From Nitrosopumilus sp. (GTDB lineage Archaea; Thermoproteota; Nitrososphaeria; Nitrososphaerales; Nitrosopumilaceae), in NCBI GenBank assembly GCA_965249555.1, contig OZ252243.1, forward strand, positions 1,888,001 to 1,952,000: DNA of 64,000 nt, written 5' to 3'. Each line of letters begins with the position of its first letter. The stretch's first letter is position 1. A model generated the notes under the pieces. The model was not told where the DNA came from, searched no databases, and saw only the letters and a program-made list of their open reading frames with translations. The translations under genes were made by a program, and so were the position numbers. Below, piece after piece: positions 1 through 64,000 of this stretch.

Positions 1-56
1 TTGCAATAGTTTTGTTTGCACTACGCGGAAAAGGACATCCTGAACCCCTAGAGTAA
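1..56 (+). CDS. 3' end of a gene entering the window (…AIVLFALRGKGHPEPLE*)
   Basis: Open frame ending at TAA 54-56, hydrophobic stretch. Confidence 0.5.
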   Translation, partial: AIVLFALRGKGHPEPLE

Positions 57-67
57 CGTAAATCCTG

Positions 68-181
68 ATGGAACTCCAAGAATGCACTTGCATGTGTGGT
101 TGCAAAAGACTCGATTTGGAGAATATTTGTTGCACGTGCCGAGCAGATTTATGTAAAATGATTCCTAGATTTATTAAATAA
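68..181 (+). CDS. 37-aa Cys-rich (metallothionein-like) peptide
   Basis: Manual translation MELQECTCMCGCKRLDLENICCTCRADLCKMIPRFIK, 8 Cys; below ORF-track cutoff. Confidence 0.5.
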   Translation: MELQECTCMCGCKRLDLENICCTCRADLCKMIPRFIK

Positions 182-274
182 AATTCTCAAATGTATATGA
201 TATCTAGATCCAAGTATTGGATGGTTATTGTATAATGATCGCTGATTTAATAACCAATTTTTTACATATCAAGA

Positions 275-856
275 ATGTCAAATCAAGTATTGATGCATGC
301 ATTTGATAATCATTCTTCAAAAAAACTCATTAATGTTAACAAAATATTATCAGATATTGTGAGTGACAAAATAGATGAGATGTTGGCAGAAGCCTTTGAG
401 TACGCAGAAGATGAAAATTATTCTGATGCACTAATACTTTATAATTTAGCACTCAAAAAAGAGCCTGATAATGTTAATGCACTTGTTAACAAAGGGGCAA
501 CTCTACAAAATATGGGAAGACTAAAACTTGCCATTCGCTCATATGACCATGCACTTGATATCTCTCCTGATAATCTTGATGCCCTACTTAACAAAGGAGC
601 AACACTTCATTCAGATCAAAAATATCAAAAAGCAATAGAGTGTTATAATGAGGCTTTGAGGATTGACAAAAAATGTACAATGGCACTTGCATACAAGGGG
701 CTTTCATTAGGTGAGATGGGACAACTGCAAGATGCAATAAAACATTTCAAAAAAGCATTATCAATTGATCATCATTATGATCTAGCAAGTATCTCTAAGG
801 ACGTTGCTCAAGAACTGCTAAAATCAATCACAGAAAATAAAATTAAAACACAGTAA
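275..856 (+). CDS. Tetratricopeptide repeat protein (start may be GTG 359)
   Basis: Repeated ALxNKG..L...A...YxxAL TPR units. Confidence 0.9.
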   Translation: MSNQVLMHAFDNHSSKKLINVNKILSDIVSDKIDEMLAEAFEYAEDENYSDALILYNLALKKEPDNVNALVNKGATLQNMGRLKLAIRSYDHALDISPDNLDALLNKGATLHSDQKYQKAIECYNEALRIDKKCTMALAYKGLSLGEMGQLQDAIKHFKKALSIDHHYDLASISKDVAQELLKSITENKIKTQ

Positions 857-1016
857 CATCGCCTGGTGCTGGCTCTCTGGAACCCTGCTTTTCATTTGAT
901 TCAAAAAAGTCTTTGTGTTCTATATTTTGATGATCCCTGAGTTTTTCTATATTTTCAAAACCCTCATGGCACAAGTAGCATTTTGGCTTGTGTTCATCAA
1001 CTAGAGGCAGTACCAT
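843..1016 (-). CDS. 57-aa C2H2 zinc-finger protein
   Basis: Manual translation MVLPLVDEHKPKCYLCHEGFENIEKLRDHQNIEHK…; C-x2-C-x12-H-x4-H. Confidence 0.75.
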   Translation of the reverse strand: MVLPLVDEHKPKCYLCHEGFENIEKLRDHQNIEHKDFFESNEKQGSREPAPGDVTVF

Positions 1017-1090
1017 AATAGTAATAGTATGGCTGACTACTTATTTCTTGAGACTAGAAGGAATATATCATGATTCACAAATAACACTAC

Positions 1091-2188
1091 ATGCTAGAAC
1101 AACTAGTTGGAGACTCTCAAGCCTTAGATCGAGCTATTGCAGGAGAAGAACTATCCTATAACGATGGCCTTGAATTGATGGATTATGACAATTTACATCT
1201 ACTTGGAGCAGTTGCAGACGCTACAAGAAAAAAACTAGTTGGTGATACTGTTACTTTTGCAGCGTCATACTACATGAATTACACAAATGTTTGCGCCGCT
1301 AGCTGTCAGATGTGTGCATTTTATCGTAAAGACGGAGCAGATGATGCATACACCCTAACTCCACAAGAAATCGAACAAAGAGTTGGAATTGCAAAACAGA
1401 TGGGTGCAACTGAAGTTCATATTGTTGGTGGGTTCCATCCAAAACTTCCACTGGAATACTATGAAGATATGATGAAAACTATCAAAAAGAATCACCCACA
1501 ACTTAACATCAAAGCATTAACTGCAGCTGAGATTTTTTATTTATCAAAACTAACAAAAAATTCTACAAAAGAAATTTTATCTCGTTTAAAAGATGCCGGA
1601 CTTGATTCTATGCCCGGTGGAGGAGCAGAACTATTTCACCCAGAAATCCGAAACAAGATTGTTAGAGGAAAATGTTCAGGACAAGAATGGCTTGATGTAA
1701 TTGAAGAGGCACACAATATGGGAATTAAAAGTAATGTTACAATGCTTTATGGTCACATAGAAAAACCAGAACATGTAATTGATCATCTCATAAAGATTCG
1801 AGAACTTCAAAAAAAGACTTGTGGTTTTCTTACATTGATTCCATTGAAATTTAGTTTAGATAATACTGAACTTGAACAAGAACATCTGGTAAATAACGAA
1901 TGTTCATCTGTATATGATTTGAAAATAATTGAAGTATCAAGACTCATGCTTGCAAATGTGTTAAACAACATCTCAGTTTACTGGGTAGCGTACGGCAAGA
2001 AATTGGCACAAGTTGCATTATCTAATGGAGGAAGTGACTTGGTAGGAACTGCATTTTCTGAAGAAATTTATCGTGCTGCAGGAAAACCAACTGCATCATC
2101 TGTTGAAGAACTTGCAACAATGGTAAAAGAGATTGGACGAACTCCAGCTCAGAGAAACACTCACTTTGAAATCTTAAAAAAATTCTAA
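1091..2188 (+). CDS. mqnE: Radical SAM CofH/MqnC/MqnE family, probably aminofutalosine synthase
   Basis: NYTNVCAASCQMCAF CxxxCxxC, HIVGGFHP, SMPGGGAE; mqnD nearby. Confidence 0.75.
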   Translation: MLEQLVGDSQALDRAIAGEELSYNDGLELMDYDNLHLLGAVADATRKKLVGDTVTFAASYYMNYTNVCAASCQMCAFYRKDGADDAYTLTPQEIEQRVGIAKQMGATEVHIVGGFHPKLPLEYYEDMMKTIKKNHPQLNIKALTAAEIFYLSKLTKNSTKEILSRLKDAGLDSMPGGGAELFHPEIRNKIVRGKCSGQEWLDVIEEAHNMGIKSNVTMLYGHIEKPEHVIDHLIKIRELQKKTCGFLTLIPLKFSLDNTELEQEHLVNNECSSVYDLKIIEVSRLMLANVLNNISVYWVAYGKKLAQVALSNGGSDLVGTAFSEEIYRAAGKPTASSVEELATMVKEIGRTPAQRNTHFEILKKF

Positions 2189-2490
2189 CTCAAATGTTTT
2201 TTGATAGATTCTATTTTTTCTTCCATTTTGACATGTTTGTCTCGTCTTGAATCAATTTTGATTATAACTTCCACTCTATCAATTCCTAAATTATGAACTG
2301 TCTCCATCATTGTTTTTGATGCCTTGTAGATAACATCAATACTATCTGATTCCAAAACTGTTCCCATTGAATTAATTTCATATCTAAGATTCTCTGTGTT
2401 TTGAATTGATTCTATTGCCTTTGCAATGTAAAAACTGGCACTGGTAGTTCTTGTTGCAATGGGATATATGCTAATCTCAGCTTGAATCAA
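2185..2490 (-). CDS. Thiamine-binding protein (MTH1187/YkoF family)
   Basis: AEISIYP…MGTVLE…IKIDSRRDK pattern. Confidence 0.85.
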   Translation of the reverse strand: MIQAEISIYPIATRTTSASFYIAKAIESIQNTENLRYEINSMGTVLESDSIDVIYKASKTMMETVHNLGIDRVEVIIKIDSRRDKHVKMEEKIESIKKHLS

Positions 2491-2527
2491 TAGTATTAAT
2501 TGACAATTTAAGATTAAAAAGTTTGAA

Positions 2528-2806
2528 TCATTCTACAGGCTTTTTTTCTTCTTTTTTTACACTATCTTTTTTCCTTCTGGCTCCAAAACTAATTAGCACT
2601 AGTAAAAATCCAACCCCAATTAGTATTCCAGATAATGTATTGTAATCTTTGATTTCTTGCTGTACTGTCATCAAGTCAATTACCTCTTCTTCAGTCATTC
2701 CTACGTGACCCGTTGGCATTGTGGCACTGATATTTACAGTAAGTATTATCCCTACAATTACCATTGCAAGACCGCCTGTCAATATTTTTTTGTTAACAAG
2801 AACCAA
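2528..2806 (-). CDS. Small two-TM membrane protein
   Basis: Two hydrophobic helices, basic tail. Confidence 0.7.
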   Translation of the reverse strand: MVLVNKKILTGGLAMVIVGIILTVNISATMPTGHVGMTEEEVIDLMTVQQEIKDYNTLSGILIGVGFLLVLISFGARRKKDSVKKEEKKPVE

Positions 2807-2921
2807 TTCTTACTCTGTTTGAATTTCATCATATATTATCTATTTTCTTATCTGAGATGCCTGAATTCAATAGTACAATACTCGGTTTAAATTAGCGATA
2901 AGAGTAAATTTACTAGTTTAC

Positions 2922-3836
2922 ATGGTAACTTTCAAATCAAATTCTAATTGTCAACGTTGTGGAAAAAACTCTTTACTGACTGATGAAGATACGGGAGAGC
3001 AATTTTGTGAAAAATGCGGTTTTGTAATCTCTGAAAAAGTAGAATCATCAGGTCCAGAATGGCGATCATTTCAAAAAGATGGGGGGTCAGATCCTGCAAG
3101 AACTGGTGCGCCATCATCACTTACGATACATGATATGGGCCTATCTACAGTTATCAATCCTCAAAATAGAGATGCAACTGGAAAGCCACTTACTGCTTCA
3201 ATGAAAAGTACCATTGAAAGACTCAGAACTTGGGATAGTAGAAGTCAAGTTCATCAACCCGTTGATAGAAATTTGAGACAAGCACTTAGTGAATTAAACA
3301 AGCTAAAAGACAAGGTTGCAATTTCTGCAAACGTCCTTGAAAAAGCTGCTTATCTATACAGAAAAGCATTGGAGAAAAAACTAGTTCGTGGAAGATCAAT
3401 TTCTGCAATGATTGCAGCATCACTTTATGCTGCTTGTAGAGATACTGAAACTCCTAGAACTCTCAAAGACGTTGCTGATGCCGCTAATGTTAAACGAAAA
3501 GATATTGCAAGATGTTATCGATTACTACATCATGAATTAGAACTAAAGATGCCTGTCGTTGATTCAATTCAATGTATTGCAAGAATTTCAAGTAAACTAG
3601 AGATCTCAGAAAAAACAAAACGATATGCAATCAAAGTATTACAAGAAGCACAAGAACGTAAAGAGTCAGCTGGAAAGGATCCTATGGGACTTGCCGCAAC
3701 TGCATTATACTTGTCTTGTGTTCAAAACGGAGTATCTATCACTCAACGAGACCTTGCAGAAGCTGCAGGTGTTACAGAAGTTACCATCCGAAATCGATAC
3801 AAGGGATTAAAGGCAGCACAATCATCAAAACCATAA
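2922..3836 (+). CDS. tfb: Transcription initiation factor IIB
   Basis: N-terminal Zn ribbon, GPEWRSF, two cyclin repeats, GVTEVTIRNRY. Confidence 0.97.
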   Translation: MVTFKSNSNCQRCGKNSLLTDEDTGEQFCEKCGFVISEKVESSGPEWRSFQKDGGSDPARTGAPSSLTIHDMGLSTVINPQNRDATGKPLTASMKSTIERLRTWDSRSQVHQPVDRNLRQALSELNKLKDKVAISANVLEKAAYLYRKALEKKLVRGRSISAMIAASLYAACRDTETPRTLKDVADAANVKRKDIARCYRLLHHELELKMPVVDSIQCIARISSKLEISEKTKRYAIKVLQEAQERKESAGKDPMGLAATALYLSCVQNGVSITQRDLAEAAGVTEVTIRNRYKGLKAAQSSKP

Positions 3837-3871
3837 TTTTGATGTTATTGTTTTAAGAACACAAAAAGAAT

Positions 3872-4210
3872 TTAGAATCTACTTAGAATATCTATAGTGT
3901 TAATTTGATCTTGATGATCTGCTAAATAGTATAATACTCCATCCGAATCAATTTCAATCCATTCAGATTCTCCTTTGTAGTTTACAATATCTTCAAAAAA
4001 AGCATCATTAACACCAGTTAGTCGTAATAATGCTTTTTCATCTTTGAATTTTATTGGCAGTTTGATTAACTTCTCTCTCAACACACTCTGGCCTTGAATA
4101 TTGATCTTATAGTCTTCATTGTTTATCTCAGCAGTTCCAAAAAAATGGTTTGGAAACATATCTAATTTTTTTATCTTGATTGAGATAGTTCTTTTCAACT
4201 TATCATCCAT
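3872..4210 (-). CDS. Hypothetical protein
   Basis: 112-aa ORF with host-like composition. Confidence 0.65.
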   Translation of the reverse strand: MDDKLKRTISIKIKKLDMFPNHFFGTAEINNEDYKINIQGQSVLREKLIKLPIKFKDEKALLRLTGVNDAFFEDIVNYKGESEWIEIDSDGVLYYLADHQDQINTIDILSRF

Positions 4211-4342
4211 GTTTTTTCTATGGTTTTCTTGTATTTCTAAATTTTTTAACGCCCAAAGAGTTTTGAATTATTTTTGAGAATAATACAAATTGAAAAAAAG
4301 GAGATAAACTATTTAGATTAAAAAACTCTAAACAAATTTAGC

Positions 4343-4486
4343 TTAAGTTTTTGGTCCATCAGATCGATGTTTTGTTAAACATTCTTTACAATACACTGGT
4401 CTGTCTGTTGCTGGCTCAAAAGGTACCTCTGCATCTGTTCCACAATCAGAACATTTGATTGGATACATTTTTCGTTCTTCTGACAT
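4343..4486 (-). CDS. CxxC-x17-CxxC zinc-ribbon protein
   Basis: CSDCG…VPFEP…RPVYCKEC. Confidence 0.85.
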   Translation of the reverse strand: MSEERKMYPIKCSDCGTDAEVPFEPATDRPVYCKECLTKHRSDGPKT

Positions 4487-4584
4487 GATTTCAGACAGTT
4501 TTCCCATAATAAGAACCAAGGACATTTTCTATTTGAAATCTCAAATTTATCCTTGATTTAATCAAATCTCTGATATTTTGGATT

Positions 4585-4875
4585 CTAAAATCCTTCTGGA
4601 GGTTTCTGAACAAAGACATTGCAAACAAGCGCATCTGTTTTTGTATCTCTATATTGAACATTACATGATACAAATTTCCCTTTTAATGCACGTTCCAAGT
4701 CTTCTCTTGTCTTTTCTTCATATTGTGGATTATTAGGATCATCTATTTTCCCAATGATTATTTTCTCAGTTTTTCCATACTCTTCTTGATTGTCTTTTCT
4801 TGTATGACTTACCAATAACTCAAATGCATTATTTGTTAAAATTCCAATTACTGCGCCACCAATTCCGTCTCCCAT
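4585..4875 (-). CDS. Hypothetical protein (possible thermonuclease-like OB fold)
   Basis: 96-aa ORF; LERALKGKFVSC…YRD pattern weakly SNase-like. Confidence 0.6.
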   Translation of the reverse strand: MGDGIGGAVIGILTNNAFELLVSHTRKDNQEEYGKTEKIIIGKIDDPNNPQYEEKTREDLERALKGKFVSCNVQYRDTKTDALVCNVFVQKPPEGF

Positions 4876-4902
4876 CGTTTGTAAAATTTTTTTGTTCTAT
4901 AA

Positions 4903-5730
4903 TTACTTGGTGGCGATACTTATCTCAAAGTCTGGAACTAAATTCTTTTCTTTTGCCATCTCGAATAGCTTTCTAATTGACTCTTCCCCCGAATCTCCCA
5001 TATTGACTGTAACCTCATTGACATACATTTTTACAAATTTTTCAATCAAGTCACGTGGTTTTCCTCTGGAATACTGCATTGCATATTCTAATGCATCTTC
5101 TATATTCTCTAATCCAAACTCAATTGATGCCTGAAGATGCTTGTCAAATTTACAGATTGTCTCCATTCCTAGGTCTGTTTTCATTACGTTGATTCCAAGT
5201 GGCACTGGCAATCCATTTGTTTTCTTATCCCACCATTCTCCAACATCTAAAATTTTGATATTCCCTTCTTGTTCATATGATAATTGGGTCTCATGAATTA
5301 CAAGTCCTACATCGACTTTACCATTTTTGATAGCTTCTGGAATATCACTAAAATTCATCTCTACATAATCAAATTTTCCAATCATCAATTGGAGTAGTAA
5401 AAATGCTGATGTCATCTTTCCTGGAATTGCAATCTTGCATTTTTTTATCTCGTCAATTGTCATCTGTTGTTTTGCCGTAACTATAGGACCATACCCAATT
5501 CCAAAACTTCCACCACTCCTCAAAATTGTATATCCTGGAATGTATGCACAGGCATGAACTGAAACTGCAGTAACGTCAAGCTGCGGATCAGTTGCCTTAC
5601 GATTTAATTTCTCAATATCTTCAATTACATGATTTACTTTAAAGTCTGGAGATGGTACCTTACCCGTAAACATCCCATAAAACATGAATGCATCATCTGA
5701 ATCTGGAGTGTGTCCTACAGAAATTTCCAT
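4903..5730 (-). CDS. mqnD: 1,4-dihydroxy-6-naphthoate synthase
   Basis: GHTPDSDDAFMFY, GYGP, IPGKMTSA, LVIHE, PVPLG, MYVN motifs. Confidence 0.9.
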   Translation of the reverse strand: MEISVGHTPDSDDAFMFYGMFTGKVPSPDFKVNHVIEDIEKLNRKATDPQLDVTAVSVHACAYIPGYTILRSGGSFGIGYGPIVTAKQQMTIDEIKKCKIAIPGKMTSAFLLLQLMIGKFDYVEMNFSDIPEAIKNGKVDVGLVIHETQLSYEQEGNIKILDVGEWWDKKTNGLPVPLGINVMKTDLGMETICKFDKHLQASIEFGLENIEDALEYAMQYSRGKPRDLIEKFVKMYVNEVTVNMGDSGEESIRKLFEMAKEKNLVPDFEISIATK

Positions 5731-5771
5731 GACTGTCTGCTGAATGGTCGTAATAAAAACCAAAACCTGTC

Positions 5772-6719
5772 TTGAATCATTTTTCTAATATACATCCAAA
5801 ACCATTTGCTGTTATGAATACAATTGAGGCATATGAAAAAGACATCCATCTTCAATTGAATTTTTTAAAATCATTTAGAAAACAAAAAGCATTATCTCAT
5901 AATCAACAAAAAAATATCATTTTTTCAGGCAGTGGCGATTCTTTAGCATCTTCAATGCTAGCTGAGTCATTTTCATGTGGAATGGTAAAGGCAATGGATC
6001 CATTAGATTTGTACTATAACAAACAATTAATCGAATCAAAACATGTCTACTTTGTCTCAATATCTGGAAACACCATCACAAACATCAAAGTTGCAAAGAT
6101 TGCAAAAAGAACTACTGCCATTACAGCCAAGCCTAAAAGTAGACTGGCAAAGGCATCTGATGGAATTATTCTCCTTTCCTCTCCAAATAATGGCATTTTT
6201 ACTGCAGGAAGTATCTCCTTTTTGGAAAGCGCGTTAACGTGCATCTCTTTGGTAAAAAAAATAACAATTCCAAAAGACTCTGAACTATTTTTAAAAGCAA
6301 AGACAGATGCAAAAAAAGCTAAAATATCAAAGAGAATTTTCATTCTTGGAAATTTCTTTACATTTCCATTAGCCATGTATTGCGCTGCAAAGTTTTATGA
6401 ACTTCTGGGTTATGATGCACACTATTCTAGAATTGAACAGTTTTCTCATATGGAGTTGTTTTCAATTCAAAAAGGTGACACTGTAATAATCTTTGAGGAA
6501 AAAAACACCCACAACAAACAGCTGGGAAGAAATCTCAAGAAAGTTGGCATCAATGTAGTTCATCCTAATGTATCATCCAAGAAGATATCTCAGATGGTAT
6601 ACTGCATATTCTTTTCTCAACTAGTTACACTTTTTGAGGCAAAAAAGAAAAGAAAAAAAGATTGTCACTTTGTCACTGCAAAAAAAATTCGTAATGTTAG
6701 CAATCAAATGATCTATTGA
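5772..6719 (+). CDS. SIS-domain sugar isomerase (GlmS-like C-terminal domain); start likely 5814
   Basis: GSGDS, SISGNT, EQFSH motifs. Confidence 0.85.
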   Translation: MNHFSNIHPKPFAVMNTIEAYEKDIHLQLNFLKSFRKQKALSHNQQKNIIFSGSGDSLASSMLAESFSCGMVKAMDPLDLYYNKQLIESKHVYFVSISGNTITNIKVAKIAKRTTAITAKPKSRLAKASDGIILLSSPNNGIFTAGSISFLESALTCISLVKKITIPKDSELFLKAKTDAKKAKISKRIFILGNFFTFPLAMYCAAKFYELLGYDAHYSRIEQFSHMELFSIQKGDTVIIFEEKNTHNKQLGRNLKKVGINVVHPNVSSKKISQMVYCIFFSQLVTLFEAKKKRKKDCHFVTAKKIRNVSNQMIY

Positions 6720-6767
6720 TCTTTTGTAAGGCTAAGGTTTAATAGCTGATTACTAGGGTCTGCGAAT

Positions 6768-8960
6768 ATGGTAAAATACAAGTCAACAGGTGAAGTTCTT
6801 AAAATTATCAAGAACAAAGACCAAATCCGTAATTTTGGTGTTATTGCTCACGTTGATCATGGTAAGACTACTATGAGTGATAGTCTCTTGGCATACTCTG
6901 GTATTATTGCTCCATCTGCTGCAGGTAAAGCTTTGGCAATGGACTTTGATAAAGAAGAGCAAGCAAGAGGAATTACAATTTATCAGGCAAATGTTACTTT
7001 ACACTTTACTCAAAAAGACAAAGAATATGTCATTAACATGATTGATACACCTGGACACGTAGACTTTAGTGGAAGGGTAATTCGTAGTCTTAGAGCAATT
7101 GATGGTGCAGTAGTAGTGTGTGATGCAGTAGAAGGCATTATGACTCAAACTGAGACTGTAACTAGGATGGCACTTGAAGAGAGAGTAAGGCCAGTTTTAT
7201 TTATCAACAAAGTTGATAGACTCATCAAAGAACTCAGGTTGACTCCTGAGAAGATGCAGCAGCAACTAGCAGAAGTTGTTTCAAACTTTAATCAACTAAT
7301 TGACACATATGCAGAACCTGAATACAAAGAAAAATGGAAAGTATCCATTCAAGATGCAAGCGTTACATTTGGTTCTGCAAAAGACAGATGGGCAATTAAT
7401 ATTGATTTAATGAAAGAGAAAGGACTTACATTCAAAGATGTTATTGATGCTTATCAAAATGAAAAAGTTTCAGACCTTGTAGAAAAGGCACCGCTAGCTG
7501 AGGCCATACTTGGAATGGTTGTAAAACATCATCCCTCACCACATGTTGCAGTAAAATATAGAATCCCACAAATCTGGAAAGGCGATTTAGATTCTGATGT
7601 TGGAAAGGCATTACTTGCTTGTAGTGATGATGGCCCAACAATTATGATGGTTGTAAATATGGTATTAGATCCTGCAGCAGGACCTGTTGCAATTGGTAGA
7701 TTATTTTCTGGTACAATCAAAGATGGACAAACCATTAACATAATTGATGAGAAAAGAGAAGGAAGAATTCAATCTGTAAACTTTTTCATGGGAAACCAAA
7801 GAGAACAAGTAGGCGAACTTGGAGCAGGAAACATTCCTGCATTATTAGGATTGAATGATTGTAGAGCAGGAAACACTCTATCTTCTGTCAAAGGCATTCA
7901 AATGTTTGAAGGAGTGAAATATGTTTCAGAACCTGTAGTTCAAATTGCAATTGAGCCTAAACATCCTAAAGATTTACCTAAACTAGTTGACTTTCTAAAA
8001 CAACTAACAATTGAAGACCCTAATCTTATCGTAAAAATTGATCAGGAAAGTGGTGAGACTATTATTGCAGGAATGGGTGTATTGCACCTTGATGTTGCTG
8101 TCCATCGTATACAAGATACCAAAATTGAGATTATAACCTCTGAGCCTCTAATTAACTATAGGGAGACTGTAAAGGGTCCATGCGAGCCAATCATGTCAAA
8201 GTCACCTAACAGACATAACAAGATCTTCATGAAAGTAGAACCATTAGAGCCAGAGATTGCAAACATGCTTCGAACTGGAGAAATCAGTGACATGAAAGAC
8301 AAAAAGTTTGTTGCAGACAAGCTAAAGGAGGCAGGATGGGATACTGATACAATTAAGAGAATAATGAAACTTGATTCACGTGGAAATGTTTTGATTAATG
8401 GAACAAAAGGTGTCCAGTTTGTTCAAGAATCGACTGATTCTATTAACACTGGTTTTGATGAAGTAATGAAAGAAGGTCCTCTTTGTAGAGAACAGATGAG
8501 GGATTGCAAGTTTATCTTTACTCACTTTGTTCCACACGAAGATACTGCTCATAGAGGTCTGTCTCAATTAGGTCCGGCTTCTCGTAGAGCATGTATGGGT
8601 GCATTAATGACTGCTGGTACTACTGTTTTAGAGCCAACTTTAGCTATTGAGGTTCGTGTTCCAACTGATTTGGTTGGAAATGTTGCAACTGTTCTTTCTG
8701 GTAAACGTGGTAAAGTACTTGACATGTCACAAAAAGGTGCATCAAGTATTGTAATAGGTGAGATTCCAGCTTCTGAAACATTCACTTTATCTGAAGCAAT
8801 GAGAGGTCAAACTGCAGGACGTGCAACATGGAATACATCATTTAAGGCATGGACTGAAGTTCCAAAATCATTGTTTCAAGAAGCAATATCTGATATTAGA
8901 AAGAGAAAAGGATTGGCTCCAGATCCGCCACGAATAACAGACTTTATCGACAAAGATTAA
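6768..8960 (+). CDS. fusA: Elongation factor EF-2
   Basis: AHVDHGKTT, DTPGHVDF, NKVD; diphthamide-site HRG. Confidence 0.99.
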   Translation: MVKYKSTGEVLKIIKNKDQIRNFGVIAHVDHGKTTMSDSLLAYSGIIAPSAAGKALAMDFDKEEQARGITIYQANVTLHFTQKDKEYVINMIDTPGHVDFSGRVIRSLRAIDGAVVVCDAVEGIMTQTETVTRMALEERVRPVLFINKVDRLIKELRLTPEKMQQQLAEVVSNFNQLIDTYAEPEYKEKWKVSIQDASVTFGSAKDRWAINIDLMKEKGLTFKDVIDAYQNEKVSDLVEKAPLAEAILGMVVKHHPSPHVAVKYRIPQIWKGDLDSDVGKALLACSDDGPTIMMVVNMVLDPAAGPVAIGRLFSGTIKDGQTINIIDEKREGRIQSVNFFMGNQREQVGELGAGNIPALLGLNDCRAGNTLSSVKGIQMFEGVKYVSEPVVQIAIEPKHPKDLPKLVDFLKQLTIEDPNLIVKIDQESGETIIAGMGVLHLDVAVHRIQDTKIEIITSEPLINYRETVKGPCEPIMSKSPNRHNKIFMKVEPLEPEIANMLRTGEISDMKDKKFVADKLKEAGWDTDTIKRIMKLDSRGNVLINGTKGVQFVQESTDSINTGFDEVMKEGPLCREQMRDCKFIFTHFVPHEDTAHRGLSQLGPASRRACMGALMTAGTTVLEPTLAIEVRVPTDLVGNVATVLSGKRGKVLDMSQKGASSIVIGEIPASETFTLSEAMRGQTAGRATWNTSFKAWTEVPKSLFQEAISDIRKRKGLAPDPPRITDFIDKD

Positions 8961-9300
8961 AAATAATTCATGGGATTTTGAGAATCTCTCATCTACTCCC
9001 ACGAAGTGTGTTAGGTGTTTTGTCTTGCAAAATTTGTATTTAATACTGATGAACGATTTCTCAGTCTTCGAAGAGGTTGTGCATAGCCAAATTTCTCTTA
9101 GATGTCAAATATTTGTACAATCAAAATATTACTCTAAACTTGATGTATACGATGAGAACTAGAAAATTCAATTAGATGCTAATCTTGCAGATCTTAACAT
9201 GATTTAGTTACTGTGTCCTTATCTCTGAGAAATTCTAGGCTAACTTCACTTCTCTTGTTTTTGAAATAGCGATACTGATTAATAGTTGACCTGTATATAA

Positions 9301-9312
9301 TAGGTCGACCTA
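9301..9312. promoter_or_regulatory. Perfect 12-bp palindrome TAGGTCGACCTA between TATA-like TATATAA (9294-9300) and ATG 9319; putative operator
   Basis: Seen directly; degenerate second copy AGTTGACCT at 9284-9292. Confidence 0.4.
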
Positions 9313-9318
9313 GTTATA

Positions 9319-9897
9319 ATGAGTCAATACAAGCCTAATTTAGAAACGTATGAGCGTGAAAGGGTTGTACTGGAGAGTATCAAAACCAATCCAAATTTAC
9401 ATCATAATGCATTGCTCAAACTCATTGTACCAGAGTTTATGGCAAAAACAACATTTGAGAAGACAAGAGATTCTTTACTTGAAAAAGAAATCATCGTAGT
9501 ACAGACTAAAGGGAACATGAAGTTTTATCATCCTGCTGAAAACTATGAACAAAAATCACAACAACACATTGAACGTAACACAAACAACTCTTTTCATGAT
9601 TTGAAATTACAAATAAAAAAACTGGATGCCGATTATAGACATAAGGATGTAGATGAGAAGATAATTATTGCAAATTCCCTTCTAATAAATTTGTTAGAAA
9701 CAGACAATGGATTTACTATTTTGGATTCAACAAAAAATCCAAAAAAGACATTGTATAGAGATGAACATCTAACAATTCAGCAGCTAATCCATCAAATCTT
9801 TGAGATGATACGACACGACAGGGACTTTGAGATAATTTTTCCAACAATTGTAAGTTATTTGGAAATCATGATGCCAAAAGACTCATTGAATAAATAA
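9319..9897 (+). CDS. Hypothetical protein with N-terminal winged-helix-like domain
   Basis: wHTH-like pattern; architecture resembles 16701-17267. Confidence 0.65.
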   Translation: MSQYKPNLETYERERVVLESIKTNPNLHHNALLKLIVPEFMAKTTFEKTRDSLLEKEIIVVQTKGNMKFYHPAENYEQKSQQHIERNTNNSFHDLKLQIKKLDADYRHKDVDEKIIIANSLLINLLETDNGFTILDSTKNPKKTLYRDEHLTIQQLIHQIFEMIRHDRDFEIIFPTIVSYLEIMMPKDSLNK

Positions 9898-9941
9898 CAT
9901 TTCATCTAATTATTTATTCAGGTATATTTTATCACTAATTT

Positions 9942-10169
9942 ATGGGATTGCTATATACAAAATTTCATATGTACTTTGATGAAGAAGAGTGGAATCAAAT
10001 TTCAAACAATCCAATAGTTTTTCAAACAACCAAAAATGGTGTGACTTTAGAGATAGAGGACACATCACACAAATCATACAAACTACATTTCAAAGAAGGT
10101 GGAAAACTTGGGATGTTCAGAGTTACCGGACAATTTCGACTTATTTGGGATGATGAGGATATTCTCTAA
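9942..10169 (+). CDS. Hypothetical protein
   Basis: 75-aa ORF in co-oriented cluster. Confidence 0.65.
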   Translation: MGLLYTKFHMYFDEEEWNQISNNPIVFQTTKNGVTLEIEDTSHKSYKLHFKEGGKLGMFRVTGQFRLIWDDEDIL

Positions 10170-10206
10170 TTTAACCAAATAATAATGGGATTTCTCAAAG
10201 AATTTT

Positions 10207-10437
10207 GTGTCTTTAGAAGATCGAATTAAACAGACTTTGAATGATTTTGATAACACTTCAACAGAGACAATTTTTGAAATTCTAAATCAGATAAAACCTC
10301 AATTCAAAAGTGAATTAATCTCAGAATACCTTCAAGGAAAAATCCAAAAAATTTCAGAGGTAAATGATGAGGCTGAAAAGAAGAAACAGTGTAAGGCATT
10401 AACCCCGTATTTTGACTGGTATCTGCAAGGCTTGTAA
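10207..10437 (+). CDS. Hypothetical protein
   Basis: 76-aa ORF. Confidence 0.65.
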   Translation: MSLEDRIKQTLNDFDNTSTETIFEILNQIKPQFKSELISEYLQGKIQKISEVNDEAEKKKQCKALTPYFDWYLQGL

Positions 10438-10439
10438 AA

Positions 10440-10865
10440 TTATCCTAAATATTGCTTTATTTTATCTAGTGCTATTTTGATGGTCTCTAGATCCTCTCTT
10501 GCTTTTAGCATATCTCCAACTAGTTTTACAAAATATTCCTGTCCTGTATCTTCTGCTTTGTGAATATCTGCCTCATAGCACGCCAATGCTTTCTCTAGAA
10601 ATGGGACATCATTACTTAACTTACTGGTTGATTGAATGTCCACAAGATTGTCTTGAATCTTTTGAATCACTTCATCAATTTTTGGGATTGTTTTCATTGC
10701 TTGTTGATTCAAAATTGATCCAAACATCCCCGCAGCATCTTTTAGTTCTGGGCTCTTACCTATAGTTTTTAATCGATTTTTGTAATGTCTTAAAGATTTT
10801 AGAATTATCTCATACCCTCCCTCATCTTTAAGATAAATTGCACCAATCCATATTTTCTCAGACAT
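10440..10865 (-). CDS. Hypothetical protein
   Basis: 141-aa ORF. Confidence 0.7.
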   Translation of the reverse strand: MSEKIWIGAIYLKDEGGYEIILKSLRHYKNRLKTIGKSPELKDAAGMFGSILNQQAMKTIPKIDEVIQKIQDNLVDIQSTSKLSNDVPFLEKALACYEADIHKAEDTGQEYFVKLVGDMLKAREDLETIKIALDKIKQYLG

Positions 10866-10932
10866 TTCTCAATGTTGGTTTGTTTTATTATAATAATTTA
10901 GTTTCCTATTTTGATACTAGTATGATTTCTAC

Positions 10933-11160
10933 TTGGTGCTAATATGCCAAAAAAACATATCATCATTATTGAATACTAAAAATAAATTTGGAATGATGAA
11001 ACTTGTAGCAAAATGTCCTAACTGTTATGCTGATTCTTTGTACTGTGGGAAAATTCCAACTTCAATCAAAACCTTGGCACATAAAGAGGTCTTGTTTTGT
11101 AAGGACTGCAAGTTTGTAATTGCAGTAGATGAATACAAAAAAATGCTTTCACAAGCCTAG
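10933..11160 (+). CDS. Small zinc-ribbon protein (start likely ~10993)
   Basis: CPNC…CKDC. Confidence 0.6.
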   Translation: MVLICQKNISSLLNTKNKFGMMKLVAKCPNCYADSLYCGKIPTSIKTLAHKEVLFCKDCKFVIAVDEYKKMLSQA

Positions 11161-11381
11161 ACATCAGAACTTTCTTTTATTGTTGGCTCGTTCTTATTGA
11201 TTAGATATAGCAAAATTCCTGCTAGAGTGACACCCATTCCACTAATACCTACAAACGTGCCTATATTCTTGATAAATCTCAAAACAGGATCTGTTTGACC
11301 TAATTCTATAGAGTAAAACAACACTAGTCCAACAGAAAACATGCTTATCCCTATAATGACAACTGGTATCCCTGTTTTCAT
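11157..11381 (-). CDS. Small two-TM membrane protein
   Basis: Two hydrophobic helices. Confidence 0.7.
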   Translation of the reverse strand: MKTGIPVVIIGISMFSVGLVLFYSIELGQTDPVLRFIKNIGTFVGISGMGVTLAGILLYLINKNEPTIKESSDV

Positions 11382-11424
11382 GTCTCAATTCATTTTTTCT
11401 GATTAATAAATAACAAGAACAAAA

Positions 11425-12291
11425 ATGTGTGTCTTTATGAACACAGTAAACCCTTTTAATTCAATCATCGTCAGTATCTCTGTGAGGCTATTCCTTACTC
11501 TTCTAACATCTGCAGTCTTGTTTATGATCCCATTTTCAACTAATGCATTTGCACAATCTAGTTATGATGTAAATATTCCAACTGGTGCAGCCGATGAATC
11601 TGCTCCCTTTTTCTGGCAAAGTGAAAAAGACGGTTCAACTACAGGTGTGGTTGAAATTCTAATTGGAGATACAATTGTTTGGAAAAATGCAGATACTTCA
11701 TTTCATACAGTAACTTCTGGTTCTGAAACAGATGGATTTGATGGCATTTTTGATAGTAAAGAATTTGCACCTGGAAAATCATTTACTTACAAATTTTCAG
11801 ATACAGGTCATTATCCATATTATTGTACATTACATCCATGGATGGATGGTACGATAATTGTTACAGCTGGATATTCTATTATTCCAAATGTTGGTAAACA
11901 AGTAGGTGATGGTACTGCATTCTTTGATGTAGAGTATGACTTTAACCGCTTGCTATCTACTGCAACAATTGATGAGGAACAAAAATCAGTCACTTTTGAG
12001 ATAATCGGTGATGCAAAATCTGATAATCATGATTTAGAACTTCGTCTGCATTCTGGGTTGGTTGATGGTCCCTTTGTAATATGGATAGATGGTGAAAAGA
12101 TTTCAGATTTTGAGAATACTAGGGAAGGCGATCTCAATGTGTTGTTTGTACCATTGAATGCTGATTCAAAAATTTTAACCATTATTGGGACCTCTATAGT
12201 TCCTGAATTTGGTACAATGACTATGGTCATTCTTGGGGTGTCTATTGTGTCCATGATAGTTTTGAATCAGAGATTTAAACTAAAAATCTGA
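11425..12291 (+). CDS. Plastocyanin/cupredoxin-domain protein with PEFG-CTERM sorting signal
   Basis: Signal peptide …NAFA, HTVTSG, YYCTLHPWM type-1 Cu site, VPEFG + TM tail. Confidence 0.92.
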   Translation: MCVFMNTVNPFNSIIVSISVRLFLTLLTSAVLFMIPFSTNAFAQSSYDVNIPTGAADESAPFFWQSEKDGSTTGVVEILIGDTIVWKNADTSFHTVTSGSETDGFDGIFDSKEFAPGKSFTYKFSDTGHYPYYCTLHPWMDGTIIVTAGYSIIPNVGKQVGDGTAFFDVEYDFNRLLSTATIDEEQKSVTFEIIGDAKSDNHDLELRLHSGLVDGPFVIWIDGEKISDFENTREGDLNVLFVPLNADSKILTIIGTSIVPEFGTMTMVILGVSIVSMIVLNQRFKLKI

Positions 12292-12973
12292 TTTTATTGA
12301 AAAATCTTATCTTAAAAAATAATTCTATATAGTAATTATATAGAATAGGTGTATAATGGGCACTGTTAACTTTTAGGAATATCTCCAAATTGCTGTAAAA
12401 CTATTTGAATTATCTCACCTTCGAAATATTGATGCGCACGATAAGGAATTAAAAAACTTGGAAAAACAGAAAATTAGAATTTATTTTCATGATCTTGATT
12501 ACCAGATAAAGCGTTATTGTGAAAAAATTAGATAATTTATAGTATCAGTAGATGGAAAGGTCTCATCTTTTGCATTCCAAATGATATTTTTCCATGTCTT
12601 TGAACATTCTACAATTACTATTCCAATAAAGCATTTGAGTAATTGGATAGTTAGAATTGGTTAGTTTTTGATCTAAATGGAGTTACTTTTCCATCTACCA
12701 GAGAGATGTTCTACAGTTTATTTCATTACACGACTTGATCATCAGATGAAAATCTGCACATTCTGAGTCTAATAGTGTATATTTCAAGCCTAGCAATCAC
12801 AAATTTAACAAAATAATTCATTGTAATACGAACAAGTTATTTATGTCAAAGATACATAAATGTATCATGATGTCTACTCAAAGCAAGGAAATCAAAGCAG
12901 TTCATATTACAGACTTTGGAGTGGACCCCACTAAATGAGAACACTTTTTGCATAATTTTACATACCATTACCC

Positions 12974-13798
12974 TCATTTATGTCTCATCTCCCATTTTTC
13001 CAGAAATTCATCTGGCGTGATGTATCCAAGTGCAGAGTGAATCCTGGAATCGTTGTAATCCTCAAATGCCTTGGTAATTCTTACTTGTGCTGATTGGAAA
13101 TTTTCAAACTCGTGTGGCCAGAGATATTCCTTCTTTAACGTTTTATGAAACGATTCAACATGACCATTTTGTTGTGGTGTATGGTGCCAGATGAATTCCT
13201 GTCTTGCACCCAAAAGCAGGATTGCTTCTTTGAACTTTCGGCTTACATATTGCGAACCATTGTCAGTTCGTATAATCAGTTTGGCACAATCCGGATTGGA
13301 AGTTGCAATTGCATGAATGATTGATTCTGTTGCAGCATCTTTGCTTGCAGTTACATCAAATATGTATGAAATCCATTTTCTGCTAAATGTATCTATGACA
13401 TTAAAGCAGTAACACCAACCATCAACTCCACACCAGACATATGTCATATCTGTCTGCCACAACTGGTTTGGCGCAGTCGGTTTGAAAAGTTTCTTTTTGG
13501 ATGCCATGATGTCTTTTTTGGTCTTTGCAGGTGCAATCCAGCCTAGCTTGTGGAATATCCTGCGAATCTGCTTTCTGTTTACGGGCAATCCAAGCTCCCT
13601 TGCCGTGGCTGCAGCCATCCTACGGGTTCCATATGTTGGCCTGGCATTTCCAATCTTTTGTACCATTTGGGATACGGTCTTGTTTAGCGGAATGTTTCGG
13701 GGTGATTTTGTATGGTACCATTTGTTGTACGATATCCCGACGTATGATAATGATTTTCTCAGACTCAATTTTGCAGTGAGTTGCTTTGCAATGATCAT
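12974..13798 (-). CDS. IS3 transposase OrfB (rve/DDE)
   Basis: WQTDMTY, TDNGSQY, NGHVESFHKTLKKE, YNDSRIHSALGY. Confidence 0.95.
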   Translation of the reverse strand: MIIAKQLTAKLSLRKSLSYVGISYNKWYHTKSPRNIPLNKTVSQMVQKIGNARPTYGTRRMAAATARELGLPVNRKQIRRIFHKLGWIAPAKTKKDIMASKKKLFKPTAPNQLWQTDMTYVWCGVDGWCYCFNVIDTFSRKWISYIFDVTASKDAATESIIHAIATSNPDCAKLIIRTDNGSQYVSRKFKEAILLLGARQEFIWHHTPQQNGHVESFHKTLKKEYLWPHEFENFQSAQVRITKAFEDYNDSRIHSALGYITPDEFLEKWEMRHK

Positions 13799-14085
13799 CT
13801 TTTGTGTCCCTCCAACGTTTTTTTAAAAGTGTCATTGACGATGGTCAGCTCACCTACGATTCTTTTTAGAGTCTCATTTTCTTTTTGTAATGTCTTGCAT
13901 GTATTGTCACCAGATCTTCTGTTTAATGCGGATTTACCTCCATCCACAAACTTTTCTTTCCAAGAGTAGAATGTCTGCGGATGAATGTTGTGCTTTCTGC
14001 ACAGTTCTGCAGTTCCAATGTTGGTGTTTAATGATTCAAGGATTATCCTTGATTTTTCTGCAGGTGTGAATTTGCTCCTTACCAT
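13795..14085 (-). CDS. IS3 transposase OrfA (HTH)
   Basis: ELCRKHNI…FYSWKEKF, ENETLKRIVGEL; ATGA overlap with OrfB. Confidence 0.93.
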   Translation of the reverse strand: MVRSKFTPAEKSRIILESLNTNIGTAELCRKHNIHPQTFYSWKEKFVDGGKSALNRRSGDNTCKTLQKENETLKRIVGELTIVNDTFKKTLEGHKR

Positions 14086-14437
14086 GGGCGTAAACCTCCT
14101 AGATCCCCTGAAAAGTGTATGTATGCAGGCGTTCTCATTCTAGAGGGGACCAGACCAACTTGGATAATCTATTAAAAAAATATGATCAATTGCAGGATTT
14201 CAGTATCGGTAATATAAAATGTCATATATGCTCGGATGAGGTATCATCCACAAATGTTGGAAGTATGAAATTGGTCAATGAAAAATTTGTGTTTACCTGC
14301 AACAAAATATCTTGTTATGATCAAATAATTAAAAATATTCAGTAACAGTGGAGTTATTCAATTAACATCAAAGATACGACAATCTCTTTTTGTAACAATT
14401 AACCCTTTTCCAAATAATCTCAAAAATAAAGAAACAA

Positions 14438-15055
14438 TCATTTGAGTTTTATCGTAATCTCTTCTCCATTCCCTATAGGGGATGTTATGGTGTGGAGTTT
14501 TGGATTATCTTTGAGATAATCTGAAAATTTTTTCATATCTTGTCTGAACTGTTCAGGATATAGCATATTATCTGTAACAATCACCCCTCCAATTGAAACC
14601 ATTGGAAAAATTAAATCAAAATATTCTATGACATTCTCCTTGTCTGCATCAATTAAAACAAAATCAAAAAAATCCTTGTATTTTTGCTGTAAACTCAATT
14701 CTGTAAGTATTTGCATTGCTAATCCTTCCTTTATGATTACTGTATCCATAACTCCTGCTTTCTGAAAGTTCTCTTTTGCTCTTTTGATTTTACTTGGATT
14801 TTGCTCAATTGTGATAATTTTACCTGATTGCGCTGCAATGACTTCTGCACACCATATTGTTGAATATCCTGTTGACATGCCTACCTCGAGCATATTTTTT
14901 GCATTTTTTAGACGTAAAATCATGTTGAGTAGTTCTCCTGTCTCTTTTGTTATGGCAAGCATTCTGTCTTCATGTGGAACATCTTTTTTTCTTGATTTCT
15001 CTAATGTTGACTGTATCTCTAATTCATCCAGTACCTTGGCGATTGAATCCATCAT
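14438..15055 (-). CDS. O-methyltransferase (caffeoyl-CoA OMT-like)
   Basis: LEVGMSTGYS, FDFVLIDADK, GGVIVTDN. Confidence 0.92.
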   Translation of the reverse strand: MMDSIAKVLDELEIQSTLEKSRKKDVPHEDRMLAITKETGELLNMILRLKNAKNMLEVGMSTGYSTIWCAEVIAAQSGKIITIEQNPSKIKRAKENFQKAGVMDTVIIKEGLAMQILTELSLQQKYKDFFDFVLIDADKENVIEYFDLIFPMVSIGGVIVTDNMLYPEQFRQDMKKFSDYLKDNPKLHTITSPIGNGEEITIKLK

Positions 15056-15158
15056 GTGATTTCTGTATTTTTAAAATAATTTAACCATAACTTTGATCTT
15101 ATAGACATTTGAAATGCTTTCAATAGCTTATATTTAGTAAAGAAATTTTTGATTTAGA

Positions 15159-15539
15159 ATGATAGCCAAGAATAAAGTTGATTTGCTTGAGATTGTTCAG
15201 AAAATCCTCGATCTGGATCCCAAAATGAGATTTGCAGCAATAATTGATCCAAAAGGTAACATTCGAGAGGCAATTATGAAGGCAGGAAAAACAAGTCTTG
15301 AATCTCAAAAAGAAGAAGAGCATTTCTGTAAACAAGTTGCTCAAAGAAGAGCAATGAGAAAAGAATTTGATAGAACTCTTGGCAAAGTAAGGTATGTCCA
15401 TGTTGAACGAGAAAAAGTATCTCAAATGGTAATTTACACAAAAAGAAACATTGTCTACTTTGCAATGGAACCTGAGATGCCAATTAACACAAAAATTCGA
15501 TTAATTACAAAAATAAAGAAAATCACTATTTCTATCTAG
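15159..15539 (+). CDS. DUF6659-type (roadblock-like) thaumarchaeal protein
   Basis: ILDLDPKMRFAAII…MRKEFDRTLG; paralog at 32495. Confidence 0.75.
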   Translation: MIAKNKVDLLEIVQKILDLDPKMRFAAIIDPKGNIREAIMKAGKTSLESQKEEEHFCKQVAQRRAMRKEFDRTLGKVRYVHVEREKVSQMVIYTKRNIVYFAMEPEMPINTKIRLITKIKKITISI

Positions 15540-15604
15540 AAAAAATTTAGATAACACAGTTTTTTTCTGAACATTATGACATTTCATAAATATCTTGGAG
15601 ACAG

Positions 15605-15925
15605 ATGTTTGAGTATGATAAACACTATCGACAATGTCAGCAACTAAACAAGCCGTTTATCAAAGCAAGACCAAGTCCTAAACATGGAAGTTATTATGTT
15701 CAGATTGATTTGATGACATGTGACTATGAACTATCCACACAAGAACAAGAAGAAATCAAAAAATTAGTTCATGATGAAATAAAGTTTGTAAAGCCCAATT
15801 CAAAGCCTGATTTTCAGGATTTTAATATTGATAAAGAACTTGCTTGGTCTGATGGTATGTCTGCTGAACACATGGATGAATTTTGTAACAGTCTATATGA
15901 TTTGACGCAAAAGTATCACAACTAA
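15605..15925 (+). CDS. Hypothetical protein
   Basis: 106-aa ORF. Confidence 0.7.
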   Translation: MFEYDKHYRQCQQLNKPFIKARPSPKHGSYYVQIDLMTCDYELSTQEQEEIKKLVHDEIKFVKPNSKPDFQDFNIDKELAWSDGMSAEHMDEFCNSLYDLTQKYHN

Positions 15926-16128
15926 AACCTAATCAGGTTTTTTAGAATTTTATCTATTACTTGTAGTTCTTCTTTTCTTTCTTTAATAGTGGCCTCGTTC
16001 CATTTTTTTGCAAATTCTGATTGCTTGTCCATCTTTTCTAATTCTTGAATGTATTTTATCAAGTGTATTTTATAATCTTGAAGTAGATCAAGGTGTTTGT
16101 TGTGATTTTTCTCACTTGGTGTTGTCAT
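15922..16128 (-). CDS. Hypothetical protein (start uncertain)
   Basis: Helical ORF downstream of 16112-16345. Confidence 0.55.
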   Translation of the reverse strand: MTTPSEKNHNKHLDLLQDYKIHLIKYIQELEKMDKQSEFAKKWNEATIKERKEELQVIDKILKNLIRF

Positions 16129-16345
16129 CCCATTCCTCTTTTGTGATTTCTGGAAACATTTCTCTAATTCTTTTTCTATCTTTTTCAACTGCATCAATTC
16201 TTTCATCAAGATGATTTTTCATTGTAGGGTCTACCCCCAAATTTACTTCTTTTTGGATATCTGAGATCACTTTGGTTAATGATTTGTAATATGAAATGTG
16301 ATTTTTCTTTGATTCTTCTGATCTGTCTTCTTCTTTCTCATCCAT
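16112..16345 (-). CDS. Hypothetical protein
   Basis: 77-aa ORF. Confidence 0.65.
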   Translation of the reverse strand: MDEKEEDRSEESKKNHISYYKSLTKVISDIQKEVNLGVDPTMKNHLDERIDAVEKDRKRIREMFPEITKEEWDDNTK

Positions 16346-16431
16346 TAGAAATTAATGATTTATTGAAAATAAGTACTTGTTCATTTGATATGTTGGTTTA
16401 CACTAATATTGAAATAAAATCATGAAATGAT

Positions 16432-16704
16432 ATGAAAATTCTAGTTGATGAAAATCTAGATGGTGTGGATGAACGGCTTAAAGAACAAGGTTATGATGCT
16501 TATAGTGTACGAAAACTACAAATCACAGGAAAAAAACTTGGTTCTGATTATTCTATAATTAATTATGCTCGTGAAAATAATATGATTATAGTCACAAAAG
16601 ATACCGAATTTCGTAAAGCAAGTGAAGAAAATTACTTTCCACTAATTCTTATTGATGATGAAGAAATTTTCAAGGTAATTGTTGAGAAATTAAAAAAGTT
16701 CTAA
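16432..16704 (+). CDS. DUF5615 / Mut7-C-like PIN-domain protein
   Basis: ILVDENL…SDYSIINYA…IVTKDTEF. Confidence 0.85.
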   Translation: MKILVDENLDGVDERLKEQGYDAYSVRKLQITGKKLGSDYSIINYARENNMIIVTKDTEFRKASEENYFPLILIDDEEIFKVIVEKLKKF

Positions 16705-17267
16705 TTTACATTCTTTGAATCAAATTGCAGTATTCTCAGGTTTGCCAGAACCTCATTTAGAAAATTATCTTCTGGTTGGTGTGCAATAGTATTCATGATT
16801 GTTTCCCAGCAATCATTAATCTTCCTGTTAATCTGTGAAAACATTTTGTCTTTTTTGAATGCAGGGTAATAAGACAACAGTTTCATCACTCCATCCGTTG
16901 ACTGTACTATGTGTATGCTATGAATGACTGATCTCAATCTTTCATGAATGGAATATTTTTTTTCCTTACTAGTAACATCAAAATTAACAATTTCATCAAA
17001 AATAATGTTAATTTCTTTGTGGAGATTTTTGAGTTGTTTATTTACTGATTCCGATAAATTGATCAATTCATATTCTATGTGGGATCTGCTGTGAACTTTC
17101 TTTTCTACCTCGCCTGCTTCAACTAATGCACTGATTTCTCTGTAAACAATTTTCTCATTACCTACTTTTTTGATGACTCTTTTTGCAAGTTCAGTCCCGC
17201 GAATTTTTCCATTTTCGTTGAGAATTCTAATAATCTCAGTTCGGATGATTTCTAAATTTTTATTCAT
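16701..17267 (-). CDS. Hypothetical protein with N-terminal winged helix
   Basis: IIRILNENGKIRGTELAK…LVEAGEV. Confidence 0.7.
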   Translation of the reverse strand: MNKNLEIIRTEIIRILNENGKIRGTELAKRVIKKVGNEKIVYREISALVEAGEVEKKVHSRSHIEYELINLSESVNKQLKNLHKEINIIFDEIVNFDVTSKEKKYSIHERLRSVIHSIHIVQSTDGVMKLLSYYPAFKKDKMFSQINRKINDCWETIMNTIAHQPEDNFLNEVLANLRILQFDSKNVN

Positions 17268-17283
17268 TATATTCTCCTAGAAA

Positions 17284-17517
17284 TTATTTTTTATATTTCT
17301 CTAGTACTGCTTTTTCTCCATTCCCATTAATCTCTTTTACTAATTCTTCTAAAATTTTTATCCCTTTTCTAATTGGTTCTTTTTCTAAATTTTTGTATTC
17401 TAGTTTTTGTTTGAGAACTAGTTTTTCATTGTTAACAAAACTCAGTAAGCTTACATTTTTCCCCATGTTAAGATTAATGAAAAAATCCACATATTCTAAG
17501 GTTGACTGTATTCCCAT
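17284..17517 (-). CDS. Hypothetical protein
   Basis: 77-aa ORF. Confidence 0.65.
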   Translation of the reverse strand: MGIQSTLEYVDFFINLNMGKNVSLLSFVNNEKLVLKQKLEYKNLEKEPIRKGIKILEELVKEINGNGEKAVLEKYKK

Positions 17518-17590
17518 TATTTCTAATTTTTTCTTCTAGTATTTGTTTGGAACCCCTACAAACTAGGTTTATTTACAATCCTGATTCTAT

Positions 17591-17851
17591 TTGATTATGG
17601 ATAGTTGTGATAGACGTATCCGTGCTTACAAAAACGGCAAAACATTTGATCAATGTAGAGATATTGCAGAATCTATGAATCCCGATTTTAAAAAACAAAT
17701 TGAAGATAACGGAAAAGTTCTATGGACTGAAATATTGGAGCAAGTCAACCATGATGAATTGATTTACAAGTTTACTCTGAAATTTCTAAGACGTGATGGT
17801 TATGATATAGGAAATCACAAGATCCCCGAAGTCAAAAAATCTACTTTGTAG
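17591..17851 (+). CDS. Hypothetical protein
   Basis: 86-aa ORF. Confidence 0.65.
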   Translation: MIMDSCDRRIRAYKNGKTFDQCRDIAESMNPDFKKQIEDNGKVLWTEILEQVNHDELIYKFTLKFLRRDGYDIGNHKIPEVKKSTL

Positions 17852-18671
17852 GATCTATTTTACAACTACCATCTGCATTTCGTAATTTTTTTGCCATCAC
17901 ATACGGTGTAACAATCAATACTGGAATCGATATTGCAATAAATAATGTCTGCAATTGTGTTAGTGCAATTGATAATGCAATTCCACTTGCTGTTCCAATA
18001 AATATAGATAGAAATGTTCCAACACAAGTTGGGCATGCAATGAATAGTCCTGTAGCTGCGCCAATTGAACTCATTCCTTTTCCTTTTTTTGAAATTGTGT
18101 ATGCATTAATGGCAATTGAAGCATTTAATCCCACTAGATATGATACCACTATTTGTAATACCAAATTTATTGGAATTATCTGCAAACCTACGTGCTCCGT
18201 AAGATAAACAATTATTTTTGGCATGTATCCTGGATTGTCACAACATGGTGCAATAAAACCAGATGGAATTGTTGCACCATAATGAATTGCAAAATTAACT
18301 TCGGGTTGGTACACTAACGTTCCTGATATTAGAGAAAAGAATACTCCATATCCAATAAATGTGGCAACAAAGATTTTACGTGATTTTGAATTCCATGTTG
18401 CCAGTGCTATTATTGTTGATAGGTCACTTCCTTTACTTTCAACTTTCTCTTTGTGATATCTATACATGCCAAAAGCAATAGCACCAAATGCTGCAACAAG
18501 TGTTATGTAAAATCCATAGGCAATTCTCTGTATTGAATCAATTGCACTAGGTGTAAGAAGCTCTGGATCCTGATATCTGTTATAAAGCAAAAACAAGAAT
18601 ACAATTATTGTAAATCCAAAAACAATCAGTCTCTTTCCACTGTTTGCGCTCTTTCTTGATTGTTTTTCCAT
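17841..18671 (-). CDS. Multi-pass membrane protein with CC and CPTC motifs
   Basis: About 6 TM segments. Confidence 0.8.
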   Translation of the reverse strand: MEKQSRKSANSGKRLIVFGFTIIVFLFLLYNRYQDPELLTPSAIDSIQRIAYGFYITLVAAFGAIAFGMYRYHKEKVESKGSDLSTIIALATWNSKSRKIFVATFIGYGVFFSLISGTLVYQPEVNFAIHYGATIPSGFIAPCCDNPGYMPKIIVYLTEHVGLQIIPINLVLQIVVSYLVGLNASIAINAYTISKKGKGMSSIGAATGLFIACPTCVGTFLSIFIGTASGIALSIALTQLQTLFIAISIPVLIVTPYVMAKKLRNADGSCKIDPTK

Positions 18672-18947
18672 GATTTAGAACTTTTTTCTATGAAATTAAA
18701 TCCTCTCCTAGATAGTTTACAATTGGTAGTCCGATTATGTGATAATCAATGAATTTCAACTATCTTGCTATGATTATCCAAAAAATTAACTTTTATTTTG
18801 AATTTTTGTTTTTCTCTTACTAATCACATCAAGTTCATAGTATAATTTTTCTAATTCTTTAGGAGTTATGTCATCTTCTTTTCAATCTTTATTTCATCTT
18901 CTTTCAATTGTTCATATTCTTCTAAATCATTCATGATTGGTTGTGAC

Positions 18948-19715
18948 TTAGTGAGAACTTAACTGTAATTGGAATGTTGCATATGCTGATGGAAAGTATT
19001 CTGCAAAATCTGGAACATTTTCACTGTTTGCAAAATCATGTTGTGAATCAGCAATAATATATCCTTGAGGATCTATTACCATCGTTCTTCCATGATCCTT
19101 TTTTACCATGTCTTGAAAAATTGTTAATGGCATTTCAAAATGATAAAATGCAGGTTTTTCATCATCATCTAAAACTACAGTAGATGTATATGCAAAAACC
19201 CATCTGTTAGTATCTGGAGAAAGATATGGGTATTGGATGTACGCCTCATCTCTTTCTTTTGCAAATGAAGGGGTGAAAAATGGTGTTGCTGCTTCATCCG
19301 GAGATAAATATTCATCAACTTCAATTCCTTTTAAAACCAGTCTGGCATGTTCTTGGTCTGTTGAGTCAATAATGCAGGTTCCATCAACTTGAAATTTGTT
19401 TTGAAAATGATAAATCCATTGTTCTAATTCTTCTTTTATTTCACGTTGATTATCCGTAAATTGCATAACATCATTTTCAAAAATATTCCCTGCTCTAGTT
19501 TCAGAAAGTTCAAAGTATTCAACAAACTTTGGATTTTTTAATGCAAAAACTAGATCTTCTGAAGCTCTGGCATGCAAATTATCTAATTGAAAATAACGAA
19601 TATCCGCCTCTTTTTCCATTTCTTCCAGATCTAGATTTATGATGGATTCTTGAATCAGTCCCAGAGTAAAATATGAAATCGAACTACTAGTAATTATGAT
19701 GACTAGTGAAAACAA
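18948..19715 (-). pseudogene. Truncated Cache-domain sensor (histidine kinase/chemoreceptor N-terminus)
   Basis: TM + YLSPDTNRWVFAY…IDPQGYIIADS; no second TM or output domain. Confidence 0.6.
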
Positions 19716-19862
19716 TAATTATTTTTGGTATGATTCTCATGATTTCAAATACATGTTACGTCATATATCGTCTAGTGTATGTAATTAAAAAATGCATACA
19801 ATTGTACTTACAAATTATCTCAGATCTCTCTATTTTCAAATTTGGATATAGATAAATGATCT

Positions 19863-21689
19863 TTAGCTAAGTTTCGGAATAAAGATATAGATAATTGCAA
19901 TTATCTCTAACCTTCCAAATATCATCAAAAATCCCAGAACAATTTTTGTAGCAGAATCTGTATCTGTGTCAATTACTCCTGCAGATAACCCTCCAGTTGT
20001 AATCACCCCTACTGCTTCAAAGAATGCATCTTGGTATGGTACATCCTCTATTATGGAAAGATGTAATCCTGTAATTGCTGCAATTGTAGGAAATAATGCT
20101 AGAATAATTATCGTAGAAATAACTTCTTTCTTTACTTGGGTTGGCATTTCAGCTCTTTTTACTTTATTCAAAAGGGATTTGACATCTTTCAAGTGGAATA
20201 ATCTAAATATTTTCAAACCACCAGCAGTTGAGAATCCACATCCTCCAATAAACATCAAAATTATCAAAATGGTATGAGCTCCTCCATTAAGTCCTGCTAG
20301 ACTTTCTTGTTGAAGTCCTGCAGTGGTACTAGCTGATACAGAATAAAATACACTTTCTAATGGTTCCAAACCGCTGATTGCAACAAACAAAGCAGTTGCA
20401 CCACCTAAAATTGCAAAGTATGTGAGAACTTCTTTTCCAAGTTTTGGTGAAAGGAATTTTTTTCTAACAAATGCATAGTGAAATGTAAATGGCAATGCAC
20501 CAAGTATCATTGCACCCATCAAGACAATGTGTTCCTGCCACAGTAAATCTTCAAGAATTGTCGATGTGGGTGTGAATCCTCCTGTCGAGAGAGTACTCAT
20601 CGCCAATGAGAAATTATCCAGTATGTCTCTTTCACCCATGAAATACAGCAATGTTGCAACAATTACAATGTAAATTGAAAAAATGATTGTGATAGTCAAG
20701 AAAAGTTCCTTCATGTGAAGTGTTCTTCCTGATATGAAACCACGCATGGATTGCAGTTTTGATTCTGGGTAAAATGCTGTAATTACCAAGTAGATGAAAC
20801 TCATGCCACCTACAAGCTGTGTGTAGCTTCGAAAGAATGTGAAACTCTGTGAAAGGTTCTCTGGCTCATCAAATAGTGATATTCCTCCAGTTGTAAATCC
20901 TGCAGCACTTGAAAAGAATGCATTTGCAAAAACTTCTGCAGAAGTTTCATCACTTGGAAATACGTAAAGGTATGGTACGGTTCCAAATAGTGATAGTAAA
21001 AATAGACTTGAAAAGACTAGAATAGATGCCTGCTGTAAATTAAGACTTGATTTTTCACCATAAGAGTTTAGAAAGAATCCCGTAATTAACAAAAGAACTG
21101 TGGTTAGGTAAATTCCAGTAGCAATCACTGTATCTTCTAAAACCGTTGCAACAAGTGCTGGTACAAGTAACAAAACCCCTGCAAACTGTAACACAAAACC
21201 TAGGTTACCAAGAATTGCCTTTACAGGTGGACTCAAAAGGCGAGGAGTGGTTGCAGTAGCGTTTCGTATTACATTTGCAATGGTTGTTTGATAGATGATG
21301 CCAACTACTTTATTTTTCTTTGATATGACAGGAAGTTTTCTAATATCTTTGTCTCTCATTTTATGTAAGGCATCTTGTAATGTTGCCTTTTCATTAATTG
21401 TGATAAGTGGAGTACTCATAACTTCTTTTAGTGTAGTTGTTTCTGCATAAACTGTAACATCACTAACTTTACTTAGAATGTCTTCATCTGTAACAATTCC
21501 AATTGGGGTCTTCTTTTCATCAGTAACAATAATGTCATCTGTTTCATAGCGACGCAACATTCTTGCTGCTTCTCTAGTCTGTGTCTTTGGACTAAGGATA
21601 AGCACATCCTTGTCCATGTATTGTGTGACATACTTGCTTAGAACGTATGAAATAGCACGTTCTGGGTTTGTCGACATAAAGCTACCCAT
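19863..21689 (-). CDS. trkH: CBS-pair + TrkH/TrkG potassium transporter
   Basis: Two CBS domains; selectivity-filter motifs TTGG, STGG, TTAG, TTGG; GRLE. Confidence 0.9.
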   Translation of the reverse strand: MGSFMSTNPERAISYVLSKYVTQYMDKDVLILSPKTQTREAARMLRRYETDDIIVTDEKKTPIGIVTDEDILSKVSDVTVYAETTTLKEVMSTPLITINEKATLQDALHKMRDKDIRKLPVISKKNKVVGIIYQTTIANVIRNATATTPRLLSPPVKAILGNLGFVLQFAGVLLLVPALVATVLEDTVIATGIYLTTVLLLITGFFLNSYGEKSSLNLQQASILVFSSLFLLSLFGTVPYLYVFPSDETSAEVFANAFFSSAAGFTTGGISLFDEPENLSQSFTFFRSYTQLVGGMSFIYLVITAFYPESKLQSMRGFISGRTLHMKELFLTITIIFSIYIVIVATLLYFMGERDILDNFSLAMSTLSTGGFTPTSTILEDLLWQEHIVLMGAMILGALPFTFHYAFVRKKFLSPKLGKEVLTYFAILGGATALFVAISGLEPLESVFYSVSASTTAGLQQESLAGLNGGAHTILIILMFIGGCGFSTAGGLKIFRLFHLKDVKSLLNKVKRAEMPTQVKKEVISTIIILALFPTIAAITGLHLSIIEDVPYQDAFFEAVGVITTGGLSAGVIDTDTDSATKIVLGFLMIFGRLEIIAIIYIFIPKLS

Positions 21690-21818
21690 AGTTGGGGATT
21701 TTAAATAATTTGGGGTTGTGCACTCGTCTTGATTGTTAAAAAATAATTCACCTTTCGATCTTTTTACGATTTGATCTCAAAATTTTTGCTAACTTTATAA
21801 GCACTAAGCCTGAAGTTT

Positions 21819-22256
21819 ATGCGTAATACAATGGATATTGGTCAAGCGCAAGAGCCTGATTATGAATCAGTGAAAATTGATTACGTTGGATTTGTAGATC
21901 CTTATGCTGTAGAGGGCATGGTTGTTCTAAAGGCAGATAATGGAAAAGAATTCCACATGAGAGCATTTTCAGGTGAAGTTGTAAGACACATCTCAAGTTT
22001 TGGTGAAGATGAAGGAGAGCCTGTACCATCCATCTACAAGATGATTGAAGAAATTTGTGAGCAAAATGAATTGATTCTAGTCAAAGTAAAAATCTATGAG
22101 AGCGGTGAGGTATTGCGAGCAAATCTATACTTTACAGGCAAAAAAGACCTTGTATTGAGAAACTATCGTGCATCTGATGCCATGGCACTTGCATCATATT
22201 ACACTATTCCAATTCTTGTTAGAAAGAATCTACTCAAAGAAACCATGGAAGTATAA
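21819..22256 (+). CDS. Bifunctional nuclease (DUF151) family protein
   Basis: RASDAMALA motif. Confidence 0.85.
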   Translation: MRNTMDIGQAQEPDYESVKIDYVGFVDPYAVEGMVVLKADNGKEFHMRAFSGEVVRHISSFGEDEGEPVPSIYKMIEEICEQNELILVKVKIYESGEVLRANLYFTGKKDLVLRNYRASDAMALASYYTIPILVRKNLLKETMEV

Positions 22257-22274
22257 ATTCAGAAATAATTCATT

Positions 22275-22472
22275 TTACTCATCAAAAAAACCATCTGGAA
22301 ACATTTTCTTAATTCTATTTAGTTCAGTTTGATATCTCTGAATTTTTAATTCTATTTCTTTTACTTCCTTTTCTTGAGAATCATCTTTTCTTTTTTCCAG
22401 TTCTTTGATCTGCTTTGAAAGTGTCTTGTACATTATTGAATATTCTGGGAATTTTTCAGGCAGTTCGTTCAT
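22275..22472 (-). CDS. Hypothetical coiled-coil protein
   Basis: 65-aa ORF. Confidence 0.65.
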   Translation of the reverse strand: MNELPEKFPEYSIMYKTLSKQIKELEKRKDDSQEKEVKEIELKIQRYQTELNRIKKMFPDGFFDE

Positions 22473-22665
22473 TAGTTAAATTAAATATCAATACCACTAA
22501 TACAGTTATAAAATATTGCTTCATAATTCGGCAAACTCATCATAAATCAGTTATAGCTTAGTTTGTTGATTAATCATCAGCAATTTTTATTGTAATTTCT
22601 ATGGTATATTGTTATTCAATCTAAGAAACCAGAACCTTTTTGATGTGAGTAAATGACTTTGTAAT

Positions 22666-22914
22666 ATGGTTAATTTTGAGAAACTCTACAAAAAAGTGGC
22701 ATTACAAGTAATTGAAAGGTGTCATGGAGCAATCAAAATTACAAAACATGGGAAAATTATTAAAGTATATGATACAAAACGCCATATCTGGAGTAATGGT
22801 TTAGCCGGTCTTATAATTAAAGAAGAATGTAAGGATGCTAATCTGAGAGATTGGGAGATTGCAAATGTCAGAAGTTATGTAATTCAGGAATTACTTGCAA
22901 AATCTGAAAATTAG
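22666..22914 (+). CDS. Hypothetical protein
   Basis: 82-aa ORF. Confidence 0.65.
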   Translation: MVNFEKLYKKVALQVIERCHGAIKITKHGKIIKVYDTKRHIWSNGLAGLIIKEECKDANLRDWEIANVRSYVIQELLAKSEN

Positions 22915-23171
22915 TATGTCACTCTTCTAATCAAGTGAGGTTCTTTTAGCATTATGGTGTCATCTTTTATTGATGATAATTCCACTTGTTTGAGATTGTG
23001 ATTTGTAACTATGATTAATGCTTCACAACGAGAACAAAGAATTGTTTTTCCACTAGATCTCTCTTCTCGGATTATGTCTTTTTCTAATCTGTCTTCTTTC
23101 TGACAAGTAGGACAAAGTCTAGGCTCTTTTACTATCATGATAATCTCTCTGATGAAAATAGTTCTACCCAT
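22911..23171 (-). CDS. Zinc-ribbon protein
   Basis: CPTC…CSRC. Confidence 0.7.
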   Translation of the reverse strand: MGRTIFIREIIMIVKEPRLCPTCQKEDRLEKDIIREERSSGKTILCSRCEALIIVTNHNLKQVELSSIKDDTIMLKEPHLIRRVTY

Positions 23172-23362
23172 AATTCTCTGAATTATAATTGGTCAAAAAA
23201 GAGTTTGTATTGTTAATTGGTATCAGCATACTTTCTTGAATGTCAAACCGCTTTAATCATTCAGTCCGGTACGAAAGGTATTCAATGTATTTCCATTCTA
23301 ACCAATTAACAAGAGAATTTTCTTTTTTTAGGAAATTATAGCTTTGGATTTTTCAAAAATCA

Positions 23363-24454
23363 TTATGTGACTATTTCATCAAGACGATCTTCTTCTTGGG
23401 CTCGTTTAATCTCCATCGCTATTCTTCTTCCTACTCCAAAGGTCTTACCATATTGATATTTTGTGTAAGGACTTGTGGTTGCAACTATTGGATTTCCAGG
23501 AACCCGTAAAGATACATCATACACTATTAACTCCAAATCTTTTGTAATTACACTTTGAAGTGAGAATGGTCCAATAATTCCTGGGGCGTATTCTTTTTTG
23601 ACAGCTGCTACAAACTTGTCTCCCATCTTGATTACTTTTTCAAGCAATGATTCTCTAATGCTTGCAGGTGTGTGCCCTACCTCAATATTCTGCAAATCAA
23701 TGCCCATCTCTAGTTGTTGTTTTGCAGGTAGTGCATTATAATCATGGATGTTTGTTTGCAGTCTTCGTTCAATTCCAATAAAATCAACTTGGTCTGAAAT
23801 TGGTGTATGAAAGAAATTAAAATTCATGTATGTTCCTATTGCTAATTCTTCAATACTTGATTTTTCCAAATCTTTTCTTGAGATGATCCCTTGTTTGATT
23901 TTTGCATCTGATTGTTCTTTGTAATCCTTATAAGATGAAACTGTAAAGAATGCTCTTTCTAGCGGTCTGTTTTTTTCTTGAACCTTTACAATACATGGTC
24001 TGTTGATTCTCTTTGGGTCTTTGAATAATTTTGGATATTTTATTCTGGCTTTTCCTAAAAGATAGTATTGCCCTTTCTTTGCAGTTCTCTCTTCTGCTTG
24101 GAATAATTTCCGATTCCCAAAAATTGGCACTTTGAATGTGTTCTCTATTGTTTTGTATCCAAGATAAACAGTAAGTGATCTGTGTGGAACTATGATTGTA
24201 TTTGATTCACGTAACTTTTTCTGAATTTTGGCTGAAGCCATATCTTTGAATTTATCTAATACAATGATTTCATCTGCAATCCTTGCAAATCTTTGATATG
24301 GTCCTTCTCTTCCTTTTTGACAAAAAACGCTAGTCTGAAAGTCCTCATCTTTTGCACCATCCATTACTTCTAGTGCCGAGTGACTGCCAAGAACGCCTAT
24401 TCTGACATCTGAATAGTCATTTACTATCTTCTTTATCTCAGAACTCTTGATCAC
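23363..24454 (-). CDS. purP: Formate-phosphoribosylaminoimidazolecarboxamide ligase family (ATP-grasp)
   Basis: GSHSALEV.DGAKDE, IGPFSLQ, GRRIAMEI. Confidence 0.92.
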   Translation of the reverse strand: MIKSSEIKKIVNDYSDVRIGVLGSHSALEVMDGAKDEDFQTSVFCQKGREGPYQRFARIADEIIVLDKFKDMASAKIQKKLRESNTIIVPHRSLTVYLGYKTIENTFKVPIFGNRKLFQAEERTAKKGQYYLLGKARIKYPKLFKDPKRINRPCIVKVQEKNRPLERAFFTVSSYKDYKEQSDAKIKQGIISRKDLEKSSIEELAIGTYMNFNFFHTPISDQVDFIGIERRLQTNIHDYNALPAKQQLEMGIDLQNIEVGHTPASIRESLLEKVIKMGDKFVAAVKKEYAPGIIGPFSLQSVITKDLELIVYDVSLRVPGNPIVATTSPYTKYQYGKTFGVGRRIAMEIKRAQEEDRLDEIVT

Positions 24455-24635
24455 ACTATTCTTAGAATATGGGATCTAATATAGATAATTTTCAATTATT
24501 CTGTTCAAACTTTGGGACATTTCCACCTGCTGTTTGATTCGGGACATGGGAGATTTGTATCCTGGTATTTTTAGTGTAATAGGCACGAACCGAAAATCTC
24601 TTGTGACAATTTTTACAGAAACTATCTACATAATT

Positions 24636-25779
24636 GAGACTTGGGCATAATGATTTACAAAAAAACCAAGACTTTTCTCTAACAACAAAGCATTCTTTTC
24701 ACAATCCTTGGATTCTCACTTCCAATTACACAATTATAATACACTGCCAACTGATACACCAGCACGCAAATCAGCACGAATGATTGTACGTTCTCAAGTC
24801 CTTTCACCGGAACTGTTCTAATGTTAAACGTATCCTTGATTATTTCAAAGAGTGGTTCAATTGATATTTTTCTCTGAGAATATAATTTCCGACCAACTGC
24901 TGAATTGTAAAACCCTATCAACTTTATTCTGGCTGGCGGCGTAGACGGGTATTTTTTGACCGGACAGATTAATCTCATGGCATTATTCTTAGTTGACTTG
25001 TATGGTTTGGAATCATCATATGCCGGATCACACCATATACTATTCATCAATCCAGAAAGTGACCCAATCAATTTCTCATATGGCTTGCTATCATGGACAT
25101 TAGCAGTAGTTACACATGGCAGATAATGGAACAACTAGTCTTCCTGTACTATACCTCATGTGTAGTTTGTATCCATACACCCAACCCTTTGATTTGGAGA
25201 ATCCCCACCTGGCATTTGTGTCAATTCCTGCAATTGGTAGGTGATTCTTTTTGATGTCTGATTTGTGCCATACTGGACCTGAAGCTTTTAGCATTGAACT
25301 ATCAACTGATGCTGATTCACTATTCACCAATCCTTCTGAGACAAACAAATTTCCTACAGTGTTAATAATTTCATTGATTGGCAAGCATTGAAATCTTCTG
25401 TCAATTGTCCTTCTGTCAGGGATTTGGTTTAGTCTGCAAACCTTGAGTAATTTGTCATTGGTACATTTGATTGAGAGAAAATAATGCAGTGTGTTGTTAC
25501 TTGGAATTCTCATCCATGACTTTACGATGAATAACTGAACCATCAGAACAGTTGAATAGACATATGGCCGTCCTCGTCTCACTGCATTCTCATACAGATA
25601 TAGTGTTCCAACCAGATACAAAATACTAATAAGAAATGACTCACATAGAATCTTGTCAGGGATTTTTATTTGTTTTGTAATCATTCCAATGAACAAAACA
25701 TGATTGAGATCCTTGGCTTTTTCTATTTGAATAATTTGAGAAATCGGTTAAAAATTAGAATGGATTATGCCCATGTCTC
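24636..25779 (-). mobile_element. IS982/IS5-like DDE element with frameshifted transposase (25100-25696 + 24679-25134)
   Basis: TIRs GAGACTTGGGCATAAT / GAGACATGGGCATAAT; VDSS, GYKLH, ANVHD, DPAYD, RxxIEPLF motifs. Confidence 0.85.
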
Positions 25780-25970
25780 ATCTATGTGGTATTTTGTTTT
25801 CCGCTTACTTTGAGTTAGTCTGTGTAACGCCCTTGTACATGGCAATATTCATTCAACTCTCAGGCCCAACAGTAGGTATACATCACAAGATATGAAAAAG
25901 ATTTCGTATAACGTCTGTGTAATCTAAGGTACTGTTTTCTCGTGTGTAGTGTCGGTAGCTGGAATTTTCT
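25780..25970. repeat. 191-bp inverted repeat, left arm (partner 27747-27937)
   Basis: Manual alignment, 2 mismatches seen. Confidence 0.95.
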
Positions 25971-26615
25971 GGCATTTTGAATTAATGTAATCCATTTATT
26001 ATCACCCTCAACTTTTACTCCTGCTTTCTCACTTGGAGTCTTACCATCTAATCCCATATGAGAGCGAATGAAATTATGATGAATCTGCATGCCTGAAATT
26101 ATTGGTGAATCATCTTTCTTTAGGGAACGCATCACCTTCTCCCTGTCTCTTAGTTCACCATTTAGTCTTTCCATCTTGTTGTTGTTTTTGTCATTTTTCA
26201 TGTGAATATGGCGTATGTGTTGAGTCTTTTTGTGTAAAAAGTTTTTGGCTCTGTATTCATCTTTCCATGCCTCGTGAAAGTTTGGAGCTCCATCAGAGAT
26301 CAGAGTTCTTGGTTTCATTCCTGCAACCTTTACAGCCTCTTTGAACATTGGCTTTACGTCTTGGGTGTATTTATGATCTGAAACTTGCTTTGCTATCCAG
26401 TATCTTGTTTCATCATCCATCATGGCATAGAGATATTTTCTATCTCCTTTTATTTTGAGATATAACTCATCAGTTTGCCATTTTTCTGATACTTGAGGTG
26501 TTATTGATTCAAGATATTTTTCCATCAATTTAACATACTTCTTTATCCAATTCTCTATTGTTTTATGTGTAACATCAACACCAAATAGTTTCATTGAATC
26601 TGCAACGTGTCTCAA
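25860..26615 (-). pseudogene. 5'-truncated IS6-like DDE transposase
   Basis: WQTDELY, ISDGAPNF, NNKMERLNG, HNFIRSH, TPSEKAG, WITLIQNA. Confidence 0.85.
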
Positions 26616-26701
26616 AGATTCACGCTATTATTATGTGGATTCAAAATGGCTAAGCGATCAACTAATCTTTACATAGATGTATTTGTAATTAAAAAATAAG
26701 A

Positions 26702-26926
26702 ATGTCTGTGAAAGAAGCAATGAAAACAAGCAGTGGTTATGATTATGTAATGACCCACCCTAAAGAAATAGGTAAACATTTAGGAAAATGGATATTGATT
26801 TATGATGATAAGATCATATCTGTTGATGAAGATTTAATAAAGATTTACAGGCAATTTGAAAAGGATTATCCGAAAAAAATTCCTTTTGTTATGAAACTTC
26901 CTAAAGAACCAAATATGTTATTGTAA
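26702..26926 (+). CDS. DUF5678-like small protein
   Basis: GKWILI…IIS.DEDL…PFVMKLP pattern. Confidence 0.75.
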   Translation: MSVKEAMKTSSGYDYVMTHPKEIGKHLGKWILIYDDKIISVDEDLIKIYRQFEKDYPKKIPFVMKLPKEPNMLL

Positions 26927-27384
26927 TGAAAATAAGGAAAAACACTAAACGCAGTGTTAGAATAAAATACATTCTTTTCAATCATAAAGGAATTGATAGA
27001 TATTTGCCAATGGTTAATGTATGTTTAAAGCATAAAGGACATGATATACAAAGCACAGCTTTAATTGATTCTGGTGCAACATCTACATTTATTCCATTAT
27101 CTTTAGCACAGTTATTAGAACTAGAATTAAAAAATTCAAACAATAATGTTTCTGGTGCTGGTGGGGAATTTCAATCTTATCTTACTAATATTGAAGAAAT
27201 AGATGTTATCAAAGGACAAATATTGTTAACAAAATTTGAAAACTTGCGTGTTCGTGTTCCTACAGAAAAAGATGGAATACCTTTTGTTGTTCTAGGGCGT
27301 GATTCAATATTTTTTAGATATAATATTAAATTTCAGGAAAGTAAACAACAAATACAATTACAAAAACCAAAAAGGAATGATTGA
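26926..27384 (+). CDS. Retropepsin-like aspartyl protease
   Basis: ALIDSGAT and VLGRD motifs; TAATG overlap with upstream gene. Confidence 0.88.
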   Translation: MKIRKNTKRSVRIKYILFNHKGIDRYLPMVNVCLKHKGHDIQSTALIDSGATSTFIPLSLAQLLELELKNSNNNVSGAGGEFQSYLTNIEEIDVIKGQILLTKFENLRVRVPTEKDGIPFVVLGRDSIFFRYNIKFQESKQQIQLQKPKRND

Positions 27385-27716
27385 ATGACAATTAATAATA
27401 ATTAACCTGTTAGTCTAAATTGGTCAACTTTCTTTGTATGTACAATTTGGGCATTATGTTGGACACAAAAAATGAATAAAACAAGAAAATGGATTATCAT
27501 CCATGTAATTCCATATCCAATTATTTTCTATAATTTATTTCCGTTTTTAGAGAGTTCATGATTTTGGTTTCCTATTACGGTATTTTTGATTTATCCAAAC
27601 ATATTTTCAATATATTTTATACAAAAGTGGACAGCAGAATACAATCTAAAGACTTTTGGTTACAAAAGAAGAAAAGATTGGTATGAAGCAAATAATGACA
27701 AAACACCCAACAGTTA
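27385..27716 (+). pseudogene. Degraded small membrane-protein gene
   Basis: Hydrophobic fragments split by stops/frameshifts, ending …KWTAEYNLKTFGYKRRKDW…. Confidence 0.4.
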
Positions 27717-27746
27717 ACACGAAGAAGATACGCACATAAAGTTAAT

Positions 27747-27937
27747 AGAAAATCCCAGCTACCGACACTACACACGAGAAAACAGTACCTTAGATTACAC
27801 AGACGTTATACGAAATCTTTTTCATATCTTGTGATGTATACCTACTGTTGGGCCTGAGAGTTGAATGAATATTGCCATGTACAAGGGCGTTACACAGACT
27901 AACTCAAAGTGAGCGGAAAACAAAATACCACATAGAT
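27747..27937. repeat. 191-bp inverted repeat, right arm
   Basis: Reverse complement of 25780-25970. Confidence 0.95.
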
Positions 27938-29145
27938 GGCAAATGGGAGCATTCCGCTAGATCAGGCAATTTGATCAAAAAGGAGGTGATAATATGATCA
28001 GCATAGGAATTAATGTTCACAAAATAAAATGTGTTGCAACAATAAAACGGGAATCCAGAAAGAAGCTAGAGCAGACAATCTTTGATAATACCACAAATGG
28101 AATAATGGGTTTTATCAAACACGTCAAAAAGACATATGGCAATGACATACAGGCAGTGTGTGAGTCAACTGCAAACTATTGGATCAGACTACATGACACA
28201 CTAGAAGACCATGGAATTGATACAATTCTCGCACATCCTGCAAAGACCAAGATAATTGCACAGGCAAAGCTAAAAAACGACAAACTTGATTCAGACGTAT
28301 TGGCAGGACTTGCTAAGAGCAGACATGGTGTACAGCTCATTTGTACCAGAAAAATACCATATAGACTATACAGTCTGGTAAGAACCAGACTGAGTCGCGT
28401 GCGAAATGTATCAAGACACAAAAACATGATTTATGCAATACTTGCAAAATATGATTACGCCCACAAAGACATTCTCGCAGAAAGGAGTACGATGGTTGCA
28501 TGAAATTAATCTGATAGAATGGCAATGGATGCATATCTTGATACCATAGATATGATGCAAAAACAGATCAACACAATTGAGATAAAGATTGCAGCAATGA
28601 GGATGAGAAAACAAGACTACTAATGACCATTCCTGGAATAAACTATGTCACGGCATTGACAATAATTTCAGAGATAGTTGACATCAGCAGATTTGCATCA
28701 GCAGAAAAACTAGTCTCATATGCAGGACTTGCACCATCGCACAGGGACAGTACAGATGTGCACAGGGGAGACAAAATAACAAAGAGGGGTTCTGCATGGT
28801 TACGTAACGCAATGGTAGAGGCTGCAAATACTATGGTACGATTTGATGAAAGAATGGAATCATTCTATTTCAGAATTGCAAAGAGGAGAAAACAAAGGTG
28901 GCAGCTGCAAGACCGGATGCTTGCAATAATCCGGGTACATGCTAACTCTGAAAGTGTATCGTACACAAAATCATGAACTGACACAGTGAAAGTATAAGAT
29001 GCAAGGCATACCTGAGATGTCCTGATTGTACAAAGCACACTTAGTGTCCTCAGTAGGGTTGGAGACGATTTCGTATGGGAGAACCTTTCTTTGTTATTCC
29101 TCCAAGTATGCATCATAAGATACAAAAAAGATTTCGTATGGGAGA
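27801..29145 (+). mobile_element. IS110-family (IS1111-type) element with frameshifted transposase (27994-28976)
   Basis: IGINVHK (DxHK), CESTANYW, KNDKLDS, TIPGI, SYAGLAPS motifs; SD AGGAGGTG; subterminal IRs 27808-27843 / 29104-29139; AGA at both junctions. Confidence 0.85.
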
Positions 29146-29191
29146 TTACTGAGTTAATCTGCCAACATGTGCTTAGAATAGACTTTGTTAA

Positions 29192-29422
29192 TCAAATATT
29201 TCTAAGAAAATCTTCCTTTTTAATTTCTGCAAGGGACAAAACACCAAAAACAGTTCCAACCTTCACTTCTTTATGCAATGGGACAACGGTTACTATTTTT
29301 CCACCATCTGTAAATTTGTGCAAAACAACATGACTTCCAGTTTGACGTGAAACTTGAAAACCAAATCTATCTATCAGAATTTTTATTATCTTGCTTCCTG
29401 AAAGTTTAGGAAATTTCGACAC
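29192..29422 (-). CDS. hicA: HicA toxin
   Basis: GFQVSRQTGSHVVL…VVPLH…GT. Confidence 0.93.
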   Translation of the reverse strand: MSKFPKLSGSKIIKILIDRFGFQVSRQTGSHVVLHKFTDGGKIVTVVPLHKEVKVGTVFGVLSLAEIKKEDFLRNI

Positions 29423-29615
29423 TTAATGCACCAACAATATTCATGTTTTGTATGGTATCTTTTACATCTGGCATCTCTTCAAGATAAAGACTGACTGCTT
29501 CTTTGATATTTGCCAGTGCTTCTTCAATTGTTTGACCCTGTGTAGTGACACCAGTAGCTGCTTCTTTTATCACGTACATATCATCTTCTTTCCAACATAT
29601 TGTTTGTAATTTCAT
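29406..29615 (-). CDS. hicB: HicB antitoxin (short, no DNA-binding domain)
   Basis: TQGQTIEEALANIKEAVSLYLE. Confidence 0.93.
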   Translation of the reverse strand: MKLQTICWKEDDMYVIKEAATGVTTQGQTIEEALANIKEAVSLYLEEMPDVKDTIQNMNIVGALSVEIS

Positions 29616-29746
29616 GTCTTATTTTTGAGTTCAAATTATTTTAATCTTTTTGGTGCACGGTTACTGTTAGCGAGGGATAATATGAAATTTCTGGATTAAA
29701 TCTGAACGTTGAACATTAGGCTAATCATCAAAGAACAACTAAACTC

Positions 29747-29837
29747 GTCAGGGTCGCATAGTTTGGTATATTGCGTGAGATTGAAAATCTCTTGATCGAG
29801 GACCTCGATTTCGTGGGTTCAAGTCCCACCCCTGACG
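29747..29837 (+). tRNA. Class II tRNA with Ser-type body and GAA anticodon
   Basis: Acceptor GTCAGGG/CCCTGAC, D-loop TGG, anticodon loop TT-GAA-AA, long variable stem ATCGAG/CTCGAT, GTGGG-TTCAAGT-CCCAC, discriminator G. Confidence 0.88.
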
Positions 29838-29919
29838 GGTTTATGATTTTTGTATTCTTTGATTCTTTAAAAAGTTTCATTATTTATTCATTCTGTCATG
29901 ATATTTTTGTTTCAACATC

Positions 29920-30185
29920 TTATTTTTGGGCATCATCATTTGTTGTTGCAAATGCCATTGTTGATACAGGACCAGAAGTTCCACCTTGAATTATACTAAC
30001 CACTCTCATGTCTTGATGATCAGTTAAAGTAATTGGTATATCTTCTCCTAGATTCCAATCAATTTCATTTGAAATTGTAAGAATTTCAAAGTTTAGATTT
30101 GGATATGCAGTTTCTAAGATTTGACGGTATTGTGGAATTAAATATTCATCTTCTACATCTACTGTAATTAGTAAGTGATTATAGT
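29920..30185 (-). pseudogene. Fragment of an unknown gene
   Basis: Open stretch YNHLLITVDV…IIQGGTSGPVSTMAFATT…* with no clear start. Confidence 0.35.
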
Positions 30186-30430
30186 TTTACACTAAAAAAT
30201 GCAGATATCTTTGCCAAAGAATCTTGTACCGGAGTATTGAACGGTAACTATGAGCAAGCAATTAAAATCCTTTATGAATTAATTATGAAATCAAATTGAT
30301 AATATCATGTAAAATGCTTGGATTTTGTTGGTAATGATATGTAAGTTTTAGAATCATTGTTCAGAATTTCTCTTTTTGTCAACAATTCATAAACTACTCT
30401 TTTTAACAAGAGTCAGTTATTGGTATAATC

Positions 30431-31237
30431 ATGGCTAAAAGATACAACTCCCCAATTACTTATCGATTAAAGGAAATTCCCATTAAATACATCAAAATAT
30501 GGAAGGATGCCCAGGCAAGAAAACTAGACAGGGAAGGAATCGCAGAACTTGCCCGTTCCATCAAAAATGAGGGATTGCAGAATCCGCCAATGGTCCAAAA
30601 GGAATCAAAAAACTCGTATTTGTTACTGTCTGGACAGAGAAGGCTTGCTGCCCTGAAAAGGTTGGGTGCAAAGAAGATACCAGTGTTATTGCTTACACAT
30701 AGTACGAAATATGACTTGGAGGATGCAAAGGCAGCATCAGTGGTTGAGAACCTGCATCGAAACAAAATGAACACAAAGGACATGACGGCAGCATGTGTAT
30801 TTTTGACAGAATCAGTTGGAAAAAATAAAGCTGCAAAATCACTAGGAATATCATCACAAACTCTCAAGAAATACCTTGGATTTGCAGCGGTTCCAGATAG
30901 ATTGAGGCAGTTTGTACCAAAGGAGCTGTCTCGTGATGATTGTGTGAAATTATATCAGGTCATCCCAAATCTATCAAAGGCTGTATCTGTTGCAGAGAAG
31001 ATCATTCCACTGGACCAGAAACTACGAAGAGAGTATCTCAAGGTTTTGAGTCGTAGTCCAAAATCATCGCATCTCAAGTTGCTCAAGAAAGCAAAGAGTG
31101 GATTACTCCAACAGAGAGTTGTTATTTTGTTGAACAAGGGCAATGCCCGGAAACTGCGTAGTTTGGCTGTGAGAAAAGATATGGATGTTGTAGAGATGGC
31201 AGATGATATACTTTCTGATTATCTGAAAAGAAAGTAA
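30431..31237 (+). CDS. ParB/Srx-domain protein
   Basis: ELARSIKNEGLQNP, LLSGQRRLAA, VVENLHR, HTH. Confidence 0.9.
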   Translation: MAKRYNSPITYRLKEIPIKYIKIWKDAQARKLDREGIAELARSIKNEGLQNPPMVQKESKNSYLLLSGQRRLAALKRLGAKKIPVLLLTHSTKYDLEDAKAASVVENLHRNKMNTKDMTAACVFLTESVGKNKAAKSLGISSQTLKKYLGFAAVPDRLRQFVPKELSRDDCVKLYQVIPNLSKAVSVAEKIIPLDQKLRREYLKVLSRSPKSSHLKLLKKAKSGLLQQRVVILLNKGNARKLRSLAVRKDMDVVEMADDILSDYLKRK

Positions 31238-31313
31238 ATCTGGGAACAAATCATAATAATCCTGTAAAATCAAATCATTGAAAACCATGTACTAAACATA
31301 AATTTAGTCATTT

Positions 31314-32426
31314 GTGAGAATTTGTATGATTTCAGGTTTTGCAACTTTTGAGGGAACTACAAAATTTGCTCAGAATTCAGGCATAAATCAAACTAATTTC
31401 AAAAAGTTTGAAAATCTCACTCTTTCCAATGTCGGTATTGGAACATATCTTGGTGATCCAGATTCTAGAACCGATGAATTAGTTACTAGTGCTGTAAAAC
31501 AATCCATTACTTCTGGAATCAATGTTATTGATACTGCAATAAACTATCGTTCTCAAAAGGCTGAGCGTTCAGTTGGAAAAGCTATTTCTGAATTAATCCA
31601 AGAAGAAAAAATTTCACGTGATCAGATATTCCTTAGTACTAAAAATGGGTATGTGACAAATGACGCAGATGTTCAGCTAGGTTTTTGGGAATATGTCAAA
31701 GAAGAATATGCTCAAAAAGGTGTCATCAACGAGGGTGATATTACATCTGGGTATCATTGTATGACTCCAACTTATCTTTCTGATCAGCTAGATCGTAGTT
31801 TAAAAAATTTAGATTTAGAATGTGTTGATTTGATGTATTTACACAATGCAGTTGAAGGTCAAATCAAAGATGTTTCAAAAGAGCAATTCTTAGAGAATTT
31901 GAAATCTGTCTTTGAATTATATGAACAAAAACGTGATGAGGGAAAAATCAAATTCTATGGAATGGCAACTTGGGAATGTTTCAGAGTTTCACATGATAAT
32001 CCCCAATATTTGTCACTTGAAGATTCTGTTAACATGGCAAAAAAAATTGGAGGAGAAAATCATGGATTCAAATTCATTCAATTGCCATTTAACATGCATT
32101 ATGATCAAGCATTACTTGGAAAAAATCAATTACTTGGAACTGAAAACGTGTCTGTTTTAGAAGCAGCTGTAAAATTGGGAATAGGTGTTTTTACTAGCGT
32201 GCCATTTATGCAAGGACGTTTGTTGGCACCAGGTGCAATGCCTGAATTCAATGAGCTAAAACCATCTTCACGTGCTTTACAATTTATTCGCTCATCACCT
32301 GGAGTTTTAGCTCCATTAGTTGGTCAGAAATCATCTGAGCATGTTTCTGAAAATCTTGAGATAATGAAAATTCCACCCATGCCTGAAGATGAATTTTTAA
32401 CACTAGTCAAGAAGCTTACTTCTTAA
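31314..32426 (+). CDS. Aldo/keto reductase
   Basis: GIGTY, IDTAINY, STKNG, DLMYLHN, IQLPFN. Confidence 0.92.
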   Translation: MRICMISGFATFEGTTKFAQNSGINQTNFKKFENLTLSNVGIGTYLGDPDSRTDELVTSAVKQSITSGINVIDTAINYRSQKAERSVGKAISELIQEEKISRDQIFLSTKNGYVTNDADVQLGFWEYVKEEYAQKGVINEGDITSGYHCMTPTYLSDQLDRSLKNLDLECVDLMYLHNAVEGQIKDVSKEQFLENLKSVFELYEQKRDEGKIKFYGMATWECFRVSHDNPQYLSLEDSVNMAKKIGGENHGFKFIQLPFNMHYDQALLGKNQLLGTENVSVLEAAVKLGIGVFTSVPFMQGRLLAPGAMPEFNELKPSSRALQFIRSSPGVLAPLVGQKSSEHVSENLEIMKIPPMPEDEFLTLVKKLTS

Positions 32427-32494
32427 CCTGATCTCCATGTTTGAAATTTTGAAGAAAGATATTAAATGAGTCCCCCTTAGGAAAAAAGAGTAAT

Positions 32495-32863
32495 TTGTCC
32501 GCCAAGATTTATGATTATACGAAAATCTGTAATTCCATCTTATCTATTGATCCAAAAATTCGATTTGTAGGGGTGATTAATGAACGAGGTCGATTAGTTG
32601 CAGGTGGAATGAAAGATAATGTTGAACCTCTGGAAAGTGAAAAAGATGATGAAATGATTTTCATGGAACTTGCATTACGTGTTAAAATGAGAAAAGAGTT
32701 TGATAAACAACTTGGCCCTGTAAATTTTGCTATGGCTTCTCGTGAACGCGCTCTTGCAATTAGTGCAATAATTAATGATGATATTTTGTATGTAGTATCT
32801 GAGCCTGATACTGATTACGGTTCTCTCCCAAAAAAAATTCTTGAAATCATTCACTCTAAATAA
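32495..32863 (+). CDS. DUF6659-type protein
   Basis: IDPKIRFVGVI…MRKEFDKQLG. Confidence 0.8.
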   Translation: MSAKIYDYTKICNSILSIDPKIRFVGVINERGRLVAGGMKDNVEPLESEKDDEMIFMELALRVKMRKEFDKQLGPVNFAMASRERALAISAIINDDILYVVSEPDTDYGSLPKKILEIIHSK

Positions 32864-33116
32864 ATTCTGTTTCCACTTTTGGGACTTTATGATCTTCTTA
32901 ATTAATAATAGCGATCGACGATTATTGACATGTATTGGAATAAGAAATTAGATGGTGATTATTTAGCCATGGTGGAACTAGAGAAATTGGCTCTTTAGTT
33001 GAAAAATCTGTTAACTGTGGCAATACAGAACTTGCGCCTTCAGATATAGAACATATTTTAAAAATGACATCTGATGTTACACTTCGAGTAAAATCCAAGT
33101 CTCCCGAATTAACTGT

Positions 33117-33371
33117 ATGAATTATTGTCATGATAGACATACTCCAATATACAAAATAAAATACAAACCAACTATCTTTAGAGGTGTTTCTTCTGAATGG
33201 GCTGTCTGTGAAAAATGTTTTGGAAAACCAGAATTTTTTGGGTCGATAAATGAAATTGAATCAATTATTTCTGTACACAATTCACAAGAGATTCGATTCC
33301 AAATTGAACATATGGCAATTATGACCAAAACAATTACTGAAAAAATCAAAAAAACTCTTGGAATAAAATAA
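33117..33371 (+). CDS. Hypothetical protein
   Basis: 84-aa ORF with CEKC. Confidence 0.55.
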   Translation: MNYCHDRHTPIYKIKYKPTIFRGVSSEWAVCEKCFGKPEFFGSINEIESIISVHNSQEIRFQIEHMAIMTKTITEKIKKTLGIK

Positions 33372-33425
33372 TACTAGAATCCAACCTACCTGAATCTATA
33401 AATATAATTCATATGAGAAAAATTT

Positions 33426-33572
33426 ATGCCAGTAGATCCTGTTTGTGGAATTGAACTTGATGAATCTTTAGCATTACTTCATGACCATAATGGACAAAAA
33501 TTCTATTTTTGCTGTAATGGATGCAGACGAATTTTTATCAAAAAACCTCGTAAATATAAAAATAATGTTTAG
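33426..33572 (+). CDS. YHS/TRASH-domain protein
   Basis: Manual translation MPVDPVCG…FYFCCNGCRRIF..KP.KY. Confidence 0.88.
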   Translation: MPVDPVCGIELDESLALLHDHNGQKFYFCCNGCRRIFIKKPRKYKNNV

Positions 33573-34519
33573 ATGGGAAAAGCTCCACACATTCTACAAA
33601 ATTTTGAATTTTTAACTTCATGTTTACAATAGGGGCAAGTATTTTTTGCATGGTTATCCACAGGTGATCCAAATAATTTCTTAAAAATTTCATAGTAATA
33701 CATTGATTCGCTACTTCTGATAACTACCCCATCTTCTTTTTCAGTGATTAGTTTTTTTTCAACGAATTTTTCTTCCTTGATTACTGAATTAAACAAATTT
33801 GTAAGTCCGGCAGTTCCTGATCCATCTTGCATTGCTGATTTTTCTCTCCATGCAATCTGTTGTGGGATATATTTTTCAAATGTCTTACGTAGAATCCATT
33901 TACCATGCCTTTTTCCTTTCTCATTTTTTACTTTCAAATTGGTTGGAATTTCTTTAGCTAGTTTTACAACTGCATCATTTAGAAAAGGTGACTCGATGGT
34001 TACTCCCAATGCTTTCCCAATTTTTTGTGTCGGGAAATGCATTATCGAGCAAATTCTTTTGATCTCTTTTTCTAATTCGTCTTCTGGTTTGTTTATTAAA
34101 AAACTATATCCTGCAAATAACTCATCAGATCCATCTCCTGTGATGATGGACTTTTCACCATTTACTTTTGCCCATTTTATTGCTAGATACATCACAACAT
34201 TATTGCGAATCTCAATATCGTTGAAGTTCTTTAAAATCTTAATCGTATCTTCAATTGCCTCAAGAATTGTTGTGGTCTTAACGTTGTAAATTGATAAAGG
34301 CAGTTGCATTTCTTTTGAAACCATTTGACAATAAGTCAGATCTGTTGAAACAAAATCTTCAGTAATTACTGCAACCGTCTTTGGTTTTCTTTGTTTTAGA
34401 AAATATGCGATGATTGAACTATCTAATCCCCCAGATAATGAAATCAAATTTGATTTACAGGCATTGCACGATTCTTCTAAAATTCTATAAAGATTTTTGG
34501 AGACTGGGTCCAATATCAA
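33569..34519 (-). CDS. Asparagine synthase C-terminal-domain protein
   Basis: SLSGGLDSS, GDGSDELFAGY, KWILRK. Confidence 0.88.
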   Translation of the reverse strand: MILDPVSKNLYRILEESCNACKSNLISLSGGLDSSIIAYFLKQRKPKTVAVITEDFVSTDLTYCQMVSKEMQLPLSIYNVKTTTILEAIEDTIKILKNFNDIEIRNNVVMYLAIKWAKVNGEKSIITGDGSDELFAGYSFLINKPEDELEKEIKRICSIMHFPTQKIGKALGVTIESPFLNDAVVKLAKEIPTNLKVKNEKGKRHGKWILRKTFEKYIPQQIAWREKSAMQDGSGTAGLTNLFNSVIKEEKFVEKKLITEKEDGVVIRSSESMYYYEIFKKLFGSPVDNHAKNTCPYCKHEVKNSKFCRMCGAFPI

Positions 34520-34623
34520 ACGTATAGTTTTGAAATTAAAATAGCTATGCCTAATGATTCTTTTGTGACTAATTCAGCTTATCATTGTAAACTTTAAATT
34601 CTTTATAGCGTGATTGAGAATTA

Positions 34624-35040
34624 ATGCTACTCCCTGCTGAAATTGAATCTAAAACTCTAATTCCTGCATTACGAGCAATTCTTGCAAAAAAACTTGCTGA
34701 AGATCATAACATTAGAGAAGATGAAATTTCTAAAATGCTTGGAGTCACTCAAGCCGCAATTAGTAATTACATTCGTGGAACAAGAGGTGATCCTTCTTTG
34801 ATTGCAAAACTTTTAGCAGAAAAACAAGTTGCAATTATGATCAATGAACTAAGTGATAGCCTTTCATCAGATATGGCTTATACTCCATCCAATCTTTCAA
34901 AATTTATTGGTCTTTGCAATTATATCAAATCTAGTTTGTTGATATGTGAGATACATCATAATCTAGAATCAAACATAGATGAACAAGTATGCAAAGAATG
35001 TGAAAATATGCTTCTTAAAGGTCCTGGAAGCGTTTACTAA
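34624..35040 (+). CDS. HTH transcriptional regulator
   Basis: ISKMLGVTQAAISNY.RG.RG. Confidence 0.88.
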   Translation: MLLPAEIESKTLIPALRAILAKKLAEDHNIREDEISKMLGVTQAAISNYIRGTRGDPSLIAKLLAEKQVAIMINELSDSLSSDMAYTPSNLSKFIGLCNYIKSSLLICEIHHNLESNIDEQVCKECENMLLKGPGSVY

Positions 35041-35351
35041 ATTTTATTTAAAATAATTTTGATAGTCGATGTCATCCTGCCAATACCTGCAGCTGCCACT
35101 GTATCGAGGGTGATTTTTTGAACTTTGGAATTTCCTTTTAGCATTTTTTCTGTAATGATATTTGCAACTGCCACTGCATTTGGAATTGAATTTCCATTTG
35201 CTTTAAGAATAACTTGATTTTTGCTTCCCAGTATAGATAAAACATCAATGGTTGATTGCATTACAGGGTCATTTCCAATAGTTATTATGGTTTCCTCAGA
35301 CTTGTTGGTCTGCTCTTGACCATATGGTTCATTTGTCTCTTCCATGAGCAT
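35037..35351 (-). CDS. Alba-family DNA/RNA-binding protein
   Basis: IGNDPVM…LKANGNSIPNAVAVA…STIKIIL. Confidence 0.8.
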   Translation of the reverse strand: MLMEETNEPYGQEQTNKSEETIITIGNDPVMQSTIDVLSILGSKNQVILKANGNSIPNAVAVANIITEKMLKGNSKVQKITLDTVAAAGIGRMTSTIKIILNKI

Positions 35352-35402
35352 TATTCAACAACCAGCAATTTTTTGTTCTTTTAAGTTTTATCGATCAATG
35401 AT

Positions 35403-35891
35403 TCATTTTTCAAAGTAATCAATTGGAATGTTCTGATAATCTCCATTTGGAAGCACTCTTCTGATTGTGATTGGAATCACTCTTTGTTCAAGTTCTTCCA
35501 TTGAAATATCCAATGAAATCCTTGCGGTTTTTGGAATTGAAATGAATGGCGGTGCTCCTAAAGACAACTGCAATGCTCTTGCCCCCATAATTCTGGCCTT
35601 TTCAAATCTTGTTAATGTTGGTGGCCCAATTGTGATTTTATTTTTTTCACAAGGAATCTCCACTGGATCATGTTCTACTACCTTTTCGACAACTTCTCTT
35701 CCTTCGATTGTGTCTATTCTTTTTTGAAGATTTTCTTGTTCTTTTTCAGTTAATGGGTCTGCACCTTTTTTCTCAAATAATTTACGATAAGTATCTAGTG
35801 CCTTTGTCAGTCCTGCATTTTCTTCTGTCTCTTCATTAACAACTTCGGTTTCTGGAGATTCTAACAATTTAGTTTCTTCAGCATTAGGCAA
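35403..35891 (-). CDS. rpoK: RNA polymerase subunit Rpo6/K with N-terminal extension (TTG start inferred)
   Basis: LTRFEKARIMGARALQLS.GAP, IPITIRR.LP. Confidence 0.93.
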   Translation of the reverse strand: MPNAEETKLLESPETEVVNEETEENAGLTKALDTYRKLFEKKGADPLTEKEQENLQKRIDTIEGREVVEKVVEHDPVEIPCEKNKITIGPPTLTRFEKARIMGARALQLSLGAPPFISIPKTARISLDISMEELEQRVIPITIRRVLPNGDYQNIPIDYFEK

Positions 35892-35943
35892 GTAACAAAA
35901 TTTTCTTAAAACGTTATATATTCTAATCATTTTAAAGTACGAA

Positions 35944-36330
35944 TTGGGCACATCTTCAGTCTCACGAAAACAATTAATTTTGGAAATTCGAGGAAAGGCA
36001 AAGATTTCATGTGATCTTAAACGTCATTTGTCTCCTCGAACTGTTGGAACTATAATGAGATCTTTGCCATTAGAGGGACATGCTCATCTCTTAGGAAAAA
36101 GTATTTTGTATTTTGAAACTACAGTTGATTCTGGAATTGAGAGAGCACGATCTGAATTCAAGAAAGGCGATGTTGCATTTTTACCATCATCTGGAAGCAT
36201 CTGTTTTTTTACCAATAATGTAACATCTGGTAAAACTATGACGCCTATAGGAAAATTAAGTGGTAACATTGATGCATTAGATGATGTTAAATCTGGAGAT
36301 GTATTTCATATCTATGAAGAAACTACCTGA
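35944..36330 (+). CDS. Cyclophilin-like fold protein
   Basis: SPRTV…SLP…GDVAF….SICFF. Confidence 0.8.
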   Translation: MGTSSVSRKQLILEIRGKAKISCDLKRHLSPRTVGTIMRSLPLEGHAHLLGKSILYFETTVDSGIERARSEFKKGDVAFLPSSGSICFFTNNVTSGKTMTPIGKLSGNIDALDDVKSGDVFHIYEETT

Positions 36331-36623
36331 TACAAATGATGTCCTGAATATCCACCAACACATTTTACAATTCCTTTATTGGCAGATTCTTTTAGAAATG
36401 CATTTGCTGCAGAAATTTTGACTCCTGTCTGTCTTGCAAGATCTTGAACTGTGACTACTTTGGAGTTTTGAATAATTTTCATTGCTTGCTGTTCATTTAC
36501 CATAACTGTGATCTCTGCTTTTCTTGGACCTCCTTCACCTTTGTCTTTCCTTCCTTTTTTTGAGTCCTTTGTATTTGATGACTTGTCTTTCTTTGCTGTA
36601 GTTGGTTTTTTTGCTCCGCCCAT
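36312..36623 (-). CDS. rps25e: 30S ribosomal protein S25e
   Basis: MGGAKKP…wHTH VTVQDLARQTGVKISAA. Confidence 0.85.
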   Translation of the reverse strand: MGGAKKPTTAKKDKSSNTKDSKKGRKDKGEGGPRKAEITVMVNEQQAMKIIQNSKVVTVQDLARQTGVKISAANAFLKESANKGIVKCVGGYSGHHLYQVVSS

Positions 36624-36746
36624 AGTTTGAGAAAAAAATATTCCTCTTATAAACGATGAACCATCCTTTTGAGTTACCATTTTATCAAAAATTCAAAAAA
36701 TTCTAATTATTTTCAAATATAAATAACATCTCAGTCATTTGATTAT

Positions 36747-36959
36747 ATGGGAATTATATCAAAAGGTGCAAAATGCAATGTTGATGGATGTGACAAAGAT
36801 GGCACTCGTTCTCTAAATACAGCTAAAGTTGAACGTGCCGGACTTCGAGTAAATTCCACAGGCAAAAAAACAGTTCTTTGCAAAGAACACTACAAAGAAT
36901 GGAAAAAAGAATCTAAAGATGATAGAGATCTTGAACGTGCCCGTTATGACAAGTTTTAG
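36747..36959 (+). CDS. Small Zn-binding conserved archaeal protein
   Basis: CNVDGC…LCKEHYKEWKK. Confidence 0.8.
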   Translation: MGIISKGAKCNVDGCDKDGTRSLNTAKVERAGLRVNSTGKKTVLCKEHYKEWKKESKDDRDLERARYDKF

Positions 36960-38044
36960 TTTTTTGATCTCTTTATGTTAACTGCTGGATTATTGAAATA
37001 GTCGCTACTCAATTTATCATACATCTTGCCTAATTTCTTGTAAAGTCGTTTGGGTTTTCTTGCTTTCTGATTACTTAGAACATATAATGCAAGAATTGGA
37101 AATGCAATTGTCGAATCAGTATAAACTGTTATCAGTCCCTGATCTGAATGTCGAACTTTGCCCCAACTTTTTCCTTCTTGCAGTGTTGCACCAGATAATC
37201 CTCCTGTGTCTGGTCGTGCATCTGTAATTTGAATAACGTAATCTTGCCCTCCATCATCCCTTCTTAGTATTTGATCTAATAGAGGAGCTGTTTGCTGAGC
37301 CGTGTTCTTTGGTACTCCTCCACCTAGTTCTAAAATTCCTGATTTTTTTGAATTATAAAGAATTGCTGCTTGTTCAATAATCTCTCTAACAAAATCTAGA
37401 CTGAATATCTTATTTTCTAGTCTATGAACTACCAAATTCAATGCTAATGATGAATCCTTTATTGTGGAAATGTATACTGGAACATCATATTCATATGCCG
37501 CTGCAATGAAACTCTTTTCAGGATGTTTTGATTTCTCTTTACTTTTCTTTCCCATCAAATTACAAAATTCTGCAGTTGTAAATGGCTTGTCTTGAAAGTC
37601 TGATTCAAACATTTTCTGAATAACTTGATCTTCTGCTTCCAATGTTTCATAAAACTTGATGTATACATCTCTGATTCTGACAATCTCATTTTCATACAAT
37701 TTTCCATCATCAACAACAGAACTTCCTTGTTTAACAGGTAATCCCCATGCAAAATGATCTTCATGATAGACGTTAGCCCCAGTTGTAATAATCCAATCTA
37801 CGAATCCTCTCTCGATTAATGTTTTAATGATTCCTCCAAATCCAACTGGTGTCATTGCACCAGCTACTGTGAGACAAATTGTTGCATCTTCTTTGATCAT
37901 TTTGGCATAAAGTTTTGCCGCCTCTCCAAGTTTTCTTCCATTATATCCTGAACTTGCAAATACATCAACCAAATCCTCAATAGTCATATTTTCATCTAAT
38001 TTTATGTGAGGAATGTCTTTACCATGAAATTTGTGTGGATCCAC
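36956..38044 (-). CDS. dys: Deoxyhypusine synthase family protein (GTG start inferred)
   Basis: TTGAN.YHE, LGGGVPKN, DTGGLSGATLQEGKSWGK. Confidence 0.92.
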   Translation of the reverse strand: MDPHKFHGKDIPHIKLDENMTIEDLVDVFASSGYNGRKLGEAAKLYAKMIKEDATICLTVAGAMTPVGFGGIIKTLIERGFVDWIITTGANVYHEDHFAWGLPVKQGSSVVDDGKLYENEIVRIRDVYIKFYETLEAEDQVIQKMFESDFQDKPFTTAEFCNLMGKKSKEKSKHPEKSFIAAAYEYDVPVYISTIKDSSLALNLVVHRLENKIFSLDFVREIIEQAAILYNSKKSGILELGGGVPKNTAQQTAPLLDQILRRDDGGQDYVIQITDARPDTGGLSGATLQEGKSWGKVRHSDQGLITVYTDSTIAFPILALYVLSNQKARKPKRLYKKLGKMYDKLSSDYFNNPAVNIKRSKN

Positions 38045-38160
38045 TTTTAAAAAATAACTTTTTGCTATAATTAATACTTGCGCAAGAATTCTTTTACATA
38101 TGATATTCTGAACTTTCAAGCAAACATTACTTATGTATGAATAACATATACTGATACTAA

Positions 38161-38493
38161 ATGACTATCGTTGATTTGCATGATCCACAGCGAGTAAATA
38201 GAACGCCTGATGATGTTGAGGTTTTACTCTCCTCTGGAGATTTTATTCAAGACGGATTTAGAATATCTAAAGTTGAATTACGTCTTTACAATGAAAGATC
38301 TGATGAAAAGTTGGGAGATTATTCATTGATTACCTCTTTTGTTGAGACTGACAAGGGTTCTATTGAAATGATTTATGATGAAGGATTCCGTGGAAAAAAA
38401 CCTCTTTTCAGAGCGGCTGAATTTCTTACTTCTAATTTAGGAATATCTGCACTGATTTTACGCTCAATTATCTCACTACGTGAAAAAACATAA
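38161..38493 (+). CDS. Hypothetical protein
   Basis: 110-aa ORF. Confidence 0.7.
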   Translation: MTIVDLHDPQRVNRTPDDVEVLLSSGDFIQDGFRISKVELRLYNERSDEKLGDYSLITSFVETDKGSIEMIYDEGFRGKKPLFRAAEFLTSNLGISALILRSIISLREKT

Positions 38494-38567
38494 AACATTC
38501 TCATGAATTTCTGTAATTTCAATTACAAACAACTTGTTTTATTACATTTGTTCCTAATATTTCTGAA

Positions 38568-38792
38568 ATGAGTTTAACTTCACAGACCTCAAAGTCTGAT
38601 AACGTATATGATAATGAAATGCACAAATTAAACACTGAACTACAAATCGCATTATTGAAATGGAAACTAAGATCCTTCAAGAAGCCATGCTGTGGAATAT
38701 GCACTAAAAGCACTTGGAAATCAATAACCATGAAAATATCTTATTTTATTGGGTTTTTGGCTATGTGGAAAAACTATATTAAACTAAATTAG
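38568..38792 (+). CDS. Hypothetical protein
   Basis: 74-aa ORF. Confidence 0.4.
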   Translation: MSLTSQTSKSDNVYDNEMHKLNTELQIALLKWKLRSFKKPCCGICTKSTWKSITMKISYFIGFLAMWKNYIKLN

Positions 38793-38804
38793 TTATTTCA
38801 AAAC

Positions 38805-38963
38805 ATGAAAAGAAACTCTGCATTTGGTCATTGGACAGAAGAGGAAACAAACTGGTCAGAAAAAGACACTGCTTTCATAGATGCTACTATAAACAAGAAA
38901 AACAATGGAATTCCTACTAATCTTAAAGAAATAAAAGAGCTTCATGAATCACTATCTTATTAG
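38805..38963 (+). CDS. 52-aa hypothetical protein
   Basis: Manual translation MKRNSAFGHWTEEETNW…. Confidence 0.4.
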   Translation: MKRNSAFGHWTEEETNWSEKDTAFIDATINKKNNGIPTNLKEIKELHESLSY

Positions 38964-38974
38964 ATGGAAATCAT

Positions 38975-39374
38975 GTATGTATCAAGCACTTGGATGTATA
39001 TCATCTCAGAAAACATGTTTGATTCCCTTCTTCCATGTCTCAAAGCATGTGAGACTGAGATCATCCTCATGCCCTGACTACTCATCTGCCCGCGAACATT
39101 CCTCTGCATCACGCACTTTGGAATGGAATTCTCTGCATCATTGTTAGTTGATGGAACATCACCATACATGACAAACGTAAACATGCTGTTCCTTGTAGTC
39201 TTTAGCTTCTTGCCAAACTGAACCATCTCCGTATCACCTTTCAAATATCGTGTAATGATACGGTCTGTTTTAGTAAATTATTCTTGTACCTTTCTCGCTG
39301 TTTTATGCAATGATTATTAGTTGATCTTGGATCTTTTTGTGTAAATTGATTTGTGCGTAAAGGTTGATACATAC
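38975..39374 (-). mobile_element. Internally deleted IS66-like remnant
   Basis: TIRs GTATGTATCAA/TTGATACATAC; DVPSTNNDAENSI resembles the IS66 TnpC C-terminal motif. Confidence 0.75.
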
Positions 39375-39842
39375 TGTAGTTATTGTTTTTAAAGAAATAC
39401 TCGGATTTGTACGTAATTGATGTTCTGATCATTTAAATCATTATGACATAATTTTGTGTATGTCATCAGTTTAAAATTTTAAATATGTATATTTGGTATT
39501 ATAATCAGGTGGGTAAAGTCTCTTGAGCAATCAAGAGGATCTTGACCGAATCAATGATGCCTATTTGGATAGGATGGGAGACAGGTCAAGAGTCACCAAT
39601 TAATCTTATCTAATTTCTTACGATGATTTATTTTATTTGAAATCATATCAAAGTATGTTGAATCTTTATGTGTGATTTTTCTCTGCGTTGAAGGTAAAAA
39701 ATTCTGATGACTTTGGACTAAATCCCACATCTCATGTTTCATCAATGTACACTGAAATACATGTCATAACCTATGACATTTCTCCAAGTTTAAAAATTAA
39801 TTTACATTTTCTTTGTTTATCTGAATCATATATCAACAAATC

Positions 39843-39888
39843 GACTCTTGTCAATCTAGGTGATCTGACATAGTTAATGCTCAAAAGT
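39843..39888 (+). mobile_element. IS6-like left-end remnant
   Basis: 44/46 match to the end at 51754 (reverse complement). Confidence 0.75.
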
Positions 39889-40226
39889 TAAATAAACAAA
39901 TATCTAGACATGGAAGATCAAGTCCATGTGGGATCCGTTTTATTTAACAAGATATTAATTATAATGTATTGAGAAATGAAAGCATGATTAAAGAATTAGA
40001 TGATACTATTTTTGAACCAAATATGCGAGGTTTACATAGCCCATATCTTTATTTTACAGGTTATAACATAAATCAAAATATGCAAAATGACCGTATAAAA
40101 AAAATAGATACATTAATCAATGAAATAGATAACATGTTGAATAATTGAGTGCTTTTAGAAAAGATTATGAGAATAAAATTAACTGAAGATTAAAAAATAC
40201 AACAAATCAAAGGTGAATATTCATAT

Positions 40227-40869
40227 GTGTTAGATATTGGAATTGAAAAAGTATTAGATGCTACTGAAATAGATTATGCTTCTGGCACTGATTATGAAAA
40301 AGATACTCTAAAACAACTCTTAATTCAAGAAGAATTAAAATGGGAAAAAATAGAAGAGTATGATCGTAAAGCAAATCATGATGAAGATTTGAAAACACAA
40401 TCTTTCAGTTTTATACCAAAAGCGCATGCTTCTCACAATAGTTGTTCAACCATGCCGTTTGTAAATATATTCAAACAAGTAACCGTTGATATTAACGGTC
40501 AAGATGGATTTGAAGGTGGAAATCAATTGTATAATGTTGTAAGAACTACAATGTCTGATTGTTCAGTAAAATACACACTATCATTCTTAGATGAGGATCA
40601 TCCAAATTCTTGGGTTTGCTGCATATGATCAAGTAAGATTGCATACATATGACAGAATCACAGATGTGGAAGTATTTTATGTTCAATCTTCAGGAATATT
40701 TTTTGATGATACTTGGAGTGATGGAGACGATTTCTTTGTGTGGTTCGGACCACATGGAACAACAACGAAACCATTTTCTTCCACTGTTTATGTAAGTAAT
40801 GCTTGGAATCATAACTTTGATGTTATAGATGAAAATCCTAGTATGAGTAAATTCACATGGTTGTCCTAA
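40227..40869 (+). pseudogene. Frameshifted, 5'-degraded secreted-type protein
   Basis: Two overlapping ORFs (40227-40628, 40591-40869) joined by a frameshift near 40615. Confidence 0.6.
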
Positions 40870-41138
40870 TCCCTTCTTTTTTTATATATCTTAAAAAATC
40901 TCTGTCTGTAATTCAGATCTTATTTTCTAGTATCATTTTATTTTTTATTATTAATGCTGAAACTTGGTTTTTTGGTCAGAAATTTAGCGGTGTTGAAGCT
41001 TTTTCTATCAATGGAACAATTGGAATTGTAGGCATTATAGTTGGTATTGCACAGTGGAAAAACATTACAAAGTCTGAAATGTTTTTAGTTGGATGGTATG
41101 TTACTGTCTTTTTTTGGTTTGCAGGTAATAGACTATGA
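40857..41138 (+). CDS. Small three-TM membrane protein
   Basis: Hydrophobic; overlaps upstream gene end. Confidence 0.55.
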   Translation: MVVLIPSFFIYLKKSLSVIQILFSSIILFFIINAETWFFGQKFSGVEAFSINGTIGIVGIIVGIAQWKNITKSEMFLVGWYVTVFFWFAGNRL

Positions 41139-41175
41139 GTGATTTGTTAGATAACTGAGGGTTGGGAGAATATCA

Positions 41176-41412
41176 TTACCCTTGTTGTATTTCAACAAAA
41201 CAATCTAGATTTTCATCAAATTTCAAATTAACCATATCTCCACCCATAGAAACAAAATCAGAAACCCACACACAAGGACCAGCCAAATTACCATGAGTTA
41301 TGAAATTAATAATTAATTTTAGATTGATTAGAAAAACAATACACAGTATTACCAATAAAAGTAAACCAAAAATAAAAAAGAGAAGTTTAAAAGTTATCAT
41401 GCCACCAATGAA
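41176..41412 (-). CDS. Small membrane protein downstream of secreted protein (start uncertain)
   Basis: LLFFIFGLLLLVILCIVFLI TM, two Cys in tail. Confidence 0.45.
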   Translation of the reverse strand, partial: FIGGMITFKLLFFIFGLLLLVILCIVFLINLKLIINFITHGNLAGPCVWVSDFVSMGGDMVNLKFDENLDCFVEIQQG

Positions 41413-42289
41413 CATAAGGTCCCCACCAAAAGCTTGGCCATGAATAACCCAAGACTTCAGGATTTGGTTCATTTTCAGTAATTATATAATTATAGCTATA
41501 TGAGCTTATGATAGCTTGATCACGGAATGATCCATCATTACAATTTCCAGGAGAACCAGAAGTTACAACAGATGCAAAGTCATAAGGTCTAGAAGACTCG
41601 TCAGAAAAAGTAGCATAAGACGGAACCATGTGGTATCCATTTTGATACAGGTTGTATTGTGCAGCATACAATGCACTAAAACCAGATATGGTTGTAGGTG
41701 TAGAATCTGCAGGGTGAGGATTTTGATAGTTTCCACCACAAACTAGATTGGAATTACTGTTACTGTGATGAATTGTATGTATCGGATATTCAGACACACC
41801 AAATGCCGAAACAATTGGAGTAACATAATTAAATGTTGTAAAAGTAATTTCATTTACTTTATTTACAGAATCAGATTGTGTTTCAAATAGAGATTTGAAT
41901 TTTCCATTTTCAAATTCATATAATGCTTGATCTAGAGCATCTCTATTTGTTTCAAATTCATCTACTTGACCAGTAGAGCCACTTGTTGCAGCAGTCATTA
42001 TGTCATTATTATGAACTGCAAAATCATTTGCAATATCAATGTCTAGTTGTGACACATCATAATCTTCGACTGCATCTATGATGTCAAATGTGATGTTTTT
42101 ATTTTCATCATAAATTACATATGTCTCCATTACTCCAAAAGAGTGTTCAATTTCTTCTAACGTGTATGTTTGTATTGGTTCTATTTCATCTGAACCACCT
42201 GGTATTGTCTGTGCAGTTACACCATTCATTCCTGCTGGAACTAATAGTATTGCCAACAATAGTATTTTCAATGTCATTGTACTATACAC
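41387..42289 (-). CDS. Secreted protein, acidic pro-region and Trp-rich C-terminus
   Basis: Signal peptide …GVTA; C-terminus EPNPEVLGYSWPSFWWGPYVHWWHDNF. Confidence 0.8.
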   Translation of the reverse strand: MYSTMTLKILLLAILLVPAGMNGVTAQTIPGGSDEIEPIQTYTLEEIEHSFGVMETYVIYDENKNITFDIIDAVEDYDVSQLDIDIANDFAVHNNDIMTAATSGSTGQVDEFETNRDALDQALYEFENGKFKSLFETQSDSVNKVNEITFTTFNYVTPIVSAFGVSEYPIHTIHHSNSNSNLVCGGNYQNPHPADSTPTTISGFSALYAAQYNLYQNGYHMVPSYATFSDESSRPYDFASVVTSGSPGNCNDGSFRDQAIISSYSYNYIITENEPNPEVLGYSWPSFWWGPYVHWWHDNF

Positions 42290-43018
42290 GGCACCTTGTT
42301 ATAATAAAATTGATAATGACTTGCGGTATGCCTCAAAATAATAAAGCAGTTTATGGCAATTTGCTATCTTACAAAGTATACGTGATGCCTGCAGCCCACA
42401 AATTGTACAGTTACACCAATAAAACAAAATCAAAGCACCAAAAAAGGTTCTATTAGATTTACGGGATCTATCCAAACTGCTGCAAACTTGAGGCTCTGGT
42501 CAATCTACATTTAATCCAATTAAATGAAAGTCTTTATGAGTGGGACAGGTAGTATGTTCCCATCTCTGAAGTGGATTTTTTGTTTGTGCAACATTTGTGA
42601 TAAAGTGTTGTAATCTCCATTTACCAAGTTCTGATATGCCTTCTTTTTCTTTTAAAAAATCATTCTCATACTTTATACTAATCCAAAATAATTTTTTAAT
42701 TCCTTAAATTTTCATTATGCCTTGTAAAATTGTAAGAGGTATAGTTTTGGATTTTAGAGATTGCTCAACTCTTTTTGTATGCTCATCCTTCCATTCTGGT
42801 GCATAACCTAATTTTGTATCCATCTTTTTGATCATCTATTATTACCTCCATTAAGCTATACATTAGTAGATTAAAAAGAATTCGACTCTTGGCACTGTTA
42901 AGTTGACGGGTGCCGTCAGCAAACACCAATGCCAAGAATGATTGGTACAGATATGATGGGAAAATTATTAAGAAATATGAAAAATGTAGATCTCTCAAAG
43001 TCTGAATGAGAATAATGT

Positions 43019-46000
43019 CTAAAATTTATCCAGTCCTTTTTCTCCAAGAGACTCGTCAAATTTTTCAGGAGTGATAAACATTGCACCCACTAGCTTTAGT
43101 TCAGGTTCCTGTCTCTGTCCTTCCTCTCTGGCCTTGACGGGGGTTGTCTCTTCCTGTATTCCTATAAATCCACCCAATTTTTTTATTCCAGTTATCAGAC
43201 TCGTCATATCTTGACTTCGTTGATATTCTGAAAGTAACGAGTTCAAATCATCAGGCCACTGTCGCAGATATTCTGACTGTATAATGTTGATTGTCTCTTT
43301 GCCCTCATCTTTGATAATTTTCCCTTCTAATATTGCATCCAACACAACCTTGCATACAGCATCAACATTTCTGTCATGCTTTTGGCGTTTTGTACTGTTA
43401 CTATTTTTGGCATCTAATGACACTGTATCATTTTTTTTCTTTATTGCCTCTCGTGCCTTTTTATCTATTTTTAATAACAGTTCAAATGATTTTTGATTAT
43501 CTTCACCATCCATTGGAAGATGAGTAAAAGTATCTTTCATGCAGGAAGCAAGACGTATTACTTCAGAATCATCATCAGGCACCGCTGCCTTGTCTGTCTT
43601 GAAATCATAACGTACAAAATATACACGCCATTCTGGTTTTTCTTGCAGGTATGCCAGAACCGTCTTTTGACTTTCTCCTTTCTTACCGCTACGTCTTCCT
43701 ATTGGAATATCTTGAACCGTCTCCATTCCCTTTTCCTTGATGAACCGTCCAAGCTCATTAATTGGCGATAATGCCGGCATTACATCGGATTCTTTTTCCA
43801 TTTTTTGGATTAGTTCATCAGAGCCATCCTTACCTGCAAGTACCTTGATTCTCTGCATGGCACCATTGAACTGTTTTGGGGTGGGGGCTTCTCCCAATAT
43901 CTCTGAATCTCCTCCAATTACCTCATCTACAACATGTATCTTGTCTAACAATTTTCCCATCAATCTCAAAATATCATCCAGTTCCTTGTCCGGATAACAT
44001 GCTCTTGTATGAATCACATCATATGTGCTAGTAAGTCTGTCAATTCTGCCTGTTCTCTGGACAATTCTCATCGGATTCCAGGGAAGATCATAGTTAATCA
44101 CATAGTTGCAGTCTTGAAGATTCTGTCCTTCTGCCAAGACCTCAGTTGATATCAGTATGTCTATCTCTTTTTCTTCCAGTGTGTCACCTTCTGGCAGATT
44201 TGCTTTGGGCGAGAATCGTCGGATATACTTTATTCTTGTATCCTGGTTTGTGTTTCCGGTAATGATTTGGATAACATTGTTTGGGAATTTTTCTTCTAGT
44301 TTTTTTGTAATGTATCTGGCAGTTGCAGTATATTCTGTAAATATCAAGAGTTTTTTGCTCTCATTTTCCAATACTTTTTCCCTTAGGATTGTTTTTGTAA
44401 CCTCGTCAATCTTTGTGTCAACTGTTATCTTTTTGACCTCCTCTAGTAGGTTTTCCAATATTTCCAAATCTTTTTGCATGTCTTGTTTTAGAGTTTCAAT
44501 ATCGTAATTTCTGCTAATCTTTTCTTTTGGGATATCTTCAATTTCTTTGAGGAAAAACTTCATCTTTTCATCCTCATCTGTATCCGTACTTGGATCCTCA
44601 CCGGATTCTGCAGAACTCCATTTTGCAATTATCTTGTTAAAGTCTCCAACTCGTAGGATTTTTCCCTCATCAAACACTTTTTTGATATATGTGTAGAGAT
44701 TCACTTTGTTCTCAATGCTTATTCTTACTGCCTCTACGCTGCTCTCAAATCTTTTTAATAATAATATGACTTGAAGATGTCCTACTGCCCTGTACTTGTT
44801 TCTCTCTTCTTCAGTTAGGCTTGTGTCATACTTGTCTATTCCATATGGTGCCATTGTTAATCTGCCAATATCATCTAATATCTTTTGAAAAATATTTCCA
44901 AACAATTCAGAAAGACTATACTCTATCGAAGAATATTGATGATCTGGAAACTTTATTTTTTTACCCTCTATCTTGTCATCCTTATACACGTCTTTGATGT
45001 ATGACCTAGTACGCCTAACCATCACCATATCTAGTAATTGCTCTATCTTTTCTAATCCCTGTGCAAGATCCTTGTTTGTCGCATCCCTCATGTGTTTGTA
45101 CAGGTCTGGTATTCCAATTTGACGAGAAAAGTAATCATCATTTCCGCCTGTAATTATTGATAATTGATAGTACAAATCCATCAGAGAGTTGTTAATTGGT
45201 GTCGCAGTTAGTAATATTGCCTGCTTTCTTTTTCCAACACTCATTAATTTCATCAGATTCTTTCTCCTGTTTGCACTCTTTGTTCGAAAGTTTTGGGACT
45301 CGTCAATTAGTACCAGATCAATATTTTTATATTTACCAAGTGTCTCTATAATCTCTTCTCTGCCAAGTGACTCCATTGTCAGCATTTCCCGGACATTGAT
45401 GTCCACTTCTTTTAGTTTCTCCTTCCACATGCTGTTTAAAACCTGGGATGGTGCAATGAGCAGAACCTTTTTACCCTCTTTTAGTATTTTTTGCCGTACC
45501 ATCTCTATTCCGATATTGGTCTTGCCAAGTCCTGTTGCATCTGCAATTATAACCCCGCCAAATTCTGATACAATGAACAGTCCTGCCTGTACTGCATCAT
45601 GCTGAAATTTTGTTAGCACCTTGTTGCTTTTTGTATCCTGTTCAACTTTTTCAAGCAACGGCCTGAACCGCTCAAAGAGCATCTTCATGTAAATCGGGTA
45701 TGGTTCGGATGGAGTGCCAAACTTTGACTGCCTTAGGACATCGATTAATTCCTGTTTTTTATCATCTGCATTATCCCACATTCTATCAAACCATTCCCGG
45801 GTAGCCTCTGTGACTCCTGGCTGATACAGTCCTGCATTTAGCTCATAATTCTGGGTCATTCCGCCTGCTGTAAAGTTACTAGAGCCGATAAAGACCGAGT
45901 TCTCTCCAAATATGTAGCATTTGGAGTGATTGAACCTGTTTCCACCAATACGGACCTTGATGTTTTCTTTCTCCAACAAATTGATCAAGGCAGTTGTATC

Positions 46001-46327
46001 GTCTTTATGCTCTACTGTAAGATCAGTATCATCAAGACTTGTCTTTAGTGATTTCATTTTGATAAATTCTTCATGCTGTTTTACTAATTTTTCAAAAGAG
46101 CCTTCCATAGGCAATATTGCATCCTTGCCAAGCAGCAATCTCAACTCAAATGACGGGTCTTTTGCTGCCTTGTCTAGTTCCTCACGAAGCATGCCATACC
46201 CTCGCACATCAAAGTATCCAGTTGAGATATCCAACTGTTTGACAAGTGGAATTTCTGAATTGAGAATTTTCTGCATGGTGATATCTTTCGAGTTATCGAT
46301 GATGTCTTTTTTAATTCTCTTGCCCAT
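43019..46327 (-). CDS. PLD-nuclease + SNF2/SF2 helicase fusion
   Basis: HSKCYIF…GSSNFT…NYELN; DATGLGKT; IDESQ; TATPINN; EGQNLQ; QRTGRIDR. Confidence 0.93.
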   Translation of the reverse strand: MGKRIKKDIIDNSKDITMQKILNSEIPLVKQLDISTGYFDVRGYGMLREELDKAAKDPSFELRLLLGKDAILPMEGSFEKLVKQHEEFIKMKSLKTSLDDTDLTVEHKDDTTALINLLEKENIKVRIGGNRFNHSKCYIFGENSVFIGSSNFTAGGMTQNYELNAGLYQPGVTEATREWFDRMWDNADDKKQELIDVLRQSKFGTPSEPYPIYMKMLFERFRPLLEKVEQDTKSNKVLTKFQHDAVQAGLFIVSEFGGVIIADATGLGKTNIGIEMVRQKILKEGKKVLLIAPSQVLNSMWKEKLKEVDINVREMLTMESLGREEIIETLGKYKNIDLVLIDESQNFRTKSANRRKNLMKLMSVGKRKQAILLTATPINNSLMDLYYQLSIITGGNDDYFSRQIGIPDLYKHMRDATNKDLAQGLEKIEQLLDMVMVRRTRSYIKDVYKDDKIEGKKIKFPDHQYSSIEYSLSELFGNIFQKILDDIGRLTMAPYGIDKYDTSLTEEERNKYRAVGHLQVILLLKRFESSVEAVRISIENKVNLYTYIKKVFDEGKILRVGDFNKIIAKWSSAESGEDPSTDTDEDEKMKFFLKEIEDIPKEKISRNYDIETLKQDMQKDLEILENLLEEVKKITVDTKIDEVTKTILREKVLENESKKLLIFTEYTATARYITKKLEEKFPNNVIQIITGNTNQDTRIKYIRRFSPKANLPEGDTLEEKEIDILISTEVLAEGQNLQDCNYVINYDLPWNPMRIVQRTGRIDRLTSTYDVIHTRACYPDKELDDILRLMGKLLDKIHVVDEVIGGDSEILGEAPTPKQFNGAMQRIKVLAGKDGSDELIQKMEKESDVMPALSPINELGRFIKEKGMETVQDIPIGRRSGKKGESQKTVLAYLQEKPEWRVYFVRYDFKTDKAAVPDDDSEVIRLASCMKDTFTHLPMDGEDNQKSFELLLKIDKKAREAIKKKNDTVSLDAKNSNSTKRQKHDRNVDAVCKVVLDAILEGKIIKDEGKETINIIQSEYLRQWPDDLNSLLSEYQRSQDMTSLITGIKKLGGFIGIQEETTPVKAREEGQRQEPELKLVGAMFITPEKFDESLGEKGLDKF

Positions 46328-49300
46328 TTTGTTTCTCCTCTGGTTTTTGTTTTAGTGTTGATATGTCGGAATTAAGATCATAATATTTCATAACCCGTTT
46401 GTACACCTCACCATAAAATCTTCGCATATGTTCATTTCTATCTGAATCTGATAGTTTTGTATAGTTTACATTATTGGATAGTTCGTCTTCTGAAAAGGAA
46501 TTTTTATCGGATTTAAAATTTTGTAATATACTTTCATATTCACTTTGTGTTAATCCGTATTGTAGTGCCGATAATGCATCAATTTCGGATGTTATTTCTA
46601 TACGGTTAATCAATTGCAAATTCTCAACATCTTTCTTAGAAATAGAAAACACATCGGCCATATCTTCATGCCATGTTTCAGAAAGTGTGAGCATTGCACT
46701 TAATTTGGATATTTTCTTAGCTATATCACTTGTAAAATTTTCTGGTACTGGTGTATCATACAAATGATATGTCTCAACATGTTTGTCAATTTTGAGTCTT
46801 ATAATAAAATCAAATGTGGTAGAATTGAATATTCCGCATAGATATGCATTGAGTTTATGATAATCAGAAGAAATTTCAAACATACCAATACGTGGTATTG
46901 CCATATAGGTGGCTATTGTTGTAAATACGGATTGTGGTATGATACATGAGATCATTGTCCGTGTATTGCTAGTTCCGCTAACGTTTCTATACACAAGTCG
47001 TGGATTGTCGTGGATTTCTTTACTCTGACTATTAAATTTTGCAATAGTTTTAACTCGTGTTAATGTTTTTTTAACGTCTGCACGATATTGCGGTGTAGAA
47101 TAATTATGAATATGTTGATGAAAGTTTTTTGATTGAAATACTGGCCAACCTCCTTCTTTAATGAGTAATTTCCTATCTTTTTTCTCTCCCATGTTTAATT
47201 CTCTACCTAAATCGACTTGCCAAATTTTCATGTCTTCGAGCCTAGGATGTAATGCATATAATTTCTGCATTATTTCATAATCTTTTTGATTTTTGACTTC
47301 ATAAATCAATGACATTTTTGGGGATAATTCATTAATCTTCTTTTTAGATAAAACTAATGATTTATTTTCCAAATTGTCCAATTCATCTAAAGTTTGCAGA
47401 TAAAAGGCAGCAGGAAATTTATCAGAACCTTTAGAATTTTGAACACTTAAGAGAGCAAATCTATAAGCAGAATGAATTGGAAAAATCTTTTTTCTATTTT
47501 CAAAAATACAAAGTGATTTTATGTTCTTTGTTAGAAAATGTTTTCTTAATGCAGTAGCCCCTCTTGAATTTGCTATTGCAGATGGCATCACCATTGAAAA
47601 CATTCCACCGGGTGCCAATACCTGTAATGAACGTTCAATAATTATTCGATACAAATCAAAATCAGTGTTCTCACCCAAACCCCCATGGTTTTTATAAAAT
47701 TCTCTTTTATCATCAAAACCTTTTTTGTATTTTTTATATTCTTCATCATATTTTTTTCGTGTTTTTTCCTTATCTTTGGTAGATTTGTCCCTGTATTCGA
47801 AATCTAAATTCCCAAAAAATTCATTGTTATTGGGTCTTACTTTATCCCAAGGGGGGTTCCCAATTATCAAATCAAACCCTCGTCTTGAATCAGTAAATGC
47901 ATCCATCATTGCTAATTCCCATTGGAAAAATCTATAGGTATTAGATTTGTTACGAATGTTTTGAATTGTTAACTTTTCGTCTTGATTCATATCTGCTCCT
48001 AAAACCACATCAGAGATTCGTTTAAGATAAGCTGGAATATTTTTTTGTGCTTTTTTTGGTATAATATCATTATCCATTTTTAATGCAGTTATTGTGTCGA
48101 GCATCATTTTGTGTGGTCTAATTTGTTTCATGTATTCGGCATAGGCGTTTTTACTATCTTGTACTTGACCTACCGTAATATCTGAATTATGCCCCACAAG
48201 AGTGATAAATTTGGAAGATTTTTCAGGATCTTCAATCCAATTATCAAGACTTTGTTCTGTGGGATTTTTTAATTCATCAAGACGTACTCCTATTGTGGAA
48301 TCTCCATTTTTGATATGATGATCCATGTATGTTAATGGAACACCTATTGCAAAGGAATCAAGCCATAAGGATAACTTTGCCAGATTTACTGCCATTGGGT
48401 TGAGGTCAACTCCAAATATACATCGCTTCATTATTTTGCGTTTTAATAATACGTCATGAGTGAGAAGATTTTCATCTATTGTGATTTTATTTTTCTTTTG
48501 CTCTGCAAGTATTGTCATTCTATCTGATTCAATCTCTTCTAATAATGGATGCCCAGGGTATGTCTTGAGTATATCAGTTGCCCACATGGTAATTCTATTC
48601 AAAGATTCTACAAGAAAATGCCCACTTCCCATTGATGGGTCTAATACCTGTATGTCAAGTATTCGATCCATACATGTTTTCAAATCTTTTTCATTCTTAC
48701 TTTTTTTATATTGTTTCACATCTTCTGCAATTAATTTTTCACGTTCATCAAATATGGGATTCAATCCCTGGTTTACTAGAAATGTTACAATCTCATCTGG
48801 GGTGTAAAAGCTGGCTGAGGTCTTTCGTGATACAATGCCCCCTTTTGATGCAAGATACAGGTCATTTTTCTTGTAAGAGTACGTTGCATCCTTTTGCGTT
48901 TTTATCTCTCTTACTCCCTTTGAATCTTCAAGTAGCATGATGTCTTTTTCAGTCTGACGTGGACTGAATTCCATCAAGGTCTCAAAGATGTTCCCTAAAT
49001 GTCTGACACTAAAATCTGCATAATCTATTGCCCCTCCATCATCTTCCAAAAGACCATAAAGTGCATTTACAATAAACTTGTTCCCAATTGATATGTCGTC
49101 AATAGATGGGTCTTTTTTAAACAAATCCCCGTTGTATTGTGGAAGATTGTGTTTCTGGCTTCCGTTTCTTATTCCATCAAACAGAACAAGTAGAGCCTTC
49201 CAACACTCATCATCAGTATTTTTTTCAAAAGAATCAAGATGGTTCCGAATTGATTGCAGTGATATTGGCTTGTATTTTGCATCTCTAGTGGGTAAAAGAT

Positions 49301-50378
49301 TTCTAGATTCAGCATATGCCAAGAACCATATGCGGTACATTATTTTCAGAGAGGTCTGTTTTGCTGATTCCAATTCCTCACTTGTAAATGTCTTTTTCAT
49401 GTCATGCTCAAGAACACCCTTTACAATATCCAAGAACAGTCCATCCGGACTCATTATATTATCTGAAAGATTTTCCTCTATCTCTTTGGCATAGTTTTTG
49501 CCCTCTTCAAAGAATGAATCAATATCCCTTTTCTCACCTATTTTTTCAAATGATGCCGCACCAAACAACATTATGAGATATTTTGTAATACTGTCCTGTG
49601 CAGAGTCTAGTGATATCTCAAAATAATTAGTACTCGATGCGGAAATTTTGGCAGAATAAAGTCTCCATTTTTTGCCATTAGTAAGTATTGCCCACTGTGA
49701 TTCACGTAATGTGGCAACTGCAATATAGCTTGGGGCGACCTCTGTTTCATTTTTTCTAATGCTGAGATTGTCCTGATCTGTAACAGTTATGGATACTGTT
49801 TTGTCAAAATATGGACCAGAATTTGAAATATCCCAACCCAATTCAAAAAGCAGTTGTTCTGTATCTCCTATCTTTTCTTTTGCATTCCCTAGTTTGTCGT
49901 CAACATTTTGTCGTGTGTCTGTAAATATTCTGTTACGTAGATAGTGGGTAGAAAATAATCCCCTGTTTACAAAATCTCCTGTGGCATTTGATATTTTGTC
50001 AATTAATGTTCGGATTGCAAGCTGTAGATCAATATCATCCTGTGCGCTTTCCATGTTTGTTGATTTTAAAATGTTCGTAACACGTTGATATTCTGAATCA
50101 TTTTCCAAAGATATAGTGTAACTTTGATCTAATGATTTGAAAAATAAGATATTTTTTTCTTTTAAAAATATAATACATGTGTTGAAATTTTTTGTCTGTT
50201 TTTTTACTTCTCGAACATTTTTTGGTCCGCTTTCAACAAATATGATCGGAACTTTTTTTGACGGATTTAGATGATTAAGACTGTAGCAAAGCCATTCTTT
50301 GTGAAGTGGTGGTTGTATCTCTCGTTTGGTATCAAGACTGACTCCCATTGAGGCAAATAATGTCTCTTGTGAAGACAA
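46311..50378 (-). CDS. Type IIG / Eco57I-like N6-adenine DNA methyltransferase (REase-MTase-TRD architecture)
   Basis: LTNGKKWRLY, FYTPDEIV, LDPSMGSGHFL, IGNPPW. Confidence 0.93.
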   Translation of the reverse strand: MSSQETLFASMGVSLDTKREIQPPLHKEWLCYSLNHLNPSKKVPIIFVESGPKNVREVKKQTKNFNTCIIFLKEKNILFFKSLDQSYTISLENDSEYQRVTNILKSTNMESAQDDIDLQLAIRTLIDKISNATGDFVNRGLFSTHYLRNRIFTDTRQNVDDKLGNAKEKIGDTEQLLFELGWDISNSGPYFDKTVSITVTDQDNLSIRKNETEVAPSYIAVATLRESQWAILTNGKKWRLYSAKISASSTNYFEISLDSAQDSITKYLIMLFGAASFEKIGEKRDIDSFFEEGKNYAKEIEENLSDNIMSPDGLFLDIVKGVLEHDMKKTFTSEELESAKQTSLKIMYRIWFLAYAESRNLLPTRDAKYKPISLQSIRNHLDSFEKNTDDECWKALLVLFDGIRNGSQKHNLPQYNGDLFKKDPSIDDISIGNKFIVNALYGLLEDDGGAIDYADFSVRHLGNIFETLMEFSPRQTEKDIMLLEDSKGVREIKTQKDATYSYKKNDLYLASKGGIVSRKTSASFYTPDEIVTFLVNQGLNPIFDEREKLIAEDVKQYKKSKNEKDLKTCMDRILDIQVLDPSMGSGHFLVESLNRITMWATDILKTYPGHPLLEEIESDRMTILAEQKKNKITIDENLLTHDVLLKRKIMKRCIFGVDLNPMAVNLAKLSLWLDSFAIGVPLTYMDHHIKNGDSTIGVRLDELKNPTEQSLDNWIEDPEKSSKFITLVGHNSDITVGQVQDSKNAYAEYMKQIRPHKMMLDTITALKMDNDIIPKKAQKNIPAYLKRISDVVLGADMNQDEKLTIQNIRNKSNTYRFFQWELAMMDAFTDSRRGFDLIIGNPPWDKVRPNNNEFFGNLDFEYRDKSTKDKEKTRKKYDEEYKKYKKGFDDKREFYKNHGGLGENTDFDLYRIIIERSLQVLAPGGMFSMVMPSAIANSRGATALRKHFLTKNIKSLCIFENRKKIFPIHSAYRFALLSVQNSKGSDKFPAAFYLQTLDELDNLENKSLVLSKKKINELSPKMSLIYEVKNQKDYEIMQKLYALHPRLEDMKIWQVDLGRELNMGEKKDRKLLIKEGGWPVFQSKNFHQHIHNYSTPQYRADVKKTLTRVKTIAKFNSQSKEIHDNPRLVYRNVSGTSNTRTMISCIIPQSVFTTIATYMAIPRIGMFEISSDYHKLNAYLCGIFNSTTFDFIIRLKIDKHVETYHLYDTPVPENFTSDIAKKISKLSAMLTLSETWHEDMADVFSISKKDVENLQLINRIEITSEIDALSALQYGLTQSEYESILQNFKSDKNSFSEDELSNNVNYTKLSDSDRNEHMRRFYGEVYKRVMKYYDLNSDISTLKQKPEEKQNGQEN

Positions 50379-50411
50379 TTAGAGGTCTCCAACTTTGAGC
50401 AGATTTCGGTG

Positions 50412-50470
50412 ATTGGAAGAAGGAATTGGAAGAAGGAATTGGAAGAAGGAATTGGAAGAAGGAATTGGAA
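50412..50470. repeat. Tandem repeat (ATTGGAAGAAGGA) x4.5
   Basis: Four perfect 13-bp units + 7 nt, 34-92 nt upstream of the MTase start. Confidence 0.97.
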
Positions 50471-50561
50471 TTGAGTGTCAGTCATGCAATGGGGGCTTAA
50501 GTTAGCCGATATTTTAATCCCATGGAATCAAATATGATGTATGATTTCCATACATGAATAA

Positions 50562-50774
50562 TTCAAATTTTCCTCTGTTCATCCTTTACCCTCTTCATCT
50601 TCTGTATCATCTCATCCCTCTTACTTTTTAAAAGACTGTATTCGTATTGTAATGCGGTTTTTTTGGACTTTGCAGACACCTCAGGACCTCAATATTTCTG
50701 TACAGTCTTGCCATTTTCAAAATATTCAAAGTAGGTGTATTTTTTCCCGTATTTTCTTAGATTATACCTACCAT
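50562..50774 (-). pseudogene. Degraded small basic protein gene
   Basis: …KKYTYFEYFENGKTVQKY*GP…coiled-coil, internal stops. Confidence 0.4.
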
Positions 50775-50806
50775 GTTAATTTAAAAAATACATATCTTAT
50801 AACATG

Positions 50807-51685
50807 TTATTTTATTCCTATCGGGGCTTGACTTGCAAATGTCACCTTCTTTTCAAATGGGGTCTTGCCAAAACGAATCCATGATCGAACATTGGAATTA
50901 AAGAACCATGTAAAGCCAATGGATGTAAGAATATTGCAGATATCCCTCCATTGTTCTGATTCAAGCCATCCCTTGGGTTCCACTTTTATGACATCACCAC
51001 TAGCAAAGACAGATACACAATCGTTGTAATTTCCAAGTTTCTGGGTTATCTTTCTATTCTCTGAGACATTCTTGCTTGCAGCCATTGGGATTAATGTGTG
51101 ATATTTTCCAGCAGAGACATCGTCTGTGATTGGTTTTAGCGTATCTACATACATCTTTATGATTTTAGAAAATTTTTGAACCCAGATAATAATCGTATTG
51201 TGTGGAATTGGAATATTGTGAGAGAAATTTATGTGATCTGAGGCTTTGCGATATGACATGCCAGACATTACCATGTTAAGGGAAGATGTAATTATTTCTG
51301 GCGTATATTGTCTTCTCAAAACCTATCTCAGTTGAGACAAATCTTCTGTTGCACGACTTGCACTTGTTTTGATGATTTCTTGCCTGCCTTTGTGTACTTT
51401 GTGGTTCCTCAGTTGATACAGGCAATCACATGCTGTATTGGTTCTTGAGGAACCAGGCACCACCTGTTTTGGAATAGTTGGGACGATAATTTTGTATTGT
51501 TTTATGACCTCAAGTATGTGATCACATAATTTATCATCAGAGCCTACTCTGATGGCATCAAGAAATTCTTTACATGTGCATGTCCATGAATTAGGATTCT
51601 TTCTATTTCTTTCTGCAACATATGATTTGTGTAAATAGTTTGATGTGACAATGAATCTAGGGGTTTTTTCAGGGGGGTCGGGCAA
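50807..51685 (-). pseudogene. Degraded N-terminal half of an IS6-like transposase (SWIM Zn finger + HTH)
   Basis: WTCTC..F…CDHI SWIM; IITSSLNMVMSGMSYRKASDHI…HNTIIIWVQKF. Confidence 0.75.
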
Positions 51686-52053
51686 TTCGAATAAGATCCA
51701 TATTTGAGACTTTTGAGCATTAACTATGTCAGATCACCTAGATTGACCAGAGCCGTGTTGGTTCATCCTCAAAGAGTAAATAACCAATCTATTTTTAGTT
51801 TATTTTCTTTTTTGTATTTTTCATAATTCAATCATACCTAATTCCCTTTTGTATTATTTAGTATGATCTAGATGTGGTTACATTTCACAAATAACAATCA
51901 CAGTAATAATACATATTATTTATGATAAATTTGACATATAGTAATTAAGATAATATTATTGAAATTTTGTTATTTAGTTTAATCTCCAATAGTGAGTTAA
52001 TAGCCTCAAACTCCTAGTATTCATTTTAATACGAATCTGTTTTTTCAGAATAT

Positions 52054-53850
52054 GTGAAATTATTTAGTATTGTTATGTTTGTTTTAGGTTTTTCTTTATT
52101 TGTAACAACTCCAATTTTTGCAACAATAGACAATCATACACTAACAGGATATGATCAAAAATCAACAATTCAAATAGAGTTTGATAATAATCAACTAATT
52201 CGATATTCTTTAGAATTTTTAGATGGCGATTCTAAGCAAATAAATCTAACACAAATTGATCCAAAATTCAAAATAAAAGATGATAGATTTTTTGTGATTG
52301 ATAGGGCAAACGGACTTTTTATTATTGGAAAAAACATAGAAGATAAAAAATGGATTATAATATCAAAAATAAAACTTGATTCAGAAAAAATAACTAAAAG
52401 ATGGATTATAGATATTGAACCAACAAAAAAGATAACTGGACAGCGTGATTTGTTGGCAGAAAACGATAATAAATCAAGTCTAATAACTGAAAATTCATTT
52501 AAAAAATCTCAAAACTTGGACAAGTATAAGAAAATAGATGAAGCTGAAAGAATCCATCAAGAGAAACTGAAAAGATTAGAATCTCAAAATAATAAATTAT
52601 CAAAAACAGAAATGGAAGCAAGTTATAGTAAATATGAAGAATACAAAAAAACAATTTTTGATAGAGATGATGATAGACCTAAACCAATAGTTGATTCAAA
52701 AAATCAAGATGATATAGGATCTATGAAATTATTTTTATCATTGCCAAAAACTGTAGAGCATAAACAAAAATTAGTTTACAGTGTTTTAGTAACTGATGAA
52801 ACTAGAGGAAAATTTGAATCAAGTTATAATTCGTTTGTTGGTAATGGTATAGTTGATGTTATTATTTCTAGTGTGATAAAAAATCCTCTAAATGTTGTCC
52901 TGCATGAATCAGATGGTGCTACTGATTCTAATGGTCTGTACAGTGATTCTTTCATAATACCTGATAGGTCAACTACAAAGGGGAAATACATTTTAGAAAT
53001 TAGTGCTACCAAGTCCATAGATGGAACTATACTAAAAGAGAGTTTACAAAAGAATTTTTTTGTCAATTCTGTTCATCAATCTGATAATACAAGACCATAT
53101 TCTATAATAAAAGATGTATTGCCCATAATAACTATGAATCAAACAATACCAATTCTAGGCAATTTGATCAGTACCATTAAGATAGAATCTTCAAAGATTA
53201 ATGCTACACATTTTAAGAGTAATGGTGGTGAAATATTTTACCTTGCCTTAAACAATCAAACTGAATATTCTAAAGATGGCGAATATAACAAACTTGAAAT
53301 AACTGCATTGCCCTATGATACAAAAAATTTTGATCTAACAAATTTTGATACAACACACTTTAAAAATTCTGATGATGTCTTTCATCGTATAAATGATACA
53401 GGAGACATAGAAACTTGGAATGGTGAAGAGTACATATTTGCGCCTAACTATACAGGATATCAAAAGATCAATCATGCACAAGCACAATTTTTCTTAAAGG
53501 ACACAGACATAGCTGATTATACAGTAACAAAATCAGAATGGCATTTAGATCAAACTGTGAAAGTTCAACTAAATGGAAGTGCTAGTTGGGATAGTGATGA
53601 TCCTTTTAGTTCTTTAGAATTTTTATGGAGTATTGTAAATCCTGAAAAAAACAAATACGAAATAGATAAATCACAACTTACAGGAGCAACACCTACAGTT
53701 GATCTTAATGCTGAAGAAAAAGAAGTATTTTGGTTTGAATTGACTGTAAATGATGGAAGAAAGGATGACAGAACCCCTGCTTTGATGAATGTAACCATGT
53801 ATAATGGGACAATCTATGATTCAAATTTTGTCTGCAAGTACTGTAAGTGA
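52054..53850 (+). CDS. Large secreted protein with Ig/PKD-like domains
   Basis: Signal peptide …PIFA; VQLNGSASWDSDD…FLWS…FELTVNDG PKD-like motif. Confidence 0.8.
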   Translation: MKLFSIVMFVLGFSLFVTTPIFATIDNHTLTGYDQKSTIQIEFDNNQLIRYSLEFLDGDSKQINLTQIDPKFKIKDDRFFVIDRANGLFIIGKNIEDKKWIIISKIKLDSEKITKRWIIDIEPTKKITGQRDLLAENDNKSSLITENSFKKSQNLDKYKKIDEAERIHQEKLKRLESQNNKLSKTEMEASYSKYEEYKKTIFDRDDDRPKPIVDSKNQDDIGSMKLFLSLPKTVEHKQKLVYSVLVTDETRGKFESSYNSFVGNGIVDVIISSVIKNPLNVVLHESDGATDSNGLYSDSFIIPDRSTTKGKYILEISATKSIDGTILKESLQKNFFVNSVHQSDNTRPYSIIKDVLPIITMNQTIPILGNLISTIKIESSKINATHFKSNGGEIFYLALNNQTEYSKDGEYNKLEITALPYDTKNFDLTNFDTTHFKNSDDVFHRINDTGDIETWNGEEYIFAPNYTGYQKINHAQAQFFLKDTDIADYTVTKSEWHLDQTVKVQLNGSASWDSDDPFSSLEFLWSIVNPEKNKYEIDKSQLTGATPTVDLNAEEKEVFWFELTVNDGRKDDRTPALMNVTMYNGTIYDSNFVCKYCK

Positions 53851-53975
53851 GTTTGATAAAAAACCTGACATGTATAATGGAACAATCTGTAATTCATCTA
53901 TATGTTAACAATGATTAATCTATATTTGGTTTAAAATTTGAGATTCTTGAAAACTCATCCAGTAATACAATTTTA

Positions 53976-54070
53976 GGCTCTGGTCAATCTAGGTGATCTA
54001 GTATGGATAATGCTCAAAAGTGACAAATATGGATCTTATTCTAATTGCCTGACCTCCTGAAAAAACCCCT
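53976..54070 (+). mobile_element. IS6-like left-end remnant
   Basis: About 95-bp inverted similarity to 51660-51754. Confidence 0.8.
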
Positions 54071-55033
54071 GATCAAAAGTGATATAAAAAATTCCTGAAT
54101 ACTATCAGAATTCCCCAAAATATACACTGTACAATTTTGGTGATCCGGACTCAGAATTCTAAAACAGACGTTTCTGATCTTTCTTGATATGCTTTTTGTT
54201 TTTACCAGTAGGTTTTTTGGGATTTTTAGAAATCTCAGCTCTGCATTTATGACAGTTTGGCTGTCAGACCACCATGCAAAAGTCTGCCTTGATGGATGTG
54301 TTGCATTGCGCATAAAGATAAGAACTTTTTTTATCGTTAATCACAAAACACTTGTTTTCTGCATTTGATAAAAGAGTGTGAATTTTTTTCTGATCAATTT
54401 CAGATAAAAATTCAGGTTTTTTACTGCATGGGGATATTATTGGTTTTAATTCTGTAGTGGATTGTTCTAGTCAAGTACTTTAGAATGATAAAAGCGATTT
54501 ACATCTTTTATACTACCAAATATTTTGAATTCTTTAGTACATGATCATCTCTTTGATTTTGTTTGTAGTGGGTCCAGTTCCATGGAGCAGTTGCATTTTC
54601 TCAGATTTTGATCCTCCTTCTGTAACAAATGGAATTTGATTCCACATCTCAGAGAGAGATGCTTTTTTGATTTCCATATTGTCAATTCTTTCTTGCTCTT
54701 GTTTTACCAGTGTCAAAATAGCTTGTCTCACACTTGATGCAAAATACTTGGCAGGATACGACATTTCAGATGTGACTAATCCCATACTTTACAATGAATT
54801 TACAATATGACATGTTTCAGTTCTGGGAGTTTGAGTTCCCTTTGATATTTCCAATGCTGTCCTTGAATCGTATTTTCCCAGATAGATGAAAACCCTGCTT
54901 TGATTAGAGGTCAATCCAAAATAGATCAACTCTTTCTTAATTTTCTCAAGAATGATCTGATGTCTATGAAATTCTGTTTCAGAATTATTACCAAATAGAG
55001 AGATTGTTTCTGGCTTTATGATTGCTCCTTCAT
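54071..55033 (-). pseudogene. TrmB-family transcriptional regulator pseudogene
   Basis: FGLTSNQSRVFIYLGK…ALEISKGT..PRTET…L*SMGLV; several stops. Confidence 0.75.
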
Positions 55034-55278
55034 GTTATACTATACTGGTAACAGTTGGAGCGGAAATTTTTATCAATAATGAATTCATTTATGGAAAACA
55101 ATCGATTAAACCTATACCGCAATTAACATTCGATAATCTTGGATGATAGTTCGCTTTTATCCCTTGTTCTTCATGTATATTGAAACTGATGCATTTTCCA
55201 AACTATTGACCAGCATTGAAAAAATCAGGCTCAAAAAAAAATTCAATCTTATCTATTTTTTCATAACACTTAATTCAA

Positions 55279-57165
55279 TTGTGTTTTCAGTTTGAAATTG
55301 TGCGTATATTGCAATTACACTGTGACAGCATCGAGTACACTCCGACAAAAAAAGAGATCAAGATGGCCGAAGATATCAAAAATCCTGAACTCCAAAGACT
55401 TGAGGAAGTTGTAGTTGCGTTTGTTGCAATAGAAGACGGCGATGATTCTTCAGTAGCACAAGATGCTATTTCTCAAATAAAAAATTCTATGGAAAAAATT
55501 GGTTGTAAAAGATTATTACTATACCCATATGCTCATCTTAGTTCTAATCTTGCAAAACCTTCTACTGCAATGGCACTGCTCAGCGAGATGGAGACTAGTG
55601 CATCTGAGCTTGAGGTATCCCATTCCCCATTTGGTTGGACTAAATCTTATACAATACAGGTAAAAGGACACCCTCTAGCTGAAAGCTCCAAAGTTGTAAC
55701 AAAAGATTCAGCAGATTCCAAAAATGAAGAAATTACATCCAAAGCCCTAAAAGGCGAATCAAAAATTCGTTCTTATTGGAAGATAATGTCTCCTGATGGA
55801 ACAATGACCAACATTGCTGATTTTAATTTTGCAAATCATAAAAATTTAGAAATTCTAGCAAAATATGAATCAGCAAAACAACGTAGTGTGGATGAATCTC
55901 CACCGCATGTTGCATTGATGAAAAAAATGGCAATTGCAGATTATGAACCAGCCTCTGATTCTGGCAATATGAGATTTTATCCTAATGGCCGTTTGATAAA
56001 ATCTTTGATTGAACGCTATGTGACTGATAGGGTTAAAGATTATGGTGGATATGAAGTTGAAACTCCAATCATGTATGATTCAGAACATCCAAGTATGGTT
56101 AGTTACTTTAATCGATTTCCAGCAAGACAATACAATATTGATTCCGAAGGCAAAAAACTCTTTTTGAGATTTGCTGCTTGTTTTGGACAATTCCTTATGG
56201 CCAACCAATATCAAATGTCATACAAGAATCTGCCATACAAACTCTATGAGCTTACCCGATACAGCTTTCGACGAGAACAATCAGGCGAGCTTGTTGGCTT
56301 GAGACGACTCAGAGCATTTACGATGCCTGACTGTCATGCGTTCTGTAAAGACTTGGACCAGGCAGTAGATGAGATTATGCTAAGATTTGAATTATCTCAA
56401 AGTGTACTTTATGAACTCGGAATCGATGAATCTGATTATGACATGGCAATTAGATTCACTGAAGACTTTTACAATGAAAATAAATCCGCAATTGAGAAGT
56501 TGGTAAAAAAACATGGCAAACCAGTATTAGTTGAAATGTGGAAAGAAAAATTCTTTTACTTTGTGCTAAAATGGGAGTTTAATTTTATTGATAATTTGGG
56601 AAAGGCATCTGCTCTTTCCACAGATCAGATTGATGTGGAAAATGCCGATAGATATGGAATTGAATTTGTTGATGAGAACAACAATAAACAACACCCAATC
56701 ATTTTGCATAATTCTCCAAGTGGCGCTATTGAAAGAATCATTTACGCGTTACTAGAAAAGGCAGCAAAAGACTCCAAAGAGGGAAAAAAACCACAATTTC
56801 CATTATGGCTAGCCCCAACACAAGTCAGAATAATTCCATTAAAAGAAGAATTTAATGACTTTTGTGAATCATTGGCTGATAAAATCTCTCTCAATAATGT
56901 CCGTGTGGATATCGATGATAGAAATGAAAGCATTGGAAAAAGAGTCCGTGAAGCAGAAAAGGAATGGATAAGATACATCTTGGTAATTGGTGAGAAAGAA
57001 GTAAATTCTGAAAATTTGAGTATTCGTGACAGAATGATTGGAGATGTCAAAGAATTATCATTTGATGATTTCTTAAATGAAATAAACAAACAAACTAAAG
57101 GAAAGCCTTTCACTGGTTTGAATTTACCAAAACATCTATCAAAGAGACCTCAATTAATGGTGTAA
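55279..57165 (+). CDS. thrS: Threonine-tRNA ligase (start likely GTG 55299)
   Basis: RILQLHCD, YPYAHLSS, PFGW editing domain; FRREQSGEL.GLRRLR. Confidence 0.98.
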   Translation: MCFQFEIVRILQLHCDSIEYTPTKKEIKMAEDIKNPELQRLEEVVVAFVAIEDGDDSSVAQDAISQIKNSMEKIGCKRLLLYPYAHLSSNLAKPSTAMALLSEMETSASELEVSHSPFGWTKSYTIQVKGHPLAESSKVVTKDSADSKNEEITSKALKGESKIRSYWKIMSPDGTMTNIADFNFANHKNLEILAKYESAKQRSVDESPPHVALMKKMAIADYEPASDSGNMRFYPNGRLIKSLIERYVTDRVKDYGGYEVETPIMYDSEHPSMVSYFNRFPARQYNIDSEGKKLFLRFAACFGQFLMANQYQMSYKNLPYKLYELTRYSFRREQSGELVGLRRLRAFTMPDCHAFCKDLDQAVDEIMLRFELSQSVLYELGIDESDYDMAIRFTEDFYNENKSAIEKLVKKHGKPVLVEMWKEKFFYFVLKWEFNFIDNLGKASALSTDQIDVENADRYGIEFVDENNNKQHPIILHNSPSGAIERIIYALLEKAAKDSKEGKKPQFPLWLAPTQVRIIPLKEEFNDFCESLADKISLNNVRVDIDDRNESIGKRVREAEKEWIRYILVIGEKEVNSENLSIRDRMIGDVKELSFDDFLNEINKQTKGKPFTGLNLPKHLSKRPQLMV

Positions 57166-57168
57166 AAA

Positions 57169-58044
57169 ATGAGCTATACTGATCTCTATATGAACAAAAA
57201 TCCTTTGCTTACATCCTCTAATGAGGATTCTGAGCCTGTAGCAACTGTATTTGGTGTTCCATTTGATGCCACTCATTCTTACAAACCCGGTTGTAGATTT
57301 GGACCTGATGTGATTCGTGATTCATTTAACAATATCGAAGTTTTTCATCCCGAATTTCAAGTAGATGTGGAAGCTGTGCATATAGAAGATTTAGGAAATA
57401 CACGTCATACTGTAGTTGCATCTGAGATGATTGATATGATTAAAAAAATTACTGCTGAGCTTGTAGCAAAACAAAGACAACTTTTCATTTTGGGTGGTGA
57501 GCATTCAATTACATATGGCACCTATGCCAGTTTTCCAAAAGAAACTGGGTATGTTGTGTTTGATGCTCACTATGATTTGAGAGATGAATTTGCAGACATA
57601 AAATTAAGTCATGCCTCTTATCTTCGACGAATTGTTGAGGAACGAGGTCCTGAAAATATCTTACATGTTGGTGCTAGGGCATTTGTCAAGGAAGAATTAG
57701 AGTTTCTTATAGAAAATAACATCAAAACAATTTCTGATAAAGAAATCCGAGAAGGAAAAGGGCCTCAACTTCTAAAAGATCATGTGTCTACTTTTAATGC
57801 CGTTTATTCTAGTTTTGATCTTGATGTGTTGGATCCTGCATTTGCTCCAGGTGTGGGCAACCCCGAAGCTGTAGGTATTTCATCTCGAGAATTGTTTGAC
57901 TTGATTCACTCTTTTGAGGAAACTAAGATGATTGGTGTGGATATTATGGAACTTAATCCGTATCATGATAATGGTTCAACTGCATCTCTTGCAGCCAAGA
58001 TAATGTCCACTTTTATTGCCATAAATTTGTCGCAGAATAAATAA
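57169..58044 (+). CDS. speB: Agmatinase
   Basis: GGEHSIT, FDAHYD, DLDVLDPAFAPGVGNPE. Confidence 0.95.
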   Translation: MSYTDLYMNKNPLLTSSNEDSEPVATVFGVPFDATHSYKPGCRFGPDVIRDSFNNIEVFHPEFQVDVEAVHIEDLGNTRHTVVASEMIDMIKKITAELVAKQRQLFILGGEHSITYGTYASFPKETGYVVFDAHYDLRDEFADIKLSHASYLRRIVEERGPENILHVGARAFVKEELEFLIENNIKTISDKEIREGKGPQLLKDHVSTFNAVYSSFDLDVLDPAFAPGVGNPEAVGISSRELFDLIHSFEETKMIGVDIMELNPYHDNGSTASLAAKIMSTFIAINLSQNK

Positions 58045-58154
58045 TGATTATTCCTGCGGATGCAAGTTTACATTAACGATAATACTGGTTTTGTAAATTT
58101 TGACCTCGTTTTATTCCTGCTCACTTTATTAGCTAGTAGTGTTGGGATTATCTC

Positions 58155-58727
58155 GTGTTAAATAATCTCCGAGATACTCTCGCCCCAACACTTGAAAAGA
58201 TTGGCAAAGGATTTGCATCAACAGGATTGTCTCCAAATTTTTGGACATGTGTTGGTCTTGCGTTTGCATTGATATCTGCAGTAGTGTATGGTTTGGGGAT
58301 TGAATTTGGATTAATAATTGGAGGTATGCTGTTACTTGTTTCGGGATTCTTTGATATGGTGGATGGACAGGTAGCAAGAGTTACAGGCAAGACTTCAAAA
58401 AAAGGATCTTACTTTGATTCTATGTTTGATAAAATTGCTGAAGTTGCAATATTTTTAGGAATTTTAATTGGCGGATATGCAGAACCGTATCTTGTACTAC
58501 TTGCAATTACTCTATCATTGCTAGTCAGCTATGCCCGAGCAAAATCTGATGCTATTAACATAAAACTTCAAGGAGTGGGTATTGGTGAAAGAGCAGAAAG
58601 GCTTTTGGTAATTGCCATAATCGGAATAATCGGTTTTATGGAATATGCAGTAATAATTGTGGTAATAATTGCTGGAATTACTTTGATTCAAAGAATGGCT
58701 GTAACTGCTAAAAACATTAAGGAATAG
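58155..58727 (+). CDS. CDP-alcohol phosphatidyltransferase
   Basis: DMVDGQVAR…G..FDS.FD motif. Confidence 0.93.
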   Translation: MLNNLRDTLAPTLEKIGKGFASTGLSPNFWTCVGLAFALISAVVYGLGIEFGLIIGGMLLLVSGFFDMVDGQVARVTGKTSKKGSYFDSMFDKIAEVAIFLGILIGGYAEPYLVLLAITLSLLVSYARAKSDAINIKLQGVGIGERAERLLVIAIIGIIGFMEYAVIIVVIIAGITLIQRMAVTAKNIKE

Positions 58728-58729
58728 TA

Positions 58730-59017
58730 CTATCGAAGTTTTCCACGTTTTCTTCTGTTATCTGCTGATCTGATTTTAAGAATCTTAAAGTGAATTGCAC
58801 ATGAAATACAATACCATTTCAAAACTGTTGGCGAAGCAATGTATGCGCCTTGTGCACGTAGCTCTTTTGCCAATGTGTGCTCTACTAGGTTTATCCTGCC
58901 TGTGACTTTTTTTGCCTTGTCTTTTGGAACTGTTTGTCCACAATTTGTACATTGGACAGTTCCTGATGAGCCTTTTCCTCCTTTAGTACGACCTCTACTT
59001 GCACGTTTTAGTGGCAT
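58730..59017 (-). CDS. rps26e: 30S ribosomal protein S26e
   Basis: CTNCG..VPKDKAKK, YCISCAIH. Confidence 0.97.
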   Translation of the reverse strand: MPLKRASRGRTKGGKGSSGTVQCTNCGQTVPKDKAKKVTGRINLVEHTLAKELRAQGAYIASPTVLKWYCISCAIHFKILKIRSADNRRKRGKLR

Positions 59018-59149
59018 GAAAATAAAACCAATTTGCTTACTTATATTCTTGTGGACTAGAAATTTCTACTTATACGAATGAGTGGAGATCACCCAAAAAA
59101 TATCAAGATTTTATCAAAAATAATGTGTCTATCTACTTTTGAGTTAGTC

Positions 59150-59694
59150 GAGACTTGGGCATAATGATTTACAAAAAAACCAAAACTTTTCTCTAACAAC
59201 AAAGCATTCTTTTCACAATCCTTGGATTCTCACTTTTAATTACACAGTTACAATACACTGCCAACTGATACGCCAGCACGCAAATCAGCACGAATGATTA
59301 TATATTCTCAAGTCCTTTCACCAGAACTGTTCTAATGCTAAACGTATCCTTGATTGTCTCAAAGAGTGCTTCAATTGATATTTTTCTCTGAGAATATAAT
59401 TTCCGACCAACTGCTGAATTGCAAAACCCTGTCAACTTTGTTCTGTTTGGTGGCGTAGAATGGTATTTTTTGACTGGACAGATCAATCTCATGGCATTAT
59501 TCTTAGCTGACTCGTATGGTTTGGAATCATCATATGCCGGATCACACCATATACTATTCATCAATCCAGAAAGTGACTCTCAATTTTTCATATGGCTTGA
59601 CATCATGAACATTTGCAGCAGTTACACATGGCAGATAATGGAACAACTAGTCTTTCCTGTACTGCAACTTCTGTGTAGTTTGTATCCATACACC
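59150..59694 (-). mobile_element. Truncated second copy of the IS982/IS5-like element
   Basis: Same TIR GAGACTTGGGCATAAT and closely similar 3' half of transposase. Confidence 0.9.
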
Positions 59695-59750
59695 ATAGCA
59701 ACTGTTAACTGTCGGTTGATATATAATTCAAAACGCTAGTAAGAAATGAG

Positions 59751-60059
59751 CTATTCTAGTTTATCAATTCTATTACTTAATGTTTCTATTCCTTGACCAT
59801 TTGCAGTTGCAATTTCAATAACATTATCTAGTTTTTTATTCATAGTATCTAATTTTGTGCAGTTGATAGCAACTTGTTCTTTCAGTCCTCTAACTTCATT
59901 TTTTACTTCTGAGGATTGTTCTCTTAATCCACTAACTTCATTTTTTACTTCTGAGGATTGTTCTCTTAATCCACTAACTTCATTTTTTACTTCTGAGAAT
60001 TGTTCTCTTAATCCACTAACTTCATTTATCAGTTCATCTGCCCATTGGGGTTTTTCCAT
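59751..60059 (-). CDS. Coiled-coil protein with 14-aa repeats
   Basis: EVSGLREQSSEVKN repeats. Confidence 0.75.
   Translation of the reverse strand: MEKPQWADELINEVSGLREQFSEVKNEVSGLREQSSEVKNEVSGLREQSSEVKNEVRGLKEQVAINCTKLDTMNKKLDNVIEIATANGQGIETLSNRIDKLE
59890..60027. repeat. 42-bp tandem repeat x3.3 (in frame)
   Basis: CTAACTTCATT at 59890, 59932, 59974, 60016. Confidence 0.95.
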
Positions 60060-60074
60060 ATTGTATGAAGTTCA

Positions 60075-60399
60075 TTACACTTTATTAAGTTTAGGTGATT
60101 GGGTACCTACTGCCCCTAGATTATTATGGAATATTTCACAAAAATAATGGATGGATTTTGTATCATTTGCAAAAGGTTCTGTCATTTCTCTTGCAAATGC
60201 ATCAAATCTGTTTTGCAGGTTCATTGCATCTGATTGTCTGATCAGTAAAGTTCCCTGAATGCTTTGGTTCTTGTCCAATTCTATAATCTCTGCATCAGAT
60301 ATTAATTTCTGTTCTAACTGTGGAACGTTCAATGAAATTTTATCTATGATATGCACATTTTACAACACCTGTTCCAAGGTCAAACCCTATCTTTACCAT
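60075..60399 (-). pseudogene. Fragmented gene(s): actin-fold phosphate-1-like N-terminus followed by an unrelated 93-aa ORF
   Basis: MVKIGFDLGTGVVKC (60340-60399), then ORF 60075-60356. Confidence 0.4.
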
Positions 60400-60571
60400 G
60401 CCGTAAAAATATCAGATTAATTCAAGGTATAAAATGGGTTTGAAGTTATTCTACCTTCTCGTGTTTTGATTTTGACTGGGTATCATGGTATATTCTGACA
60501 ATAGAGGCGGTAAGAGAACTGAACATTCCCCATTTTTGGAACGAGCAACTAGGTGAATTTTATTTTAAACT

Positions 60572-60678
60572 ATGAATCTTTTTCCATTAAAAATCTCAAT
60601 ATCGACTATCCTGGTACAGATACATGCACATCATTTTCACTAAATGAATCTTTTTCCATTAAAAATCTCAATATCGAC
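60572..60678. repeat. 35-bp perfect direct repeat (60572-60606, 60644-60678)
   Basis: ATGAATCTTTTTCCATTAAAAATCTCAATATCGAC twice. Confidence 0.95.
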
Positions 60679-61595
60679 CCAACAATATCCCTAAAATGAT
60701 CTTCTCCGAATCTATTATTCTTCTGAAATAATTTAATTATAATTAACATGCCTTCATCTTTTTTATTATTGTCTAGTATGGAAGATGATTTGCATTCCAT
60801 CAATCTTCCATTATGTGGATCTTGATATTCATTTAGTACTGTTATAATCGCATATCTATCTGACCGTTCTTTATCATTTGGTACAAAATTTTCTGGGGAT
60901 ATTAAAAAATCTGTTTTAGTATTAAAACTCCGATCATTTATTTTAAAATATTCTTCTTCTACCGTGCATGTATACTCTTTATCCCCTAATGTAAAACCAA
61001 ATCCACTGTTTATTGGTTTTGTCAATATGCCCTCAGATTCAATATTTAGTCTGAAATACTCACGTATTACGTCTCTTGAATTTGCTTTATCTTTATCCTT
61101 ATATTCTAAACTTATAGGTTCATTAAGAAATTTTATAATGTAATTCATATCTGAGATAAATGCATTAATTTTTCTTGGACATGAGATTTGTAAAGCATTC
61201 ACATATGCTTCATTGTCGTTTTTTCCTGATATGTATCCACGAATAATACTTGTAGACATGTAGGAGATTGGCGTGTCCGTATCTGTTATTCGTATTAGGA
61301 CGTGTTTTTCCATTGGATCATTGTTGCTTGCTGAAAATGTGTTTTGACATATCAAAATATCTGCTCTTGGATCAAATTTGGTTCCAAGTGATGGTAATTC
61401 AACACTATATTTTATTTCTTCATTAAAACACCTATATTTTTTGTTTCTAAGTATGAAATAAAATCCATCCTCATCACTACCATGTTTAATATTATTATAA
61501 CTAATATATTGCCATTTTCCAAATTGATCTGGTTCTTCAATATATTTTTGAAAAATTGTAACAAGATCTTTTATTGTAATATCTTTTTCAGACAT
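60606..61595 (-). CDS. Hypothetical protein with two similar halves
   Basis: 329-aa AT-rich ORF. Confidence 0.75.
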   Translation of the reverse strand: MSEKDITIKDLVTIFQKYIEEPDQFGKWQYISYNNIKHGSDEDGFYFILRNKKYRCFNEEIKYSVELPSLGTKFDPRADILICQNTFSASNNDPMEKHVLIRITDTDTPISYMSTSIIRGYISGKNDNEAYVNALQISCPRKINAFISDMNYIIKFLNEPISLEYKDKDKANSRDVIREYFRLNIESEGILTKPINSGFGFTLGDKEYTCTVEEEYFKINDRSFNTKTDFLISPENFVPNDKERSDRYAIITVLNEYQDPHNGRLMECKSSSILDNNKKDEGMLIIIKLFQKNNRFGEDHFRDIVGSILRFLMEKDSFSENDVHVSVPG

Positions 61596-61662
61596 GGCAT
61601 TATAATTTAATTAATAAATATCAATGTTATCCTATTTGGAATTGTGTATTTTTACATACTTT

Positions 61663-62105
61663 TCATTGGTATATGTGGCAGTAGTGTAAAGAAGTGTAAA
61701 GAAATCTGCTATTGCCATACCAAACTGATGATGATTCCATGACAATATTGGCATGAATCGGTATGTCTGTAAAATGGTTCTTGATTGATTCATGAGTGTT
61801 CTCAACTTTTATGTTTTGTAATATCTTTCCGTCATTATCCATTGTTGCTACTTGAAGAGATTCCTTGTGCAAGTCAATGCCAACATACATGCCCTTGTCT
61901 TTTTTTGCCCTAATCTGTTTCTTTGGACTTTTCTTGGAATACGATGGATTACGAGTCCTGGATCTGGGTTCATTTTTTATGCTATCTGAATTCCTTCTTT
62001 TTGTATTCACATATAGTTATTTTATCATCTCAGAAAACATGCTCAATCCCCTTGGTTTCCCGTGCCTCAAGGCATGCAAGAAAGACGGAGATCATCCTCA
62101 TACCC
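61663..62105 (-). mobile_element. IS110-family 5' fragment (transposase N-terminus and upstream region)
   Basis: MYVGIDLHKE…VMESSSVWY, truncated. Confidence 0.85.
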
Positions 62106-62106
62106 T

Positions 62107-62133
62107 GATTTGTGCGTGAAGGTTGATACATAC
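62107..62133 (-). mobile_element. IS66-like terminal remnant
   Basis: 26/27 match to 39348-39374. Confidence 0.65.
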
Positions 62134-62400
62134 TTTTCATACTGTTAAATTCTTCCTGGGTTATTTCGCCTTTGACAAATCTGGTCTTAAGAAGTGTCAT
62201 TGGGTTTTCGGCAACTTGGACATTGGAAATAGGTTTGCTGGTGTCCTCTTTATTTTCCTTTACTTCTTTGATTTTATCACGAATGTAATTGTATAAAATT
62301 TCTGCCTAGTCTTTTGGTATTACAACAATTGTTCCTTCTGCATTTCGTCCTCAAATGGCCATATTATGACCAGCCTTTGACATCTGTCATTCTATGTAAT
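62134..62400 (-). pseudogene. SHOCT-domain protein fragment
   Basis: PMTLLKTRFVKGEITQEEFNSMK; upstream stops. Confidence 0.55.
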
Positions 62401-62539
62401 GAAAACACCCGACGCGCAACACGAATAAGATCCTTATTGAGTATATTCGATTTGGTAAATCCGAACCCGTGAAGGTTGTAAATATTTATCAACATATACA
62501 AAACAATATGAACATGGAATATTGTGGGGGTAATGAGAA

Positions 62540-64000
62540 ATGACGAAGAAAATTAATAAAGAATCTGTAAACATAATAGATGAGAAAATATCTATTTTAA
62601 AGAAAAACTTTCCTGAATGCTTTATCGGGGGGGGGGGGGTTAAATTTTGATAGACTTAGAAACTCTTTAGGGGATCTGGTGGATACGGGGGATGAAAAAT
62701 ACACATTTTCTTGGGCTGGTAGGAAAGACACATTCGAAAATATTCAGACAACTAGCAAGGGAACACTTATTCCAGATAAATCTGAATCTGTAAACTTTGA
62801 TGATACGGAAAATCTTTTCATTGAGGGTGATAATTTGGAAGTCTTAAAATTATTGCATAAATCATTATTTCAAAAAGTTAAAATTATTTACATTGATCCC
62901 CCATACAATATAGGTAGTGATTTCATCTACAAAGACGATTTCAAAAAAGGTGTAAATAATTATCTGGAGCAGACAAATCAATCAAAAGACGGAATAACAT
63001 TAACCACAAATCCAGAAACATCTGGACGATTTCATTCTGATTGGATATCATTTATGTATGCAAGATTGTTTGTGGCTAAAAATTTACTTTCTGATGATGG
63101 TGTGATCTTTGTATCTATTGGTGACAATGAAGTTCATAATTTGAAATTTATAATGAATGATATATTCGGAGAAGAAAACTTGATATCAGAAGTTATTTGG
63201 CATAGCAAGTACACTACGTCAAATGATAAAAAACTCATATCTACACAGCATGAATATGTCATGATTTATGCAAAAAATATTCATAGAGCAAATTTCAACC
63301 TATTGCCACGTACAGAAAAAGCTGACAAGGATTACAAAAATCCAGACAACGATCCTCGTGGAAAATGGAAGCCCACACCAATACATGCAAAGAGTGGTAA
63401 AAATAATATAAAATATAATTTTACTAACATACGCAAGTTTGACGGCAAAAAAATACCCTCTTTTGTTTGGTCTGCACCAAAAGGAAGATATCCAAGATAT
63501 AGCAAAGAAACACTGGGAAGACTTGAGGCAGACAATAGAATAAGCTGTGGTATAAATGGAACAGGTGTGCCTAATTCCAAAACTTTTCTCAATGAAGTCC
63601 AACAAGGAATGGTATCAGGGTCTTTATGGAAATATGAGGATGTGGGACATACCCATGGAGCAAATGAGGAATTATCCGATTTGATAGGTAAGGGTGTTTT
63701 TGATAATCCAAAACCTGTGAAATTAATTAAAAGAATATTACAGTTATCAACAAATTCAAAAGGTAATGATATTGTATTGGATTTTTTTGCTGGCTCTGGA
63801 ACCACCGCACACTCTGTATTGGGATTAAACAAAGAAGATGGTGGAAATAGAAAATTTATTTGTGTTCAAATACCAGAAACAATAGAGGATGAACTAGAAA
63901 ACAAACCCACAATAGATTTCTTAAAAGAATTAAAAAAACCCATGAATATTTCCGAAATATGCAAGGAAAGAATAAGACGTGTTATCAAGAATCTAGATTC
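62540..64000 (+). CDS. mod: Type III R-M methyltransferase Mod, frameshifted at a G13 tract; runs off window
   Basis: NFPECF…, YTFSWAG, NLFIEGDNLEVLKLL, YIDPPYN (62895), DFFAGSGTTAH (63780). Confidence 0.93.
62627..62639 (+). repeat. Poly-G homopolymer G13 inside mod 5' coding region
   Basis: Seen directly; longest G/C run noticed in this AT-rich window. Confidence 0.97.

Follow-up and report, generated by a model that had tools for sequence, protein, structure and literature searches.

A poly-G tract inside a Type III mod gene of Nitrosopumilus as a candidate slippage switch of restriction-modification in an ammonia-oxidising archaeon

Slippage in repeats is a textbook route to phase variation in bacteria, and it has been studied almost only in pathogens. 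In Campylobacter jejuni, a low GC content and no detectable mismatch repair are combined with a few tracts of G8-G13, which are located in genes for surface structures and restriction-modification (R-M) and are found in mixed ON and OFF states. Among R-M systems, the Type III restriction subunit (Res) requires the modification subunit (Mod) for target recognition, as in EcoP15I-type enzymes. The accessible parts of two C. jejuni papers include the phase-variable Type IIG R-M gene cj0031 among the poly-G contingency loci of this organism (PMC4889913, PMC3025981). For Type III systems, the available text of a REBASE survey reports that 662 of 3805 mod genes bear simple sequence repeats (SSRs), the criterion for mononucleotide repeats being a run of at least nine bases (PMC5909438).

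The stem ‘archae’ is absent from the main text of the REBASE survey, and its supplementary list of 662 genes could hold archaeal entries (PMC5909438). Two surveys of archaeal R-M systems, in the portions available, cite phase-variable systems as bacterial work only (PMC10609329, PMC11033074), and the accessible sections of a 2026 review of prokaryotic DNA methylation contain no archaeal phase-variable methylase (PMC13076061). A 2010 survey included 18 archaeal genomes; what its available part gives for them is of a statistical kind and deals with poly(A)/poly(T) runs (PMC2831843). According to an excerpt from a 2025 preprint, contingency loci ‘have been described in archaea’, a statement for which only a 1987 paper on simple repeats is cited (10.1101/2025.10.21.683753). 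A review of phase variation from 2025 treats the confinement of multi-locus repertoires to pathogens as an open question and names archaea for future work (PMC11868660). In full-text literature searches, neither an SSR-switched methylase of archaea nor any report of poly-G tracts in Nitrosopumilus came up, and thus no archaeal precedent was found, in agreement with an earlier sequence-only reading of the present DNA, whose author knew of no archaeal phasevarion.

The locus described here lies at the end of the window, a stretch of 64,000 nucleotides that corresponds to bases 1888001-1952000 of a single-contig Nitrosopumilus genome of 2,230,439 bp with 34.4% GC. The 5' segment of mod (62540..62626, + strand) comprises the ATG and codons 1-29 and ends at a conserved ...PECF motif. 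It leads directly into a homopolymer of 13 G (62627..62639, +), a putative slippage switch, which starts on a codon boundary 87 nt (29 codons) past the ATG at 62540, spans codons 30-33 and replaces the E-G-K/T codons of homologues. At the present length the ATG frame is closed by a TGA (62648..62650, +), giving an ORF of 36 aa (62540..62650) and an OFF state. The main body of mod, containing the DPPY and FxGxG motifs, occupies the +1 frame (62640..64000, +); within the window this frame translates without a stop over 62640-63998 (453 aa), and in the whole genome it extends to position 1952400, amounting to 586 codons past the tract. Lengths of G12 or G15 fuse the ATG frame with the 586-codon frame, and lengths of G13 or G14 do not. 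The tract is a mononucleotide run of more than nine bases inside an ORF, and its length sets the frame. The sequence-only reading had described this arrangement, with a G13 behind the ATG at 62540 and a stop at 62648-62650, an adjacent frame open to the window end, full-length Mod only at G12 or G15 and no second lesion in mod, and inspection of the sequence and computation of the frames confirmed each of these points. Two further remarks held in part. Other G runs were said to be at most 6 bases long, which is correct for the window, where the longest other G/C runs are three of G6, but not for the genome, which contains ten more G/C runs of at least 8. The gene was also said to be absent from the ORF track. 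An open frame is listed from a GTG at 62679 to the window end, and this internal codon (62679..62681, +) is the start chosen by a gene caller for a 573-aa product (P0002) that is without the conserved N-terminal ~46 residues.

The identity of the gene as a Type III mod has been confirmed by matches to both domain profiles and solved proteins. The long frame matches the Pfam family PF01555 N6_N4_Mtase (E 1.7e-37 and 6.2e-36, above cut-off), the solved H. pylori Type III Mod (PDB 6k0w_B; E 4.7e-67, residues 56-490) and EcoP15I Mod (4zcf_A; E 1.1e-52). In the translation, IDPPYN (motif IV) is placed ahead of DFFAGSG (motif I). The gene therefore has the N6_N4_Mtase domain order expected of a Mod subunit together with homology to characterised Type III Mod proteins over most of its length, and its alignment to homologues of 600-625 aa is full length, with 100% coverage. 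Mod is predicted to be a beta-class N6-adenine methyltransferase of a Type III system. The closest named homologues are Nitrosopumilus and Nitrosotalea records, and the best non-self protein has 69% identity. Archaeal amoA is present in the genome (E 1.5e-117), which bears out the proposal that the host is an ammonia-oxidising archaeon.

A search for res downstream of the window, which had been suggested, revealed an intact gene of 857 codons (genome 1952411-1954984) that is co-oriented with mod and starts 10 nt after the mod stop. Its product has helicase and C-terminal endonuclease domains (Pfam ResIII, E 1.2e-16, and RE_endonuc, E 4e-30), as is typical of the res that adjoins mod in Type III R-M systems, and aligns with EcoP15I Res (4zcf_C) at E 5.2e-60. 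It also matches NCBIfam NF012027 ‘type III R-M system endonuclease’ at E 2.1e-86, with a score of 290.8 bits that is below the equivalog cut-off of 564. Apart from the tract, the 1,443 codons of mod and res are free of stops and shifts, and the locus is a complete Type III R-M operon (mod then res), the sole defect of which is the frame at the tract. The GC content of the locus is 31.9%, compared with 34.4% for the genome. An IS110 transposase fragment adjoins the locus. The likeness to the SSR-switched Type III mod genes of bacteria, as characterised in the accessible text of the REBASE survey, lies in a mononucleotide run of at least nine bases in the 5' part of the mod ORF (PMC5909438). It extends to the predicted toggling between full-length and truncated Mod by one-base changes, and to the order of mod and res. 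The difference is that the host here is archaeal, a free-living chemolithoautotroph, and that the system is known from sequence alone.

The 29 residues encoded before the tract do not belong to a chance ORF, since they match, residue by residue, the N-terminal ends of full-length Mod homologues (G177, P0003, P0005, P0007, P0010). Where the homologues read ...PEC/VF-T/S-E-G-K-I/L-D-F..., the present gene has ...PECFI, the tract and then LNFD. As the tract replaces three codons of this conserved N-terminal motif, the ATG at 62540 is the true start of mod. The comparison of mod orthologues that had been proposed earlier showed that the same-genus orthologues G177 and G195 have ordinary codons and no tract at the site (GAA GGG ACT in the DNA of G177), so that the tract is a derived state, and it also uncovered out-of-frame tracts in other methylase genes of relatives. 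EcoP15I Mod carries a one-residue insertion precisely at the tract point in the HMMER alignment, so the length of the loop at this site is not fixed and a change in length is tolerated. The acidic residue overwritten by the tract is E or D in 110 of the 110 listed homologues that have the N-terminus, a count made up of 91 identified by a pattern that itself demanded E/D and 19 identified by eye. These 19 came from 28 N-termini that the pattern missed and that were inspected by eye; all 19 have the region with E/D, and the other nine are without the N-terminus. Because this residue is overwritten, the in-frame protein, with Gly in place of E-G-K, can be considered only a putatively active Mod. 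EcoP15I (4zcf) and H. pylori Mod (6k0w) resemble the present system in having homologous Mod and Res (the latter compared with EcoP15I) and the N-terminal ...FP.C/T... segment that here holds the tract. They differ from it in having no homopolymer at the tract site and in the central target-recognition region, and because of this latter difference the recognised motif cannot be read off.

Evidence on the length of the tract comes from Logan contigs rather than raw reads, and was obtained from three informative runs of one study, possibly including the source of the assembly itself. In run X1, a single contig crosses the locus with G14 at a depth of 5452. Run X3, made from the sample of X1, has G14 at a depth of 7128, between flanks at ~7500 (7497), and because the two depths are nearly equal, it can be concluded that this library reads through the tract without loss. 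In X2, which is from a different sample of this organism, the graph is interrupted by the tract, and the two bridging unitigs listed carry G14 (depth 64.9) and G13 (depth 50.2), between flanks at 632-1022. A further run, X4, covers 62892-63113 only, at a depth of at most 3. The X3 contigs also have loose-end sequences at 62626 and 63058, which are absent from this genome and were provisionally taken for chimeric joins to other DNA of the sample. The difference in length between data sets, and inside X2, is suggestive of variation, with the reservation that contigs cannot separate heterogeneity from stutter at a homopolymer of 13-14 bases. The assembly has G13 and the contigs have G13 or G14, and neither G12 nor G15 occurs among the X1-X3 contigs listed. 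Every length observed is OFF, and the populations represented in the assembly and the read sets are therefore OFF. The sequence-only reading had allowed for the run being a poly-G artefact of two-colour chemistry or an assembly error at a fixed G12. The former is excluded because homologous coding sequence flanks the tract on either side and because contigs of three runs contain it; the latter is disfavoured, as the contigs give G14 and G13, with no 12 among those listed. A search with an exact-flank pattern and a variable G gap returned 0 metagenome contigs, and no close relative sharing the tract turned up in which natural variation in its length could be seen. The organism is cultivable enough for deep read sets, so the question of a switch is directly testable.

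A chance origin of the tract is excluded. The number of G/C runs of at least 13 expected genome-wide ranges from 0.0004 (independent bases) to 0.0007 (first-order Markov), and one is seen; for runs of at least 10, the expectation is 0.08-0.13 and nine were observed. The distribution of run lengths is bimodal, with counts of 2474, 409, 51, 7, 1 and 1 for lengths 4-9 and of 2, 4, 2 and 1 for lengths 10-13; lengths 6-8 are under expectation and lengths 10-13 over expectation. Moreover, GGG is the rarest Gly codon, accounting for 7.0% of the 25,991 Gly codons counted across 720 long frames, yet 6 of 116 Gly-Gly-Gly runs are all-GGG where ~0.04 would be expected, which shows that the G runs are a property of the DNA and not of the proteins.

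Six of the ten further runs in the genome (499852, 708997, 1798981, 1833927, 2133085 and 2178472) fall within the codons for the signal peptides of giant secreted proteins, which are 1563-1999 codons long and have FN3 (fn3) and bacterial surface Ig-like domains. Three of these tracts are in frame (11, 11 and 11) and three are out of frame (10, 12 and 12), and the frames behind the latter are intact over 1941, 1619 and 1999 codons. Five of the six genes share a near-identical cassette, consisting of ~230 nt upstream and the signal peptide, and are divergent beyond it, and in three further surface paralogues the run is interrupted by A or T. A DNA search for this 5' cassette gave no match in 100 further genomes of the genus. 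The remaining four runs are a short remnant (46418), an in-frame G8 (genome 343400) and two in intergenic positions; of the latter, the one between tfb and sufC is kept at its orthologous position in three species, where it measures 10, 11 and 12. Domain searches for MutS_V, MutL_C and NucS_C found none of the three in this 99.97%-complete single-contig genome, and the same searches were positive in 11, 11 and 6 of 14 control genomes, respectively. The genome displays the pattern of bacterial contingency repertoires, in which R-M and surface genes carry 5' tracts in mixed states and mismatch repair is lacking. This genome-wide set of long G tracts, most of them in surface-protein genes, provides the strongest context for the tract in mod and had escaped the sequence-only reading. 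Points of likeness to C. jejuni are the low-GC genome, the absence of detected mismatch repair, the small set of tracts in surface and R-M genes and the mixed states. In contrast, C. jejuni is host-adapted and has measured switching rates and phenotypes, whereas the present case consists of sequence anatomy and a contig-level difference in length, and the surface genes here encode giant FN3/Ig-like secreted proteins with a common 5' cassette.

Mod homologues at E <=1e-20 were found in 17 of the 201 family genomes sampled, G000 included. G/C runs of at least 8 at or in a methylase gene were found in four other genomes (24 loci returned). A G17 just after FxGxG in G052 (L012) and a G11 just after DPPY in G037 (L018) each split the gene into two frames. 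In G097 (L009), a C8 between the ATG and the conserved N-terminus puts the gene out of frame, and a C9 near the methylase 5' end in G028 leaves the reading ambiguous. In G195 (L073), an out-of-frame G10 separates a short ATG from a beta-class methylase (SPPY ... FAGSG); the in-frame lengths at this locus are 8/11 for fusion with the upstream ORF and 9/12 from the short ATG, and G10 misses both. The tally of tract-bearing methylase genes that are out of frame is 5/5. The cases of G097 and G052 weigh less, because the former has a second downstream frame break and comes from a 76%-complete bin, and the latter belongs to a GC-rich genome. The same-genus genome G195 has 23 tracts of at least 10 in 1.9 Mb, at ~33-40% local GC, and several of these are in the N-terminal regions of ORFs of >499 codons.

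Tracts of G10 are present in 80 of the 201 family genomes, with G000 and the unpublished G077 counted in. A family-wide poly-G phenomenon was rejected for genomes with hundreds of runs, in which the abundance is largely an effect of GC content (genus g2, G110). In G052, a sample of 20 regions, drawn from the ~85 forward-strand places listed out of 231 tracts, had 55-77% GC, with several regions in one repeat, so most of the runs are near chance expectation. The tract regions of G110 have 45-57% GC. For counts of poly-G, it is the low-GC genomes (G000, G195, G060, G177, G096) that are informative. The tracts of G033, many of which are <70 nt from contig ends, were set aside as support, being possible assembly artefacts.

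Several explanations other than a switch need to be weighed against these data. R-M systems are frequently gained and lost, and the locus could be a recent pseudogene in which slippage knocked out the system and the G run now drifts without selection and without useful switching back. Both lengths seen (13 and 14) are OFF, and decay predicts the same out-of-frame state that is found in 5/5 tract-bearing methylase genes, including L009 with its second downstream break. In addition, an acidic residue shared by 110/110 homologues is lost to the tract, an IS110 transposase fragment is adjacent, and the GC content of the locus is slightly below that of the genome (31.9% vs 34.4%). However, the 1,443 codons of mod and res are clean in an AT-rich genome, and codons like GAA GGG ACT cannot turn into a long G run in a single step, which implies repeated expansion while the remaining operon stayed intact. 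Six surface genes also share the architecture, with tracts in and out of frame and intact frames of 1600-2000 codons, and the deficit of runs of 6-8 beside the excess of runs of 10-13 is at odds with mere drift. Decay is considered unlikely, although less so than the explanations that follow. The mixed lengths of 10, 11 and 12 in near-identical paralogue cassettes fit switching at the DNA level more simply than slippage during expression, in which RNA polymerase stutter or ribosomal frameshifting would restore the frame in some molecules and the tract would tune the level of product. In bacteria, RNA polymerase is known to slip on long homopolymers, chiefly those of A/T, G GGG GGG has the form of a slippery heptamer, and the ORFs behind out-of-frame tracts are intact; nevertheless, such an origin of the product appears improbable.

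The prospect that the true tract is fixed in frame (G12/G15) and was miscounted, or is a two-colour poly-G artefact, is very small. In three runs, contigs bridge the tract at 13 or 14 G, with no 12 or 15 among those listed; the depth of G14 in X3 is 7128 vs 7497 in the flanks; and the tract lies inside a genome assembled as one contig, with homologous coding sequence on both sides. These observations have to be set against the difficulty of homopolymers this long on every platform, the disagreement between the G13 of the assembly and the G14 of X1 and X3, and the many tracts <70 nt from contig ends in the fragmented relative G033, which are artefact-like there. It is scarcely credible that a truncated Mod is made from the GTG at 62679 and is functional, the frameshift being irrelevant. 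The automatic gene call P0002 (573 aa) corresponds to such a protein, a purine-rich AGGGGA is situated just upstream of the GTG, and a few database homologues begin just before the ...EKY.F.W.G motif (P0102, 579 aa; P0114, 568 aa). This protein would, however, be missing ~46 residues that are conserved from the archaeal clade to H. pylori Mod and EcoP15I Mod, and P0114 is an internal-Met version of a P0110-like 609-aa protein, a pattern suggesting that the short entries are truncated calls and not a natural short form.

The G13 is, with somewhat better than even probability, a slippage-driven contingency switch that turns the whole Type III R-M system ON and OFF. In such a switch, replication slippage would shift the tract by one G per step, and no MutS/MutL or NucS repair that would correct slippage was detected. 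Tracts of G12 or G15 would yield a full-length Mod of ~620 aa, and at G13 or G14 translation would end after ~36 codons. Since Type III Res depends on Mod for recognition, the activity of the whole R-M system would be expected to switch with Mod, so that methylation and restriction change jointly in individual lineages. The benefit may be a bet-hedge, in which defence against viruses is balanced against the cost of the system or the self-damage that it causes. As res is intact, a switch would in the first place turn restriction and modification ON and OFF jointly, and a role in defence is at least as likely as one in regulation. A phasevarion, in which methylation controls a regulon and which the sequence-only reading had put forward, is a possible but hypothetical further role. 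We infer, rather than observe, how often and how reversibly the gene switches, that the ON protein is active and that switching brings a selective benefit.

The mechanism is of a known kind, and what is new is the domain of life and the lifestyle. A wider reading, for and against which the balance is about even, is that this ammonia oxidiser and at least one congener (G195) run a multi-locus poly-G contingency repertoire, operated by slippage without MutS/L or NucS and embracing Type III R-M, other methylases and giant surface proteins. This would be the first SSR phase variation documented in Archaea, in a free-living chemolithoautotroph instead of a host-adapted pathogen and with archaeal viruses as the likely selective force. 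If the switch is real, one of the most abundant groups of ocean and soil microbes uses stochastic switching of defence and cell-surface genes, which would have a bearing on the virus-host dynamics of nitrifiers. Genome annotation would also be affected, in that such genes get called truncated or are missed, as would studies of methylomes, in which motifs may be only partially methylated.

In the source genome, tracts of G10-G12 occur within signal-peptide codons of six giant genes (1563-1999 codons) that encode secreted FN3/Ig-like proteins and are situated outside the window, at contig C1 positions 499852, 708997, 1798981, 1833927, 2133085 and 2178472 (loci L026-L031). Half of the six tracts preserve the reading frame; the other three break it, and in these the reading frames 3' of the tract are intact. 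A near-identical 5' cassette of approximately 230 nt is common to five of the six, and in three further paralogues (C1 21078, 46288 and 526921) the runs are interrupted. Searches of the whole genome, which is 99.97% complete, detected no MutS (PF00488), MutL C-terminal (PF08676) or NucS/EndoMS (PF01939) domain, with positive controls.

Elsewhere in the family, further DNA methylase genes also contain out-of-frame G or C runs, at varying positions within the gene, namely G10 in G195 (L073, C1:758096-758106), G17 in G052 (L012), G11 in G037 (L018) and C8 in G097 (L009). Among the 120 Mod homologues listed, P0105 and P0055 have homopolymeric N-termini, with GGGG at residues 6-9 in one and PPPPP at residues 4-8 in the other, and these residues are possibly encoded by in-frame 5' homopolymers. 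In the same set, P0102 and P0114 begin right before the EKY.F.W.G motif, as does the truncated Mod call of the source genome.

Immediately upstream of mod is a fragment of an IS110-family transposase (window 61663-62010, minus strand; PF01548, E 6.9e-06, below the cut-off), and an N-terminal peptide resembling that of this fragment also adjoins the surface-gene tract at 708997. The variable stretch upstream of the restriction-modification operon includes a coiled-coil-like ORF of 102 aa (59751-60059, minus strand) with four tandem units of ~13 residues, EVSGLREQ.SEVKN. Two adjoining large genes at 43019-50378 (minus strand) encode a PLD-nuclease and SNF2/DEAD helicase protein of 1102 aa and an Eco57I/MmeI-like methyltransferase of 1355 aa. 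About 12 kb separates this pair from the Type III operon, and the two genes together resemble an additional defence system.

Two contigs of the public read run X3 depart from the mod locus, at window positions 62626, which is the exact 5' edge of the G tract, and 63058; both continue into GC-rich sequence that is absent from the source genome, which probably reflects chimeric joining to other DNA present in the sample. In the 150-contig relative G033, many G runs of at least 10 are situated no more than 70 nt from contig ends, which looks like assembly breakage at, or padding by, poly-G and calls for caution with homopolymer counts taken from draft genomes.

Between the stop codon of tfb and the start of sufC, three species of the genus keep a poly-C run at the orthologous site (C1 1551230-1551239, L033, in the source genome; L065 in G195; L049 in G060), with lengths of 10, 11 and 12. 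The run is no frame switch; it could act as a promoter element, a terminator element or a spacing switch.
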